DNA of 64,000 nucleotides from Plasmodiophora brassicae (taxonomy: Eukaryota): positions 1,364,001 to 1,428,000 of the forward strand of contig CP145409.1 of the NCBI GenBank assembly GCA_036867785.1, given 5' to 3'. Made by a program: the position numbers and the translations under genes. The notes beneath the pieces are model-generated. The model had not been told where the DNA came from. It made no database searches and worked only from the letters and a program-made list of their open reading frames with translations. Each line of letters begins with the position of its first letter. Position 1 is the stretch's first letter. This document shows, in pieces, positions 1-64,000 of the stretch.

Positions 1-22
1 AGGTCTTAGATCGTGCTACGGG

Positions 23-1866
23 ATGCGGGCACGAAGCAGGCGGAGGAAGGCCCGGCCAGACTCAGGGGGATCGCCTTCGGGTGCTGGGCTGTCGGTCCCG
101 TGCGAGCCCGACAGCGGCTCGACGTCTCCGCTAAGGCTTCTGGAGCGTGCAGCATTGCAGATGGTGGAGGCCGAACAGCCTCAGCGAACGCAAGTACCCG
201 GTAATGACGCGTGTAAAAACGAATCGCGATCGTCGTTGAACCGGGGCAGACTTCGACACGGCCATCGACATACAGCGATGGGTGAGCAATGCCACAGATG
301 TCGTACCGAGCGCAGTGAGTGCGGCAATCGAGTGGTTTACCACCTAGGCAAGCTCGTTAACGTGTGTCTGCGTGTAGAGGAAAGATATCTATCTGCCGAC
401 GGCGTTAAAATCGAGCGCATTCGCAGCCCACGTTGAAGCGTTGCCCGACTGCGGTACATAAGACATGACAACCTTCCTGTTGGTCGCTTACGGATCCCGC
501 CCGGTTCGATTTGTAGACGATGTGCACCAACCACGGTTCCCATTAACCCATGCGGTCCTCGATCCGGACGGATCCGATGTCGCCATCGTCGGCTCCTGCG
601 ACAAGACTAGCCAGACACACGTCGTCGTCGCTGTCAGCACGGAACACAAACGACAACGGCGGCCAGATCCGCTGATTTTCGGCGTCGGACTGTGTCCAGA
701 CGTCCGTCCTACTCACTATAGTGTCCCGCGTTGCGATCGGCTAACGCTCGTCTTGTAGTACGTCCAGGACCTGCACTGGGTGCCGGGTTCGCGTCAGGTG
801 GTCGTCGCCCATAACTTCCAGGCGTCCGTCTTCACCGTGTCCGACAGATTCGCCATCGACTTTCAAAGTAAGGAGTCGGCGCCCGTGATCCAATGGTTCA
901 CCTAAACTTACATGACGCCTTGCAGCGTCTCTGACGTTGGCCCATACGGACGAGATTCGGGAGATGGCGTTCTGCCCGTCGGCGCCCAATCTATTTGCAT
1001 CGGGAGGTTTGCGCCGTTGCCGAAGGTTTGGCAAAGGTACATACTGAACAAGCCTTGAGGATTCGACCGTATTCTTTGCGCCCACGACCTGAACATTGGC
1101 ACTCGTTGCACGACCGCCAGCGTGCGCATCGACGAGATCATCGGATCCGTCAGCTGGGATCGGACCGGTGCGTTTCGGTTGACGCAGCTGCGCGTGCCCT
1201 AAAATGACGATGCCGTTCCGGAAGACGTGCATGGGGTGGCGATAACAACGGATGATGGGCGGTTCATGATGTATGACACCCGGGTCAAGCTACGTCGCCC
1301 CACCATGTGCGTCGATTCGCAGAAAGTGCAATTGTACACGCACACGTGGTGCAACGCCCACGACGTCCTGCTCGGGTTCGGCGATGGCACCATCCAGCAT
1401 ACCGACCTTCGTACGTGCCGCTTGTAGGTCTACGCTGTTCCGCCTGGCGCTCGAAACTAATAGGGGAGCGACTGATCATGTGTTAGCTTGCACGATATCA
1501 GGGACCCACACGTCGCAGCCATTGACAGGCTGGCGGTCCATGGCCAGAGCCGAACGTTGCTCGTTTCGGGATACTCCGAGTACGCCATGCATCTCAGATA
1601 TATGTGTCCCTGCGTTCAGCTGAATTGTCTGGCAGTTACACGTTGTGGACGCTGAATAACATCGATAATCGTATGAGTGCACGGTAGGCTGGCCCTGTAA
1701 TACAAGCGCTGCGTCGTTGTGCTCTGATCCGTCTGGCGTTAGGTCGCGTGGTTCCCTGTCGGCGCGCGACTCTTGCACACGGGCGGTATTCGGCAGGTTG
1801 CCCGGCGATGTCATCTGCACAAACGACCTCGGTTTCATCGGCATCCACCGGCATCCAGCTCCCTGA
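23..1866 (+). CDS. WD40-like repeat protein, paralog 1 (multi-exon; 5' end uncertain)
   Basis: Exons read by eye: ...DPDGSDVAIVGSCDK..HVVVAV, YVQDLHW, HTDEIREMAFCPSAPNLFASG, TTDDGRFMMYDTR, QLYTH..VLLGFGDGTIQHTDLR, ending TNDLGFIGIHRHPAP* (TGA 1864-1866). These align with the paralogs at 2902-4959 and ~11780-13512. Confidence 0.6.
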
Positions 1867-2901
1867 CCTGCGTCACGTACGGCTGCAGTAGGGTGCAACG
1901 AGCGCCGATCCACCTGCTGGATTCTATCGTTAGGTCAAGCGTCAACTTTATTATTATATGTATTGCAATTGATGCTATTGATTGGCCTGTGTCTATTTCC
2001 ACTCGTTTGTGTGCCATTCGACTGCAAATATACGTTGCCCTTGATGTGGTGTCGGCATCGGTTGCCGCCCGTCACCCGAAGCGCCAGACCTCAGCACCAG
2101 GGACTTTCATTAGATCCAAATGCGGTGACGCATTCAGTGAGTCATCATCATCAGTCATCAGGAATAGGTGATCGTCTGATGCGCGCACCGGGCTGTTTCC
2201 GCCTGACCAAGCAGTCGCCGCAGCAGTACTCGCCAATCTGCGAATCCCGTTCGAGCAGACACCCATCGCCATGTGGCATCCAGCCCATGAGACGTGGGCA
2301 ACTTTAAACCCGGTGACAACTCACTAGCGATTGGCGACGTGCTGCCTGCGAGCAGACGGGCGCGAAGGCGTCGCGCACATCAAGCAAGGTGTTAGAAACA
2401 GAACGGGAACGTGCAGTCTCGCAGGTCCAGCACAGGACCTGTTTGTTATACGCCGCCGTGGCTGATTCGTCGATGCAGGGTAGGCCGTTGTGAGGGCCGG
2501 CGACGACCATGCTGTGACGGCATGCGCAGCGCAGTGATCTGGCGCGGCTCCAAACGTTTCTCCGGCCGGCAGTGGGCAGTGGGTGGCAGCCGGCGCACCC
2601 GCAGTACTGCGTTCTCCGTAACTTGCGCATAGTCTAACCCATCACTCTGGTGACGCGGAACAGTCGACGAATTCCGAGCACGGGACGCCGGGGAGCCGTG
2701 AGGGCGGGCCGTACGAGTCGGTCGGTCCGCCCCCCCGTCCTGCAGCGCCAGGTACGGAACAAGAAGTCTGACGAGAAGGCCGTTGACCGGTCCGACGGGG
2801 GTTGCCTCAGCGCTGACGCCGCTGCAAACTCCCGATCCGGGAAGGCACGCGACACCAGTCACGCCCGGTAGGCCACACGTTGTGACCACTGGCCTGGGGC
2901 G

Positions 2902-4959
2902 ATGTCGGACAGCTCGAGGAAGAACAGCTCGAAGACGAGCAGCTCGAAGAAGGACAGCTCCAAGTCGGTGTCAACGCCGACGGTGTCGGGCGACATGGAC
3001 CAGATCCTGGCGGAAACCCTCAGCATGGACGTCGCCGGCCTTCTGTCACCGTCTGGCGCACCGGCACCCAGCATGGTCCTGCCCGACTCGGAATGGCTGA
3101 ACACCGTCGATGTCAGCAGCATCCAGGATCGCCTGACGTCGTCGCTGTACGACCCGTTTACGCCAAATCCGAACCCGTTCCTACTCGAGGTCGACGGGGT
3201 CGCAAATGACACCACGAATAGCTTGTCGTACTTCGACCCCATCGAATCAGCCGAACTGCCGACGTTCTCATCGCCTCTGCTTCAATCTCGTCCTCGTTCG
3301 TATCTGGTCATAATGTGCAGGCGCTAGGGACTGACCATGCGCGTCGCAGCACCGGTCGACGAACCGCCCGTCGGTATTCGCAACTGGAGCAACGATGCAG
3401 CGGACGCCAAGGGCTACACCGTAATCTTGTCCCCATACAGCACAGCGACGGGTTTCCAATGTCGTGTTGTTTTCAGGATGGCCATGACTGTAACCTGCTG
3501 ACGATGCTGCAAGCCAGCCGGTTCTCCGACTTTGCCAAGTCCCTGTCTACAGGTTGTGACCATTTCCGTGATCGTGGGTCGACGCTTAACCGGAGTGCAA
3601 CGATGCCAGGGCCCGCTCGTAATGCGAGCGCTTCCATCTGCAAGGCGTCTCGCGATCCAGACAATTCCGACATGGTCATCCTGGGAACCAGTGAACGCCT
3701 AGCGACCAGCCACGTCGTCATGGCGGTCAACGCCGGCCTGCTGCTGTCCACGAGCGACCCGGATGCGGACGCGCTCATCCAGTCGGTGGACTCGTGCCCC
3801 GCGGTGAGAACGGAACACTGGGAACCCTCCCCTGCGCCCCTCGACTGACGGTGCATTGGTTTGCCACATAGCACGTCCGGGAACTTCACTGGATCTCCTC
3901 TGGCCGCGTCATCGTCGCTCACGACAGCAGCGCCTCCGTGTACCAGGTGTCGAATAGGTTTGAGCTTCGGAAGCAATGTATATTGTCGTTGCACGGGAAT
4001 CGCATCCTCGTGCTGACGGCGTCTGACATAGCAACGTTGATCTGGGCGCACACCGATGAGATCAGGGAGCTGGCATTCAACCCGTCCGATGTATCGAAGT
4101 TTGCAGCCGGAGGTACCTGCTGCGATTGTGGACCAGCGCTGCGTGTCCCCTAACGCGCACTGGCAGGGTTCGACCAGATCCTGAGCCTGAACGACCTCGG
4201 TGCAGGGACAAAGTGCACAGTGACCGCCGTCCGCCTGGACGAAGTGATCGGATCCGTTGGCTGGCCCGAGTTCGGTACGGTCGTCGCCTGCGTGCGCGTC
4301 ATCGTGTAACGTTTCACCGTCCAGATTTGCACTCGGTAACGGCGACAACCGACGACGGGAGGTTCTTCCAGTTCGACAACCGAACAAGCATGCGGAAGGC
4401 ATCATTGTTCATAGACGCCCAGAAACTGCAACTCTACACCCACTCCCTCTATCTACCAAACCTGGTCCTGCTCGGGTTCGGGGACGGCGAAATCATGCAG
4501 GTCGACACGCGAATGATGTCATTGTAAGCCGCGGGTCATGGTTGGTCGTGTCCTGCGTGCCGGCTGACAGTGCTCGCAGCGTAACCGGCACTCGTGATCC
4601 GTTCGTCGAATCGATTGGGGACATTACCCCGCATTCCTCGGGGCGGACGCTCCTGGTCACAGGAGAATCTGAGTGGGTGATGCACGATGCAGCGTTGACG
4701 AACCGTGCCTAATGTGTTGTACGCAGCGTTTCCCTGTGGTCTGTGGATGTATCAGGCGCAGACGCTCGCATTTGGTAAGCCTCTATCTATCTGACTCTGC
4801 TGTCGCAAGCGTTGGCGTCTGAGCTGCGTCAGGTCGCACTGTAATATGACTAAGGGCGATGCGATGTACACAAACGCGATATTCGGTAGCCGACACGACA
4901 TAGTTATCAAGACCGACCAGCTCGGATACCTCGGTGTTTACCAACACGACCTTATATGA
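2902..4959 (+). CDS. WD40-like repeat protein, paralog 2 (multi-exon)
   Basis: Ser-rich N-terminal exon, then HVVMAVNAGLLL, HVRELHW, AHTDEIRELAFNPSDVSKFAAG, TTDDGRFFQFDNR, VLLGFGDGEIMQVDTR, DPFVESIGDI; last exon ends KTDQLGYLGVYQHDLI*. GT-AG introns of ~50-70 nt. Confidence 0.65.
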
Positions 4960-5060
4960 GAAAATAATGCGATATTCTAGTCCTTTGTCATTGACGACTG
5001 TGATATCGGTTGGCTCCAACGATGGCCGCTACTGTCATGTACTGCTATTCGAACGAGAAA

Positions 5061-7082
5061 CTAAGACGCGTGAATTTGTAGGTGGACGAAGGTTCCTCCT
5101 GCGCTGGCGTTCACCGACAGCTCTAGGATGTCGAACGGGCGCATTTGGTAGTGCGCTGAGCTGGGCATTACCGTTATCTGGTATCCTTTGGGATAATGCC
5201 ACTTCGATGCCACGTAAACAAGCGTGGGCGCCTGGATATCGGGGCTGGCTATGTACTGGAGAACGAACGACGAGTCGGCAGAGTTGAACTGGTTGACGAT
5301 GGTGCTGCCAGCAACGGCCTGCGCATACGTCCTGCTCAGGGCGCGCACGTTCTCGACAATAATGGTGCCATTGGCCATCATGACGCCCGAATCGCATCCA
5401 GTGCAAGTACCACCGGCGTCGGCGCCGCCGAACTCCTTAAAATCCCACGCGGCCCCTGCTCACATGATCGCTAAACGTCTGAAGTAGCAACACCCAAACA
5501 TGCCAGCAACTGACAGGACAGTAAATGCCGATCCATGAGGTCTACGCAGAACGGTCAGTCTGCAATAGCAGGTGGGTGGTCGACTCCAAGGACACATACC
5601 GGCAACTGGGGCCATCATTGGGTTCAGCCCCACCTCCGTAACGAATGCTGGCTGAAAATCCAGGTCGATGCTCAGTACCGTTCTGTAGGTTCCCCGGCTA
5701 CACCATACTGTTTGCAGTGATTGTGCAGTCTCCATTTGCCACTGGAAGTAATCGCCCATGTCGCCTACGTTCGGCGGATCGTCTGAGGCGAACAAAGTCA
5801 GACAGGCGACATCGTCGAGCTGAAAGGAGTTTACAGTAATGGAAAGCAAGGACCGAGGTGCCAACGTGGTCGTTGCCCCCGGGCACGCGACTGAACGCGC
5901 TGCCACCCAACGGTTTGGCGACAGTGTCCGCCCAGGTTGTAGTTGAAAACATGATGACCCGCGAGGGATCCGCAGCTCGAATCGAGCCGGCGGCAAGATC
6001 GTAGAGAGGTTCGAGGTTTGCTCTCGTGGCAGCCCCTGAGTTCGTTTGTGAGCCGCGATTCGGCCTCGTTTCCGTTTCTGTACAGTTACCCGGGAACAAC
6101 AACATTGGGAAGCGGAAAACATCGCCCTGGACACACTCGCATTAAGCGCAGGTCGCAGACGTCGCCAGCGAGCGAACACTGACGGCGAAGGGTTCGTTGA
6201 ACAGCTCGACGCCAATCACAGCGTCGTTACCCTTGTACAGCGCCGCCACCCGGCCCCAGTATTTGGCGAATGCATCAGCCCGGCCATCGACATTGTCGTA
6301 GAGGGCTTGATAGCCAGCCGCTGCTGCGTACGTGAACTGATAGTAGGGCCAAAAGTGCTTGCCGCAGTCGTCGGGACTAGGAACCCCATTGGCGTCAACA
6401 GGGAACGCCTCGGCCTGCAACGGCATCGGAAAATCTGTGGACGTATCGGCCGCCCATAACGGGACGCCCTCGCCGCAATACTTCTCGCTGAGGACGTCCT
6501 GCACCGCCACCAGGAGGCGTGGTCAGCACCATCATATTCACAGTGTACCGTAACGCGTCGGACCTGATGGAAATCGACGATGCTATGAATGCCATAGCTT
6601 ACGGCGCGATTGACGATGTTGAGGGCAACCTGCAGGTAGGTTTCGTTGTAGACGCCCCTGGTCGGCTCGATGCCAGGCCACATAACGCCAAGTCGAATGG
6701 CGTTGATCTGTCGTAGTGGCACGCCGCGATCAAATCATCGGCGACAGAACGGGATGGACCCCACTGACCCCAAGATCACGAAGCAGGCTAAAGTCCTGGT
6801 CGACGAGGCTCCTCTGCGGATCAAACCTTGCGGCAGTGAGAACCAGCAGCGTGGATACGCACGCGCCAGCACGACGTACTGGTCGGTCCGCGGGATGTAC
6901 GGCCTCGACTTGTACACCGCGTTGACCCCATGAAAGAATCGCTCCCTGCCGGCGTCATCGACGAGCCGCCGGTTGCTGCCGACCAGGATCCGATCCGCCC
7001 AACCGCAGCCTACCAGCAGCAGCAGGTCAACAACGGCAGCTAGGATGAGGACCTGCCGCCACATGACGGGTGATGAGCTCAT
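5061..7082 (-). CDS. Endoglycoceramidase-like glycoside hydrolase family 5, secreted (multi-exon)
   Basis: Signal peptide (MWRQVLILAAVVDLLLLVGCGWA), RERFFHGVNAVYK, NAIRLGVMWPGIEP..G.YNETYL, DFHQD, GEGVP.WA, acid/base motif ELFNEP, and a C-terminal LSRTYAQAVAG beta-sandwich domain. Confidence 0.85.
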
Positions 7083-7370
7083 TGGCCGCCGCCGCCGCCG
7101 CTGTCAAAATGACAGGCGGGTCACGGGAACGTCACGCCCAACGCGTGTCTGGACACTTTTGCGGGCCGCCGCCTTGCGCCATTTGCCGCGCGAACCTACT
7201 GGGCCGCTGACGAGCGGCGACCCTAGCGGCGACTGCGACACAATGCACCTCGGAGGGACACCCACGAAACCCCCGGGTCGTCGGGATTCACGGTGCCGCT
7301 ATTGACGTCCCGGGTCCGATGATAGGGTCGATCGAGGAGTATCATATTGAAGAAAGGAGGGGGCGCTATA

Positions 7371-8447
7371 ATGTTCGCGGCGACGAGGGGTCGCCTGCCG
7401 GACGCGATCGTCCTGCATCAGCATGCCGACATCGGGCCGCAGCCGGTGATCACCGTTGGGGGAATCACGTATGTTCTTGACCGCGAAGTACCCGCCGGCG
7501 ACACCGACTTTGCCGCGATCAAGGCCAGGCGGCAGGCGCGCCTCGGCCCCTTAATCCGGGTCTCAGAGAACCGGTTGTCGAGCCCTCCCGCTCGCGACCC
7601 CGGATCGTTCGACTGCATAACGTCGGCCGCGTTACGTCACAAACTTCAAGCGCGATACAAGGAGAGACGCGGTGACGTCAGGGACGCCCAGCATCATCCG
7701 TCTGCGCTGCCGCGTCCTGCCGGCAACGTGCTGCTGCAGGAGCGTGGACAGCCATATGACGGCCCGATCGTGCAGAACGGGCTCGTTTGCAACCGCACAA
7801 ACGTTCCCGGTGTGGGACAGACCATCGAAGACGTGCAGCAATCGATGCCCTTCGTTGGCGATGGACGCTCTCGCGCTTCTCCTGGGCGGCAGGTGGACAT
7901 GGCGACGGTTGTCCGGTCGATTGTTCGACTACAGAGATCGTTCAAGGAGCGTCAGGAGCGCCGGATGCGGCGGGTTTCGAGTATCGTTGCCGTAGAGCGG
8001 ACGGGGAGCATGAACGAACTGGACAGCAAGCTGGCCGAAGATCGCGTCAAGCAAAAGGCTCATCTGGCACGTGTCGTGCAATGCGTTCTGCGAATCCAGC
8101 GCGCGTTCCGTCGCATCCGCCAGAGACGTCGGGCTCTAATCTTGCAACGCCTGAAAACGTGCCGGGCGGACGTTGACGACGACATCAAGAAGCGTATGCT
8201 GAGGCGTACCAGGACAGCTCCTCCTGCACTGGAACCAGCATTCGGCCATGGAAGAGAGCAAGCAGCTAGAACCATACAGATGTGGTTTCGGAAGCAACGG
8301 GAGTATCGCCTGAAGCGGCTGGCCGCGATCCTGCTGGACAGGCGAACCAGAGGCGACAACGACCTTGCTCGTAAATTGCAGTCATCCAGGAAGTCTGATT
8401 CCAAGTCGTCAAGGTCCACCTCGGTGTCGCACTCCAATGATGAATAA
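7371..8447 (+). CDS. IQ-motif (calmodulin-binding) protein
   Basis: Long ORF with three IQ-like motifs: IVRLQRSFKERQERR, VLRIQRAFRRIRQRR, ARTIQMWFRKQREYR. Confidence 0.65.
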   Translation: MFAATRGRLPDAIVLHQHADIGPQPVITVGGITYVLDREVPAGDTDFAAIKARRQARLGPLIRVSENRLSSPPARDPGSFDCITSAALRHKLQARYKERRGDVRDAQHHPSALPRPAGNVLLQERGQPYDGPIVQNGLVCNRTNVPGVGQTIEDVQQSMPFVGDGRSRASPGRQVDMATVVRSIVRLQRSFKERQERRMRRVSSIVAVERTGSMNELDSKLAEDRVKQKAHLARVVQCVLRIQRAFRRIRQRRRALILQRLKTCRADVDDDIKKRMLRRTRTAPPALEPAFGHGREQAARTIQMWFRKQREYRLKRLAAILLDRRTRGDNDLARKLQSSRKSDSKSSRSTSVSHSNDE

Positions 8448-8509
8448 ACGGAGCATGTTCGGGTTGGTACTTATCCGTACGTTAATGTTGGATCGAAGTA
8501 CGACGTGCG

Positions 8510-9241
8510 ATGAGGGACGTCGTCAACCGGTTGCCATGGAGACGAGCAACACGACGACTGTTTCGAGCTGTGCACGCGGGCGACCCTGACACCGCAATCG
8601 CAGTCCTGAAGAGTGGCAAGTTCCCGGTCAACCGCAAGGTAATGGCCGTTCGCCGGCGATTTGGTCTGGCAGAACATGGTGACCCACAGTGCGTTCGCGG
8701 ACGGGTACAGATGAACGGGTCGTCGTTATTGCATGTCGCCTCCCTGGTTGGCAGCGTGCAAGTCGTCCAAGCGCTGGTTGACCGCCAAGCTGATATCAAT
8801 GTCCTCGACGCGGTCTGCTCCGACGTCCCTGTCAACGAATCGGCGCTTCCAGACTACTGACGCAGTCGGTGAATGCATAGGAGAGCCGCACGCCATTGTA
8901 TATAGCAAGCCTTGGCGGCCACATGGACATCGTATTGCTGCTGGTCGCGTCTGGCGCCGACGTCTCCACTAGGACGAAGGTTACGTGTCATCCAGCGTGT
9001 GCGTCACAAGTTGTTGACATCTGCGGGACAGACGGGCAATACGCCCATGATCGGCGCCTGCTGGCGCGGTCACCTCCAAATCGCACACGTCCTGGTCGCG
9101 AATGGTGCATCAGCGAACGACCGCAACGTCGATGGCGACACGGCCCTCGACCTGGCCCGGGAATGGTCGCACGGTCATGTAGTAGCCTACTTGGAGGGTT
9201 TGCTACAACAGGGCACCACGATTAGAAACGACCCGGAATAA
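8510..9241 (+). CDS. Small ankyrin-repeat protein (3 exons)
   Basis: Ankyrin motifs GSSLLHVASLVG..ADIN, PLYIASLGGH..IV.LL, GNTPMIGACWRGHLQIAHVLV..GA and DGDTALDLA, joined across two short introns. Confidence 0.8.
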
Positions 9242-11779
9242 AACGGGCAAACCATACATCATGGTTTGGTGCTTTGCCCAGTGCATGGAAACCTGGTTCG
9301 GAATGAGCAACGCCTCGACGCTTTGTACGTTCCGAGTGATCAGGACCCCACATTGAGCAGGGCATGTGGGTAATTATTGCTGCCGACCAGCCTGCTGCGG
9401 CGACCCATCGACCGTGCGGTGGCTCGTGCTTTTCGGATAGAAGACGAGGTACAAGGTCCGGAAATGAGTGGCTGTCGAGGCCCGACGGCCCATATAGCGC
9501 AGTGATGATGCTGACGCAATGTCCAAGGCCGTCGGCGCGCTCGCACCCGGCATGGATCGGACCAAGAAAGTTCGTAATGACGAGCACCAGACGGGACTGT
9601 GTTCTCGATCACATAATTGGCGAATCGGGACCGGACGGCGATCCTCGGCTTCGTCGACTGAGCACGAGGACACCAGCCACAATGGCAGTTTCAGTGAGCA
9701 GCACTCGGCAGACGCAGCAATAAGAACGGGGAGGACACGACGGGCAGGGAAACTTGATTCGCAACGATGCACTGAAGCCGAAGGTGATGTCGCGCTGAAA
9801 CGGTTCCGAAGCCTGGCCGCTAAACGAAGCAGACGGCAAGCTTGTTGAATAACTCGAGCGACTGGATGAAAAGACGACGTCGAAGCCGAACGCACCACTC
9901 GTCGCCAAACGAAGATCATAATTTCCTGAAAGGTGACGTAGAATGTAACGAGGCAACTAGCTCAGCTTTTTCTTTGGCGGCAGAGAGAATGAGACGAGGT
10001 CCTGACTGCAAGTATGGATCACGACGGAGCATGACTCTTACGAAGCCGATGGAACGTAAGCACAACGCGACCCAGGAACCGGACAAGTGACCACATGCAG
10101 GAGTATGGCACCTGGAGAAAGCTGGGACGTCAAGATCTTGTCAAGTCCTCCAAATCGGTCTAGGCACGGCATTGCGAAACACTTCAGTAAGAGGCGGGGA
10201 TACCCCAGGAGCAGAACCCGCGAGTGCCACACACATTACTGGTTGTCGCTCGTCATCCCGGCAACAAAGACCGCGAAAATGAGTCGACCACAGAGGTTGG
10301 CACGTTGTATGAGCTGGATTCGTGGAAGCCAGGTATTTGGCATGCAAAGTGGCCTCTGCGCGATGAGGGTTCTTGTGATGATTTTCCAAATCGACAGCAT
10401 GCGATTTTCCTTGCCAAGTTGAATTGACATTGGCACGGAGGTGCACCAAAGATTGGTTGAGGTCGCAGATGCGGTTTCATTCACGATTGATACATGGAGG
10501 AGCTTCCAAACAGGGTATTAGCTCGCAACAGTGTGAGAGAAACAACATATGGTGCGGTTGGTTTAACGATGCAGAAGGCACTCAAAGTGGGAGCCGAAAG
10601 GAATCAACCATGTGCCAACAGATTGGCATGAAAAAGCAGAGCCAGAGCGCAGTGCTCGATGGTTCGGCATATCAAATCAGCACAGTTCAACTATTTCAAA
10701 GAGAGGACAGCCAGGAGGAAGCTGATTATCGCACAAAGGCAAACGATAACGATCAAGTGAGATGACGCAAGTTAACGTGTCGACCACTGGGGTTGTTTGT
10801 GACATCCCAGGAGAGGAAACAGGGTGTGAATTTGCCTCAGTTTCAGGCAGGATTGTCCGGCAGCAGGGCCCTCGCTTGATATTCGGCTTCCAGCCCAGGT
10901 CGTGAGTCAAGACAGAAGGAAATCCAAGAGTGTGGGACACTGGAAGACGTCAGGCGTCACACCTGAGGACAACCGTGTTTACACATCAAAGCGAAGCTTT
11001 AAGATGCATGCGCGCGTGTTGGTCCTGTTTCATGGCAGTTCGGTTCGAATACAAGAGCCGGCAGCTGCGGACCTGGGGCACATGCGCAGCGTATCCAAAT
11101 GTGTCAACGGCCACCGCCGTGGACGATTGCGCGATACCTGTGCGGAGTGGCGCAACCGGCGTTACTGGCGAGCAGCCACGTTGCCACCGGTAACGGAATG
11201 CGCCTTCCGATATTGAGGACCTGGCCGCAGCAACGATACAGCCTCTACACTGGGAGACTGTCAATCGGCGACCTTGGGCTTCACCGGGGACAAGTAGCAT
11301 CAAGCCCTTGTGCTGTGTAAACGGCAATATGAATTGTGCCGGACGTAAGAATGAGAGGTCGCGACGGATTGCGAAATCGTCGCAGCTGAAAGGAAGGTTC
11401 AAAATGAGGACTTGGCCGCAAACGCCCTGACAAGTAAGTACTGATGTTCGGAGCCAGTTCGGGGTCGCGTCTGCTGGGAAGTAGTCAAATACGTCGTTAT
11501 CGCAGTCGCCTAGAAGGATTCTGCCAGGAAAAAACGGATTGACTAGCCCAGCACACTGTGACTCGTCCCGAGCCTGACGACTTGGCCGAGAGGTCGCCCT
11601 TGCCACGCCGCAGACCTTTTGACAACAAACGTGGCGACCGTCCTTCCAGCCACAACACCAATTCGACATTGCAGTGCAAGGACACACGTCGTCCTGCTCG
11701 CTTCCATATACGTTTCCGTATCGCAATTGTTCACAGTAACGTGTTCGTAAACCTTGAACGCTCATCAAGCCGGACTACA

Positions 11780-13512
11780 CGGCGGCCTGCACCTAACGTC
11801 CCGCATGTTCCCGTTGTCGGGCAAGACCGGGATAGTGGACTGGAGGGCGGACGCGGAAGCTGCTCAAGGATACGTTGTAAGGGCCAAGTTTCGCTTCCGC
11901 GACCGCGTGCGGACTCGCTCATCCTTCATGTATCCTCTATTCATAGGATTACCGCCGATGCGATCTGATGAGCATGCTCGGGAGCAGCCGCTTCTCCATG
12001 ATGTCCACAGGATTGCCGACCATCGGTAGGTTAGAGGGAACGCACCCTTCAAATTCCGCCGTTGACCCGTTTGCGTAGTCGACGACAATGAGCTGATGTT
12101 ACCGTTGACGGCACCAGCACCAGACCCTTTCGGGGGCGACATCGTCGTCGTCGGAACGTCAAATAGGACGGCGTCAAAGAATATAATATTGGCCGTTAAT
12201 GCCGGCCTGCTTTTGAAAGAACGTGATCCAACCCCAGACGAATTTGTGGTTGCGGTCGCGCCTTGCCATGAGGTCAATAACGACAATGTGCTGTAAAGGA
12301 AACCGTGCATGCTGATATCACGCGTTCTTTGCAGTATGTACAGTCGGTGCACTGGGTGGAGAATAACGCCCTTCTGGCTGTTCATAACTCCACCGCCACG
12401 GTCTTTGGCATTGACAACCGGTACTGCATCAATGGGCACTGTAAGAGAGCGCGTGAAATATTTGGTACGATGCGCCTGCATGTGTTGACAAGACATCAGA
12501 TTCGTTAACTTGGCCTCATACGGATGAAATTCGGGACGTTTCCTTCAGCTCTATGTACAGAGGAGTGTTTGCTGCTGGAGGTCAGTGCCCATGGCCCCAG
12601 GGCATTCGTAATTCAAGGCTTTTGCTGTAACAGGCGACTAACCGGCCTGTGGAACGCATGGGTTCAGGATTTGATAACATCCTGAGCCTGAACGACTTGG
12701 ATTCGGGGACAGCGTGCACTTGCGAAGCTGTGCGATGCGATGGCGTGATCAGCTCTGTCAGATGGCACCCGTCAGGTGAGTGCCGCTTTCAAATCAACTG
12801 GTTTCCTGCGCAACGAAAAAGTTACCCTGACGGCGTCCTTTCAGATGCACATTGCCTGTGCGCAACACTTGACGATGGTCGGTTTCTTCAGTTCGACACC
12901 AGGACCGGGATGCAGGTCCCGGTCCTCGTTCTGGACACTCAAACGCTCGCTCTGAATTGCCATGCACTTTATTGCGTCACGAACATCCTGTTCGGATACG
13001 GCGACGGGAGCATCGTCCAGTACGACGCGAGAACAGGGAAATGGTCCGTCCAGAGCGCTGATTTCGCGTAACGCCTCTCAAATCATACAGTGTGGACGCC
13101 GTAAAAGACCCATTCGTCTCGGAAATCGGGGACATAAAATTCGGCAGAGGCGACAGGGAGTTCGTCGTGTGCGGTGAATCCGGGTATGTTATATATCGTG
13201 CCTCCAGCAATATCGTTTGTTCCGATTCATAATCTGACCAGATTGCAATATGTGCAGATCATCCCTGTGGTTCAGGACAAATTCGACTGCTCAGCTATGG
13301 TACGTGCGTACCTCATGGGTTGCCCCGCCCTTGGAGACGATCAATGTGCCTTCGAATTTGCCAGGTCACACACGAGGAGTGCAAGAAATAGGCCCAGCGG
13401 GACCCGGGACTCCTGCGCGAGTTCGGCCGTGTTCTGGGGCGTGCGCGACACAGCGCTGCAGACGGACGACACCGGCATCATCGGGGTGCACCGGTTCAGA
13501 CCGATCCTATAA
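11780..13512 (+). CDS. WD40-like repeat protein, paralog 3 (multi-exon; 5' end uncertain)
   Basis: Exons GIVDWRADAEAAQG, CDLMSMLGSSRFS, NIILAVNAGLLLKERDP, YVQSVHW, GFDNILSLNDL, TLDDGRFLQFDTR, ILFGYGDGSIVQYDAR, DPFVSEIGDI, ending QTDDTGIIGVHRFRPIL*. Colinear with paralog 2. Confidence 0.65.
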
Positions 13513-13765
13513 CCAGCACTGCATATAAGTTAAAAGCTGTAGTGTGTCACCAGTATCACGGCGACTAGGTACCCGGACGCGTTGCCGAGCGGCTGATGCT
13601 CCAGCGGAGACACCCATGCACGATCTTCAGCGATCGGCCAGGGACCGGATCGCGATCGGTGACAGAGTGCCGAACGGAGTTGAGCGCGGGCGGGCCCCCT
13701 TTTTCTGATAGAACCCTCCTGCGACAACTGAATCGGATCGGGACAACGTCACACGAGCCCGCAAC

Positions 13766-14218
13766 ATGCACGCTCGCGTCATCATCCTCGCATGTGTGGT
13801 CGTCGCCATTTCCGCTGCCGCCGATGTCACGAAGAGCGGCAAGCAGCAGGTGGCTGGAGGCGGCTCCACTGAAGTGACGCCAGGCAGGGGTCCCCGTCCG
13901 GCCCGGATGGTGTACCCACCGGAAGGTTGGCGGGCGCCTGGCACGCAAGCAGCCGCGCCCCCGGCCGCTCCGGACCCGGAGCCCCGTCGACGCCAGACGA
14001 TGTACCCACCGCAAGGGTGGCAGCCGTCCGATATCCACGAACCTGAGACGACCTTTGGGTGGCATCCGTCCGATATCCACGAACCAGAGACGTCATTTGC
14101 GTCCCGTATCGTCCTCCGCCTCGGCAAGCTCCTCCTGGGCGACCAACGCGCCCCAGACGTTCGTAACCGCGGTCAGTGGGTCGTCGTTGACGAGAACGAC
14201 CCGGCCCTTAGGCGCTAA
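13766..14218 (+). CDS. Small secreted repeat-containing protein (effector candidate)
   Basis: Intronless 150-aa ORF with a signal peptide (MHARVIILACVVVAISAAA) and internal repeats YPPEGW/YPPQGW and W.PSDIHEPET x2. Confidence 0.65.
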   Translation: MHARVIILACVVVAISAAADVTKSGKQQVAGGGSTEVTPGRGPRPARMVYPPEGWRAPGTQAAAPPAAPDPEPRRRQTMYPPQGWQPSDIHEPETTFGWHPSDIHEPETSFASRIVLRLGKLLLGDQRAPDVRNRGQWVVVDENDPALRR

Positions 14219-14277
14219 CGCCATTGGCAGTCGCGATTGCCTCGCTGGGTTTTACTGCTCATATATAAACGACCTGA

Positions 14278-15677
14278 TCAGGATGCCGACGTGCGCGTTA
14301 GGCCAACGGAAGCGTGGCCGCCTTCGAACGCTGCGGGTCGATCTGCGAACGGGGGATGAATACAACGTCGGCAACTGGCATTGGGGGCACCGACATGTTT
14401 GCCGCCTGCTGGGAAGTCTCGCGCGAGATCGACAGGGTCGTGGCTGATATTGTAATGGTCCAGGACCAGGTTGGATTCGTTGATCTTGCTGGGGACGCGC
14501 GCCCCGCCGTTCCCATCGACGAACTTCGCAAAGTAGCCGTGCGGCGTCGCCTCGATGCGACCCTGGCCCCATTGGCGAACGTCCAGGCGGCGACACGGCC
14601 GCATCTGATGCGATGCCGGCTGCGCCTGCCGCCCCATGGCCATCAGTTTCGCCTCGAACGCCATCTGCCACGCGCATATGTGAGCGCCCCGTGCCCATCG
14701 ATCGGTCTGCACAGGCGGCACGAGCCAGCGCAGACCTTCCTCAGGTCGCGTTTCAGCGGGTCCTTCATGCCCCGAACGCTGTAGCCCGGATCGGCGTCGG
14801 CGCCCTGGAACGGGTCGTACTCGTCGTCGTGGATGATGTCGAGGAAGACGCCGCCGGGCGATTGCAGGGCGCGAAGGTACCCGTCCAGCAGGCGGTTCCG
14901 GCGGTCGCGGGACGCTCGAACGCGACCGTCGTCGGCTACGCCTGCACCGATCGTCGTTCGTTCAGCGACCCTGCGAACCAGACGGGGGCGCAGCGTTACG
15001 CTCGTCGATCTGCCGTTGGATGTGCAGGTAGACCGCCTCGTTCCAGGCCTTGGCGAGCTCGTCCTGGCGGCGCGTCTCCATCAGCGACCGCTCGTCCAGG
15101 TACCTAACGGACGGGGCGGGGCGGTGCAACGATCAGGCGGCCGGTCGTCCACTGCCGCGCGCCGCCGCCGCCTACCGCTCGATGTCGCCGATCGGGCTGG
15201 CGCCGTCGTCGGCGACGGCGGCCAGCATGTTCTGGAACGCGGTCTCCTTCTTCGCCAGGTGCCGCTCCTGGATCGCCAGCGACCTGCGCTGGCCACGACG
15301 ACGACCGCCATCGTCAGTCGCGTACACCCAGCGCCAACCACCACCACCAGCATCCTGCTTACAGCGGCGTCGGCGCGCTCCCGCTCCTGCCTCTCGGTGT
15401 ACTTGACGAGCTGGGCGCGCCTCCGTTCGCCCGCCATCTGGTCGGCGGCGGCGCTCGAACCCGCCAGCGGCCGGTGGCGCATGGCCCCGGGCGCCGTTCG
15501 CGACCGTCGCGCCAGGAACGCGGCCGCGTCGCCCAGGACGCTGTCGCGCCTGGGCGACGAATAGACGACGACGTGGCCGAGGTTCCGCTGGTTCGGGTGC
15601 GGGTCCAGGCCCAGGCGCGTGCGCCGGCCCGCCTCCACGTCAGCAGCGGCAACAGCATCACCCGCATCCGCGCCCAT
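14278..15677 (-). CDS. FAM228-like protein (multi-exon)
   Basis: Spliced reading RRQDELAKAWNEAVYLHIQRQIDE...RLLDGYLRALQSPGGVFLDIIHDDEYDPF...KDPLKR resembles my recollection of the FAM228 conserved core; not searched. Confidence 0.5.
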
Positions 15678-15860
15678 GACGATGGACGTCGACGCCGCAA
15701 GTACGCCCAGGGAGTACGATTGGGATCCATCGGTCGAATCTTCACGTCGTCGTACCTGCCGAACGAATCGCAACGACGGGATCGTCCGTTGCACGCGCCG
15801 GCCGCCTGAAATTGCTCCCGGCGGCGGCTGTCCCTACTCGTCGGCGCGACGACGACGACG

Positions 15861-17049
15861 ATGCTGGCGGGGCGGCGGCGATGGTGCCGGCAGGCGCGTC
15901 AGCGGCGCGGCGTGCGCACGACCTGGAGGCAGACGGTGCCGCCCGACCGCCGCACGTACTGGCACGAGAACAACATGGACCGGTGCCTGCGGGACATGCG
16001 CACCAGGGCCGGCAACGTTCGTCATCTCGTCGAGATTCGCGATGCGCGTATCCCGTTCTGCACACACCCGTACGCCTGCGCCTGCGCCTGCTCCTGCTGG
16101 GGCTGATCGCCCCCCCTTGTGTAGGGAACTGGAGCGCCTGCGCCAGGCGCCGACGTCGCTCCAGGGCCTGGTCGTGTACACGCACGCCGACCTGATCAGC
16201 GAGCAGGCGCGCCGGCGGATCGAGGCCGACGTCGCGTCCCGGACGGGCGTGCACCCCCTGTTCCTCGACCTGTCCGACGTGTACGCGCCCAAGCCGAAGT
16301 TCGAGCGCATCCGGCGGACGGTCGTCGAGTTCGTCCTGGGGGTCGCCGGGCGCGACGGCGAGCGGCGCCAGTACCGCATCGACGAGCGCGTCGAGGCGTA
16401 CGTCGTCGGGTTCCCGAACGTCGGCAAGTCGACGTTCAACCTGATCGTGTCCAAGACGGTGACGGCGAGCAGGAAGGCGCCCGGGCGCGAGTTCAGGCAC
16501 AGCCAGGTGGACAACAGCCCCGGTTGGACCACCGTCATGCGGCCCTACCCGCTCAACACCCAACCGGAGCTCTTCCTCATCGACACGCCCGTAAGCGCGT
16601 CGTTTGGCACGTTCGCCGCCAGCGTGGTGCCGCGTCCCTCACCGTCGTGTCGATTGCAGGGCCTGATCCCGAAACGCGCCGCGTTCGTCGCGCAGCCGGA
16701 CCTGTTCTACAAGCTGGCCGCCGTCGGGTGCTATCGCGACGATTTCCTGGGCCCCGAATGCGAGGACATCCTCGACTTCCTGCTGTTCAAGTGGAACGCG
16801 GCCGGCAGCATCGGCTACATCAAGTTCCTGGGCCTGCCCGGCCCGACCGACGACGTCACCGACCTGATCGCGACGAAACCGGACGGCACGATCGCGACCC
16901 ACGCCAAGCGGCGCCAGGAGGCCATGGACATTCTCCAGGCGTGGCGGGACGGCAGGTTCGGGCGGATCGTCCTCGACGACGAGTGCCCATCGGCACCGGC
17001 ACCCGACGTTGACCAACGGGGTCCCGCCTACCCCAATCTCCGTCACTAA
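15861..17049 (+). CDS. MTG1: Circularly permuted GTPase, YlqF/RbgA/MTG1 family (probably mitochondrial)
   Basis: Arg-rich N-terminus, LVEIRDARIP, G1 GFPNVGKS, G2 PGWT, G3 LIDTP|G, C-terminal WRDGRFGRIVLD. Introns 16070-16124 and 16591-16659. Confidence 0.8.
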
Positions 17050-17193
17050 ATGTCGCCATGGCCTTCCTCTGCGAGTGCGTCCTCCCTCCCTCGAACGTTC
17101 GTGCCGGGGCGTGACGCGCAACGGTCCCGTTGCGCTAGTGTGTGCATTGTCGAATCGAGCGAATGATGTATCGCTATAGGGCAATACGCCCGG

Positions 17194-19281
17194 CTACGTG
17201 GACAGGCGAGGCGGGCTGTACGCGTCGTCGAGGTACCCGGCGCATTGGTCAGCGCGAACGAACTGGCGCTCGGGGTGGTCCCGTTTCGTCTCGATGATGA
17301 ACTGGCGGACGGCGTCGACGGTGGACTGGCGCCCTTCGTGCAGGAGCAGGACGAGGTTGTCCAGGCGGCACGAGAGCATGTTGTCAAGGACGGCGCCGGC
17401 GTCGGTCAGCGCCCAGTCGTTCGAGTCGCAGCTCCACATCATGCTCTTGTAGCCGGCGGCGGCGATCGTGCGTCGTACGACGTCGTTCGTCTCGCCGTAG
17501 GGCGGGCGCATGTACCTCGGGCGCACGCCGATGACCTTCTCGATCGCGTCGCCGCACTGGTCCAGCTCGCGCCGAACGCCGACCTCGTCGAGGCTGTTCA
17601 GGTGTGGGTGCGACCACAGGTGCGACGCGATCTGGTGGCCTTCGTCGAAAGCGCGCTTCGTCGCCTCAATGTTCTTCGGGCCGACGGCGTCGTCGAGGTT
17701 GACGCCCACGATGAAGAACGTCGCCTTGACGTCGTACTGTTTGAAGATGTCCAGAAGGTCCAGCGTCAGCACGTTCGGCCCGTCGTCGAATGTCAACGCG
17801 ATGTGGTTCGGGTTGACGCACCTGCTGAACGTGATCGGTGGGCCTCTGCCAGGCAGCAACGCGACTGCTGCTGGCGTCGGTGGCGACGGGGCTGGAAGCC
17901 TTGGCAGGCTGTACGCGTCGTCGAGGTACCCGGCGCACTGGTCGGCGCGAACGAACTGGCGCTCGGGGTGGTCCCGTTTCGTCTCGATGATGAACTGGCG
18001 GACGGCGTCGACGGTGGACTGGCGCCCTTCGTGCAGGAGCAGGACGAGGTTGTCCAGGTGGCAGGAGAGCATGTTGTCGAGGACGGCGCCGGCGTCGGTC
18101 AGCGCCCAGTCGTTCGAGTCGCAGTTCCACATCATGCTCTTGTAGCCGGCGGCGGCGATCGTGCGTCGTACGACGTCGTTCGTCTCGCCGTAGGGCGGGC
18201 GCATGTACCTCGGGCGCACGCCGATGACCTTCTCGATGGCGTCGCCGCACTGGTCCAGCTCGCGCCGAACGCCGACCTCGTCGAGGCTGTTCAGGTGCGG
18301 GTGCGACCACAGGTGCGACGCGATCTGGTGGCCTTCGTCGAAAGCGCGCTTCGTCGCCTCAATGTTCTTCGGGCCAACGGCGTCGTCGAGGTTGACACCG
18401 ACGATGAAGAACGTCGCCTTGACGTCGTACTGTTTGAAGATGTCCAGCAGATCCAGCGTCAGCACGTTCGGCCCGTCGTCGAACGTCAATGCGATGTGGT
18501 TCGGGTTGACGCATTCGCTGAAGGTGATGGGCGGGCCCACCCCAGGGCGAAGCGTCACCTGGCGACGACGCGGCGCCGGCACCACAGGACGTCGGTACCG
18601 CGATGAACGCGAGGCGAGCGAGCGGTCCATGTCGGCGTGCGCAGGTGGTCGTGGTGATGGATGGGGATGCCGCGGGAACAGCTCGTCTATGAGGTCTCGT
18701 TGTTGTTCCTGTTGTTGTCGTTGTTGTTGTTGCTGCTGCTGCACAGGTGGCGTCGGTGGGTGTTGCGCCACGGGCGATGAAGGCGACGAGGGAACATCTG
18801 CATCGGGCGACACCCGCATGGACACGTCGTGATGGGCGACGAACGGGGAGGTGATGACCTGGGCCGTGAGAACGAGGAACGCGACGAGCTCAACCATGAT
18901 CCAGACGGATATGGCAGAGATGATCATGACCTGCACGGTGGTGATCTTACGCGGACGCCCGGGCGTCGCTGGGTAATCCCGGTAAGAGACGACATTGCTG
19001 GTGGCGGTCGTCGGCAGCATCGGTGGTTTGGAGATTCGCGGTGCCGTTCCCGACAGGACGACGAATTCGATATCAGACGGCGTTGCCGGATTCACGATGT
19101 CACCTCCAACGGGTGCTCTTCCGGCAGGTGACTCACGTTCCGACCGCTGGTGGGAACCTGTGGCGGCGGTGGCGGCGCCAGAACCGACCACGCCGGCGGC
19201 CCAGGTATGGACAGTCTGCACGCCGCCAGCCCCGTCATGCAGCCGCCGCACCGCTATATTTAGCAAGGCAGGCACCAACAT
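17194..19281 (-). CDS. Membrane-anchored polysaccharide (chitin) deacetylase with two tandem CE4/NodB domains
   Basis: Each domain carries TFDDGP, HLWSHPHL, RPPYG, DSNDW and LLLHE. A hydrophobic TM segment and a poly-Q/Pro linker lie upstream. Intronless; exact start codon uncertain. Confidence 0.9.
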   Translation of the reverse strand: MLVPALLNIAVRRLHDGAGGVQTVHTWAAGVVGSGAATAATGSHQRSERESPAGRAPVGGDIVNPATPSDIEFVVLSGTAPRISKPPMLPTTATSNVVSYRDYPATPGRPRKITTVQVMIISAISVWIMVELVAFLVLTAQVITSPFVAHHDVSMRVSPDADVPSSPSSPVAQHPPTPPVQQQQQQQRQQQEQQRDLIDELFPRHPHPSPRPPAHADMDRSLASRSSRYRRPVVPAPRRRQVTLRPGVGPPITFSECVNPNHIALTFDDGPNVLTLDLLDIFKQYDVKATFFIVGVNLDDAVGPKNIEATKRAFDEGHQIASHLWSHPHLNSLDEVGVRRELDQCGDAIEKVIGVRPRYMRPPYGETNDVVRRTIAAAGYKSMMWNCDSNDWALTDAGAVLDNMLSCHLDNLVLLLHEGRQSTVDAVRQFIIETKRDHPERQFVRADQCAGYLDDAYSLPRLPAPSPPTPAAVALLPGRGPPITFSRCVNPNHIALTFDDGPNVLTLDLLDIFKQYDVKATFFIVGVNLDDAVGPKNIEATKRAFDEGHQIASHLWSHPHLNSLDEVGVRRELDQCGDAIEKVIGVRPRYMRPPYGETNDVVRRTIAAAGYKSMMWSCDSNDWALTDAGAVLDNMLSCRLDNLVLLLHEGRQSTVDAVRQFIIETKRDHPERQFVRADQCAGYLDDAYSPPRLST
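17214..18538. repeat. Near-identical intragenic tandem duplication, period 693 bp
   Basis: 17214-~17845 matches 17907-~18538 with few substitutions. Confidence 0.95.
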
Positions 19282-20600
19282 GCGACGCTATGTCGACCTG
19301 CTGTCCACTGACGTTGAGAATCGCGCATGGTTTCCCCATTGCCTATGGCCAGCCTCCCCGCAGGACCTGCCGTCTCGCCTCCGCTCAACATCGCTGCCGA
19401 CTTGCGCATCGACTATCTGGCCTCTCTTCGGCCGGGACATCACCGCCGCGCCTTCCTTATCGCCCACGATACACGCTTCTGTCGCACCGTACCGCCTGAT
19501 CTGCAGGACCCCGGTGGCGCGCCTGGGCGAGGTTCTGTCTCCTCGATGACGCCAACATCTCGGTATTTCTTCCGCTGGGCCCCGGTGCCGACGCCTCGTG
19601 TGCCCCCGCCCCCGCCTTTAACGCCTATTGTTGTCCAGTCCCAAGATATTCCGCGTTTCTCGGGACCGGGTGGTTTGTCGACGTTCGCGCTCGTTAAAGC
19701 AAGTTGAAGTGGGTTTGACAACTTAAAGTAGACTTCCAGTGTCGTTCAGCACGCGCGGGAATTCCAACGCCTGTTGGCGGAAAAGTTCCGCCTCTCCTTG
19801 AACCCTGAGCTTTCCGAAGCACCCGAGTTTACAACCTCACCGATCAGTTCGACAGGATGCTCGGGATGGCGATCCGTCTCGAACCGAAGTATCCAACCGC
19901 GCTCGCCGCCATCAACGCTGTCGAGGCCGGAGAGGCACTCTGCCCCTATATTATCGCGAGGTTTGACATTTTATTGCGTCCTGCCCCAAGAGACCACATT
20001 GGCCACCGCCCATCGCTGTGTCCCGAACGGCCCTCCGCTGCTTGTTCTCCTTCGCCATCAGTCAGCGCCAGCGTTCCGCAGGCTGGTTTCGCCGGAAATG
20101 TGCCCGGGCGTCTGTGAACCGGGTTCCCCAGTCGCCCAGTAAACGTTCCGAATCCGACCCTCTCCACGTTACTGATTTGTTATTTATGTCGGCTACATCC
20201 ATACCTCACCTGTACCGGTATGTCTCGTTATCCGCTCACGCCGCGTCAGCACGCCCGCCTTGTTAGACTGTGGCGCGACGTCCAACTTCATCGACTGGTC
20301 GTTCTGTCGTCACCAGGAAGTGTGCCCGTTCGCTCCAAATCGCGTGCCATCCCGGTTCACGACGTCATCGACGGCCGTCAACTAGCCCCAGTAACTCAGG
20401 AAACGGCATCATTACGAATTACCGTCGACGGGTGTGTCGACCGCGACGTCGTCCTCAACATGGTCCACTTCGACTCAGCATCCTGTTATCCTCGGGCTGT
20501 CGTGGTTGGCGGATACGAACCCTGACATCGGTTGGCGTCGGCGCCGTCTGCAGCATGGCAGGCATTGCCCCGCGGGGATCTCACCTCCTGCACGAGACGT
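19280..20600 (+). mobile_element. Degenerate Ty3/gypsy LTR-retrotransposon gag-protease relic
   Basis: Retroviral-type aspartic protease motif LDCGATSNFID (~20262-20295) and VILGLSWLADTNPDIGW (~20485-20535). Upstream lie a gag-like KFRLSLNPEL and a decayed zinc-knuckle region (RGLTFYC). Frameshifted; no RT/IN seen. Confidence 0.7.
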
Positions 20601-22290
20601 CCCTGCGTCTGCGTGTAGGGAGCGAGTAAATTACAGGATACTGATCAGCGAAGCACTGCACGAGCGGCAGAACTGATGCAGGCAGAAGGCCACGCTGGTG
20701 TCATTCGTGCTCGTACGATATGGACTCAGTCGGACGTGCCAGCATGGGCCTAGGCCCTCTTCTGCTCGACTCGCTGTTAACCAGGCGACAGAACGGACCG
20801 TCTCGTCGTCCAGCAACGACACGGCCGGATCCGTCCCCGGACGTCGCCTCAGGCACGGTACCAAGAACATGGACGTGGCCTGGGTTGTCCAACTGATCAC
20901 ACGATCGACTGACAAGCCACAATACATATTACCGGGATATGAAACGTGGGGAACACACTGCCTCTCCCAGTATGGTGATCATTCGTGCTGAGTACGCTTT
21001 CCGTGAGACGATACGATTGGCGGTGATGAGCAGGTCCCAGTCAACGGCGCCGTCTGCAGCGGCACGCGCCGACTCGTGTTCCTGGGAGGCCCACACACTA
21101 GGACATGTCTATTCGTTTATTGTGGGATGAACGAGCTGGGCGTCACGTACCCGACGCACGCGGCGAGCGACCCGCGACGTCGAGGCCAGCGGGCGATGTG
21201 ATGTCCGGTCGGCACCGGGCACCATAATACGCGCTGCACGCGCCCTTGTCCTGCTGTTCCAGCGACATGGTCGGCGGCGACGACACGTCTGACGTGATCA
21301 CGGACGAGATCGTCAACTTCGATGCGATACGTGGGGTGCTGCGTTCGGGGTCGGTCGTCGCCAGGCGGGTACAACGCCCGGCCGTGGCGCCTGACGTCGG
21401 CGGGCCTTCGGTGACCTTGCAGAGACGACTTGACGGCGGCGGCGGCGGTGGCGCGCGCGCGACCCTAGCGTCGTCGGCGACATGTCCAGTCGCAGTACAA
21501 GTCCAGGTGGTCTGTGGCACCGGCGCCCCGGCGTCCTCGACCGCCATGGCACCGGCGACCTTCGACATCAGCTGGCGTCCCGGGCATGCCAGCTGGGGGG
21601 ATCTGCGCCGACAGAGAACCAGATCAGTGGTCGGTGGGTGACCCGGACAGGCAGAGACACGTACCGGCTCGTGAGCGTGTACATAACGACCTGCATCGTC
21701 GCCATGCCTCCTTGCTCGATGTACGTTGAACACGTGCCAGAGTGTCCACCAGTATGGTGATGGTGGCATCGTCGGCCCAGGCGGCCCGTCGCGTTGCCTG
21801 CCGAACAAAATGGCAGCGGTCGACGAGCAGGGCGGTCGTGACGAGGGCGGCACGTTCGGGGCGTAACTCATCTAGGCGGGCAGCAAACGTTATCATCCGG
21901 GTGCGCCCATGGCGGGACATACGGTCGAGAACGTACGCACCACGACGACGACTGGATCAAAGAGGTAATAGGAGCGGGACATGGTGCTCGAGGAATGGGG
22001 ACCGGCGCAGCGAAACGGGTCCATGCAGGACGTAACTGGATGGTAGTCAGTAAACATCAGGGCATGAGGACAACAACGGCGACGAGATGCGGCCGTAGAC
22101 CGACCTTGTGCAATGGGCGTTTCGCGACGTGTCCGCTGACCGACACTGGGCGGGTGGCGACGCCGAGAACGACCGGGTTCCCGAACTCAACCATGGCGGG
22201 TGAGCGAATAAGTTCAGGGCGTAACTACTCGATAATTAACAAACGTCAGGGTCAACGGACGCGGACGCACCCTGAAACTGGAGCTACGAC

Positions 22291-22807
22291 GATCGAGGCG
22301 CGGGACCCGGTCACTTCCTGCCGCTCAACGACGCCTGCATTGCCTGACGTACAGCGTTGTAATGGGGCGTCTGGCGACGAAGAGCGGAGGGACGGCACCC
22401 CCCGTCTTGCCGTTCAACGACGCCCCCGCTGACCGGCGCAAGGCGTCTGGCGACGAGGAGAGCGACCCGGGTCCCGACCTCGACCACGGCGAGCGGCCGA
22501 CGAACAAGTTCAGGGCGGAGGCACCTATACGTACGACAATTAATTGATGTCAGTGCATGAGGGCAACCGGGGTCAACGGTGGCGGACGCACCCTGAAACC
22601 GTGGGACTAGACGATCGAGGAGCGGGACCCGGTCGCTTCCTGCCGTTCAACGACGCCTGCAATGCCTGACGTACAGCGTTGTAATGGGGCGTCTGGCGAC
22701 GAAGAGCGGAGGGATGGCACCCTCCGCCTTGCCGTTCAACGACGCCCCCGCTGACCGGCGCAAGGCGTCTGGCGGCGAGGAGAGCGATCCGGGTCCCGAC
22801 CTCGACC
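22291..22807. repeat. Two tandem copies (22291-22485, 22613-22807) of structured repeat family R1
   Basis: ~195-nt unit with self-complementary ends and duplicated internal CAACGACGCC...GGCGTCTGGCG hairpin motifs. Confidence 0.9.
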
Positions 22808-22913
22808 ACGGGCGCCAACGGGACCTGACCAACAAGGGGAGGATCAGCGGGTGACCCCAGATGACGATTGCACGCGGTCGCTGGGCTTACCGGGGGTCGC
22901 GACGCAGCGCGGC

Positions 22914-23624
22914 TTAGACAGCCTCCGGCACGTACGAATCGACGCGGACCGGCCCCGCCCCGACCATGCCGAGCGCCTCAGGCTGCCCGTACCGACGACG
23001 ACGGCTCCGGACGACGACGCCTGCTGTCCTGACGAGGCGATGCACCTCGGGCGGTTGTTGGACAGCAGGCGGGCGCGGACGCCACGTGTAGGACGGCGTC
23101 GGCTCCGGCAGCCGGTCGACGGCGTCGACGATCCGCCGTAGCTCACGATCCTCCTGCTCGATGTAGTACTCGAACAGGAGGAACTCGACAGTTTCCCGCA
23201 TGCGCTCGAAAGCACGTCGGTACTCCTGTACGCGCTCGTGCGGATCGTCGGACGACGCGTAGCGGTGACGTGGCGCCGGGACCGGCTCGGGTCCCCGAAC
23301 CGCGCGACGGTCCCGTCCCAGTTGCATCTTGTTGAACAGCCATTGCGTTTGATCAGGGCGCCAGGAGGCGTCCCGTCGAACGCAGGCGGGGAGATGGACC
23401 GTCGGCGTGGGGACCCTGCGCTGCTCAGATGGACCGGCCCGTTGGGCGTCACGACCGGCGCTGGAACGGGCGGCGCTCGCGGCTCGGGCGGGTCCGCCGT
23501 CCTGAGGGCTGACGCGCTGTGCAACCTTCTTGGCCTTGGCGCCGGGGCGGGCGGCGCGGGCGGGACGCGGTCGGGCTCGTGAGCTCGACGCGCGTGACGG
23601 GAGGCGGGGAGCGAACACGAGCAT
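22914..23624 (-). CDS. Hypothetical repeat-associated ORF (DDPHERVQEYRRAFERMRETVEFLLFEYYIEQE family)
   Basis: Open 236-aa frame in this copy; the related copies at 27520-27790 (+) and 28258-28605 (-) diverge in frame after PSY. No recognisable domain. Confidence 0.35.
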   Translation of the reverse strand: MLVFAPRLPSRASSSRARPRPARAARPGAKAKKVAQRVSPQDGGPARAASAARSSAGRDAQRAGPSEQRRVPTPTVHLPACVRRDASWRPDQTQWLFNKMQLGRDRRAVRGPEPVPAPRHRYASSDDPHERVQEYRRAFERMRETVEFLLFEYYIEQEDRELRRIVDAVDRLPEPTPSYTWRPRPPAVQQPPEVHRLVRTAGVVVRSRRRRYGQPEALGMVGAGPVRVDSYVPEAV

Positions 23625-23629
23625 CGTTA

Positions 23630-23855
23630 GATCGTCAACCCCAAGACACCCGAATCACTGTGGCGAAAGGATCCACGCGGGGTGCTCGAGATACGCTCTG
23701 CCAGCCAGGGCAGTTGCAGGCAGTCGCAGAGCGTATCGTTGCGGTCAGCGCCAGGCAATGGACAGGCGCGTGACAGGCAGGCAGGCACAGACTCTGGCGC
23801 GTGGAAACGCGTGGCAGATGAGGGAGAACTGTGCCCATATGGCGGCAGGCGGAAT
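23630..23855. repeat. Structured repeat family R2, copy 1
   Basis: Direct repeat of ~26705-26960; contains the perfect 12-bp inverted repeat GATACGCTCTGC/GCAGAGCGTATC. Confidence 0.85.
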
Positions 23856-25739
23856 CCGGCTGGCAGTCATCCGCGCAGACTGAAGACGTCATCATCGCCA
23901 AAGCGTGCCCGGTCATCACAATGACGGATGCAACGTCGACGGTAGGCACCGACCAGGCCGAGGACACGTTCTTCCGACATTGCGTCCCCGACGAGTTCCA
24001 TTGCCTGATCAAGGGCACACCGACGTCCGATCCCTGCGGCAGCCTTCCGACGATCTCGGGAAAAGCACGAGGGAGGCGCCGATAGAGGCGCGACGCGCGT
24101 GCAATTAGTGACGCGTTGGTCAAGGAGCAGCTAGAAGTGCAGTAGTGGGACCAAGACGTCCCTATCGTCGTTCTCGCCGACTCGAGGCCCTCGCAGGAGC
24201 TCGTCGGCATCGTCAGATATGAGACTCCATTCGCCAAGGGCGCCGACACCCCCGTCCGGTTGCGAAGAAGAGCGAGGCTGCTGCTGCCACGGGGATCCAA
24301 GTGGAAGCGCCGTGGGCTGACAGCAAACTTGCTGCCAACTTTTTGTTTCCTTGCCGGCCACGTGGATTTACGTGACAGTGCCCTCGCCCATCCTGCCATC
24401 CACCAGTATCCGCTTGACTCGAGTTCTGCGAGACCGCTCAGGCCGGACATAAAGCAAGGCAGCGCCGACGTGAGGTCGAGGGCGGACCTTCGCGGGTACG
24501 TAGATACGTGGTTGCCTGACGTCGTCGTCATGAGAAGTGCTGTCACGGAAACACGTCTGACGAGCTACTCGTCACATCATTCGTCCATTCCCCTGCAAGA
24601 CCCCAGCACAGAGGTGACAGACCGGCTCTGCCAGGTCGGGGAAAGTGAGCGTTCAGCGAACTTCCCTACGGTCCTCGGATCCGAGAACGAGGTGCCTGCG
24701 TTAAAAGCGCGAAACACAAATGAACTGAACTTAACTTAACTTATCCGCCCATTCGAACCAAAGTTCACCGCAGAGCAAACATCAGCTGGCGCACCTCATC
24801 TATTCAGCAACGGCATCTGCCCTCCGGTCAACGTGAGCATTCTGTGGCCAACGTATTGCGACCGGTATTCAAGAACGTATCGTCAGGACATCTCCAATTA
24901 TTCCGGTTGGTGCATCTAGATGCGCAGCTGGGGACTCGGCCGGTGCACCGGATGCTGGCCGATGCACCGGATGCTGGACCACCCAACAAAAAAAGGGTTA
25001 CATCACCATGCGGTTCCCCGGTGGTCCCCCTCCCGAGTACTGGACAGGCCAAACACCATTTGGCTTCGCAATTCGGAATGAGATACGGCACATTCGGTGT
25101 TGTATGAACGTAACCATCAGCACACGGTCGCTGCGGCGTAGTGTGTAGTATCAGTCGATTAACGGGCCACGCTGCCAACTGGATCAGAGGCAGGCGACAG
25201 CCGCTAGCCTTTCCATCGAGGACAGGGAGCAGATCTGGCGGTGGTCGCCCGGATAATAAGGATGACCTTGGAGCGGACGGGTCGACAATCTCGAGGTGAC
25301 TGTTTCGGTCGCACGGGCGGCGACACAAGCAGGATTCAGCGTGCCCCTGCAGACGGCGCATAACAAATGACTCTCTTTACGTGCCAAGTCGGTCGCGGGC
25401 GACAACGCTATCGCTTTTAGCTAGGCATTCAAGGGCGTGTCCGGATCCGATGGCGCCGACGTCGCCAAGATTCTGTCATGTGCCACGTTGACCTGGACCT
25501 ACCTGCTCGTCACCGCGAATCACATCGTGACGTTGGCTGGCACCTGCTCGTCACCGCGAATCGCATTGTGGCACGAAACGGGTGCTCATCACCAACCACC
25601 AAATTGGAAGAGGTGCTGCTTTCCACAAGTCTCATGATCCGCTAATGTGTATTGTGCCGTGTAAATCGATGGATTGAGCGGTCAGCGAGTAGGGCGGTTG
25701 TGGCGAAGGTACGACGATTGACGTCAGGGCACGAGCACG

Positions 25740-25955
25740 GGAGGACGCACCCTGACAGTGTGCGACTAGACGATCGACGAGGTGCGGGACCCGGTCGCTT
25801 CCTGCCGTTCAACGACGCCTGCAATGCCTGGTCGGGGCGTCTGGCGACGAAGAGCGGGGGGATGGCACCCCCCGTCTTGCCGTTCAACGACGCTCCCCCG
25901 CTGACCGGCGCAGGCGTCTGGCGACGAGGAGAGCGACCCGGGTCCCAACCTCGCC
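25740..25955. repeat. Structured repeat family R1, copy 3
   Basis: Matches 22585-22807, with the apical part of the first hairpin deleted. Confidence 0.9.
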
Positions 25956-26704
25956 CGTGGCGCCTACAGGCGCCAGCGGCGAGTGACGCGGCTGGAACTT
26001 TCCAGCTGCGTCACTCGCCGCGCGCCACTCGGGGCGGCCGACTTGATCCGTCGACCAGCGGTGCCGCCTTCACCGCCCTCAGCGCGGATCTCCTGTGCAC
26101 ATACGACTTTGTCAGCCACGATAGTGCCAGGAATACGCCACCAGAATGTTTCGAGCACCTTCTCTACGCGGCGTGCCCGAATTCGTGCTCGTTTGGCATC
26201 CTTGGCCGCCCCAGGTTGAGCTCTGCAATTAGGACATCAGTTCCCACCTGCACTGGACGAATTATAAGAGCCGCGTGCGACTGACCGCGGCAGGTGAAAT
26301 GTCGGCAACGAGCGCTTGGCAGACTTCAATGCGGACGATCGGGGTTGCATGTTCGGGACGGCCGCGCGCCCCACCACCTGGTTCGGGGGATCACCAGAGC
26401 GGAACCCTGCAGGCGCGGCAGTCAGACACGCGTATAACAGGTGCAACAGCGAGGGCGCCAGGATGCCCAGGAACGTACGTGTGACCTGGTCGGGACCCGG
26501 CGCGAACGTCACGTTGCGGGCCCTGGTCGAGGTTGTCGGCGATCGGGTGGCCTGGGCGACGGGGCAAGCGGGTTTGGCGGATTTCAACGCGCGTCGTCGT
26601 GGCGGCATGTTCGCCGAGGACGCCCGCCTCACCTGGTTCGGCGGGTCTTCCCGGCGGGCGGGGACGCGAGTACTGGACGCTGGCATAGCGGGCATACGTG
26701 TCTT

Positions 26705-26960
26705 CGTCGACGACCCCGACTCTCCGAATTGAGTGTGGCGAAAGAATCCACGCGGGGTGCCCGAGATATGCTCTCCCAGCCAGAGCAGTTGCAGGCAGTC
26801 GCAGGGCGTATCGTTGCGATCCGCGTCAGACACTGCCCAGGCACTGGCCAGGCAGGCAGACAGGCAGGCACAGAGACTCTGCCGCGTGGATTCGCGTGGC
26901 AGATGAGGGAGACTGTACTGTGGTACGGTAGTACTGCTGTGCTCATATGGCGGCAGGCGC
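26705..26960. repeat. Structured repeat family R2, copy 2
   Basis: Direct repeat of 23630-23855; long-range 12-bp pairing GAATCCACGCGG/CCGCGTGGATTC. Confidence 0.85.
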
Positions 26961-27519
26961 AGTTCTGACATGATTCGAATTGACGGGACATGTTGTATAT
27001 ATACGACAGGTGATCAGGCTCCTGCGACGAGACAGTGGACCCGGGCAGCGCCATGCTGGATATCGAATATAGCCGTGTGCTGCCTCCACTTTCTTCTGCA
27101 GACGATAGTGCGGATTGCGGTATTTCCTGGCGCCCCCCTGAGATGCATCACACGTGCGAATCGCGCCGGCGGGAGATCACTTTCGTTTTGGGCGTGATGG
27201 GGGGTGGTCGGGGGTTGTCGGGGGTTGTTGGGAGCCCCCGGCGGTCGGGTCGTTGCCGGGATCGCCCCGCCCCGCCCCCGCAACCACGACGCCCCCGGCC
27301 CGGGCCCGGGCGTGAGCGGCGCAGGTGCGTACGGGTTGTCGACTCGACAGATCGGTGCCTGCTGCGGAACATAGTGGTCAGAGGCGGGTTGCCGTGCTCG
27401 AGGCGTCGCCATCCAGCTTCATCGTCCCTACACGGATCAACTTTCGAACCTATTCGAGCCTCGCCGCCGACTTGTACGCCATCGTCACGCCAACGTCAGC
27501 CCCACGACATCATCATCCG

Positions 27520-28527
27520 GACGATCCGCACGAGCGCGTACAGGAGTACCGACGCGCTTTCGAGCGCATGCGGGAAACTGTCGAGTTCCTCCTGTTCGAG
27601 TACTACATCGAGCAGGAGGTTCGTGAGCTACGGCGGATCGTCGCGGTCGTCGACCGCCTGCCGGAGCCGACCCCGTCCTACGTGGCGTCAGCGCCCGCCT
27701 GCTGTCCAACAAACGCCAGAGGTGCATTGCCTTGTCAAGACAGCAGGCGTCGTCGTCCGGATCCGTCGTCGTCGGTACGGGCAGCCTGAGGCGCTCGGCA
27801 TGATCGGGGCGGGGCCGGTCCGCGTCGATTCGTACGTGCCAGAGGTGGTCTAGGCCGAACAGCGTCATGACCCCCGGTAAGCCCAGCGGCCTCGTGCAAT
27901 CGTCATCTGGGGCCATCCCCTGCCGTTCATTGACGCCTGCAATGCCTGAGGTACAGCGCTGTAACGGGGCGTCTGGCGACGAAGGGCGGAGGGATGGCAC
28001 CCCCGTCTTGCCGTTCAACGACGCCCTCGCTGACCGGCGCAAGGCGTCTGGCGGCGAGGAGAGCGACCCGGGTCCCGACCTCGACCTCGGGCGCCAACGG
28101 AACCTGGCCAACAAGGGGGCGAAACAGCGGATGGCCCCAGATGACGATTGCACGAGGCCGCTGGGCTTACCGGGGGTCGCGACGCAGCGCGGCCTAGACC
28201 ACCTCTGGCACGTACGAATCGACGCGGATCGGCCCCGCCCCGATCATGCCGAGCGCCTCAGGCTGCCCGTACCGACGACGACGGATCCGGACGACGACGC
28301 CTGCTGTCTTGACAAGGCAATGCACCTCTGGCGTTTGTTGGACAGCAGGCGGGCGCTGACGCCACGTAGGACGGGGTCGGCTCCGGCAGGCGGTCGACGG
28401 CCGCGACGATCCGCTGCAGCTCACGAACCTCCTGCTCGATGTAGTACTCGAACAGGAGGAACTCGACAGTTTCCCGCATGCGCTCGAAAGCACGTCGGTA
28501 CTCCTGTATGCGCTCGTGCGGATCGTC
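27520..28527. repeat. Inverted duplication, ~400-bp arms (27520-27918 / 28129-28527), 210-bp spacer containing R1 copy 4
   Basis: Reverse-complement match checked at both ends, e.g. TCGTCATCTGGGGCCATCC vs GGATGGCCCCAGATGACGA. Confidence 0.95.
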
Positions 28528-28760
28528 GGACGACGCGTAGCGGTGACGTGGCGCCGGGACCGGCTCGGGTCCCCGAACCGTGCGACGATCCCGTCCCAGT
28601 TGCATCTTATGGAAACGCCATTGCGTTCGATCAGGGCGCCAGGAGGTGTCCCGACGAACGCAGGCGGGGACCTGGACCGTCGGCCTGGGGACCCGGCGCT
28701 GCTCTGATGGACGGTCTTGTTGCGCGTTACGCCCGGCACTGGAACGGGCGACGCTCGCGG
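27919..28760. repeat. Direct segmental duplicate of ~22640-23480
   Basis: Colinear high similarity over ~840 bp (R1 module plus the minus-strand ORF region). Confidence 0.9.
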
Positions 28761-29291
28761 CGGACGACTTGCTGGCGACCAGCTGGGAACGCCCGTTATA
28801 CCTAGTGATCAGCTCCGTGCCGAGACCAAGCTACTGTCGGCGGACGGGCGCTTCTCTGGCCAATGTCGGGACAGATTTGCTCGACATCGAGCTTCCCAAC
28901 GCGTCGCCCAGCTGCGGCGTCGTCGCGGCCCAACATTGTCGCTCGGCTGCCGGGCGACAGATCGAGCGGCGAACGTGACCTGCTCCTGTGGACTGGCAAG
29001 CGTCCCGCTGGACGTAAGACCTGTTCGCCGCCGTCGAGGATTGACGACGTTATCTCCGGGTGGAGTGCGATCGACATGAACTAGGCCAGGCGGCCGCCAT
29101 ACCCGCCACACGTGGACTGCCGCTGCATGTGCCGCTGTAGGCGGCACCGGCGTCCGGCGCATTGCACGCCAGCATTAGGAGCGTCGTGCAACAGCCCGCA
29201 CAGCGGACCGTGCTGTCGCAGCGGACGCACGACTTGGTCATGGGAACGTTCGCGCATCGCGTAGGCACTGATGAATGAGCCATCCGCAACC

Positions 29292-29877
29292 CAGATCCAC
29301 ATCAACCCGGCCATGCGCTCCCTGCAACGCTTGACGATGACGTTCATCCCATTCAGGACGTGGTTGTCCAAGGTGATCGTCTTCCTGGTCACAATCGCGG
29401 TTTACGCGTTCATACGGTGATTGATCATCCACACTAAAAACATAGCATGCGACCTTCCAATGAGATTCCAATGACTGAATTGGCGACGACGACGACGCGC
29501 TGTGCGCCTGCACACCAGAACATTGCCACGATACCGCTCGCGATTCTCATTTTCAGGTGATAAACCTTGATGTCCACAGGACGCGTCAGTTTGGACATTC
29601 CTTCGGCGTTGGTCATGGCGATCGTCGACTGGCTGTCTCGTTCCCTCTGAACGACGCTATGAGGTTGCGCGTCGTCGTCGTCGCCAATGTAGTCATTGGA
29701 ATCTCATAGGTAGTCGCATGGTATGTTCTCAGTGTGGATGAATCACCGAATGAACGCGGTGACGTAAACCGCGATTGTGGCCAGGACGACGACCAGCTTG
29801 GACAACCACGTCCTGAATGGAATGAACGTCATCGTCAAGCGTTGCAGGGAGCGCATGGCCGGGTTGATGTGGATCTG
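29292..29877. repeat. Inverted duplication, ~210-bp diverged arms (29292-29500 / 29667-29877), 166-bp spacer
   Basis: CAGATCCACATCAACCCGGCCATGCGCTCCCTGCAACGCTTGACGATGAC is reverse-complemented at 29828-29877; the inner ends are GGCGACGACGACGACGCGC / GCGCGTCGTCGTCGTCGCC. Confidence 0.9.
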
Positions 29878-30162
29878 CGACGCTGTCTGGCAAATAACGT
29901 CCTGAAAATAAAGAGTGTGAGGAAACTGCTCCAGCTATGTAGGAGGACGACGAGATCCCCACCATTGCCTCGTAAAGACCGCGCCCCATCACTTGGTCTG
30001 GATTCGGTCCCGCCATGCCGACTCGAACGTCCTCGGCCTCTAACTTCCAAACGGATGTTAATAGGATCAACGTTTGTGTGTTGTGCATGACGAACGCCCA
30101 GTGAAAGACAAGGTGAAAATTGTGTGAAAACGGTGTCAAGACGACGTACGGGCGGGCGGGAC

Positions 30163-30265
30163 GGGCGTCGGGCAGAATGGCGGGATCAGGGGCGGGCCAG
30201 GCGTCGGGCACGATGGCGGGATCAGGGGCGGGCCAGGCGTCGGGCACGATGGCGGGATCAGGGGC
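30163..30265. repeat. 36-bp tandem repeat, ~3 copies
   Basis: Unit GGCGTCGGGCACGATGGCGGGATCAGGGGCGGGCCA; reads APDPAIVPDAWP on the minus strand. Confidence 0.9.
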
Positions 30266-31082
30266 TGCCCGAGTGCGGCGTACAGCGGGCAGTAGATGCA
30301 TCTCACATGCGTTGGGTTGGCGCAGGTGCCGTCCGGGTTGAATCTGTCAACCAGAACCAGCACGTGTGAATGGTTGGCGCCCATGACGTGAGACCGCTAC
30401 AAGACGCGGAGAGCTTCCCGTGCCGCGCTAAACCCGGCGACCGACTTGTGCGTGGAGTGCTGGACATCCGAACTGGAACCACTCGTCTCGGACCCCGACG
30501 AGCGGGGTGGGCCATTGAGGGCCTTGGAACAACATTCCGAATGGACATCCGTCGTCCGCGTTTGTCGCGGAGAGTTCGAGGTCCTTGAGGTCGGAGTCGG
30601 GCTTGCCGTGACATCGGCGGACAAGAGACCGTTTGCCCGTAATTCGTACTGAGCCGGGAATGCGCCCCGTAAGTGTGACAGGTACATTTAACCATTGTGC
30701 CCCGAATCAGGCTCGCGTCCAGTCTTCAAAAGAGCGCCAAAGACGCGGTTGGCGGGTCCGAGCGTCAGTTCATCCGGTCGACCCGTCAAGGGCTCAAGGC
30801 AACAGCCAATGCGACGCAGTTCCGGTCGACCCATCACGGCACAGCCAATGCTCCCAGTCCCAGACGCAGTGTGCGCATTCCGCGTCGGCGGCCACGACGT
30901 ATCCCGCTGCATTGCACGACTTTGCATATAGGAAGCATCGATGGCCTTGTTGCGAAAAATGCATTGGCCTTGACAACACAACATCAGAACAAAAGACTAC
31001 AGCAGAAGACAAGCATACCAATTATTGAAGCTCGCGAAGTATAGCGAAGCGTTTCCGGTAGGCGAACGTTACCAAATTCAGT

Positions 31083-31539
31083 GCGTATATGCATGCGGCT
31101 GATTCGAGAACGCATCAAATTGCGGAAGACGCTGACGAATTTGCAGGAAGGTTCGCATTTGCCTATGCGATGCATGCTCGAAGCCTCTCACGAGGCTCAC
31201 ATATCGATGGCGCCAGGAATGCGAACCAACAGCCGCACATTGCCGCATTGTCATAATATGTACGCGCAACCAGCAGCGCTCAAGAGGAGATAGCGTGTAC
31301 GTGCTGAATGACCCTCGCAGAGATATTGCTGGCGATAATGGGCCACCATTTTCGGAATCATGCATAGAAGAGACATTTCCAAACAGAAGCGGATCGTTTG
31401 AACGCATTCCTGGCGTCATCGATATTTGAGCCTCGTGAGAGGCTTCGAGCATGCATCGCATAGGCAAATGCGAACCTTCCTGCAAATTCGTCAGCGTCTT
31501 CCGCAATTTGATGCGTCCTCGAATCAGCCGCATATACGC
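31083..31539. repeat. Inverted duplication, ~140-bp arms (31083-31223 / 31403-31539), 179-bp spacer
   Basis: The ORF track shows the same peptide (RIKLRKTLTNLQEGSHLPMRCMLEASHEA) on both strands; confirmed by nucleotide comparison. Confidence 0.95.
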
Positions 31540-32275
31540 GCTGAATACTCGTTTACGTCATCATCGCTCGGCGGATACGCCTCGCCGTCATCGTCATCGC
31601 TGGACTCCAACCATTCCCGAAGAAAATAGTTGCCATCGACGTCACTCATGTCGGGCGACTTTGAGTCGACACCCTCGGCGCGCCTCGCCCATTCCTGTAA
31701 GAAGTAGTCTCCCATGGCCTCATGATCGGCTGACGACGTCTCCTCCAGGACCAGATCGACGTCCCCACGACGACAATCGGCACAAAATTCCGGCTTTGAA
31801 CTGACACCCGCGCACATTGCGGGGTGCGTAGTGCGCCTTGCAATCAGCCAGCGCCGGGATTGGATCCTGTAAACCGGTTGCTGTAACTGCATGCACATCC
31901 AGATTGACGGGAACTTGGCGTCGCCTGTCATGTTGACCAGCATTTGAACACACAAGTACCTTGTTCACCGACCAGACCAGCACTTTGACGGTCACCTCCA
32001 TCGGCTTCTCTATGAACTCGATACGGTCTCTGGTCAACGTAACCCTACAACACCATCAGAGGTGGTAGGCCGGCACTGCCAGGCCGGGGAAAGCTTGCGT
32101 GCTGCAACCTGCCCCTACTGTCCTCGGACCCGAGACCGGGGCGCCGCCTGCGTGAACAGCGCGAAACCCAAATAAACCCACAGCTCCATGCGTTCGATTG
32201 CCAGCAAAGCTTACATAGGTTGGCCACAAGACGGGCGATCAAGAGACATTACAGTATTTTTAATTTGACCGCGGA

Positions 32276-33039
32276 CTATGAGACAATCTCGTAATCAACG
32301 AGATGTTGATCAAGAAAGTGTTTCAAGAACGAGAATGGGTAGTCCGCGTCAATACGCGTCGCACCCAAATTTAAATCTGGAAGGTAGAGCTTCGTGCCCG
32401 TCCGAATGCCAGGCGCGTATTTCTTTGACGCTTGCGTCCACGTATCTTTCAAGTGTTCGGGATCTACCCCGTTGAGTAGATCTTTGCCCGGAAGATGTGG
32501 GCATTTTGCGAAATGGTCTAATTTGCATTTAAAATCGATATGGTAATAAGGATACATGGACAATAACAAGACTAACCAAGGAAATCCGCGAAAGCAAGTT
32601 TCTTAATGATCTGCCAACCATCAGGACACTTTGATGCGTGCTTGGCAGTAATCTTGTCGCGAAAGCAATCCAGGACACGACGAGCGTCGATAACGGCCAA
32701 CTGCTGTTTAAGATCATTGATCAACAGATCGCGATCATTGATCATTAAATCGCGATCGTTAATCGCTGCTTGCCACTTGTACTTCTCGACCTGGTGCCAC
32801 ATGGCTGCGAGCTTGGCGTTTTTTCGCAGAATGGCTGTGTGATAGTCGATTTCGACTTTGTAATCGTCATCGGCACCCGCACGAAGCCCGACACACGTCG
32901 AACTAAGTTCGCCATCAACGACGAGGTCAACAATTCGATTTGTTGGAGGTATGGCTTCGACAACATCGTCCGTGATGCTTAACCGTGGCGACTTGTTCGC
33001 AACTCGACGAATCACATCGGCATCGACATCTCTGCTCAA
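32276..33039 (-). CDS. Hypothetical lower-GC coding region (two adjacent ORFs, coiled-coil INDRDL repeat), possibly a pseudogene
   Basis: 155-aa and 97-aa ORFs with protein-like composition separated by a stop and frame change; no recognisable domain. Confidence 0.35.
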
Positions 33040-33816
33040 CAGTCATGTAAGAACCCCCAAACGGAAATGCGCCCGAAGAAGAGCATACATGCTGGCTAAC
33101 TCGGCGATATCTTGACGAATATCGTGAATGGACGCTTGTCGATTTGGGGACTGTGAGACGATGCCCTCAATGAGGCTCCCTGTCGGCGACGTCGACATCA
33201 ACAATGCGACAAAGTCCGTCCGGAGGATAATAATTGACCGACGAGGACACTTCTGCAGCGTCTGACGCGACTGCGCTGTCTTGCACGGTGCACCACAACG
33301 CGCCGCGGCTGACGGCAGGTTGTGATGAGTAGACCCTCCTGGCAGGTGTCAAGTGACAACGCAAGAAGAAATCGACCCCCCCCCCCCCCCCCTTCCCCCA
33401 AACAACGCGGGTTCGAGGATCCCTGTTATTTGGGTGATTGGCCGAGCTCCACGTCAGCGCGCGCGACTGACCGGTCAACGTTGCAGTGGCGGCGCCTTTC
33501 GAACCGCCATCGGCGACTGGCACGAGCCACCAATTGCATCCGGGATGCCAGATGGCTTTCATCGTCCTGCACCCGAGCGTCCACGCCGTTTCCCGGTACA
33601 AGAGCACGGTCCTCTGACTCGAGCCGGTCGTGGCCTTCAGCGACGGGCAGTGAGTGCCCTCCTGATCGATCTAAAGGCGTGGCCGGCCTGATATGGGCCG
33701 CAGTGGCGCCCACAGCCACGTCGGTACCCGCCAGCAGCCCGACATACCCGTTGAGGACTCAGCGAGCTATCCTGCGTACTCAATAGATACAATCCCGGTC
33801 GTTGGTTGCATGTTGA

Positions 33817-36268
33817 CTAGTTGCAAGGCGAGACGGCGAATGGGATAGCAACGGACACGTGCGTTCGCAGGTCGGCGTAGGCGGCGAGAGCTTCCCGGAT
33901 GACGCGAGCGCCTGCTCGAGACCATTCCACACTCGACATGACCGTGCCGGCCAGGCCCGACTCCACATTCGCCAGTTCATCAACCTGGAGGCGCAGGTCG
34001 GCAGCTCGCTCCTGGAATGTCTGGACGGCTTCGGATGCCTTTGGCAGCGCATCGTCCACCATGACCGATGTCCAGGTGGGCACCGAGGGACACTCACCGG
34101 TATCTTCCAGCTCCATCAACCGACGAACGATGCACGCTCTGCGACAGGCACACCGATATCAGCAATGCCACCTCAGTAAGCGAGCTGACATGTACCTCCA
34201 CAGCGGTAGAAGCTGTGCGTCAGGGCAATGCACGACGACGGAGGCGATCGGGGTATCGTCGTAAGCAGCAACGGTCAGCTGGGCAGCCGAACCGGGGCGT
34301 AACGTCAGCACGGCCGTTGAACCAGGCACCGACGACCTAGGCATGCGACAGCGCCGAGGGCGTCATTCAGCACAGGGAGCAATCAGCAGTGCACGCCGAA
34401 CCTGTTCGTCGTTCCGTTCGTGACCAGACGGTCCAGCAGCGATGACTTGCTCGTCGACCCCGAATGGATCACCGCGATCCGGCACGATGTCATCGTCGCA
34501 GGCGCTGGTGACGGCGGCGGCAGATCGGCAGGTGCATTCAGGCGGCTCTGGATCCACAAAGCATTCCTGTCGGTCGACATGCACGCCAGAGATCCGGCTA
34601 TGCCGCTGTACAGCCTTGTCAGTTGATGCCCGCGCACGTTGATATCAAGGCGCGACTGACGCAGCTGACAACCTGGCGAGATCACCGACATCGATGGTCT
34701 GCTGCAGGATCTGGACCATGGGGACCTGTCGATCTCGGTATGTCGAATGGGATCGCAACCGAACGTAGATGCGGACGTCGATCGGGCTGTCGTCGTGCCG
34801 GTCGCAGCAGGCGACCGAGGTTGTTGACGCGGGCGCCGGGCCCAGGCGTTCCAACGGTACCGACACGGTCTGCGTCAGCGTCTGCGCCTCCCGATGCGAC
34901 TTGACGATGCAGTCGATCATGAACGCGTCGCCGGGGATCGCCATCGCTGACCTGTTCGTCAGCGTGATGTCCAGCAGGACGCGCCGGCCGGCGCTCGTCA
35001 TTGGCCGGCATGCCAGCGTGCAGGCCGGCAGGGATCCCGGCGGCCCCTGTAACAGGCGTATCGCGACCTGCCCCGCATGCAGCCGTACGTCCAGGACACG
35101 GGACGCCTCCAGCACATTTGCTTCCGCGGCCGACACTTGACCGATTCGACGTAGCGTTGCCGAAAGCGACCGTGGCGCCTCCAGGTCGACCGGCTTATCG
35201 TTGGCGGCATTGACAAACAGGACGTCGTTGGAGAAGGTTCGCGCGGCGAGGCCGTCGGCGAGGCCGGCAGCGTAGTCGAACAACGTGGAGCGCTGAGCGA
35301 CCAGCGGGGCGCACTGGCGACAGCAGGTGACAGGTGAAGACGACAGCGTTGGGGACAGGTCGGCGACGCGAAGGCGGTATTGGCTATCGAGGAAGTAGAC
35401 AGTGGCGGGCGGCTGGACAACGGTCTGGCGGACCTGGTCCTGGATCCGGATCCAGGTCCAGGTCGGCAGGTGCAGGATCTTGCCGAACGACGACACGACC
35501 AGCAAGGCGTCGTCAACGACGTGGATGCCAACCACCGGTTCCTGCATGTCGCAAACGACGCCGTGCGCTCGACGCGTCGTCCAGGTGACCTGGCCGTCCA
35601 CGCGCCCTTCCAGCAGAACGTCCTCGTTGTCGTCGTCGTCCCGCAACGTGACGCAGTCACGTAGACGCGCTGAAGCAGGCCTCGCTCCACCAGCGTTACA
35701 GGACATCGACGACGACGTCCCCGATGTCGATGCGCCCGCCAGAAGCGTGACGGCAATGCGGGCCCGGCCCGGCGACGACGGCACCGTTTCGATCCGGCCT
35801 TCCGACAGGAGGTAGGTGGGCGATGCGGTCCCGTACACAACGATACCGCCATTCGGTAGCGAGTAGCAATGCTGGGCGCCGGGGCAGCACCCGACGCACG
35901 ACGCGCGATCGGCAACGGTCACGGCGGGCGACGCCGCGCGACGATCATCGTCGCCCCGTTTCCGTTCCACGAGAACGTCCCAGACGCGATAGTCGCTGGT
36001 GACGACCAGGACACGCGCGGCACGACGCCCATGCGATGGCGATCGTCCGATCGCGATCGACGCGACGGCAGACTCCACCCGAACAATGTCCTGTATCGCG
36101 CGTCACGTGGGTCACTGGCCTTCCCAGAGGCAGTCGCACGGCTCTGACATGAAGGCGCTGCCGGTACAGGACATGGATAAGACAGGGCGCCGGCGTCCAG
36201 GCCGACCAGTAGCCACACGACACCACCGACGACGACGACGACCAACGGTTGTCCGTCGGCGCCGTCAT
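33817..36268 (-). CDS. FAAP100: Probable Fanconi anemia core complex-associated protein 100 homolog (multi-exon)
   Basis: Exon 1 36268-36149, intron 36148-36091, then a long exon. Segments VLLEGRVDGQV, VVCDMQEPVVGI..LLVVSSFGKI, TLRRIGQVSAAEANV (coiled coil), ITLTNRS, VPLERLGP, QQTIDV and C-terminal ALAAYADLR occur in the same order as my recollection of animal FAAP100. 3' exons uncertain. Confidence 0.5.
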
Positions 36269-36400
36269 GGCTAAATTTGATCTGCTGCCGCCGATGGCAC
36301 AGATCGGCGGCGCGACAGCAGAGAGGAACTGTCGAGGGGATAGGACAACGTGTCTGATGATGCATTGAACAAGGTGTACGCGCGCGAGGCGGGTGCTCGA

Positions 36401-38336
36401 CTATTCGAAGGCGCAGATGCCGGGGCGAACGGGGGACGCCGCCACGCCCCGCGCGACGAGCCGGCAGCGCTGCAGGTCGAGGCGATCTTCCAGTTCGTCG
36501 GACATCGACTGGTTGTTCGTGTGCGACGCCGGGCTCCATAGCCGCTCGGCCACTGATGCGACCATATCAGACGTTCGTCGCTGCCCGTTCGGCACCCGGC
36601 GTACCTGCACTCGTCCGTGGCCAGGACCGCGACATGATATTGTTCTCGTCGACCCGTTCGCCCCACATTGAGCTATGGCCACCGATTACACGTGCGTACT
36701 CGTCGTCGGTCCCGTTGAACGCGCGCGGGTTGCACGCGTACATGTCCTGCCACTCGTCCGACAGGTGGTCCAGGTACCAGCACGCGCTCAGGATCGCACG
36801 CCGACCCGTCCGGACGACACGCTCCACATCGTCCGTCTCCTGCCACACGTCCACGATCGTGTCCTCGTGCATGGGCAGGTTGTCGTCAAACACCTGACCA
36901 CAGAGGCATGTCGGCAATCGCTATCGACGCGATACGCAGATCGACGAATGCAAACCTCCTGCCACACGATGCTGGTTCGCTGCAGGTCGGACGATATGAA
37001 CCGCTGGAGAAAGTCGTGGTAGTCGGCGATCAGGTCGCTGGCGTTGCTGACGTTATTGGCCGTCATGAAGTCGCGCACCTCGTCGCAGTGCTCCAGGCAG
37101 GTCGTGTCGACCTCGTCGCCGCCCACGTGCACCAGCTCTGTCGCCTGGAACACGCGAACCGCCTCCTGGAACGACTCGGGAGTCAGAAGCGATGCTAGAA
37201 CAGCAAACGAGCGCCAGCGTCGTACCGTCCAGAGTTCCGACACGACCTGGCGGGTCTCCGGCTTGGTCGGGTTCAGCATGAACGACCCAGCGTCGGACAC
37301 GTTCGGGCACTGTGCAATGACGTTCGGGTACCCCGGGCCGAACGACGCGCTGTGCCCGGGCGTGTCGAATTCAGGCACGATGCGGATGCCCCGAAACAAC
37401 GCCTGCTGCGCTAGGTGATGAACTATGGCGAACGTCGTCAGCGGCGCCTGGGCACAGCACAAACGGCACCAACAGCGTTACCGTCGAAATGCGTGTAGAC
37501 CATCGCAGGGGTCCAGGCCGCTTTCGCCAGCTCGGGCAGCGCACGCGACTGGAACGGGAAGCTCTGGTCGTCGGACACGTGCCAGTGCAGGACGTTGAGC
37601 TTATTGGCCTCCTGACACGGCTCGTCAAATTGCAGGCTCCATACGCCCCTATTCCCCCGGCTACCATGGCGTCCAGCATGCGTTCAATGACGGGAACAGG
37701 AAGATAGTGCCTGGCGGTGTCGATCATGATGCCGCGGTACGGGTAGGCGGGCGCGTCGTCGACCTGCACGCATTCGACGTAGAACCGGGTGCCCGGATCC
37801 ATGACGGCCTGTACGCCGGCCCCGTCATCGGTTCGTCGCTCCAGGCGTACGACGCCGGCCCGCGGTTCCACGAGCTGCGCGAACGTTTCCAGGCCACGTA
37901 AGACGCCGAACACGGTGTCGGCGACGACCCTGATGCCTGTCTTCAGGCTGACGACAAGCGTGTAGGACTCATCGGTCTGCAGGTCCAGGACGGTCGACGG
38001 ATCCATGATGGACACGTGAATCTGGGACGCGACGCCGACGACGCGCCCGGGCACGCCTTCCCGTTCCTGGCGGGCGGTGGCGGCCACCGGGATCAGGTTC
38101 GCATACCGCTGCTCGGCCTGCGACAGGATCTCGTGGACGGCGTCCCAGTGCGGGCCCTCCTGCGCGAACACGACCTGCAGGCTGGCCGGGTGCAGGCGCC
38201 AGAACCAGGCGCCCTCCGGGTGCGCGATCGACCTCGGCCGTGGCCAGACCGCCCGTGCCGCATTGTACGCCTCGCCGGCGTCGCTGCTGACGAACAGCGC
38301 GACAGCGACCACCAGCAGCACCAGCAGCGCGCGCAT
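36401..38336 (-). CDS. Beta-N-acetylhexosaminidase, GH20, secreted (multi-exon)
   Basis: Signal peptide, VWPRP, DESYTL, GLETFAQL, YRGIMIDTARHYLP, LNVLHWH, VPEFDTPGHS, catalytic HVGGDEV, WYLDH, GG..MWGE, AERLWS. Confidence 0.95.
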
Positions 38337-38589
38337 CGCCACCACGACAGGCCTGGCCGCACCGACGACCAAAATTCGTTTCATGTTCGCCCCCACTGAC
38401 TGGCACTGCCACTGAGGGGCCTGCCCAGCGCCCTAAGCCTCAGCGGCCGGCCACTTTGGTGTGCGGTGGTACGCGCCCTGCGTACGACTATGTGTGGTAC
38501 CCGTACGCAGGCTGCCTACCGTACGTACCACCTTCCGGGGTTGGATCGTCAACCGGTACGCGGGTGTGGATTATTGGTGACGTATCGCG

Positions 38590-40138
38590 ATGAGGGGTTT
38601 GACGTTGCTCGTCGCTGTCGCCTCGCGCTGGGTAATGACGAGCGGGTCGTTAACCGTTCCCGGGGCCGGTGTCGGTCCGCTGCCGACCGTGTTGCCATTG
38701 TATACGCCACCGGTGACGGGGTACATTGGTCCCCAGCCAGGCGACAATGGGGCCAACGTCACCGGGACCGTTGTCGTGTACGCTGGGGACGTGTGCAATC
38801 CAGGCGAGGTGTCGTCTGCTGCCATCTCCGGTCGGGTCGTCTTCGTGTCGGCCGATTCCACGGCCACGATGGCCTGCTTATACGAGCAGGCGTACATGAA
38901 CTTCGTCGCCAGGGACGTCCTCGCCGTCATCCGTAAGACATAGAGTGCACCTGTTGCGAGTGCTTCCAGGCGGGAAACCTGATACTCGTATCGCACTATT
39001 AGTCTGTTACATAGACGAGTTCCCGAGCTATAACATCTGGCTACACGATGGGACGTTCGGCAGTCGGACGCGCGCTCTGCGCCCAATGTTCCTGCTGACC
39101 GGACCCAGCGCCAACGTGTACGAGGCCCTGATCGGTAACTTGCCTGGTCGGAACGTCACCATCTATCCGGACGTTAACGTCTGGGAGGCTGCCTACGCCG
39201 GGCTGTCCTATCAGCTGTTCGTAAGGGGATTCCCCAGCGCCATTCTGATCCTGTCGGGCTTGTCCGCTGCCGTCTTCTTCATCGTTCATATGCGGAACAT
39301 CGCCGCCAGGGTCACGCGGGATACGCCGAGCAACCGATCAGTGCCCGCGGCACGTCGCCTGCGGCTCGTCGCTTCGTATATCGCGCTGCCGCACGTGACG
39401 CTGTTCGTCGAAATGGTGACAGCAACGGCAGCTGGGCTCGTGCTGGCAGTCGGTGGATATTACAGCACGCCGAATATCGAGTTCCCGGTTCAGGCGTTCT
39501 TCAGCACACTGTTGGGGGGCTGGGGGCTCGCCTGCTCGATCGCATGCGCCATGACGTGGACCCGGAAGCTAACCGAAGTCATTGGCGCGAGGGACGTGTC
39601 CTGGATCACACGGATCATCAGGGGCGACAAGCCAATCGTCACCGCCCTGCTCTGCACCATCCCGATCGTGCTGGACACGGCGGTCACGTCGAACTTTACA
39701 CATAACTACTGCCCACCGATCCTGGCGAACGGTTACGGCGTCATCTCAACGCTGTTCCAAATCGTCATTGGGGTCCACGTCATCATCAGCGTGTGCCGGT
39801 ACCACCGCATGGTATTGAAGGTCCAGGTGGGCGTGGGTGAACTCAGTCTGCGACGCGACGCCAACGTCGACAAGGTCATGCAACGACTGAGCCGGTGCGC
39901 CCTGGGACTATCGCTGTCCATGATTTTGAACTGTTGTGGCTCTGGGATCATCGGCGCCGCCCCGGTCTACGCGTACACGCCCGAAGGATGGACGCTGGCC
40001 TGGACACTGACGTACACCGGCCGCGCTTTGGACAGCGTGTTCCGCGTCGCCATGTTTAAGCCTCGACTGCGTCCAACGTCGACTGCCGCCACCGCTGTCG
40101 TACACCCGGGCCACCCTGGACCGGCCGCACCCATGTAG
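38590..40138 (+). CDS. Seven-transmembrane (GPCR-like) protein with signal peptide and PA-like ectodomain
   Basis: Signal peptide MRGLTLLVAVAS, ectodomain GTVVVYAGDVC..ISGRVVFV, one intron near 38932-39002, then about 7 hydrophobic helices. Confidence 0.65.
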
Positions 40139-40355
40139 AGATGCGATCGGACACGACGCTGGCGTCAGAACAAATCAACGATCACCATCCGCAATGCGGT
40201 CGAACCATTGCGCATGATGACTGCCTGATTTGGTCGCATACGATGCCAATAGTTGCCAACCGTGTTCCACGCGCTGAGAGCGGGACGTTATCGTGGACGT
40301 GACCCTGTATTGCACTGCATGGAGCGGCGCGCTCGCTGGCAGGGTGTAGCGTGTC

Positions 40356-40946
40356 CTAGTTAGTACTGGCGGGTTTGAAATCGAGCGACGCGCTGTTGAT
40401 GCAGTATCGCAAGCCGGTCTTGTCGCGCGGGCCATCGTTGAACACTAGCACGCGGCAAACGGCGTTCAGTACAAATGCACGAGCGGCGGGGATGAACCAG
40501 CCAGACGTCTTACCGTGCCCGAGGTGCGCGTTGCACGTCCGACACCGGGTCTCCGTCCGCTTCATGCCGTGCGACTTGTCAACGATCTCAGCGACGTTGC
40601 CCTTGAGGCAGTCGAAGAAGGACGGCCAGCCGGTGCCCGAGTCGAATTTGGTGCCGGACTCGAAGAGCGGCGTCTCGCAGACGATGCAGATGTAGGTGCC
40701 GGGCTCATGGTGCTTGCAGTACTTGCCGGTGAACGGGCGCTCGGTCCCGGCCGACTGCGTCACGTCGAACTGTTCGGGCGTCAGGCGCTTCCTCAGCGCC
40801 TCCAGCTGCTCGGGCGTCCACGCCGGGCGCACGCCGCACGCCTGCGACCCGCACTCCATCGACGCACGTCGTTGGTTGCCAAATGTGGACAGCGCTCGCA
40901 TGCGGACGCGCACGCGCCCGCACAGGTCGCCTACCCAAGAAATCAT
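40356..40946 (-). CDS. msrB: Methionine-R-sulfoxide reductase B (Zn-binding, Cys type)
   Basis: [66 protein letters not shown]. Intron 40445-40513; Arg-rich leader. Confidence 0.95.
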
Positions 40947-41568
40947 TGCGGCAACGCGTGCCGCCGCGTACGTTCGAGAATGCAACCAATGGCGACCTGC
41001 TAGAACACTGGCAGACGGCCGATGCTGTGACATGATTGAGCGGTGGCGACAGGCGCGTCGCAGTGTGGCTGAGCGGCGCCGGGTCTGTGGCCCCAGAGCT
41101 ACCAAGTCCCCCCGACCGCTCCCTTTGGGACAGCCTTTCTACAGCACTTGAATTCGTCCTTATTCGACTTTGGCACCGCAGCACCAATAACTATATACTT
41201 TAGAACTGTTTACAGTCGATATACGCATTGTATCAACGGATACGCGTCCCAGGGGCAGCCACATCCAACGTACCGGCTCAACCACGCAAACCCAGCCCGA
41301 TCCCCAGTCGGCTATAGCCATTGCACGACTATGGTTCTGCACGCGACCCGCCGAACCCGACTTGCAGCAAACCTCGTCGTCACTGGCCAATGCTCGATGC
41401 AGCCCCACGTGCATGGTCCTTAGTTTAGTTCGCTCATTCTGGTGTTCGCGTTGTTTCACGCAGGCGCCTCGGTGTCGGGTCCGAGGACCAGAAAAACACG
41501 CGCAGGCCGTAGACTCCTTAGTCAGTGTTGTCAGGGTTGCGATCCGGCTCGCCAGTCTGTCCTCCGGC

Positions 41569-42352
41569 ATGGCGGCCGATGACGAGGTGTACCATGCGGA
41601 GGTGCTGGACCGGGCCACCATGGGTCAGATCTTCACCTACCTGACCATATTCGAGATGGTCAACGTGACGAAGGTGTCGCGCGACTGGGCCAGCATCGTG
41701 GCGGATGAGACGATCACGCACACGACGCGCCTGGATTTCAGCCAGCTGTGGTTCCTGCTGGGCGAGATGGACCCCGCCCCTGTCGTCCGTCTGCTGACAC
41801 GATACGTCAACGTCACGAAAATATCGTTCGCATATTGCCACCATTTGACCGACAACAAGCTGATTGCCATCCTGGAGACCATACCGAACAAGGCGAACGT
41901 TCGCCAGATGTCGCTCTTCTACTGCTACAAGCTCACCGATCAGGCCATCCGATTCATTGCCAGGTCGTTTCCCAATCTCGAGGACATCAACATCGGGTCG
42001 CTGTTCGAGATCACCGACAAATCGATCCAGGGCGTCGCCCAGTTCTGTCGCAATATTCGACGGCTGACCATCGTAGGCAATTGCTGACGTCGGCGTTGAT
42101 TCCTGGTTCAGACACCCACACACGTGTCATTTGCAGAATCACAACGAGCGGTTCACGAACGATATCCTGATCGACTTCAGCACCATGGTCAACCTGCGGT
42201 TCATCGACATGCAGTTCACGAAGGTGGACAAGAAGTTCGTCGATGAGCACCGGGAATCGTTCCCCGCCGTAACGATCCTCGGTCCGGAACGCCAGGCAGC
42301 CCCGCCCGATACCGCCGTTCGTGTGATCCGACCGCGTCCCCCGGGCTCATGA
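41569..42352 (+). CDS. F-box/leucine-rich repeat protein
   Basis: F-box-like QIFTYLT..MVNVTKVSRDW, then cysteine-containing LRRs (ISFAYCHHLTD, MSLFYCYKLTDQAI, INIGSLFEITD); one intron near 42074-42136. Confidence 0.8.
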
Positions 42353-42473
42353 CTGATATTGTACAATTATTCGCTCCATCAAACTACGGCATCGTCAGGA
42401 GGCGTCCAGGAATTGTACGCCTCGGCAATGTTCTCGATTATAACGGGGATGGCACGGTGCGTCTCTATTTCGT

Positions 42474-43151
42474 TCAGGTTTGCTCCGACTTGAAAGCGCT
42501 CAGGTCGAGCTTCTGCGACAGCATCTTCCTGAAGTCTACGCGTGCGGCCCAGCCGTGTCAGCAGCGCAGGACAATGACGGGTTGGGCATCGACGCCGACC
42601 TTCCAGGCCGATCTTCCCGTCACCGTCCACGTCGGCGGTCTCCACGACGACCTTGATGTCGTCGTCGGTGATGTCGCCCAGCCCCAGCTTGCCGAGGATG
42701 TCGCGCAGGACGTCGGTGCTGACGAACCCAGTGGATTTCGGGTCGTACACCTAGACAGAGCAGCAGAGGTCCACACCGTGCGGGACATGGCACCCATGAC
42801 ATCCAGACGGACCTTGAACGCTTCGGCGGCCGGATCAAAGTTCGTCAGCGTGTTGTCGGCCAGCAGCTCGTAGAGGTCGTTGAACGTCAGCTCCGACTTG
42901 TTGTTCATCAGGAACTTCAGCTCGCGAACGGGGACGTTGCTGTAGAAGATCGGCAGGCGCGCCTTCAGGTCGTCCATCGTCAGGTACCCCTTCTTGGTCA
43001 CGTCGAAGAAGTCGAACGCCTGCTGCAGCTCGGCGCGCTGCACGTGGATGCCGCCCGTCGCATGATGCGCCGCGGCGCCGACCTTCCTCCCCGTCGGCGA
43101 TGCGCTTCGCTGCCGCAGCGCCGGTGACGATCGCGACGTCGCCTGCGGCAT
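42474..43151 (-). CDS. EF-hand calmodulin-like protein (3 exons)
   Basis: ELQQAFDFFDVTKKGYLT, EAFK|VYDPKSTGFVS, ADVDGDGKIGLE|DFRKML. Confidence 0.85.
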
Positions 43152-43403
43152 CACCTCGTCTAGACGGCCGACGACGGGTACAGGATATCGATCAGCGGGC
43201 ATAGCAGGCGAGTGGTGGTGAATGGTGCAAGCGGTGGGGACGGTCGTTCGTCGGCGGCATTTAGTGCGCGTCCGAAGCGTTGGCGGTCGTTTGCCGCTGG
43301 GTCTGGGTCGCGATCATGGCGGCCGATGCGCAGGTTCGTACTGCCGCCGCGTGTGGGCAGCGATGCACACAGCGTTGACGTCGTCGGCGCATGGCAGACG
43401 TCG

Positions 43404-44875
43404 ATGGCGATGCTGGAGGCGGGCCTGTCCGACAACGACCTGTCGTCGTCGTCGGCGTTCTCGTCGGACCTGTCGGCGGACGAGGCCACCGGATACGGCT
43501 CCGACCTGTTCATCGACGATGACGACCGGCAGCGCCTGATGGCCATGCCCGAGCTGCAGCGTGAACAGATCCTGTTGCGTCGGAAGGAACAAATCGACAA
43601 GAACAAGGAGCGGGCGCAGGCCCAGATCAAGTGGCGCCTCGAGCAACGCAAGAAGCGGAAGCTGGCCGATGCCGCCGATTCCAGCATCGCTCACGACCGG
43701 TCACGGCGCGAGAAACCTCGGGAATCCAGCAAGGATGCCGCCATGGAGGACATTCGTGGGCGACGACGCAAACAGATCCAGCAGCGCCAGTCCGAAATGC
43801 AATCGTACGCCGTCGATGACGACTACGCCGACGAGGACGACGAGCAGGACGACGAGTACGCCGACGACCAGGTATGTACGCGCCTGCTCTGTTGTAGCAG
43901 TAGACGTCGCGATATCCTCATTGCCGTTGAACAGGACGATGAGTACGGCGGGGAGAGGCCGCACAAGAAGGGGAAGACTGGTCGGGGCTTCCCGTATGGG
44001 AAAGCGGAAGCGTTCGGCGACCATGAGCAGGACCAGGCCGCTGTCGACTTCGACGTCCTGTCGCATCACGCGATGGCGGACGCGCCGATCGACCATGCGA
44101 CGATGCGAGCGATGCAGCTGCGACGCCCGGCCCTGGAATCCCTGATCGACGAGCCGTTCGCCGACGACGTCATCCCCGGCATGTTCGTCCGCATCGGCCT
44201 CGGCACGAACGATGCCACCGGCGACCACGTGTCCGTTTGGGGTCGTCCCCTGCCCAGTGCGTTGTCGTGTTTGACGTCCTGCCCGTTGTAGGTATCGTGC
44301 CGTTCGCATCGCATCGATCTGTGAGTACCCTCGGCGGTACCAGCTGACGACGATGCCGAGGACGACGTCGAAGGCGGTGACGGTGGAGTTCGGGTCGGCA
44401 TCGAAGACGTTCAAGATCACGCAGGTGTCGTCCCATAGCATCACGCAGCGTGAAGCGTTGCAATGGGTGCACGCCCAGACCAAGGACGGCCTGCCCGTGC
44501 CGACCATTGGCGAATCGATCAAGACGAAGGTGCAAGCCGAGAAGGTTCGTCGGACGTTCCTGTACACGCCGTCCATGGTGGACGACATGATCGCCAGACG
44601 GGACGTGCATCGCGGCGGGCGGTCGCACAACACGACCCAGCAGAAGTTCGAGCTGCATCGCGCTCTGCAAATCGCCAAGGATGAAGGCGACGTGGCGCGG
44701 GTCACTGAGGTCGAGTCGCGCCTCGACGACCTCAACGAGTACATCAGCAAGATGAAGCGGCGTCAGGACAACGCCCTGGTCATCGAGCAGGTCAACCAGC
44801 GCATCCGTCGGCACAACAAGCTGCTGGACCTGGAGGGGGACCGGCAACGGCAGCAGCGTCGGGACAGTGCAGCGG

Positions 44876-44908
<33 letters not shown>

Positions 44909-45204
44909 GTGAGGCGGCACGTTCTCGGCGCACGTCGATGGACGATCTGGATGACATGGCGGCGCCTGCGTCCACATCGAAGCTTCAGCCTGTCGTCATG
45001 ACGCCTGCGCTTCGTGCTCTGATGCGGGCGCATGCGTTCCCGCTGCAGATTGACGTGACGGCGCCCAGTAAGGGCACCGGGCGACGATCATATGCCGATC
45101 TGCACCCATGCGCGTTCCTGTGCCCGCTCCCGTTCGCCGATCGTCGGCAATTCACCCAGACGCTATCGCTGCGCGAATGGAGACAGAAACGCGGCCTTGA
45201 ATAA
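43404..45204 (+). CDS. RTF1: PAF1 complex subunit RTF1 (Plus3 domain)
   Basis: HMD-like DLFIDDDDRQRLMAMPELQREQIL, Plus3 LESLIDEPFADDVIPGMFVRIGLG..|YRAVRI, C-terminal LSLREWRQKRGL. Two introns; GCA repeat encoding poly-Ala. Confidence 0.85.
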
Positions 45205-45507
45205 TAACAAGAGTAAACACGTTGCGACATCGTGACCAGCGTTGGATTCTGGCGGGTTGACGCGGCACTGGGTGAGGCACCAGTCCGTCGACGAATCGGA
45301 ACAGGGGCGCTCTAAGAATCGGACGCCATCGCCCCTCCCCCGGACGACCTGGCCCGGGGCTGGCAAGCTCAATATTGACGTGAGTCAAGGCTCTACCCCG
45401 GAATCTGCTGTTACGTTGGCTCCCAGGGATGATTGTAGATGTTCAACGCGGTGCAGACACCCCCTGGACTGCGACGTGTATCGACTGACGATGACGACCA
45501 TGGTCGA

Positions 45508-46150
45508 TTAGGCGGACTTGTCGCTGGCCTGCTGGGGTGCCTCGTGCCCCTGTCCCTGGCGGACAACGACCACGGGGACGTTCAGGTGGTGGCACAGGTG
45601 GTCCGAGGTGGACCCCAGGCCAATGGCCGACAGCATGGCGCGCTTGATGGTGCCCAGGCCGCGCGACCCGCACACCACCATGCTGAACGGGCAGTCGGCC
45701 TGCTCGATCTGATGGATAATCGTAGCGCCCACCGACCCCGACTGCGTGTACACACGCCCTTCAATGTGCAGGCCCAGCCGGTCTCCCCATTCCTTGCAAT
45801 CCGACAGCTGCCCATTGATAAACCTGCGGCGATCGCGGGCCGTCACGTGCTCGCTTCGAACGCGGGCCGAACGAATCAGACACGTACTGTTCCGCCAACT
45901 CCATGGCCGACTGGCGTTCCTTCTGCACGGCCTCCTGGTCGAATACGCCGGGGACGCCCATCTCGTCGCCGTAGTACGTGCCGTCCGGCAGGTTGGCTTC
46001 GTCGATGCAGGCCACGGTGGCCAGGACGATCGTGTCGCCCCGTTGCACGATGTTGTCGCGCGCCCAGGACCACGCCCACGCCGACGACGGCGACTGGTCC
46101 AGGCAGACCATGATGCGCCGATCGGCACCCGCCTGCACGCGTGCGCTCAT
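45508..46150 (-). CDS. Universal stress protein (USP domain)
   Basis: RRIMVCLDQSPSSAWAWSWA, MVVCGSRGLGTIKRAML..LGSTSDHLCHHLNVPVVVVR; one intron. Confidence 0.9.
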
Positions 46151-46411
46151 GTCGTCCGACAAACAACCGGTCGCCGAATCGGACTCCGGGCGGGGGACGC
46201 TCGGCAACCGACGTCCCAGGTGTACTGCAGAAGGTGGTCGGTGCCGCTATTTCGGTCCGCAGCGGACAATTGCCGACCCGATGCGACGCTGTCTGTGCCG
46301 CCGGTGTGGCCGTGACGGGCCTCTATGATACGAATACTTTACTACCTTCACAGCCAGGGAGTTCATACAGGGCATGGACGGATGGCAGGCACCGGTCGTC
46401 GGTGAAGCGCG

Positions 46412-47053
46412 TTACTTCTTGCCATCCAGACGGTGCCCTTGGCCGGAGAAGGGCTTGAATCCAGGCGGGGCGGCGCCGCCCCTCGGCTGGTACGCTGGCG
46501 GTTCGCTGGGTCCCGGCGCCGGGTACGCTTGCGCCTGTTGCTGTTGTTGGAACATGCCGGAGTTGCCACCGCCGGGGCCGTCGTCGCCGCCCATGAAGAC
46601 ACTCGACAGGCCGTTGACGCCGAACAGGTGTCGCAGCTCGTCGTACAGCTGGTTGCTGATGAAGGCGGCGGCCGTGCCGACAATGACGCTGAGTGGGAAG
46701 ACGACCAGGGCCAGCGATATGGTCGACTGGGCCGCCTTATCGAACGGAGCCGCACCGACCCCCGCCAAGGCGGTGTTGACGATCGACGTGAACACCTGGA
46801 TAGCACTGATCAACGTGTAGCAGGGCAGTTTCTGGACCTCGTATCCCTCCGGGTTGCGGATGGCGAAGAAGGCGCACAGGGAGACCGCCATCGTGATCAG
46901 GCTGTACAGGATATCGCCGGCGAAACAGGTGACAATCAGGACGACGATATGGACGGGGATGACCACGCGCAGGCGCTGCGCCAGGAGCTTGGCGCGATCC
47001 GACGGGCTGATCAGGAGCTGCGGGGCGCCACCGCCCATCGGGAGCAGGCACAT
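46412..47053 (-). CDS. Multi-pass membrane protein with C-terminal SHP-box-like motif
   Basis: About 4 hydrophobic segments followed by a Q/P-rich tail ending FKPFSGQGHRLDGKK. Confidence 0.65.
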   Translation of the reverse strand: MCLLPMGGGAPQLLISPSDRAKLLAQRLRVVIPVHIVVLIVTCFAGDILYSLITMAVSLCAFFAIRNPEGYEVQKLPCYTLISAIQVFTSIVNTALAGVGAAPFDKAAQSTISLALVVFPLSVIVGTAAAFISNQLYDELRHLFGVNGLSSVFMGGDDGPGGGNSGMFQQQQQAQAYPAPGPSEPPAYQPRGGAAPPGFKPFSGQGHRLDGKK

Positions 47054-47420
47054 GGCGGGTCGGTCGACGTCGGCGGGTTGGCCCACTACAAGTTCGGCCA
47101 GCCACCCGAATCAACAACAACACTGACAGTAATAGAAAGTGTAACCCGTCGACAAAAAGCCGCCACTACGCGAACGCAGTTTCGGCGGCGGACTTTTTTT
47201 GGACCCTGCGCCTGTGGACAGACAGCCGGCAAGAGTGGGCATCAATCATCGGACACTGAGTCCTGACGGCACAGAAGGTATACAGCCGGCCTACCGTCAC
47301 GATGACCTATACCTCGTCACACAGTAATGATGAGTCCGCTCGGCATTCGGTACTAGTCGTGGTCCGGCGACCGTTGGCGACGTCCCAGTTGGGTCCGGAT
47401 CCGACAGTCCCGGGCGGGCC

Positions 47421-47917
47421 ATGCAGCAGCAGCCCGTGTACCAGCAAGGGCCCGATGGGACGTACCACCAAGTCGGGTTCGCGACAGTGGCCACGGGGCC
47501 GCAGCTCGTCCAGGCACCTCCTGCCATGTACATGCAGGGTGGCATGCCGCAGACGATGGTCTATGCACAACAGCCGCAGATGATGATGGCACAGCCGCAG
47601 GTCATGATGCAACACCAGCCCATGGCTCAACCTGCGCCACAAACGTCACCCGCGTCACCGCCTCCGTACAAGGGCAAAGACGAGTAACGTTGTCGCAGAC
47701 CGTCTGTCCGGGCCCAACACCATTACTGACCGCTGGACGTCGTCAACAGGCCGGAGAAGGAAGACGGCGGGTGCTGTCTCTGCGTGCTCTGCGCTGCGTT
47801 AGTCGGCGGATGTAAGCCATGCGATGTCGGCCGGTGGTTCGTAGCGATCGGTACTGATCAGTGTACTGCCTCCCAGGTATTTTGTACTTGAAGGCGGCCG
47901 CAGGGATGACCAGCTAG
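47421..47917 (+). CDS. Small Gln/Pro-rich tail-anchored protein, CYSTM-like (3 exons)
   Basis: Q/P/M-rich N-terminus. Splicing 47684-47749 and ~47812-47876 gives EKEDGGCCLCVLCAALVGGCILYLKAAAGMTS*. Confidence 0.6.
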
Positions 47918-48008
47918 GACCGTCTAGGCACGACAGCGTCCTATCCGACGACCTGCAACGACACGCGCGTACCACGATTCATGTGTAATAACAAGCCGAG
48001 TGTGAACA

Positions 48009-49460
48009 TCATGTGTACGTCGTGAAGAAGAGACGCGCCAGTTTGGTTCGCGATGTGTTGCGGATGGAGTAGGAGTTGCGGGCCGGGACGCAGAACGTGT
48101 CGCCCGGGCTGAGCTGGAACTCGGTCGTGTGCACCGTCACGAAGATGGCATTCCTTTCGCCGTGCGTCACGTGGAACACCTCGGGCCCGCCCGACAGCTC
48201 CTTGTACTTGACGCCTTGCGCGGGGATCTCAATAACACCGGCCGACATGCCATCGTAGTCGAACAGCTTGCAGGCAGTCGGAACCAGTTCCGCACGCTGC
48301 GGTTTGACGCCCGTCGGCACGGTCATCTGCATCCGAATCATCTCGTGGTCCGATGCACGCGCAGCCACGTGGCGCTTGCGCTCCTTGCCCCGAGCATCCA
48401 GGATCCACGACTCGCCTCGCAGCGCCACCATCGCTTCCTCATCGCTCTCTTCGTCATCCGCCTGAGTCGGCAACCAGAGCATTAGGCATTGGGCAGCACG
48501 CGCAATCGGACCCCGACCAACCCTGGACCCAGATGTTCGTTTCATGGTACGTGAGCGCTTGGGCGCTCGGCGCTTGACAGGCGGTTTATGTGGCGGCGTC
48601 GGAGCGAACTTGATCACGGCACACGACTTATCGACCGTGGGCAACCCGTGCGGGCCCCGGACGTAATTCAGCGTTTCGCCCTCGTAGTACTTCAAAGGAT
48701 TCACCCGCGTACGACCACTGCGACGAGGCCCGTCATCGTCATGGTCGTCATCGGCCGTGACGAGGCCCGTCCGTTTCGCCTCATCAACGAGCGCCAGCGT
48801 GGCCCTCCGCGATCGCTTCCTCTTCCTGGTGCTGGCATCCGTCGACTTCTTCTTGGCGACACTGCTGCCGCATGACGACGCCGTCGGCGGGGACTTACGT
48901 TTGACAGCGGCAACCGACGACGTTTCCTTCGACGGCTTTGCCGAGGTTGGGGCGAGCGACGAGCGACGACGTGGCGGTGGTTTCACAGGCGACGGCGCCA
49001 GGATCGGGCTGGCGGGCGCCGACTCCTCATTGTCATCGTCGTCGGCGGGTGCATGATCATCGTAGTCGTCGTCGAAAGGTGAATCGTTATGCAGAGGCGG
49101 GGAATCAACGGGCCTCTCGAACGATAAACGTTTGACGATTGGGGACGGCGGGTCCTGCGACGTGAGCGCCGTCGATGCGGGCGACGCCGGGAAGAGGGCA
49201 CTCAGACGGCGCGGGCCCGTGACGGGTGCAACGTTCTCCTCGTCGTCATCGTCGTCGGCCGGCCACGTCTTAGTGACATCGTCGAAGCCGTGCACGTCCT
49301 TCGTCGTGTTCATCGGCAGTTTCAGGCCCGTGTGCCGCCCGGTCAGCGAGAACAGACGCTGGGTCGGCTCGCGACCCGTTCCGACCCGTTTCAAGGCCTT
49401 GTTCTCGGGACGGTCCCGCCGGCTGACGACGGGGCCAGCCTCCCCGGCCAGTCGCGGCAT
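48009..49460 (-). CDS. CENPC: Centromere protein C / Mif2
   Basis: CENP-C motif PRRSGRTRVNPLKYYEGETLNY, disordered N-terminus, C-terminal cupin (AGVIEIPAQG..FHVTHG..LSPGDTFCVPARNSYSIRN..ARLFF). Probable in-frame intron near 48462-48530. Confidence 0.85.
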   Translation of the reverse strand: MPRLAGEAGPVVSRRDRPENKALKRVGTGREPTQRLFSLTGRHTGLKLPMNTTKDVHGFDDVTKTWPADDDDDEENVAPVTGPRRLSALFPASPASTALTSQDPPSPIVKRLSFERPVDSPPLHNDSPFDDDYDDHAPADDDDNEESAPASPILAPSPVKPPPRRRSSLAPTSAKPSKETSSVAAVKRKSPPTASSCGSSVAKKKSTDASTRKRKRSRRATLALVDEAKRTGLVTADDDHDDDGPRRSGRTRVNPLKYYEGETLNYVRGPHGLPTVDKSCAVIKFAPTPPHKPPVKRRAPKRSRTMKRTSGSRVGRGPIARAAQCLMLWLPTQADDEESDEEAMVALRGESWILDARGKERKRHVAARASDHEMIRMQMTVPTGVKPQRAELVPTACKLFDYDGMSAGVIEIPAQGVKYKELSGGPEVFHVTHGERNAIFVTVHTTEFQLSPGDTFCVPARNSYSIRNTSRTKLARLFFTTYT

Positions 49461-49681
49461 CGTCGCCGGTCCCCGACCAGCTCCGTTCAAATCGGACGCC
49501 CCACGAGGCCGACGCCGGCGCGACTTTTTTGCGCCCTCCGACAAAAAAAGCAGCGACCGCTGTCGACTGCTGCAGTGTGGCGCGCGCGCGCGCTCGCCAC
49601 TACTTTTTTGGTGCTGCTGCAGCAATTGGAACAACAAGAGGCGCGGGGAACATAGCAGCCGAGTGCACAGTATGATATAAA

Positions 49682-50275
49682 TCACCGTTCGTTGTTTAAC
49701 CGCACGTCGTCATTGACCTGGGAGATGATTTGCGCAACGGCGCTGTTGTCGTCGTCCTCATCGTCGTCGGTCGTACTGATGTCGTCGGAGTCGGGGGCCA
49801 GGTCCGGGCTGGCCGTCGCGGGGTCCATAGCTAATGACGCCATCAGGCGTTCAACCTGGTTGTCTTCGGGGATGACTGGCGAAGTCATACGAGCCCGCAC
49901 GTCATTCGCGTGACCGCTCGACAGCGCAAGGTCGTCCGCAACCGAGCGTAGTAGGTCGTCGACGTTGCCACTGCTGCTGCTGTTGTTGTTGTTGTTGTTG
50001 CAATCATGAGCGGATGTCGCGATCGGCGCGGCGTTTACAGCTTCAGCGCTGAGGACGCCTACCTCGATAAACGTTACCGATCGTAATGACACGTTAGACC
50101 GCGCGGGTTGTACACACCTAGAGCCCGCAGACGGCGGTCCCGTTCTTCGGGGCGGACAGGAGCGGGGCCGGGCGCGCGCAAACCCTGAAGACGCTCATGT
50201 ATACTGTTGCCCGACTGAAGCTCTGCAAGGCGGGCCGACAAGGCGCGCCACGATGCATCCTCGTCGTCTGCCATC
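49682..50275 (-). CDS. Hypothetical acidic protein (2 exons)
   Basis: MADDEDASWRALSARLAELQ.. exon followed by a 136-aa ORF with poly-N and acidic tracts. Confidence 0.45.
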
Positions 50276-50770
50276 ACACCGCACCGCTGGCGCTTCACCT
50301 CGCCGGCGTCATCACGCACACGCGGCGCGCTCCCGGAATAGTACACCGGGGGCCTCCCCTTTCCGACCGACGACGACGTTGGAGTTAGACGTCTCCGCAT
50401 GAGACGGAGAGCTCAGGCACGGTCAACACTCTCATTGCAATTGCCTGGCAATGGCAATCTGGTCCACAGCCATTCCTCGCGTCGTTCCGCGCGCTTGATC
50501 GCGTTGATGCCAGCGGTGACCACAATGCGGATCTGCAGGAGCGAGGCCTGCGCCAATCCTGGCCGTCCTTGTGGTCGAGGTCTGCACAGTCGCGGGCCGG
50601 CGGCCGTCGACGGGTGCCCCCAGCGCGGCGACGGACCTGTTTTGCAGCCCGACAGTGATGGCCCGGTGGAGTGGTCCCGCCGCCGGCGACGCCGCACTTT
50701 GCCGCCCCCCAAAACGTGGCGGGGACGTCGCTCGGCAGTGCCCCCCCTTTGCGCGTTCGCCGTCAACGTC

Positions 50771-53243
50771 ATGGCCGTCGGTGCGTCTGTCGACTATGCC
50801 GTCCGGGACGGCGTCGCCGTGCTCTCCGTGACGAACCCGCCCGTCAATGCGCTGTCGTCGCGCGTCTTCGCCGACCTGGCCGCCGCTGTCCAGCGCGCCA
50901 ACGCCGACCCCGCTGTTCGCGCCATTGTCATCTGCGGCGCCGGGTCGACGTTCCCAGCTGGGGCCGACATCAGCGAGTTCCCCGCCCTTGTCAAGGGTAC
51001 GAACACGTACGAGAATGGGCAAACCTGGGCCTGATTCGGATTACTGCAGCCCTGAAATCTGGAAGTGACGTCGACCTGAACGTGACGCCCAACCTGATCG
51101 AAGCGTCGCCGAAGCTGGTCGTTGCCGCCGTCCACGGTACGGCGCTGGGTGGCGGCCTGGAAGTCGCCCTGGCTTGCCATCTGCGTGTGGCGCTGCCGAC
51201 GGCCAAGTTCGGCTTGCCAGAGGTGCAGTTGGGCCTGTGCCCGGGCGCCGGCGGCACACAGCGCCTGCCGCGTCTGATTGGCGTTCCGGACGCGCTGCCC
51301 ATGATCACAACAGGGCGCATGCTGCCGGCACCTGTCGCGCTCAAGAAGGGGCTGATCGACCATGTCGTCCAGGGCAAGACCCGCGACGACCTGCTGCGTG
51401 CCGCCATTGTCATTGCGCGCGACTCCAAGATCGACGTTGCATCGCGACGCGTCAGTGCCTGGCCCGTCGTCCCGACCATGCCGTCGTCGGTCTGGGATGG
51501 TGCTCGCGCCATGGCGGCCAGGGCGGCGCGCGGGTTCCTTGCCCCACAGCAGTGCATTGCGGCCGTCGAGGCTGCCGCCACGCTGCCCAACTTCAAGGCC
51601 GGCCTGCAGGCCGAATCCAAGAGTACGAATCGCAATGATGGACCACGGTCGAGAGCGCCGAACTGACTGGGTTGACCACGCCACAGTATTCAAGCAACTG
51701 CTCCTGGGCAGCCAGTCGCGTGCCCAGCAGCACGTGTTCTTCGCGCAGCGCGCCGTCAGTCTGGTGCCCGGTGTCGACATGCGCAAGGCGATCAAGGTCA
51801 AGAAGGTCGGCATTATCGGGGCGGGAACCATGGGCGGCGGTATAGCCATGTGCTTCATCGAGGCATGCCAATCTGCTCTGTACGCCGCTTGTTTGTAGGT
51901 CGTGACCGACAGGTTCGTAGGTCGGCGTTCCCGTCGTCCTGGTCGATGCCAAGCAGGAGTTCCTTGACAAGGGCATCGCCGTCATCAAGTCGAACTATCA
52001 GTCGGCGGTGTCGAGGCGGCGCCTGCCGGCGGCGACCATGCAGAAGTACGTGTCGCTGCTGACGCCCTCGTTGGACTACGCGGCTCTAGCCGACTGCGAC
52101 GTCGTCATCGAGGCCGTCTTCGAGGAGATGAGCATCAAGAAGGCCGTGCTGAAACGCCTCGACGAGGTCTGCAAGCCGTCCGCCGTTCTCTGCACGAACA
52201 CGTCGACGCTGTCGATCGACGAGATCGCCAACGTGACGTCGCGGCCGGCCTCCGTCGTTGGGGCCCACTTCTTCTCGCCAGCCAACAAGATGAAACTGCT
52301 GGAGAACGTTCGCGGGTCGGCGTCGTCCGAGGTGGCCATCGCCACCGTCATGCAGATGGGCAAACAAATCAAGAAAGTCGGCGTTCTGGTGGGCAACTGC
52401 TTCGGCTTCGTTGGCAATCGTCTGCTGGAGCCGTACGGCCGCGAGGCGGCCTACCTAGTCGAGGAAGGCGCGGCGGTCGGCCAGGTCACTCACCTGTTGC
52501 GCATCCGATGCTGTTGCGTTTGTTGAAACGGGCGACGCTGTGCAGGTGGACGGCGTCCTGTTCAAGTTCGGCATGCCGATGGGCCCGTTCTCGATGGGAG
52601 ACCTGGCCGGCAACGACATTCCCCTGAAGATTCGCAAGTCGCTGGGGTTGCTGGATCCGAAGACGCGCCCGAAAGGCGAACGGTACCACGGCGCCCTTGG
52701 GGATCGGCTCTGCGACATGGGCCGCCTGGGCATGAAGGTCGGCAAGGGATGGTACGACTACGGCCCGGGTCGCAAGCGCGGTCCATCGGCGGAGGTCAGC
52801 GCCATGATCGCTGCGTATCGTAAGGAGGCGGACATCCCGCAGCGATCGAATATTTCGGACGAGGAGATCCTCGAGCGCTGCGTCTACCCGCTGATCAATG
52901 AGGGATTCCGGTGCCTGGAGGAGGGCATCGCCCTGAAACCATCCGACATCGATATCGTCTGGGTCTACGGGTACGGCTGGCCCGCCTACCGTGGCGGGCC
53001 GATGTACTACGCCGACGAGATCGGCCTCGGAACGGTTCTGGCGGGCCTGAACAAGTACAGCAGCATCCACAGGTACGTCTGTCGTGTGCGCTGGACAGGT
53101 TCCTGCAGGTTGACACGAATCCCAGGAACGTGTCACACTGGAAACCGTCGAAACTGCTGGTGCAGTTGGTTGAACAGAAGACGACGGTCGCGGCGTACTG
53201 GGCGGCCAAGTCCAAGTCGAGCAAGGGCAAATCCAAGCTGTAG
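50771..53243 (+). CDS. Peroxisomal bifunctional enoyl-CoA hydratase / 3-hydroxyacyl-CoA dehydrogenase (EHHADH/MFP-like)
   Basis: [94 protein letters not shown]-terminal PTS1 SKL*. Confidence 0.95.
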
Positions 53244-53601
53244 TTGCTGTGTGGAACCTGGCTCTCCATCACCAGCGTCGCCTATACCGACAATAAAATA
53301 ACGGACGCATTCGGGCTGTCCCCTTGTCATATCCCCCCTTGTCATCCTGGGCTGGACGCCGGATACGTCTCAGCCCACCAATTGGTTCCGATACATGTTA
53401 CGGACGATCGTCGATAGGGCGATGTCGTCAGTGCCCACGACGCATCGTGCACTATCGTGCGGATGCAGTGGTGGACGAACATGGAAGCGGTCGGGCTCTG
53501 TGTCTCACGACGCATCATGTACTCATGTGATAGACAGGCGGACCATCATCCCGATCGTCAATGCCGCTGCTGCCGGAACAGGCGGTTCCCGTACGCGACG
53601 C

Positions 53602-54495
53602 CTACCGCTGTCGTGTACGTTTCATTGTGAAGGGCGGGTTCGCAACGTCGAATTCGACGGAGCGGCCGCGCGTTGATGCCATGTAGGCGCCCTTGATGTA
53701 GGTGCCCTTGGCGCCGGACGGTTTCGCATCCTGGACGACTTGGATGAAGTGCCTGCCCCACGATAGACGGCAGTCAGTGGCAATGCAAGCCGTCGTCACG
53801 GCCGACGTACAAGAGGTTCTTCTCGATATCGCCCTCGGTGAACGACGTCTGGGCAACTGGGGCGTGCACGACGCCACCCTTGTCGGCCCGGAACTGGACC
53901 TGGCCCTGCTTGGCGTTCCGGACGGCAGCAGCGATATCGGTGGCGACCGTGCCGGATTTCACCGACGGCATCAGGCCACGTGGGCCCAGGATCCGGGCGA
54001 CGCGACCGACCATGCCGACCATGTCGGGCGTGGCCAGGCACCGATCGAAATCGATGGTCCCTCCGGAGATCTGCTCGATCAGATCGGCGTCGCCGACGAG
54101 GTCGGCCCCGGCCTCGCGCGCCGCTTCCGCCTGATCGCCACGAGCGAACACGGCAACGCGAAACGTTTTACCCAGCGATACGGGCAGGACGGCCGATCCA
54201 CGAACGCCTACCGCACACCGATCAGCGCATTACGACAGGCGGTGGGCGCGCGCCCGCTGATCTCCTACTTTGGTTGGGCTTGCGAGGATCGACGTTGAGG
54301 CGGATGGCGACGTTGATGGTTTGCGGCGCGCAGGACACGTCGCAGTGCTTGACCTGGGGTGCCCGGTCAGCGACAGACGGTCGGTGCCATCCGGTCAGCA
54401 CGCCGGACCCCGGGCCATACCTGTTTAATGCCATCGGCGATGGGCAGTACGCCGCTGGTCGATAGGAACCGGCGGCAAGGTGTCGCCCTCCACAT
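53602..54495 (-). CDS. Ribosomal protein uL1, bacterial type, probably mitochondrial (multi-exon)
   Basis: Presequence-like MWRATPCRRFLST; LNVDPRKPNQ|VRG, VAVFARGDQAEAAREAGAD, ATPDM..VGRVARILGPRGLMP, KPSGAKGTYIK. Confidence 0.9.
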
Positions 54496-54698
54496 GCTGC
54501 GCCGGCGCGATGATGCGGAGTGCGACAGCGACGCACCCCCCTGGCACGGTATGGTGCACATCGGGAGGGAGGAAGCCGCACCTGGCAAGGTACGTGCCGT
54601 CGTGGTGCCCTGTCACGACCCACATGGAAGGAACCGTCGATACTGGCATTTTATGGTAAACAGGGGAAGAACATAGCCTGCGGATCAGGGGGCACTAT

Positions 54699-55688
54699 CT
54701 AGTCCTTCTTCGTGGTCTTTGACCGGGCGAATCCGTAGTACAGGATCTGCGACGTCAAGACGCCGTTGAGGACGAATGCGAGGACAAAGTCGCCCAGGAC
54801 TGTGCCGATAACGTGCCATGTCAGATAGACGGTGACGTAGTGCACCGGGCGTTGCACCGACCGATCCAGCTGAAAGCGCCCGGGTCGCCGAACGTCGTCC
54901 CGATGCGCGCCAGGTTGCCCAGCCATTGCAACCCTTGCGTAATCAGGGACAGCTGACCAGTGCCCCGGTTCTGGCATCAGGCGGCACTGTCAGCGATGAA
55001 CACGTTTCCATGCGGCAGTGCATGCGAACCTTGAAGTTGGCCACGATTTGCGGCAATTTCGCAACGCAGAAGACGGCGGGCGACGTCTGGCGCAGCAGGT
55101 GCAGGTGCGAATCGGCGACAATGTCGGCGCCGAGAGCGAATGCTAACCCGGCTAGGGCGGCGCTTCCCGCGACTAAACTAGAGAGGCGGCGACCCTTGGA
55201 TAACGTCCAGATCAGCAGGAGGATAACGATATCTGCAGAAGGTCAGCAGGTGCGCAGAACGTCGACGACGCGCGTGAGGTACTTTGCAGCAGGATGAACA
55301 CGCCTTCGCCGAACGAGCTGAACGGCATTCCCGTTCGTACTGCAAACGCAATGTTCACAATGTACCTACACGGGACATACGACGGCGCATGAGCACGTGG
55401 CAGACATCGTTGGCGACAGGCCCAAGGGCAAACGTACGCGTAGCATTCCAGCGCGTACATGGCGGGCGACAGGCCCTGGGCGGTGCCGCTCTGGAGGATC
55501 TTGACGATCTGCGGCAGCTTGAGGATCGTGGAGAACGTGATCAACGCGAACCCGATCAGCTTGCTGGCCGCGATCGTCAGGCAGCGCCGATCCGTCCACT
55601 GCCGCTGCTCAATGACCGCGCTGTAGCAGGACCCGGGCAGCAGGCCGGCGCGGCGCGCCACCTGCCCGACCGTGCGGACGACGTCCAT
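54699..55688 (-). CDS. MPDU1: Mannose-P-dolichol utilization defect 1 (PQ-loop) protein (multi-exon)
   Basis: SKLIGFALITFSTILKLPQIVKILQSGTAQGLS, PFSSFGE, second PQ loop KLPQIVANFK, LNGVLTSQILYYG, and a dilysine-like tail KTTKKD. Confidence 0.85.
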
Positions 55689-55773
55689 GGACGACGCTGG
55701 GGACGATCTCCGTGAACAATCCGCAGTCGCCCGAGCGGACAATGATGTTTGTGTAACAACCAGCCTGTCGAGT

Positions 55774-55948
55774 GTCGACTCGCTCTGCAGCTGCGCCTGT
55801 CGGCTCGCTCTGCAGCTGCGCCTGTCGACTCGCTCTGCAGCTGCGCCTGTCGACTCGCTCTGCAGCTGCGCCTGTCGACTCGCTCTGCAGCTGCGCCTGT
55901 CGACTCGCTCTGCAGCTGCGCCTGTCGACTCGCTCTGCAGCTTCGCCT
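55774..55948. repeat. 25-bp minisatellite, 7 copies
   Basis: Unit GTCGACTCGCTCTGCAGCTGCGCCT, head-to-tail with no spacers; two single-base variants. Confidence 0.97.
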
Positions 55949-56101
55949 GTCCGGCAGCTGCACGCTGCAAACGACCCTGACGTGCGTGCGTGCGGGAACT
56001 GCAATCTGCAGCCTGATTTGTATGACTGGCCGGACGTAGCACGTACGTAAAGAGCATCCGCGGGTCGGCGCGCGGTCGCCGACTGCAGGATGTGACGCTC
56101 G

Positions 56102-57642
56102 CTACGGCGCTGCGAGGCGTAGCGATGCGGCAATGCCGGGATGGTGGAACAGGTTCGCCAGGTCCAGAGGCGTCCTGCCCAGGAGGTCGACGGCGTTGAC
56201 GTCGATACCGGGCATGTTCAGCAGCAGCTGGACGACGGCGCCGTGACCCGCAACGATGGCCAAGTGCAGCGGGGTGCTGTGGAAGGCCTGGTCGCGCGCG
56301 CCGAGGTCAATGCCGGGCACCTGCAGCAACGCCCTGACCATCGGGACGTTTCCGCGCTGTGCGGCCCTGTGGAGAGGCGTTAACATGTAATGTGTGTCCC
56401 TGACATTGACGCTGATGCCGGGCGTGCTCAGCAGCAGCTCGAAGACGGCGTGGTGCTGGCGCGCCGTCGCAATGAGCAGCGGCGTCATGTGCAGGAGGTC
56501 GCACGCGTTGATGTCGACTCCAGGGACGCCGACCAGGATGTTCACGACGCCCGTACGTCCTCGGAACGCCGCCCGATGCAACGGCGTCCAGTGGCGCCTG
56601 TCGCACGGGCTGACCTCGATCCCGGGCATCTGGAGCAGCAACTCGACGACGTCGCCGTGTCCGGCATGAGCAGCAACATGCAGCGGCGTCGAGCCATCGT
56701 TGTCGCGGGAGTTGACCGCGATCTTCGGGGCTTTAAGCAGCAAACCGACGACAGCGACGTTACCTGCATATGCGGCACAATGCAGTGGCGTCGCCTGCAT
56801 ATTGTTGGGCGCATTGACGTCGATATCTGGGACGTCCAGCAGCGTTTCGACAATGTCGGCGTGCCCGGTAGCGGCGGCAGCATGCAGAGGCGTCGCCTGG
56901 GTCTCGTTCCGTGCGTTGGCGTCGATACCGGAAACATTCAGCAACAGGTCGACAATGAATCCGTTACCATCGAACGCGGCCCAGTGCAACACGTTGCCGA
57001 ACTCGTTCCATCGCGCATTGTTGAGGAGGTCGGCCTTGCCTGCAGAGAAAGCGGCATCGCCAGTGAATGCGATGCCTTGGATCGCTTCGACAATGTTCCG
57101 CTGCTCGTCCGTGTGTGCCATCCGAGCCAGGCCTGCGATGCCAGGGATATGGGCTACCACCAGCCGGAGAGCGTTCATGTACAGCATCTCGCGCATTGCA
57201 GATAGGTCGCTTCTCGTGCGCGCCATACTCGCAATGGCCACCAGGAGCGCGTGTATGTCGAGGAAATCGGCGGCTGCCATCAGGCGGCACTGTGCCGCCA
57301 GCGTCATCGGGCTGACCTTGTCGTGGACCCACTGGGTGGCAGGGCCGTGCTGCTGTACGTACGAACATCAGCGGTTGGTGGGACACTAACGATTCATGCC
57401 CATACACTGTCGTTTACGACCGTGTGCACGAACTCCACGATCAGCTTCAGTTCTTCACCTGCGATGTTGGGCACGCGAACAGGTGTGTGGCAGCTGTCCT
57501 CGACCAGGTCGCGCAGCACCTTGGAGTGGACCTTGGCAAAAGAATCGTTGACGGTGAGGTCGACAGAGTCGCTGGAGCGGAGAATGATGCCAATAGTGGG
57601 TGCAATCAAGAGGGGGACCACGATCAGGGATAACGGCGCCAT
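56102..57642 (-). CDS. Secreted Skp1/BTB-like + ankyrin-repeat protein (2 exons)
   Basis: Signal peptide MAPLSLIVVPLLIAPTIG; Skp1/POZ-like IILRSSD..SKVLRDLVED..VPNIAGEELKLIVEF. Intron 57353-57405 keeps the frame into LMAAADFLDI..LL, followed by about 9 ankyrin repeats (TPLH.AA). Confidence 0.9.
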
Positions 57643-57949
57643 GACACTGCAGTGTCCGCCGGGCCGCATGTCTTGTTCGTGAACGTCGTTCCGTCGGGGT
57701 GTACCCAACTTGTCGCAACGACGCAACCGGCCAACTTGTCGTAACGTCCGCGAGACTGGTCCGGCAGGGCCTTGTTTTGCGGCCTGTCCCGCGCCCCCTG
57801 CGGCATCATCACATCGGGCCCGTTGATGACGACCACAGTTAAGAGTAACCCAGAGTGCGTCTGGTGTAATGTCCAGTGTCGCGAATGGAGCATTTCGTGT
57901 TCCGGTTCGGTATGATATATACCCACACCGACGTTCAAGGCCACCTACT

Positions 57950-58560
57950 CGAGCTGGATACTGCAAAGCAACCCAACGATGTACGGATGCGCAACAAAGG
58001 TAGCCACATCCAGTGTTATCTTCAGGTGAAGATCGCCGTCGGCATCGATAACGGTTCTATTAGAAGTGCCGGCCAGCAGCTGTTGGGCAACTTTAGCATG
58101 TTCCTGGATGGCTGCCAAGTGCCAATGCAGTGGCGTTCTTTGGAGATGGACGCGCGCGGAAAGTCACGTTGAACTCCGGGGCAACAGTATATATCGAGAT
58201 CAGACCCCATCTCGACAAGGTGGTAGTGTCCATGGCTGGTGGCCTCGCGCGGGGAACCCACCGGTTCGTCGATAGGCCTTAAGTGCCCCTGGCTTCGAGC
58301 GAGCGATTTATGGACGTTGGAGGCACTGCCGCGATTGACAGGTTCGCACTCGCCTGAACAGGGTGCGTTGACGTCAATCAAGAGGGCGTTCATTTAGCAG
58401 CATGCGAACGGCCAGGTTGGCCACAGGGGTCGCCGCGCAGTGAAACGGCGTGCTCTGGTTGTTGTCATGCAATTTTGACGTCACGGTACTGCAGCCGATT
58501 AATGGGGCTGCCAAAGTGGAGGATGTCCGGGCTGATGGGCACGTCGAACACGACCATCAC
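57950..58560 (-). pseudogene. Decayed ankyrin-repeat gene fragment
   Basis: The minus strand reads NNQSTPFHCAA..NLAVRMLL, then IDVNA in another frame, with stops and frameshifts. Confidence 0.55.
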
Positions 58561-58642
58561 GTGTGTGACGTGACGTCCTGAACAGATAGATTGCTCTGTC
58601 AAATCCAAACAGCAGCAAAAATACAGAGCACGACAGTACTAG

Positions 58643-58714
58643 GGGCCCTTCCGCGAATCGAACGCGGGACCATTCCGACCCTAACGGAATATTATGCCAC
58701 TAAACCAAAGGGCC
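58643..58714 (-). tRNA. tRNA-Pro (anticodon AGG)
   Basis: GGCCCTT/AAGGGCC acceptor stem, TGGTTTAGTGG D-arm, TTCCG-TTAGGGT-CGGAA anticodon arm, CCGCG-TTCGATT-CGCGG T-arm; 72 nt. Confidence 0.95.
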
Positions 58715-59041
58715 CGACTGAGGGGGAGGCGAGCCAAAATGTCATTCGACGGCGTTGGAGGCGTTGTATGGTCCCCTCATGGCCAGTTGAAATACAGATA
58801 TAATCACCGGCCCGGAGCAAAGTGCACTTGAACATATATTATTGTAGGGACTCTACAATACGCCTTATGCTATGCGACCTTGACGACATGGTGGAGACGA
58901 GCCAGTAGCCACTGATCGAAGTGGCCGAGAGGGTTTCGGCCTGGGAGAGATCCACGACGCCGACGAAGTATGTACATAGATTGTCAGTCGGACAAGGTCG
59001 CTTGTTCCACACGTTCAATACGAGCAAGACGACTTGAAGCA

Positions 59042-60210
59042 ATGTCCCTTGCCGCGCATCAGCAGGAGATGGTGGCGGTCACAATGCGAATATTGTCCAT
59101 GTCCCCAGGTGTCGCCCAAAGAATCGGTTCACGCCGGAGGACCAACTCGTCATGTCCAGAGCGCCGCTCGTGTCCTCCGTGCGCCCAGCGTAAGCGGCGG
59201 ATCAAGTTGAGGGAGGCAATCTGCGCGTACCATCTGGCTTACGTTGTCAGGACGGTCAGGCATACCAGGCCGTCGTCGACGTGCTGGCTGCTGCTGCTGC
59301 TAGCTGCTGCTGTCAGCTGCTGTCAGCTGTGTCAGCGGACTCCGCCGCCACGATTATCGTCGCCGGCCCATGAGCATGCGGGCGCATCTGCTGCGTCGCT
59401 CTGTAGGCGCCTCGGCGTGGACCACGTCCTGCAGTACAGCTGCCTCTGTACGCCGACGCGAGCTGTCGACCAGTACTCGTAGGCGTGGCATCGGCGTGTC
59501 GCTGCCGCTGCTGTGCGCGTCATGTGCTGATTGATCGCGCGTTGCCCGCAGGGAACGGCAGTCGAATATCGTCGGAGATTCTGGCCGGTTTGAAGCAGTT
59601 TGGCCTGCATGATGTCACGCCCGACATGCTGGAGATGGTCATGGACCGGGTTGGCATTCGGGACCTGTCCGAGGCGTCGTTGCCGGACGCGATCCGCCGT
59701 ATGGAGGAGATGGTCCCGGGCGTGAAGAACGGCGCGCTGGCGTCCAGGATATCGCTGAGCCCGGTTATACGCGCCGGCCTGCATGCCGAGACCGTCCGCC
59801 AGGCCAATGCCATGCTGTCGTCGCTGCGCGAGGGTGACATCGGCCTGGTCGTCGACGTGCCCTGCAACCTGCGCCTGCTGGAGGCGGCCCGGTCGCCGCG
59901 GTCGCCGTTCGACCCGGGCGCGACGCCCGAGTCGGCCCTGGAAGCGTTACAGGCGTGGCTGTCCAAGGCGGGCGGCGACGTGCTCGCCGATCGGCAGCTG
60001 GGCACGCTGTCCTGGCATGACCTGACCATGGACGAGGCCGACGCGATCGTCAGCGGGCCTTGGTCCTGGATCCGCAACCCAGGAAGCGCCGCCGATGACG
60101 ACCTCGACAGGCCGGTCGCTGTCGTCTACGCCCTCCTGGGCCTGCCAGATGGGCGCGCCGAGATGAGCCCCATCTCGGCCGCTGTGGGCGACTGGGACCA
60201 GCCGTTCTGA
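59042..60210 (+). CDS. Hypothetical protein (probably spliced; 5' end uncertain)
   Basis: The 241-aa ORF at 59485-60210 has coding-like GC3 bias; upstream ORF fragments are present but no domain was recognised. Confidence 0.45.
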
Positions 60211-60305
60211 GCGCGACCCGACAGAGATAGAGAGGGAGAAACAGATCCAGTACAATATACGAGCGGGGGCCCTAACGCGCCTGTATCCGACATTGGGCAG
60301 ACGCG

Positions 60306-63279
60306 TCAGCGCCGCCCCGCCTCCTGCTGCTGCTGCTGCCACTGGCGTACAAAGTCGGCCAGGTCGGACGGGAGGGCGTCGATGCTGACCTGGCCGGCAT
60401 AGTAGGGGCGCAGGACGGCGGCCGTCGCCCGCCAGTACGCCAGGACGCGTTTCTCGCCGAGTCGCACGCGAACAACGCTGCGCTGCCGGTCGTCGTCGAA
60501 CCGGTCCCGCTGCAGCAGGCGCAGGTCGTCGTCGATGCTGCCCGCGAACATGGCCAGGGCGTCGGCGGCCGCCTCGTCGATCGCGTCGACGACCTGCAGG
60601 TCGGTGCGCCCCCGTTGCACCTTGCGAACGCATTCCCAGACGGCGTCGTCGTTCGTCGTCGCTGGCACCGTGCACGTCGTGGCCGTCGCCGTTGCACGGC
60701 CGGGCGTCGTCCCCGGGAACAGCCGGAAGCGCATCTGGGCGACGTCGTGCGGGTTGTCCGGTAGGGCGAACCCGTAGACGGTCAGCAGGATGCCGTTCGA
60801 CTTGATGCCGTACGACGTGACGATGGCATCGCCGTCGGCGATCGACCGCGCCGCCGTCACCTGGAACTCGGCCCGGTCCGGGTCGAACGCCCAGAACGCG
60901 TTCGGCGCCAGCCCGTGGTTCATCATGTCGACGAACGGCACCATCATGTTCAGCGTGCGGTTCGCGTCCCGGTCGACGTCGACGATGAAGTTGCGCGTGT
61001 CGACCAGGTGCCGGGCGCGCGCGTACGCCCTCCTGCTGACGTTCGCCATCGACCTGGGCGCCGCCCGTCGCAACGCGTCGTAGTCGCGATCCAGGACGTG
61101 CCGCGTCCCGTTGACCAGCGCCAGCGTACGCGTGCCTTCGAGCATGGCCAGCAGGTCGGTCGGGTAGTACTGCGCCAGGAACGACTCGTACGACGACAGC
61201 GACGGCAGCGTCGCGTTGAACAGGGACAGGTACGGGGACAACGTGGCGCCCGGTGTGCCAACGGCGACGTCGCGCGCGTCGTGTGCCCAGGACGTGGCCA
61301 GCAGGGCGGCCATCAGCGCATGCGTCTCCAGGTCAACGCCGTTCCGACGCGCCTCCTTGGCAACGTCGCAATCCTGAGGAGCGACCACGCGTCAGCACTG
61401 GCAGGCAGCCGGCCGCGAGAGGGAGCACACGTGTGTCCCTGCTTACGCCGGCCAGTGCGGATGTGATGATCAGCGACAAGGGCACCGAGATGACGACGTC
61501 GCCCTGTGACATGGGGCGGTGGGCGCGCAGGCCCCGCTGGCCGGCGTCGTCCTCGTGGACGACGCGCACGCCCGACAGGTCCGCCCCGCCCGCCTCCATC
61601 CATTGTCGCAACGCGTCGAACGGGTCCTCGCCGACGAACGCACCTGCTGCCGGCGCGGGCGCTGCCTCCGTCGTCGTCGTCAGACGCTGACCGGCGTCGG
61701 CCAGGACCCGGTCCAGGAATCTCTGGGCGGCGTCGGCCTCCAGACGTCGCATGGCGACGGCCATCTCGATCTGGTGCACGTCGTGCTGGTCGTCCGGCGC
61801 CGGCGGCACCCGCCTGAGCTCGCCGACCTTGCGACGTATGGCGTCCGCTAAGGCGACGCGAGCGCGCTCCTCGTTGCCGGCGCTGATCAGGGCGCGCCCG
61901 GTGGCGTCGGGCAGGGCGCGCTCGCTGGCGTTCCGGGCCAGGAGGCGCAGGACCTGGGCCATGCCCGGGTCAATGGGCGACTCGCTCGTCAGCGTCCACG
62001 ATCGGCGCCAATCGCCGACCAGGTGCCGCAGCCTGCCGTCCTTGTCGTCGGCGTCGCGCGGATCGAACTCGACCTTGAAGGTGTCCAGCGCCGGCTGGGG
62101 GCGCTCGGGCACGAACCCGTAGTCGACGTAGTAGACCTACACCGGGCGTGCACCGTCAGCTCATGGGGCGCTTCGCCTCGGGCGCAGGGCACCACCTGAG
62201 CGGGCCTGTGGCCATAGTTACGGGTCAGGCCCAGCTGGGGCGACACGGGACGCCCGGTCGCCATGACGACGTGCTCGTTCTGCACGAACCGATCCGTCGT
62301 GGTCGCCTCCGATGCTGGGCTGTGCCTGCAATGGGTGCCCCGTCACCGGCCGCCCGGCCCGAGCCCGCTCAGAGATCCCCCGCCGTACCTGATCTCGTTG
62401 AGCAACGGGATCAGGGCGGCCGTCTTCTGCCCGTCGATGGTGACGGCGGCCGCGCGCGTCATCGAGACCAGGACGCCCCATTCGTACTGGTCGAAAGAGA
62501 CGGCCGGCAGGGTGCGCCTGACGATCTCCTGGTACTCGTCGCGGATCTCCTTGCGCCTCAGGACGATCAGGTCGCGGGCGGCCGTCCCGCGCAGCACCTC
62601 GTCGAAGACCCATCCGGGCGCTTTGATCGGCGACGATCCGGCGAACGAGGCCGGCAGGACGCGGATGTACGGTTGCCAGGTCGACGACGGGTCGGCGCGC
62701 TCCACCGCCAGGTACCTGGCGTCACGCCCGTGTCAGTACGAAGGACGATCACAATGATGGTGACGATGGCCTGGGGCATCGGGGGACGTACACGCCCAGC
62801 AGGACGTGGACCGAGGGTTTGCTGTCGGACGGCCCGTTGACGAGGGCGTGCCCGGCGCGCGATTGCTCCACGACTTGCATGGTGATCATGCGGTCCACTG
62901 GGATGCGCTGCAGGACCTGTCGGCGACGGGGGCGCTCGTCGCCCACGTACTGGACGCCTTTACCGTCGTCGGACGCCACGACGGGTCGTAGGTGCGCCCC
63001 GACCGGCAGCCAGCGATGGAACACGTCCAGGTCCACCTGGCGTAACGCGGAGCGCAGCGTCGTGTTCGTCGGGTCGCGGCTCAGGGCGTCGGCCAGCGCC
63101 AGACGGCGGTCGTACAGCCACTGGGCGCTGCTCGTCTCGTGGCTGGGTGATGCCAATCGGTCAATGTCGACGACGTGCGCCCGGTCAGGGCGGCGCAGCA
63201 GGGACGCGGGCGACGGCAGGTGCAGGACGACCCAGTAGAGCAGGAACGGGACCAGCAACGCTAGCACGCCCAGCGTCAT
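60306..63279 (-). CDS. Protein with two tandem LSMT/SETD3-type SET modules and an N-terminal hydrophobic segment (multi-exon)
   Basis: Module 1: KGVQY..RIPVDRMIT, SSTWQPYIRVLP, YEWG..VSMTRA, LIPLLNEIRH, NYG, YGFVP. Module 2: LRQWMEAGG, QRGLRAHRP..GDVVISVPLSLIIT, VDTRNF, MVPFVDMMNH, SYGIKSNGILLTVYGF..PDNPHD. Confidence 0.75.
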
Positions 63280-64000
63280 GGATCGTCGGGCGCGACGGCC
63301 TGCTGGCCTGGCCGGCCGCCGCCTGCTGCTGCTGCCGCTGCTGTGCATGATGTCACACACCAGCGTCCACCTGGGCACAGGAGGGTATATGCCAGCAGAA
63401 GACAATGCTGTTGGGCACGGGAGCACCGCATGACTCATCCAGCCCCAGGCGAGATGCCCGATGAGCACACGGCCCGTTGCACGCAGGGTGAACATGCTCC
63501 GATCTGCGGGCGCTCCTGGGCCCTAACGAAGAACGGCCCGTTCCGAATGGGCACCGCGGGACATGGGGGTCAGCAGTGTCGGCCAAAGGTGAGGCGGGCC
63601 GGACGTTAGACCGGTCGGGTCGCTACGTACCCGCCCTGCCTGGCAGCCGACGCCGACCTGGAAGGCGGGCATTCGCCTGTTGAAGGACGCGGCCCGGGCG
63701 GACGTTGCCGGATCTAAGCATCCGTCCGCGAGATGGAGACGGCCTTGACGATCGCCTGCGCGCTCGCCAATCGCCATGGGTCACTGACTGAGACGTTCCC
63801 TTTGGCTCGAGCAAACGGCCAGCGTGCCGCGTCCTAACCTGCATATTGTCGACACCCAGCGCCTGCTGAGTCCCGTCGCCTGATGATGCAAAGCAGCAGA
63901 TGACGAGACTGATCGACTCGGACGCGTACTTTGGTTGCCCGGCGAATAACATAAGCCAGCAGTACGCGTGTACGTTGATGGCCGACGCGATTAGCTGCGG

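Follow-up and report, generated by a model that had tools for sequence, protein, structure and literature searches.

The repeat R1 raises the question of whether a fold-back sequence that recurs over a few kilobases of the Plasmodiophora brassicae genome is a mobile element, a structured RNA maintained by selection, or a by-product of local DNA duplication. We tentatively favor the view that R1 is a duplicated hairpin exon of spliced, non-coding minus-strand transcripts that are possibly cut into small RNAs. The two parts of this reading differ in strength: that R1 is a duplicated hairpin exon of non-coding transcripts is highly probable, and that it is a small-RNA precursor, a prediction from the modeled fold, is possible but doubtful.

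Copies of R1 and their local arrangement

R1 is a near-palindrome, an imperfect inverted repeat of ~195 nt. The four copies of the initial annotation, all on the plus strand, lie where they had been placed, and a profile built from them recovered all four with nhmmer (E 2.8e-79 to 3.1e-62), together with a fifth, decayed half copy (copy 0, E 1.3e-9); the next match in the window, that is, the whole 64-kb stretch analyzed here, reached only E 0.38. The copies and the adjacent repeats are listed below, with R1 on its transcribed strand.

22096-22209, minus strand: copy 0, a decayed 3' half copy (nhmmer match 22118-22203, envelope 22096-22209)
22291-22485, minus strand: copy 1, full length, 95.4% identical to copy 2 without an indel
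22613-22807, minus strand: copy 2, full length
25778-25955, minus strand: copy 3, lacking 14 nt at the tip of one arm and with indels of +3, +2 and -1
27919-28086, minus strand: copy 4, 5'-truncated exactly where the inverted copy of block A joins
22836-23483, no strand assigned: block A, contiguous with copy 2
23632-23832, no strand assigned: block B, repeated at 26707-26916 (81%)
27520-28527, no strand assigned: large fold-back around copy 4, with 403-nt arms that are 97% complementary

R1 had been described as dispersed, but all copies reside within 6 kb, each with flanking sequence common to another copy, and all five are in the same orientation, so that they are local duplicates rather than independent insertions. 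Copies 0 to 2 follow each other head to tail at spacings of 293 and 322; copy 0, 67-78% identical to the other copies, is located within the exon-like unit that comes next in the minus-strand direction, and copy 3 has its own sequence beyond 25740-25970. These copies do not make up a satellite either, with only ~2.3 units and no array called there by Tandem Repeats Finder. A 17-mer from the R1 arm, allowing up to 3 mismatches, has 9 matches against 0.47 expected; 8 of them fall inside R1, and the ninth, at 42873, has 3 mismatches.

The surroundings are themselves repetitive. Block A recurs at 28116-28761 (92%) and, inverted, at 27520-27922, and the minus strand of 27500-28550 folds at -1039.7 kcal/mol. 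Each copy of block B has an R1 copy at a distance of 740-820 nt, to the same side in both cases. Three further, unrelated fold-backs are found in the window near R1, and all R1 copies are contained in a ~15-kb stretch without Pfam domains, between ordinary genes.

The R1 cores are 94.6-96.0% alike, compared with 84.5-86.6% for the spacers between them, which also have 46-60 gap columns; within the same duplicates, the core shows 9 mismatches in 195 positions versus 11 in 82 plus 46 gap columns in the spacer. The higher identity of the cores could stem from gene conversion between copies rather than from constraint. Outside the window, there is at least one paralogous locus, in a DNA contig that also carries the R1 flanks. 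The summed contig depth over R1 in the DNA run X4, which is not a copy number, is ~5-8x that of neighboring stretches and hints that copies outside the window are few.

Splicing, strand and coding potential

Evidence of transcription comes from contigs of runs X15, X17 and X20, from three studies, which we guessed to be RNA, with the DNA run X4 for comparison. The presumed-RNA contigs contain four joints with CT..AC ends (21602>21665, 21871>21941, 22224>22592 and 22822>22889), none of which occurs in X4; two of these, 22224>22592 and 22822>22889 (cut +2), are present in all three presumed-RNA runs. The CT..AC ends are those of GT..AG introns on the minus strand, and in each of the four introns the AG is preceded, at a distance of 15-25 nt, by a box such as CTGAC or CTGAT. 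The RNA strand is thus the reverse complement of the strand that the initial annotation had folded. The resulting features are as follows.

22592-22824, minus strand: 233-nt exon with R1 copy 2, splice joints on both sides
22825-22890, minus strand: 66-nt intron upstream of the R1 exon on that strand (GTAAGCCCAG...GGTCAG)
22225-22591, minus strand: 367 nt skipped in presumed-RNA contigs of three runs, with R1 copy 1 inside and splice-site copies of its own
21665-21871, minus strand: downstream exon of the same transcript (X15 record 2)
21872-21940 (69 nt) and 21603-21664 (62 nt), minus strand: introns flanking that exon, from contig joints

The span of exon 22592-22824 is identical to the unit shared with copy 3. 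The downstream exon is covered by X15 record 2 with 0 differing letters from the window and with joins across both introns. At least one spliced contig, in contrast, derives from a paralogue and not from this locus: the X17 contig with the joint 22224>22592 differs by 6 to 34 letters per piece. At a paralogous locus, this joint would remove ~63 nt; a DNA contig, X4 record 24, skips 22251-22554. In a paralogous transcript (X17 record 10), the R1 exon retains 125 of 131 letters versus 168 of 202 in a different exon. The diagnostic indels of copy 3, with its own flanks, also appear in presumed-RNA contigs, as loose ends at 22482 and 22584 (X15 and X20). One X15 contig has the inversion joint of copy 4 (22639>22849, between opposite strands), and a single X17 contig has an unexplained joint that goes back 193, off the splice sites of the exon and with 3 extra letters. 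Elsewhere in the region, the bins 24752-24990 are covered in the DNA run X4 and have no cover in the three presumed-RNA runs.

No reading frame stays open through the spliced forms, each being interrupted by stops, so the transcripts as a whole are most likely non-coding. In R1 itself, the indels between copies (-14, +3, +2, -1, -1) break the frame. None of the 10 open reading frames located between 21 and 30 kb matches a Pfam family, and there is no transposase domain among them. On the minus strand, a 236-aa open reading frame (22914-23624) lies upstream of the R1 exon; it appears to be an orphan, matching only itself in a protein search, with no relative outside its own cluster.

Folding and sequence variation

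The initial annotation was accurate on the elementary pairing of R1: in each full copy the ends form a pairing of ~22 nt, the arms are homologous to each other, and the central hairpin sequences are as quoted there. The folding is far stronger than that of shuffled sequences, with copy 2 reaching -118.9 kcal/mol on the plus strand (shuffle mean -84.9, z -7.0) and -124.2 kcal/mol on the minus strand (z -8.7); for neither strand did any of 200 shuffles fold as well. In all three full copies, the minus strand gives the better fold: -121.7 versus -103.6 kcal/mol in copy 1, -122.7 versus -118.0 in copy 2 and -114.3 versus -111.8 in copy 3. The proposed multi-arm architecture gives way to a single long rod as the minimum-energy fold, the assembled multi-arm form being 12.1-24.4 kcal/mol worse in all three full copies and on both strands. 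The rod comprises ~76 base pairs, and its stem is broken by several bulges and an asymmetric loop. As expected of a hairpin-RNA precursor, this long stem-loop (~76 pairs) is part of a one-strand transcript with minus-strand introns on both sides.

The compensatory changes on which an argument for selection had been built are not supported by the alignment. Only 1 of 76 pairs is altered on both sides, against a shuffle mean of 0.9, and the covariation score is reached by 359 of 500 shuffles. The upstream stem said to covary consists of non-homologous bases, given that GTCAGGG of copy 3 aligns with GTCAGTG of copy 2 and not with TTCAGGG; its motifs belong to a minus-strand intron, as the branch-point box and the 5' splice site. 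The data accordingly do not demonstrate selection on the structure, the covariation being equal to that of shuffles in a test that has no power, because there are only four copies and these are 95-96% alike. The structured-RNA reading therefore survives in part: R1 is strongly structured, non-coding, without an Rfam family and present in spliced presumed-RNA contigs, which makes an RNA-level role possible, and the claim of selection on its structure is not supported.

Two further patterns in the helices bear on this issue. In the consensus fold derived from the minus strand, G.U occurs at 11 pair positions in one or more of the full copies and A.C at none, with transversion-type mismatches at 2 pair positions. 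Of the helix positions, 7 differ between the three full copies by a single transition, and on the minus strand all 7 are compatible with wobble pairing; one pair reads G.U, A-U and G-C on that strand in copies 1, 2 and 3. We considered this asymmetry as proof of the RNA strand and rejected it as not robust: the ratio of 11:0 in the minus-derived fold becomes 4:5 in the plus-derived consensus (4 G.U on plus and 5 on minus), and the wobble counts in each strand's own fold are 7/5, 4/3 and 5/6. The second pattern concerns the arm apices. Between copy 0 and R1, two double changes preserve a mini-hairpin of 5 bp at the apex, with CGCTGACC invariant in its center; elsewhere in that arm, the stems of copy 0 are broken, and these changes are not counted as covariation. 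The 14-nt loss in copy 3 adjoins two substitutions that turn wobble into Watson-Crick pairs. More generally, when paralogues are nearly identical, a strong fold and one or two changes that look compensatory do not amount to evidence that an RNA structure is under selection.

Proposed origin and fate of R1

Direct observation extends to the repeats and their hairpin potential, to the splicing and the strand, and to the lack of coding capacity, and from these the following history can be sketched. R1 lies inside a ~233-nt exon of transcripts spliced from the minus strand, and this exon, along with its intron, would have been copied as a unit by local DNA duplication, in a series that left one old half copy, a tandem pair of recent date and two more partial copies within 6 kb, as well as one or more paralogous loci beyond the window. 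In RNA, the exon is predicted to form one long rod of ~76 base pairs, the likeliest fate of which would be cutting by a Drosha-like RNase III into 21-nt small RNAs; R1 would then be an hpRNA or young-miRNA-like locus. Such processing is conjectural. A stronger version of this scenario, which we regard as rather unlikely, makes R1 the functional module of host transcripts that form a small family, are spliced, have one to three hairpin exons each and are cut to 21-nt small RNAs by a Dicer-less, Drosha-like pathway, the hairpin being kept by selection on the minus strand. Under this version, the one-sided changes between the full copies are wobble-compatible on the minus strand because selection acts on the transcribed strand, and R1 would represent a rhizarian small-RNA precursor that is carried in an exon and amplifies in tandem.

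Among the alternatives, the one we take most seriously, even if it seems on balance unlikely, is that R1 is a functionless quasi-palindrome in decaying local duplicates of a repeat island, owing its transcription and splicing solely to the splice sites that came along in the duplicated unit, with its "compensatory" changes produced by template switching, gene conversion or transcription-linked mutation bias. The ~15-kb stretch without Pfam domains between ordinary genes, the frame-breaking indels, the truncated copy and the decayed half copy, the three unrelated fold-backs nearby and covariation no better than in shuffles are all compatible with decay, and the 14-nt loss in copy 3 beside two wobble to Watson-Crick substitutions looks as if it came from one template switch. 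What neutrality does not readily accommodate is the better conservation of R1 cores compared to spacers and of the R1 exon compared to another exon in the paralogous transcript, along with the better folding of the minus strand in 3 of 3 copies. An undiced, structured cis-element under RNA-level selection (for stability, localization or as a cleavage signal), residing in the 3' untranslated part of the 236-aa open reading frame or in a long non-coding RNA, would account for the location of R1 downstream of that frame on the minus strand within a spliced transcript, for the G.U, A-U, G-C pair and for the 7 of 7 wobble-compatible positions. We nonetheless consider it improbable, given that the frame has neither a relative outside its own cluster nor a Pfam domain, that covariation is not above shuffles and that the wobble asymmetry varies with the strand used for structure prediction.

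Mobile elements fare no better. The ~22-nt terminal inverted repeats, the small size and the absence of coding capacity suit the remains of a miniature inverted-repeat or fold-back transposon that an exon had captured and that was later duplicated along with its surroundings, and TIR elements (Mutator, CACTA, hAT and others) are listed for this genome in Table S5 of PMC13547706. The MITE interpretation of the initial annotation, however, calls for independent insertion sites and target-site duplications, and the R1 copies of the window show neither: no direct repeat abuts its inverted ends, and the sequence beyond both ends is homologous between copies, so that the flanks belong to the duplicated unit. 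With, in addition, 5 of 5 copies in one orientation within 6 kb, no R1 match elsewhere in the window and no transposase domain in the 10 open reading frames located between 21 and 30 kb, a transposon relic is a poor prospect. A self-cleaving or circular, retrozyme-like RNA unit, or else a DNA-level signal (a cruciform, an origin or a protein-binding site), might be suggested by the tandem head-to-tail units, the backward joint in the single X17 contig and the nearly equal folding of both strands, as in a DNA palindrome. The Rfam search, however, retrieved only 5S rRNA (whole window at the gathering score; 21000-30000 with E up to 1), so that R1 matches no family, and the retrozyme reading in particular is contradicted in that, with E up to 1, 21000-30000 matches neither the hammerhead nor any other ribozyme family; the backward joint, moreover, is away from the exon splice sites and includes 3 extra letters. 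These options are very improbable.

Returning to the duplicated hairpin exon, its significance hinges on the fate of the transcripts. If they feed the Dicer-less pathway, they would illustrate how new small-RNA genes arise here, through an exon-intron unit being duplicated in inverted and tandem fashion, and R1 would provide a compact natural substrate for a Drosha-like enzyme; if they do not, R1 is ordinary palindrome-rich, decaying duplicated DNA.

Comparison with known systems

R1 resembles MITEs and fold-back transposons in its terminal inverted repeats, its size of ~200 nt, its lack of coding capacity and its hairpin, but differs from MITEs in its low, local copy set, which within the window shows no target-site duplications or independent insertion sites. 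Retrozymes are hammerhead-bearing non-autonomous retroelements; R1 is likewise tandem, structured, non-coding and transcribed, but has neither the hammerhead motif nor the long direct repeats that flank retrozymes. A metagenome scan with the R1 arm motif pair found 0 loci. In the available parts of the P. brassicae genome papers PMC11191646 and PMC6823432, no passage describes such a nuclear repeat.

The closest analogies are with small-RNA loci. In hpRNA and young MIR loci of animals and plants, the stem originates from an inverted duplication, and tandem copies can occupy one host transcript. R1 shares with these loci the one-strand transcript, the tandem copies and the long stem from inverted duplication, near-perfect in hpRNAs but in R1 broken by several bulges and an asymmetric loop; hpRNA and MIR loci are defined by their small RNAs, which for R1 are a prediction. 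In P. brassicae, the RNA silencing described recently is Dicer-less, with a Drosha-like RNase III and 21-nt small RNAs, and palindromic small-RNA loci are reported in the Fig. 2G legend and Table S8 of Zhang et al. 2026 (PMC13547706). The same source has 234 published miRNAs and gives siRNA loci only as coordinates of another assembly. Six R1 motifs have 0 occurrences in the two supplementary files of that paper, and none of Pb-miR032 to Pb-miR200, compared by eye, resembles R1. R1 is like the palindromic loci in being a long, transcribed fold-back in non-coding, largely intergenic DNA, with a hairpin length within the reported precursor spans, and is unlike them in being exonic, with introns on both sides.

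R1 is probably part of a minus-strand exon

R1, a near-palindromic repeat of about 195-200 nt, is most likely an exon that forms a hairpin, carried by a small transcript family that is spliced, non-coding and read from the minus strand. The four copies reported in the initial annotation are all found at their positions on the + strand:

22291-22485, +: R1 copy 1
22613-22807, +: R1 copy 2
25778-25955, +: R1 copy 3
27919-28086, +: R1 copy 4, 5'-truncated

Three runs guessed to be RNA (X15, X17 and X20, from three studies) and one DNA run (X4) supplied contigs, which were aligned to 21000-24990; such contigs inform on neither transcript ends nor levels, and no ranking by depth was made. Four joints with CT..AC ends are present in the runs guessed to be RNA and none in X4.

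Joints in contigs of the runs guessed to be RNA
21602>21665: skips 62 nt; X15, X17, X20
21871>21941: skips 69 nt; X15, X17
22224>22592: skips 367 nt; X15, X17, X20
22822>22889 (cut +2): skips 66 nt; X15, X17, X20

All four become GT..AG introns when read on the minus strand, each with a CTGAC- or CTGAT-like box 15-25 nt ahead of the AG, and one X15 contig (record 2), identical to the window, spans two of them. Because such joints flank 22592-22824 in these contigs of runs guessed to be RNA, this segment is a minus-strand exon, coextensive with the unit that copy 3 also has. Two more introns, 22525-22591 and 22225-22270, are predicted but do not appear among the observed joints. Both X15 and X20 contain contigs with the diagnostic indels of copy 3 together with the flanks particular to that copy, and one X15 contig spans the copy 4 inversion junction (27919-27922). 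A single X17 contig contains a backward joint (22831 > 22639, a return of 193 nt with 3 letters added) that is not at splice sites and connects the sequence immediately beyond R1 with an R1 truncated at its 5' end, whose start coincides with that of copy 4.

The contig of X17 that skips 367 nt shows 6 to 34 differences from the window in each of its pieces and is thus from a paralogue. One DNA contig of 1728 nt, 81-88% like 21453-22250, passes over 22251-22554; the paralogue thus carries one fewer R1 unit, and a joint of the 22224>22592 type would remove about 63 nt from it.

The spliced forms contain stops in every frame, and the indels between R1 copies are -14, +3, +2, -1 and -1. Codon-position bias of an overlapping ORF, named beforehand as a possible source of the substitutions, is inapplicable. 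Pfam gave no match in 10 ORFs of 21-30 kb, and a protein search with the upstream minus-strand ORF of 236 aa (22914-23624) gave only itself.

R1 copies belong to larger duplicated blocks

A profile built from the four copies recovers them at E 2.8e-79 to 3.1e-62, along with half of a further, decayed copy (22118-22203, E 1.3e-9), and yields no further match below E 0.38 in the whole 64 kb. Self-BLAST shows the copies to be parts of bigger duplicated blocks, one of which includes block A (22836-23483), contiguous with copy 2.

Duplicated blocks found by self-BLAST
22125-22489 and 22418-22811: head-to-tail
22639-23483 and 27919-28761: R1 plus block A, 92%
22845-23249 and 27922-27520: reverse
22581-22822 and 25740-25970

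Originally described as dispersed, R1 is instead clustered, the flanks of each copy being common to another copy. The R1 cores are 94.6-96.0% identical, and the spacers 84.5-86.6% with 46-60 gap columns. This arrangement, a duplicate plus a reverse block, puts copy 4 in the loop between two arms of 403 nt, 97% complementary; for this fold-back a folding energy of -1039.7 kcal/mol is predicted as RNA. We propose that local duplications of an exon-intron unit multiplied R1.

Block B (23632-23832) and its repeat at 26707-26916 are 81% alike, and each has an R1 copy 740-820 nt away in the same direction, a placement that would fit an upstream part common to two parallel minus-strand transcription units; the DNA-contig depth of block B is about 10x that of its neighbours. 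A palindrome with 37-nt arms (25961-26036) directly adjoins copy 3.

Fold and base changes

Two folds are possible because R1, a near-palindrome, also consists of an 89-nt sub-repeat present twice. The predicted minimum-energy fold is one single rod. The multi-arm structure proposed initially, here assembled from locally folded arms, is 12.1 to 24.4 kcal/mol worse than the rod in all three full copies and on both strands. That R1 folds better than shuffled controls is borne out: copy 2 reaches -118.9 kcal/mol (z -7.0) on the + strand and -124.2 kcal/mol (z -8.7) on the minus strand, with 0 of 200 shuffles as good in either case. The minus strand gives the better fold in 3/3 full copies.

Selection on the structure had been argued from compensatory changes. 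The pair singled out does change on both sides (minus strand: copy 1 G.U, copy 2 A-U, copy 3 G-C), but the number of such pairs, 1 against a shuffle mean of 0.9, gives no signal above shuffling. Over the 76 pairs of the consensus rod in the four copies (272 cells), 98.2% of cells are paired, compared with 98.1% after shuffling partners among copies; 359 of 500 shuffles score at least as high for covariation as the real copies. The upstream stem also thought to covary set non-homologous bases against each other; its CCCTGAA is the 5' splice junction of exon 22592-22824, and the intron's branch-point box corresponds to its GTCAG.

All seven helix positions that vary by a single transition among the full copies are wobble-compatible on the minus strand, and the minus-derived structure has G.U at 11 pair positions, A.C at none and transversion-type mismatches at 2. 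This strand asymmetry depends on the structure used and is not robust, since the count is 4 against 5 in the plus-derived structure and 7/5, 4/3 and 5/6 in each strand's own folds. Transcription-linked mutation bias or quasi-palindrome template switching would produce the strand and wobble pattern equally well; the 14-nt loss in copy 3 adjoins two substitutions that perfect the stem.

Genomic neighbourhood

Ordinary genes lie on both sides of the R1 region: a polysaccharide deacetylase gene at 17-19 kb and, from 36 kb on, genes for GH20, SelR, CENP-C-like, enoyl-CoA hydratase and ankyrin proteins. No Pfam domain was found across about 20 to 34 kb, a stretch that contains the R1 blocks, a 5S gene and three further unrelated fold-backs. 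The window is eukaryotic and also includes a tRNA-Pro gene (anticodon AGG).

24995-25115, minus strand: lone 5S rRNA gene (Rfam, 82.7 bits)

Located inside the repeat island on the strand of the R1 transcripts, this gene is about 660 nt away from copy 3. In two of the unrelated fold-backs, 29292-29877 and 31093-31533, the arms measure 115 and 138 nt with 96% complementarity, and the predicted energies are about -419 and -310 kcal/mol; neither is flanked by a clear target-site duplication. A short stretch ending in AACTT repeats (24618-24751), with several different loose contig ends and a summed DNA-contig depth about 29x that of neighbouring bins, looks like a piece far more repeated than R1. 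On the + strand, a direct repeat spaced 258 nt (26316-26633; 70% over 60 nt) overlaps an open frame of 127 aa (26349-26732) that repeats a motif of the form LADFNA..RG.MF....TWFGGS and has no Pfam match. Elsewhere, about nine units of a 25-nt tandem repeat (55748-55976) lie inside an ORF with a PQ-loop domain, and the 695-aa polysaccharide deacetylase ORF contains a 300-nt direct repeat (17210-17509 and 17903-18202, 98% alike), its two NodB-domain stretches suggesting a recent internal duplication.

Comparison with known systems

R1 matched no Rfam family, the 5S rRNA being the only hit, and a retrozyme is rejected because no hammerhead was found (Rfam, 21000-30000, E up to 1). R1 shares inverted ends with MITEs, but it has neither target-site duplications nor independent sites in the window. 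No published description of the repeat was found in the parts of the literature searched, P. brassicae genome papers included. Six R1 motifs were absent from the supplements of PMC13547706, and comparison by eye found no R1-like miRNA in the portion covering Pb-miR032 to Pb-miR200.

Of the known systems, hairpin-RNA and young inverted-repeat small-RNA loci come closest to how R1 would work, and R1 is a candidate member of this kind. According to PMC13547706, P. brassicae is without Dicer and has plentiful 21-nt small RNAs that are phased, favour a 5' C and need a Drosha-like RNase III; palindromic regions yield miRNAs. The recombinant Drosha-like enzyme was assayed there for in vitro cleavage of dsRNA. 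Once transcribed, the R1 rod of 76 bp and the fold-back of 403 bp that encloses copy 4 would be RNA of the type that a Drosha-like pathway cuts, and R1 RNA may be processed into small RNAs in this way.
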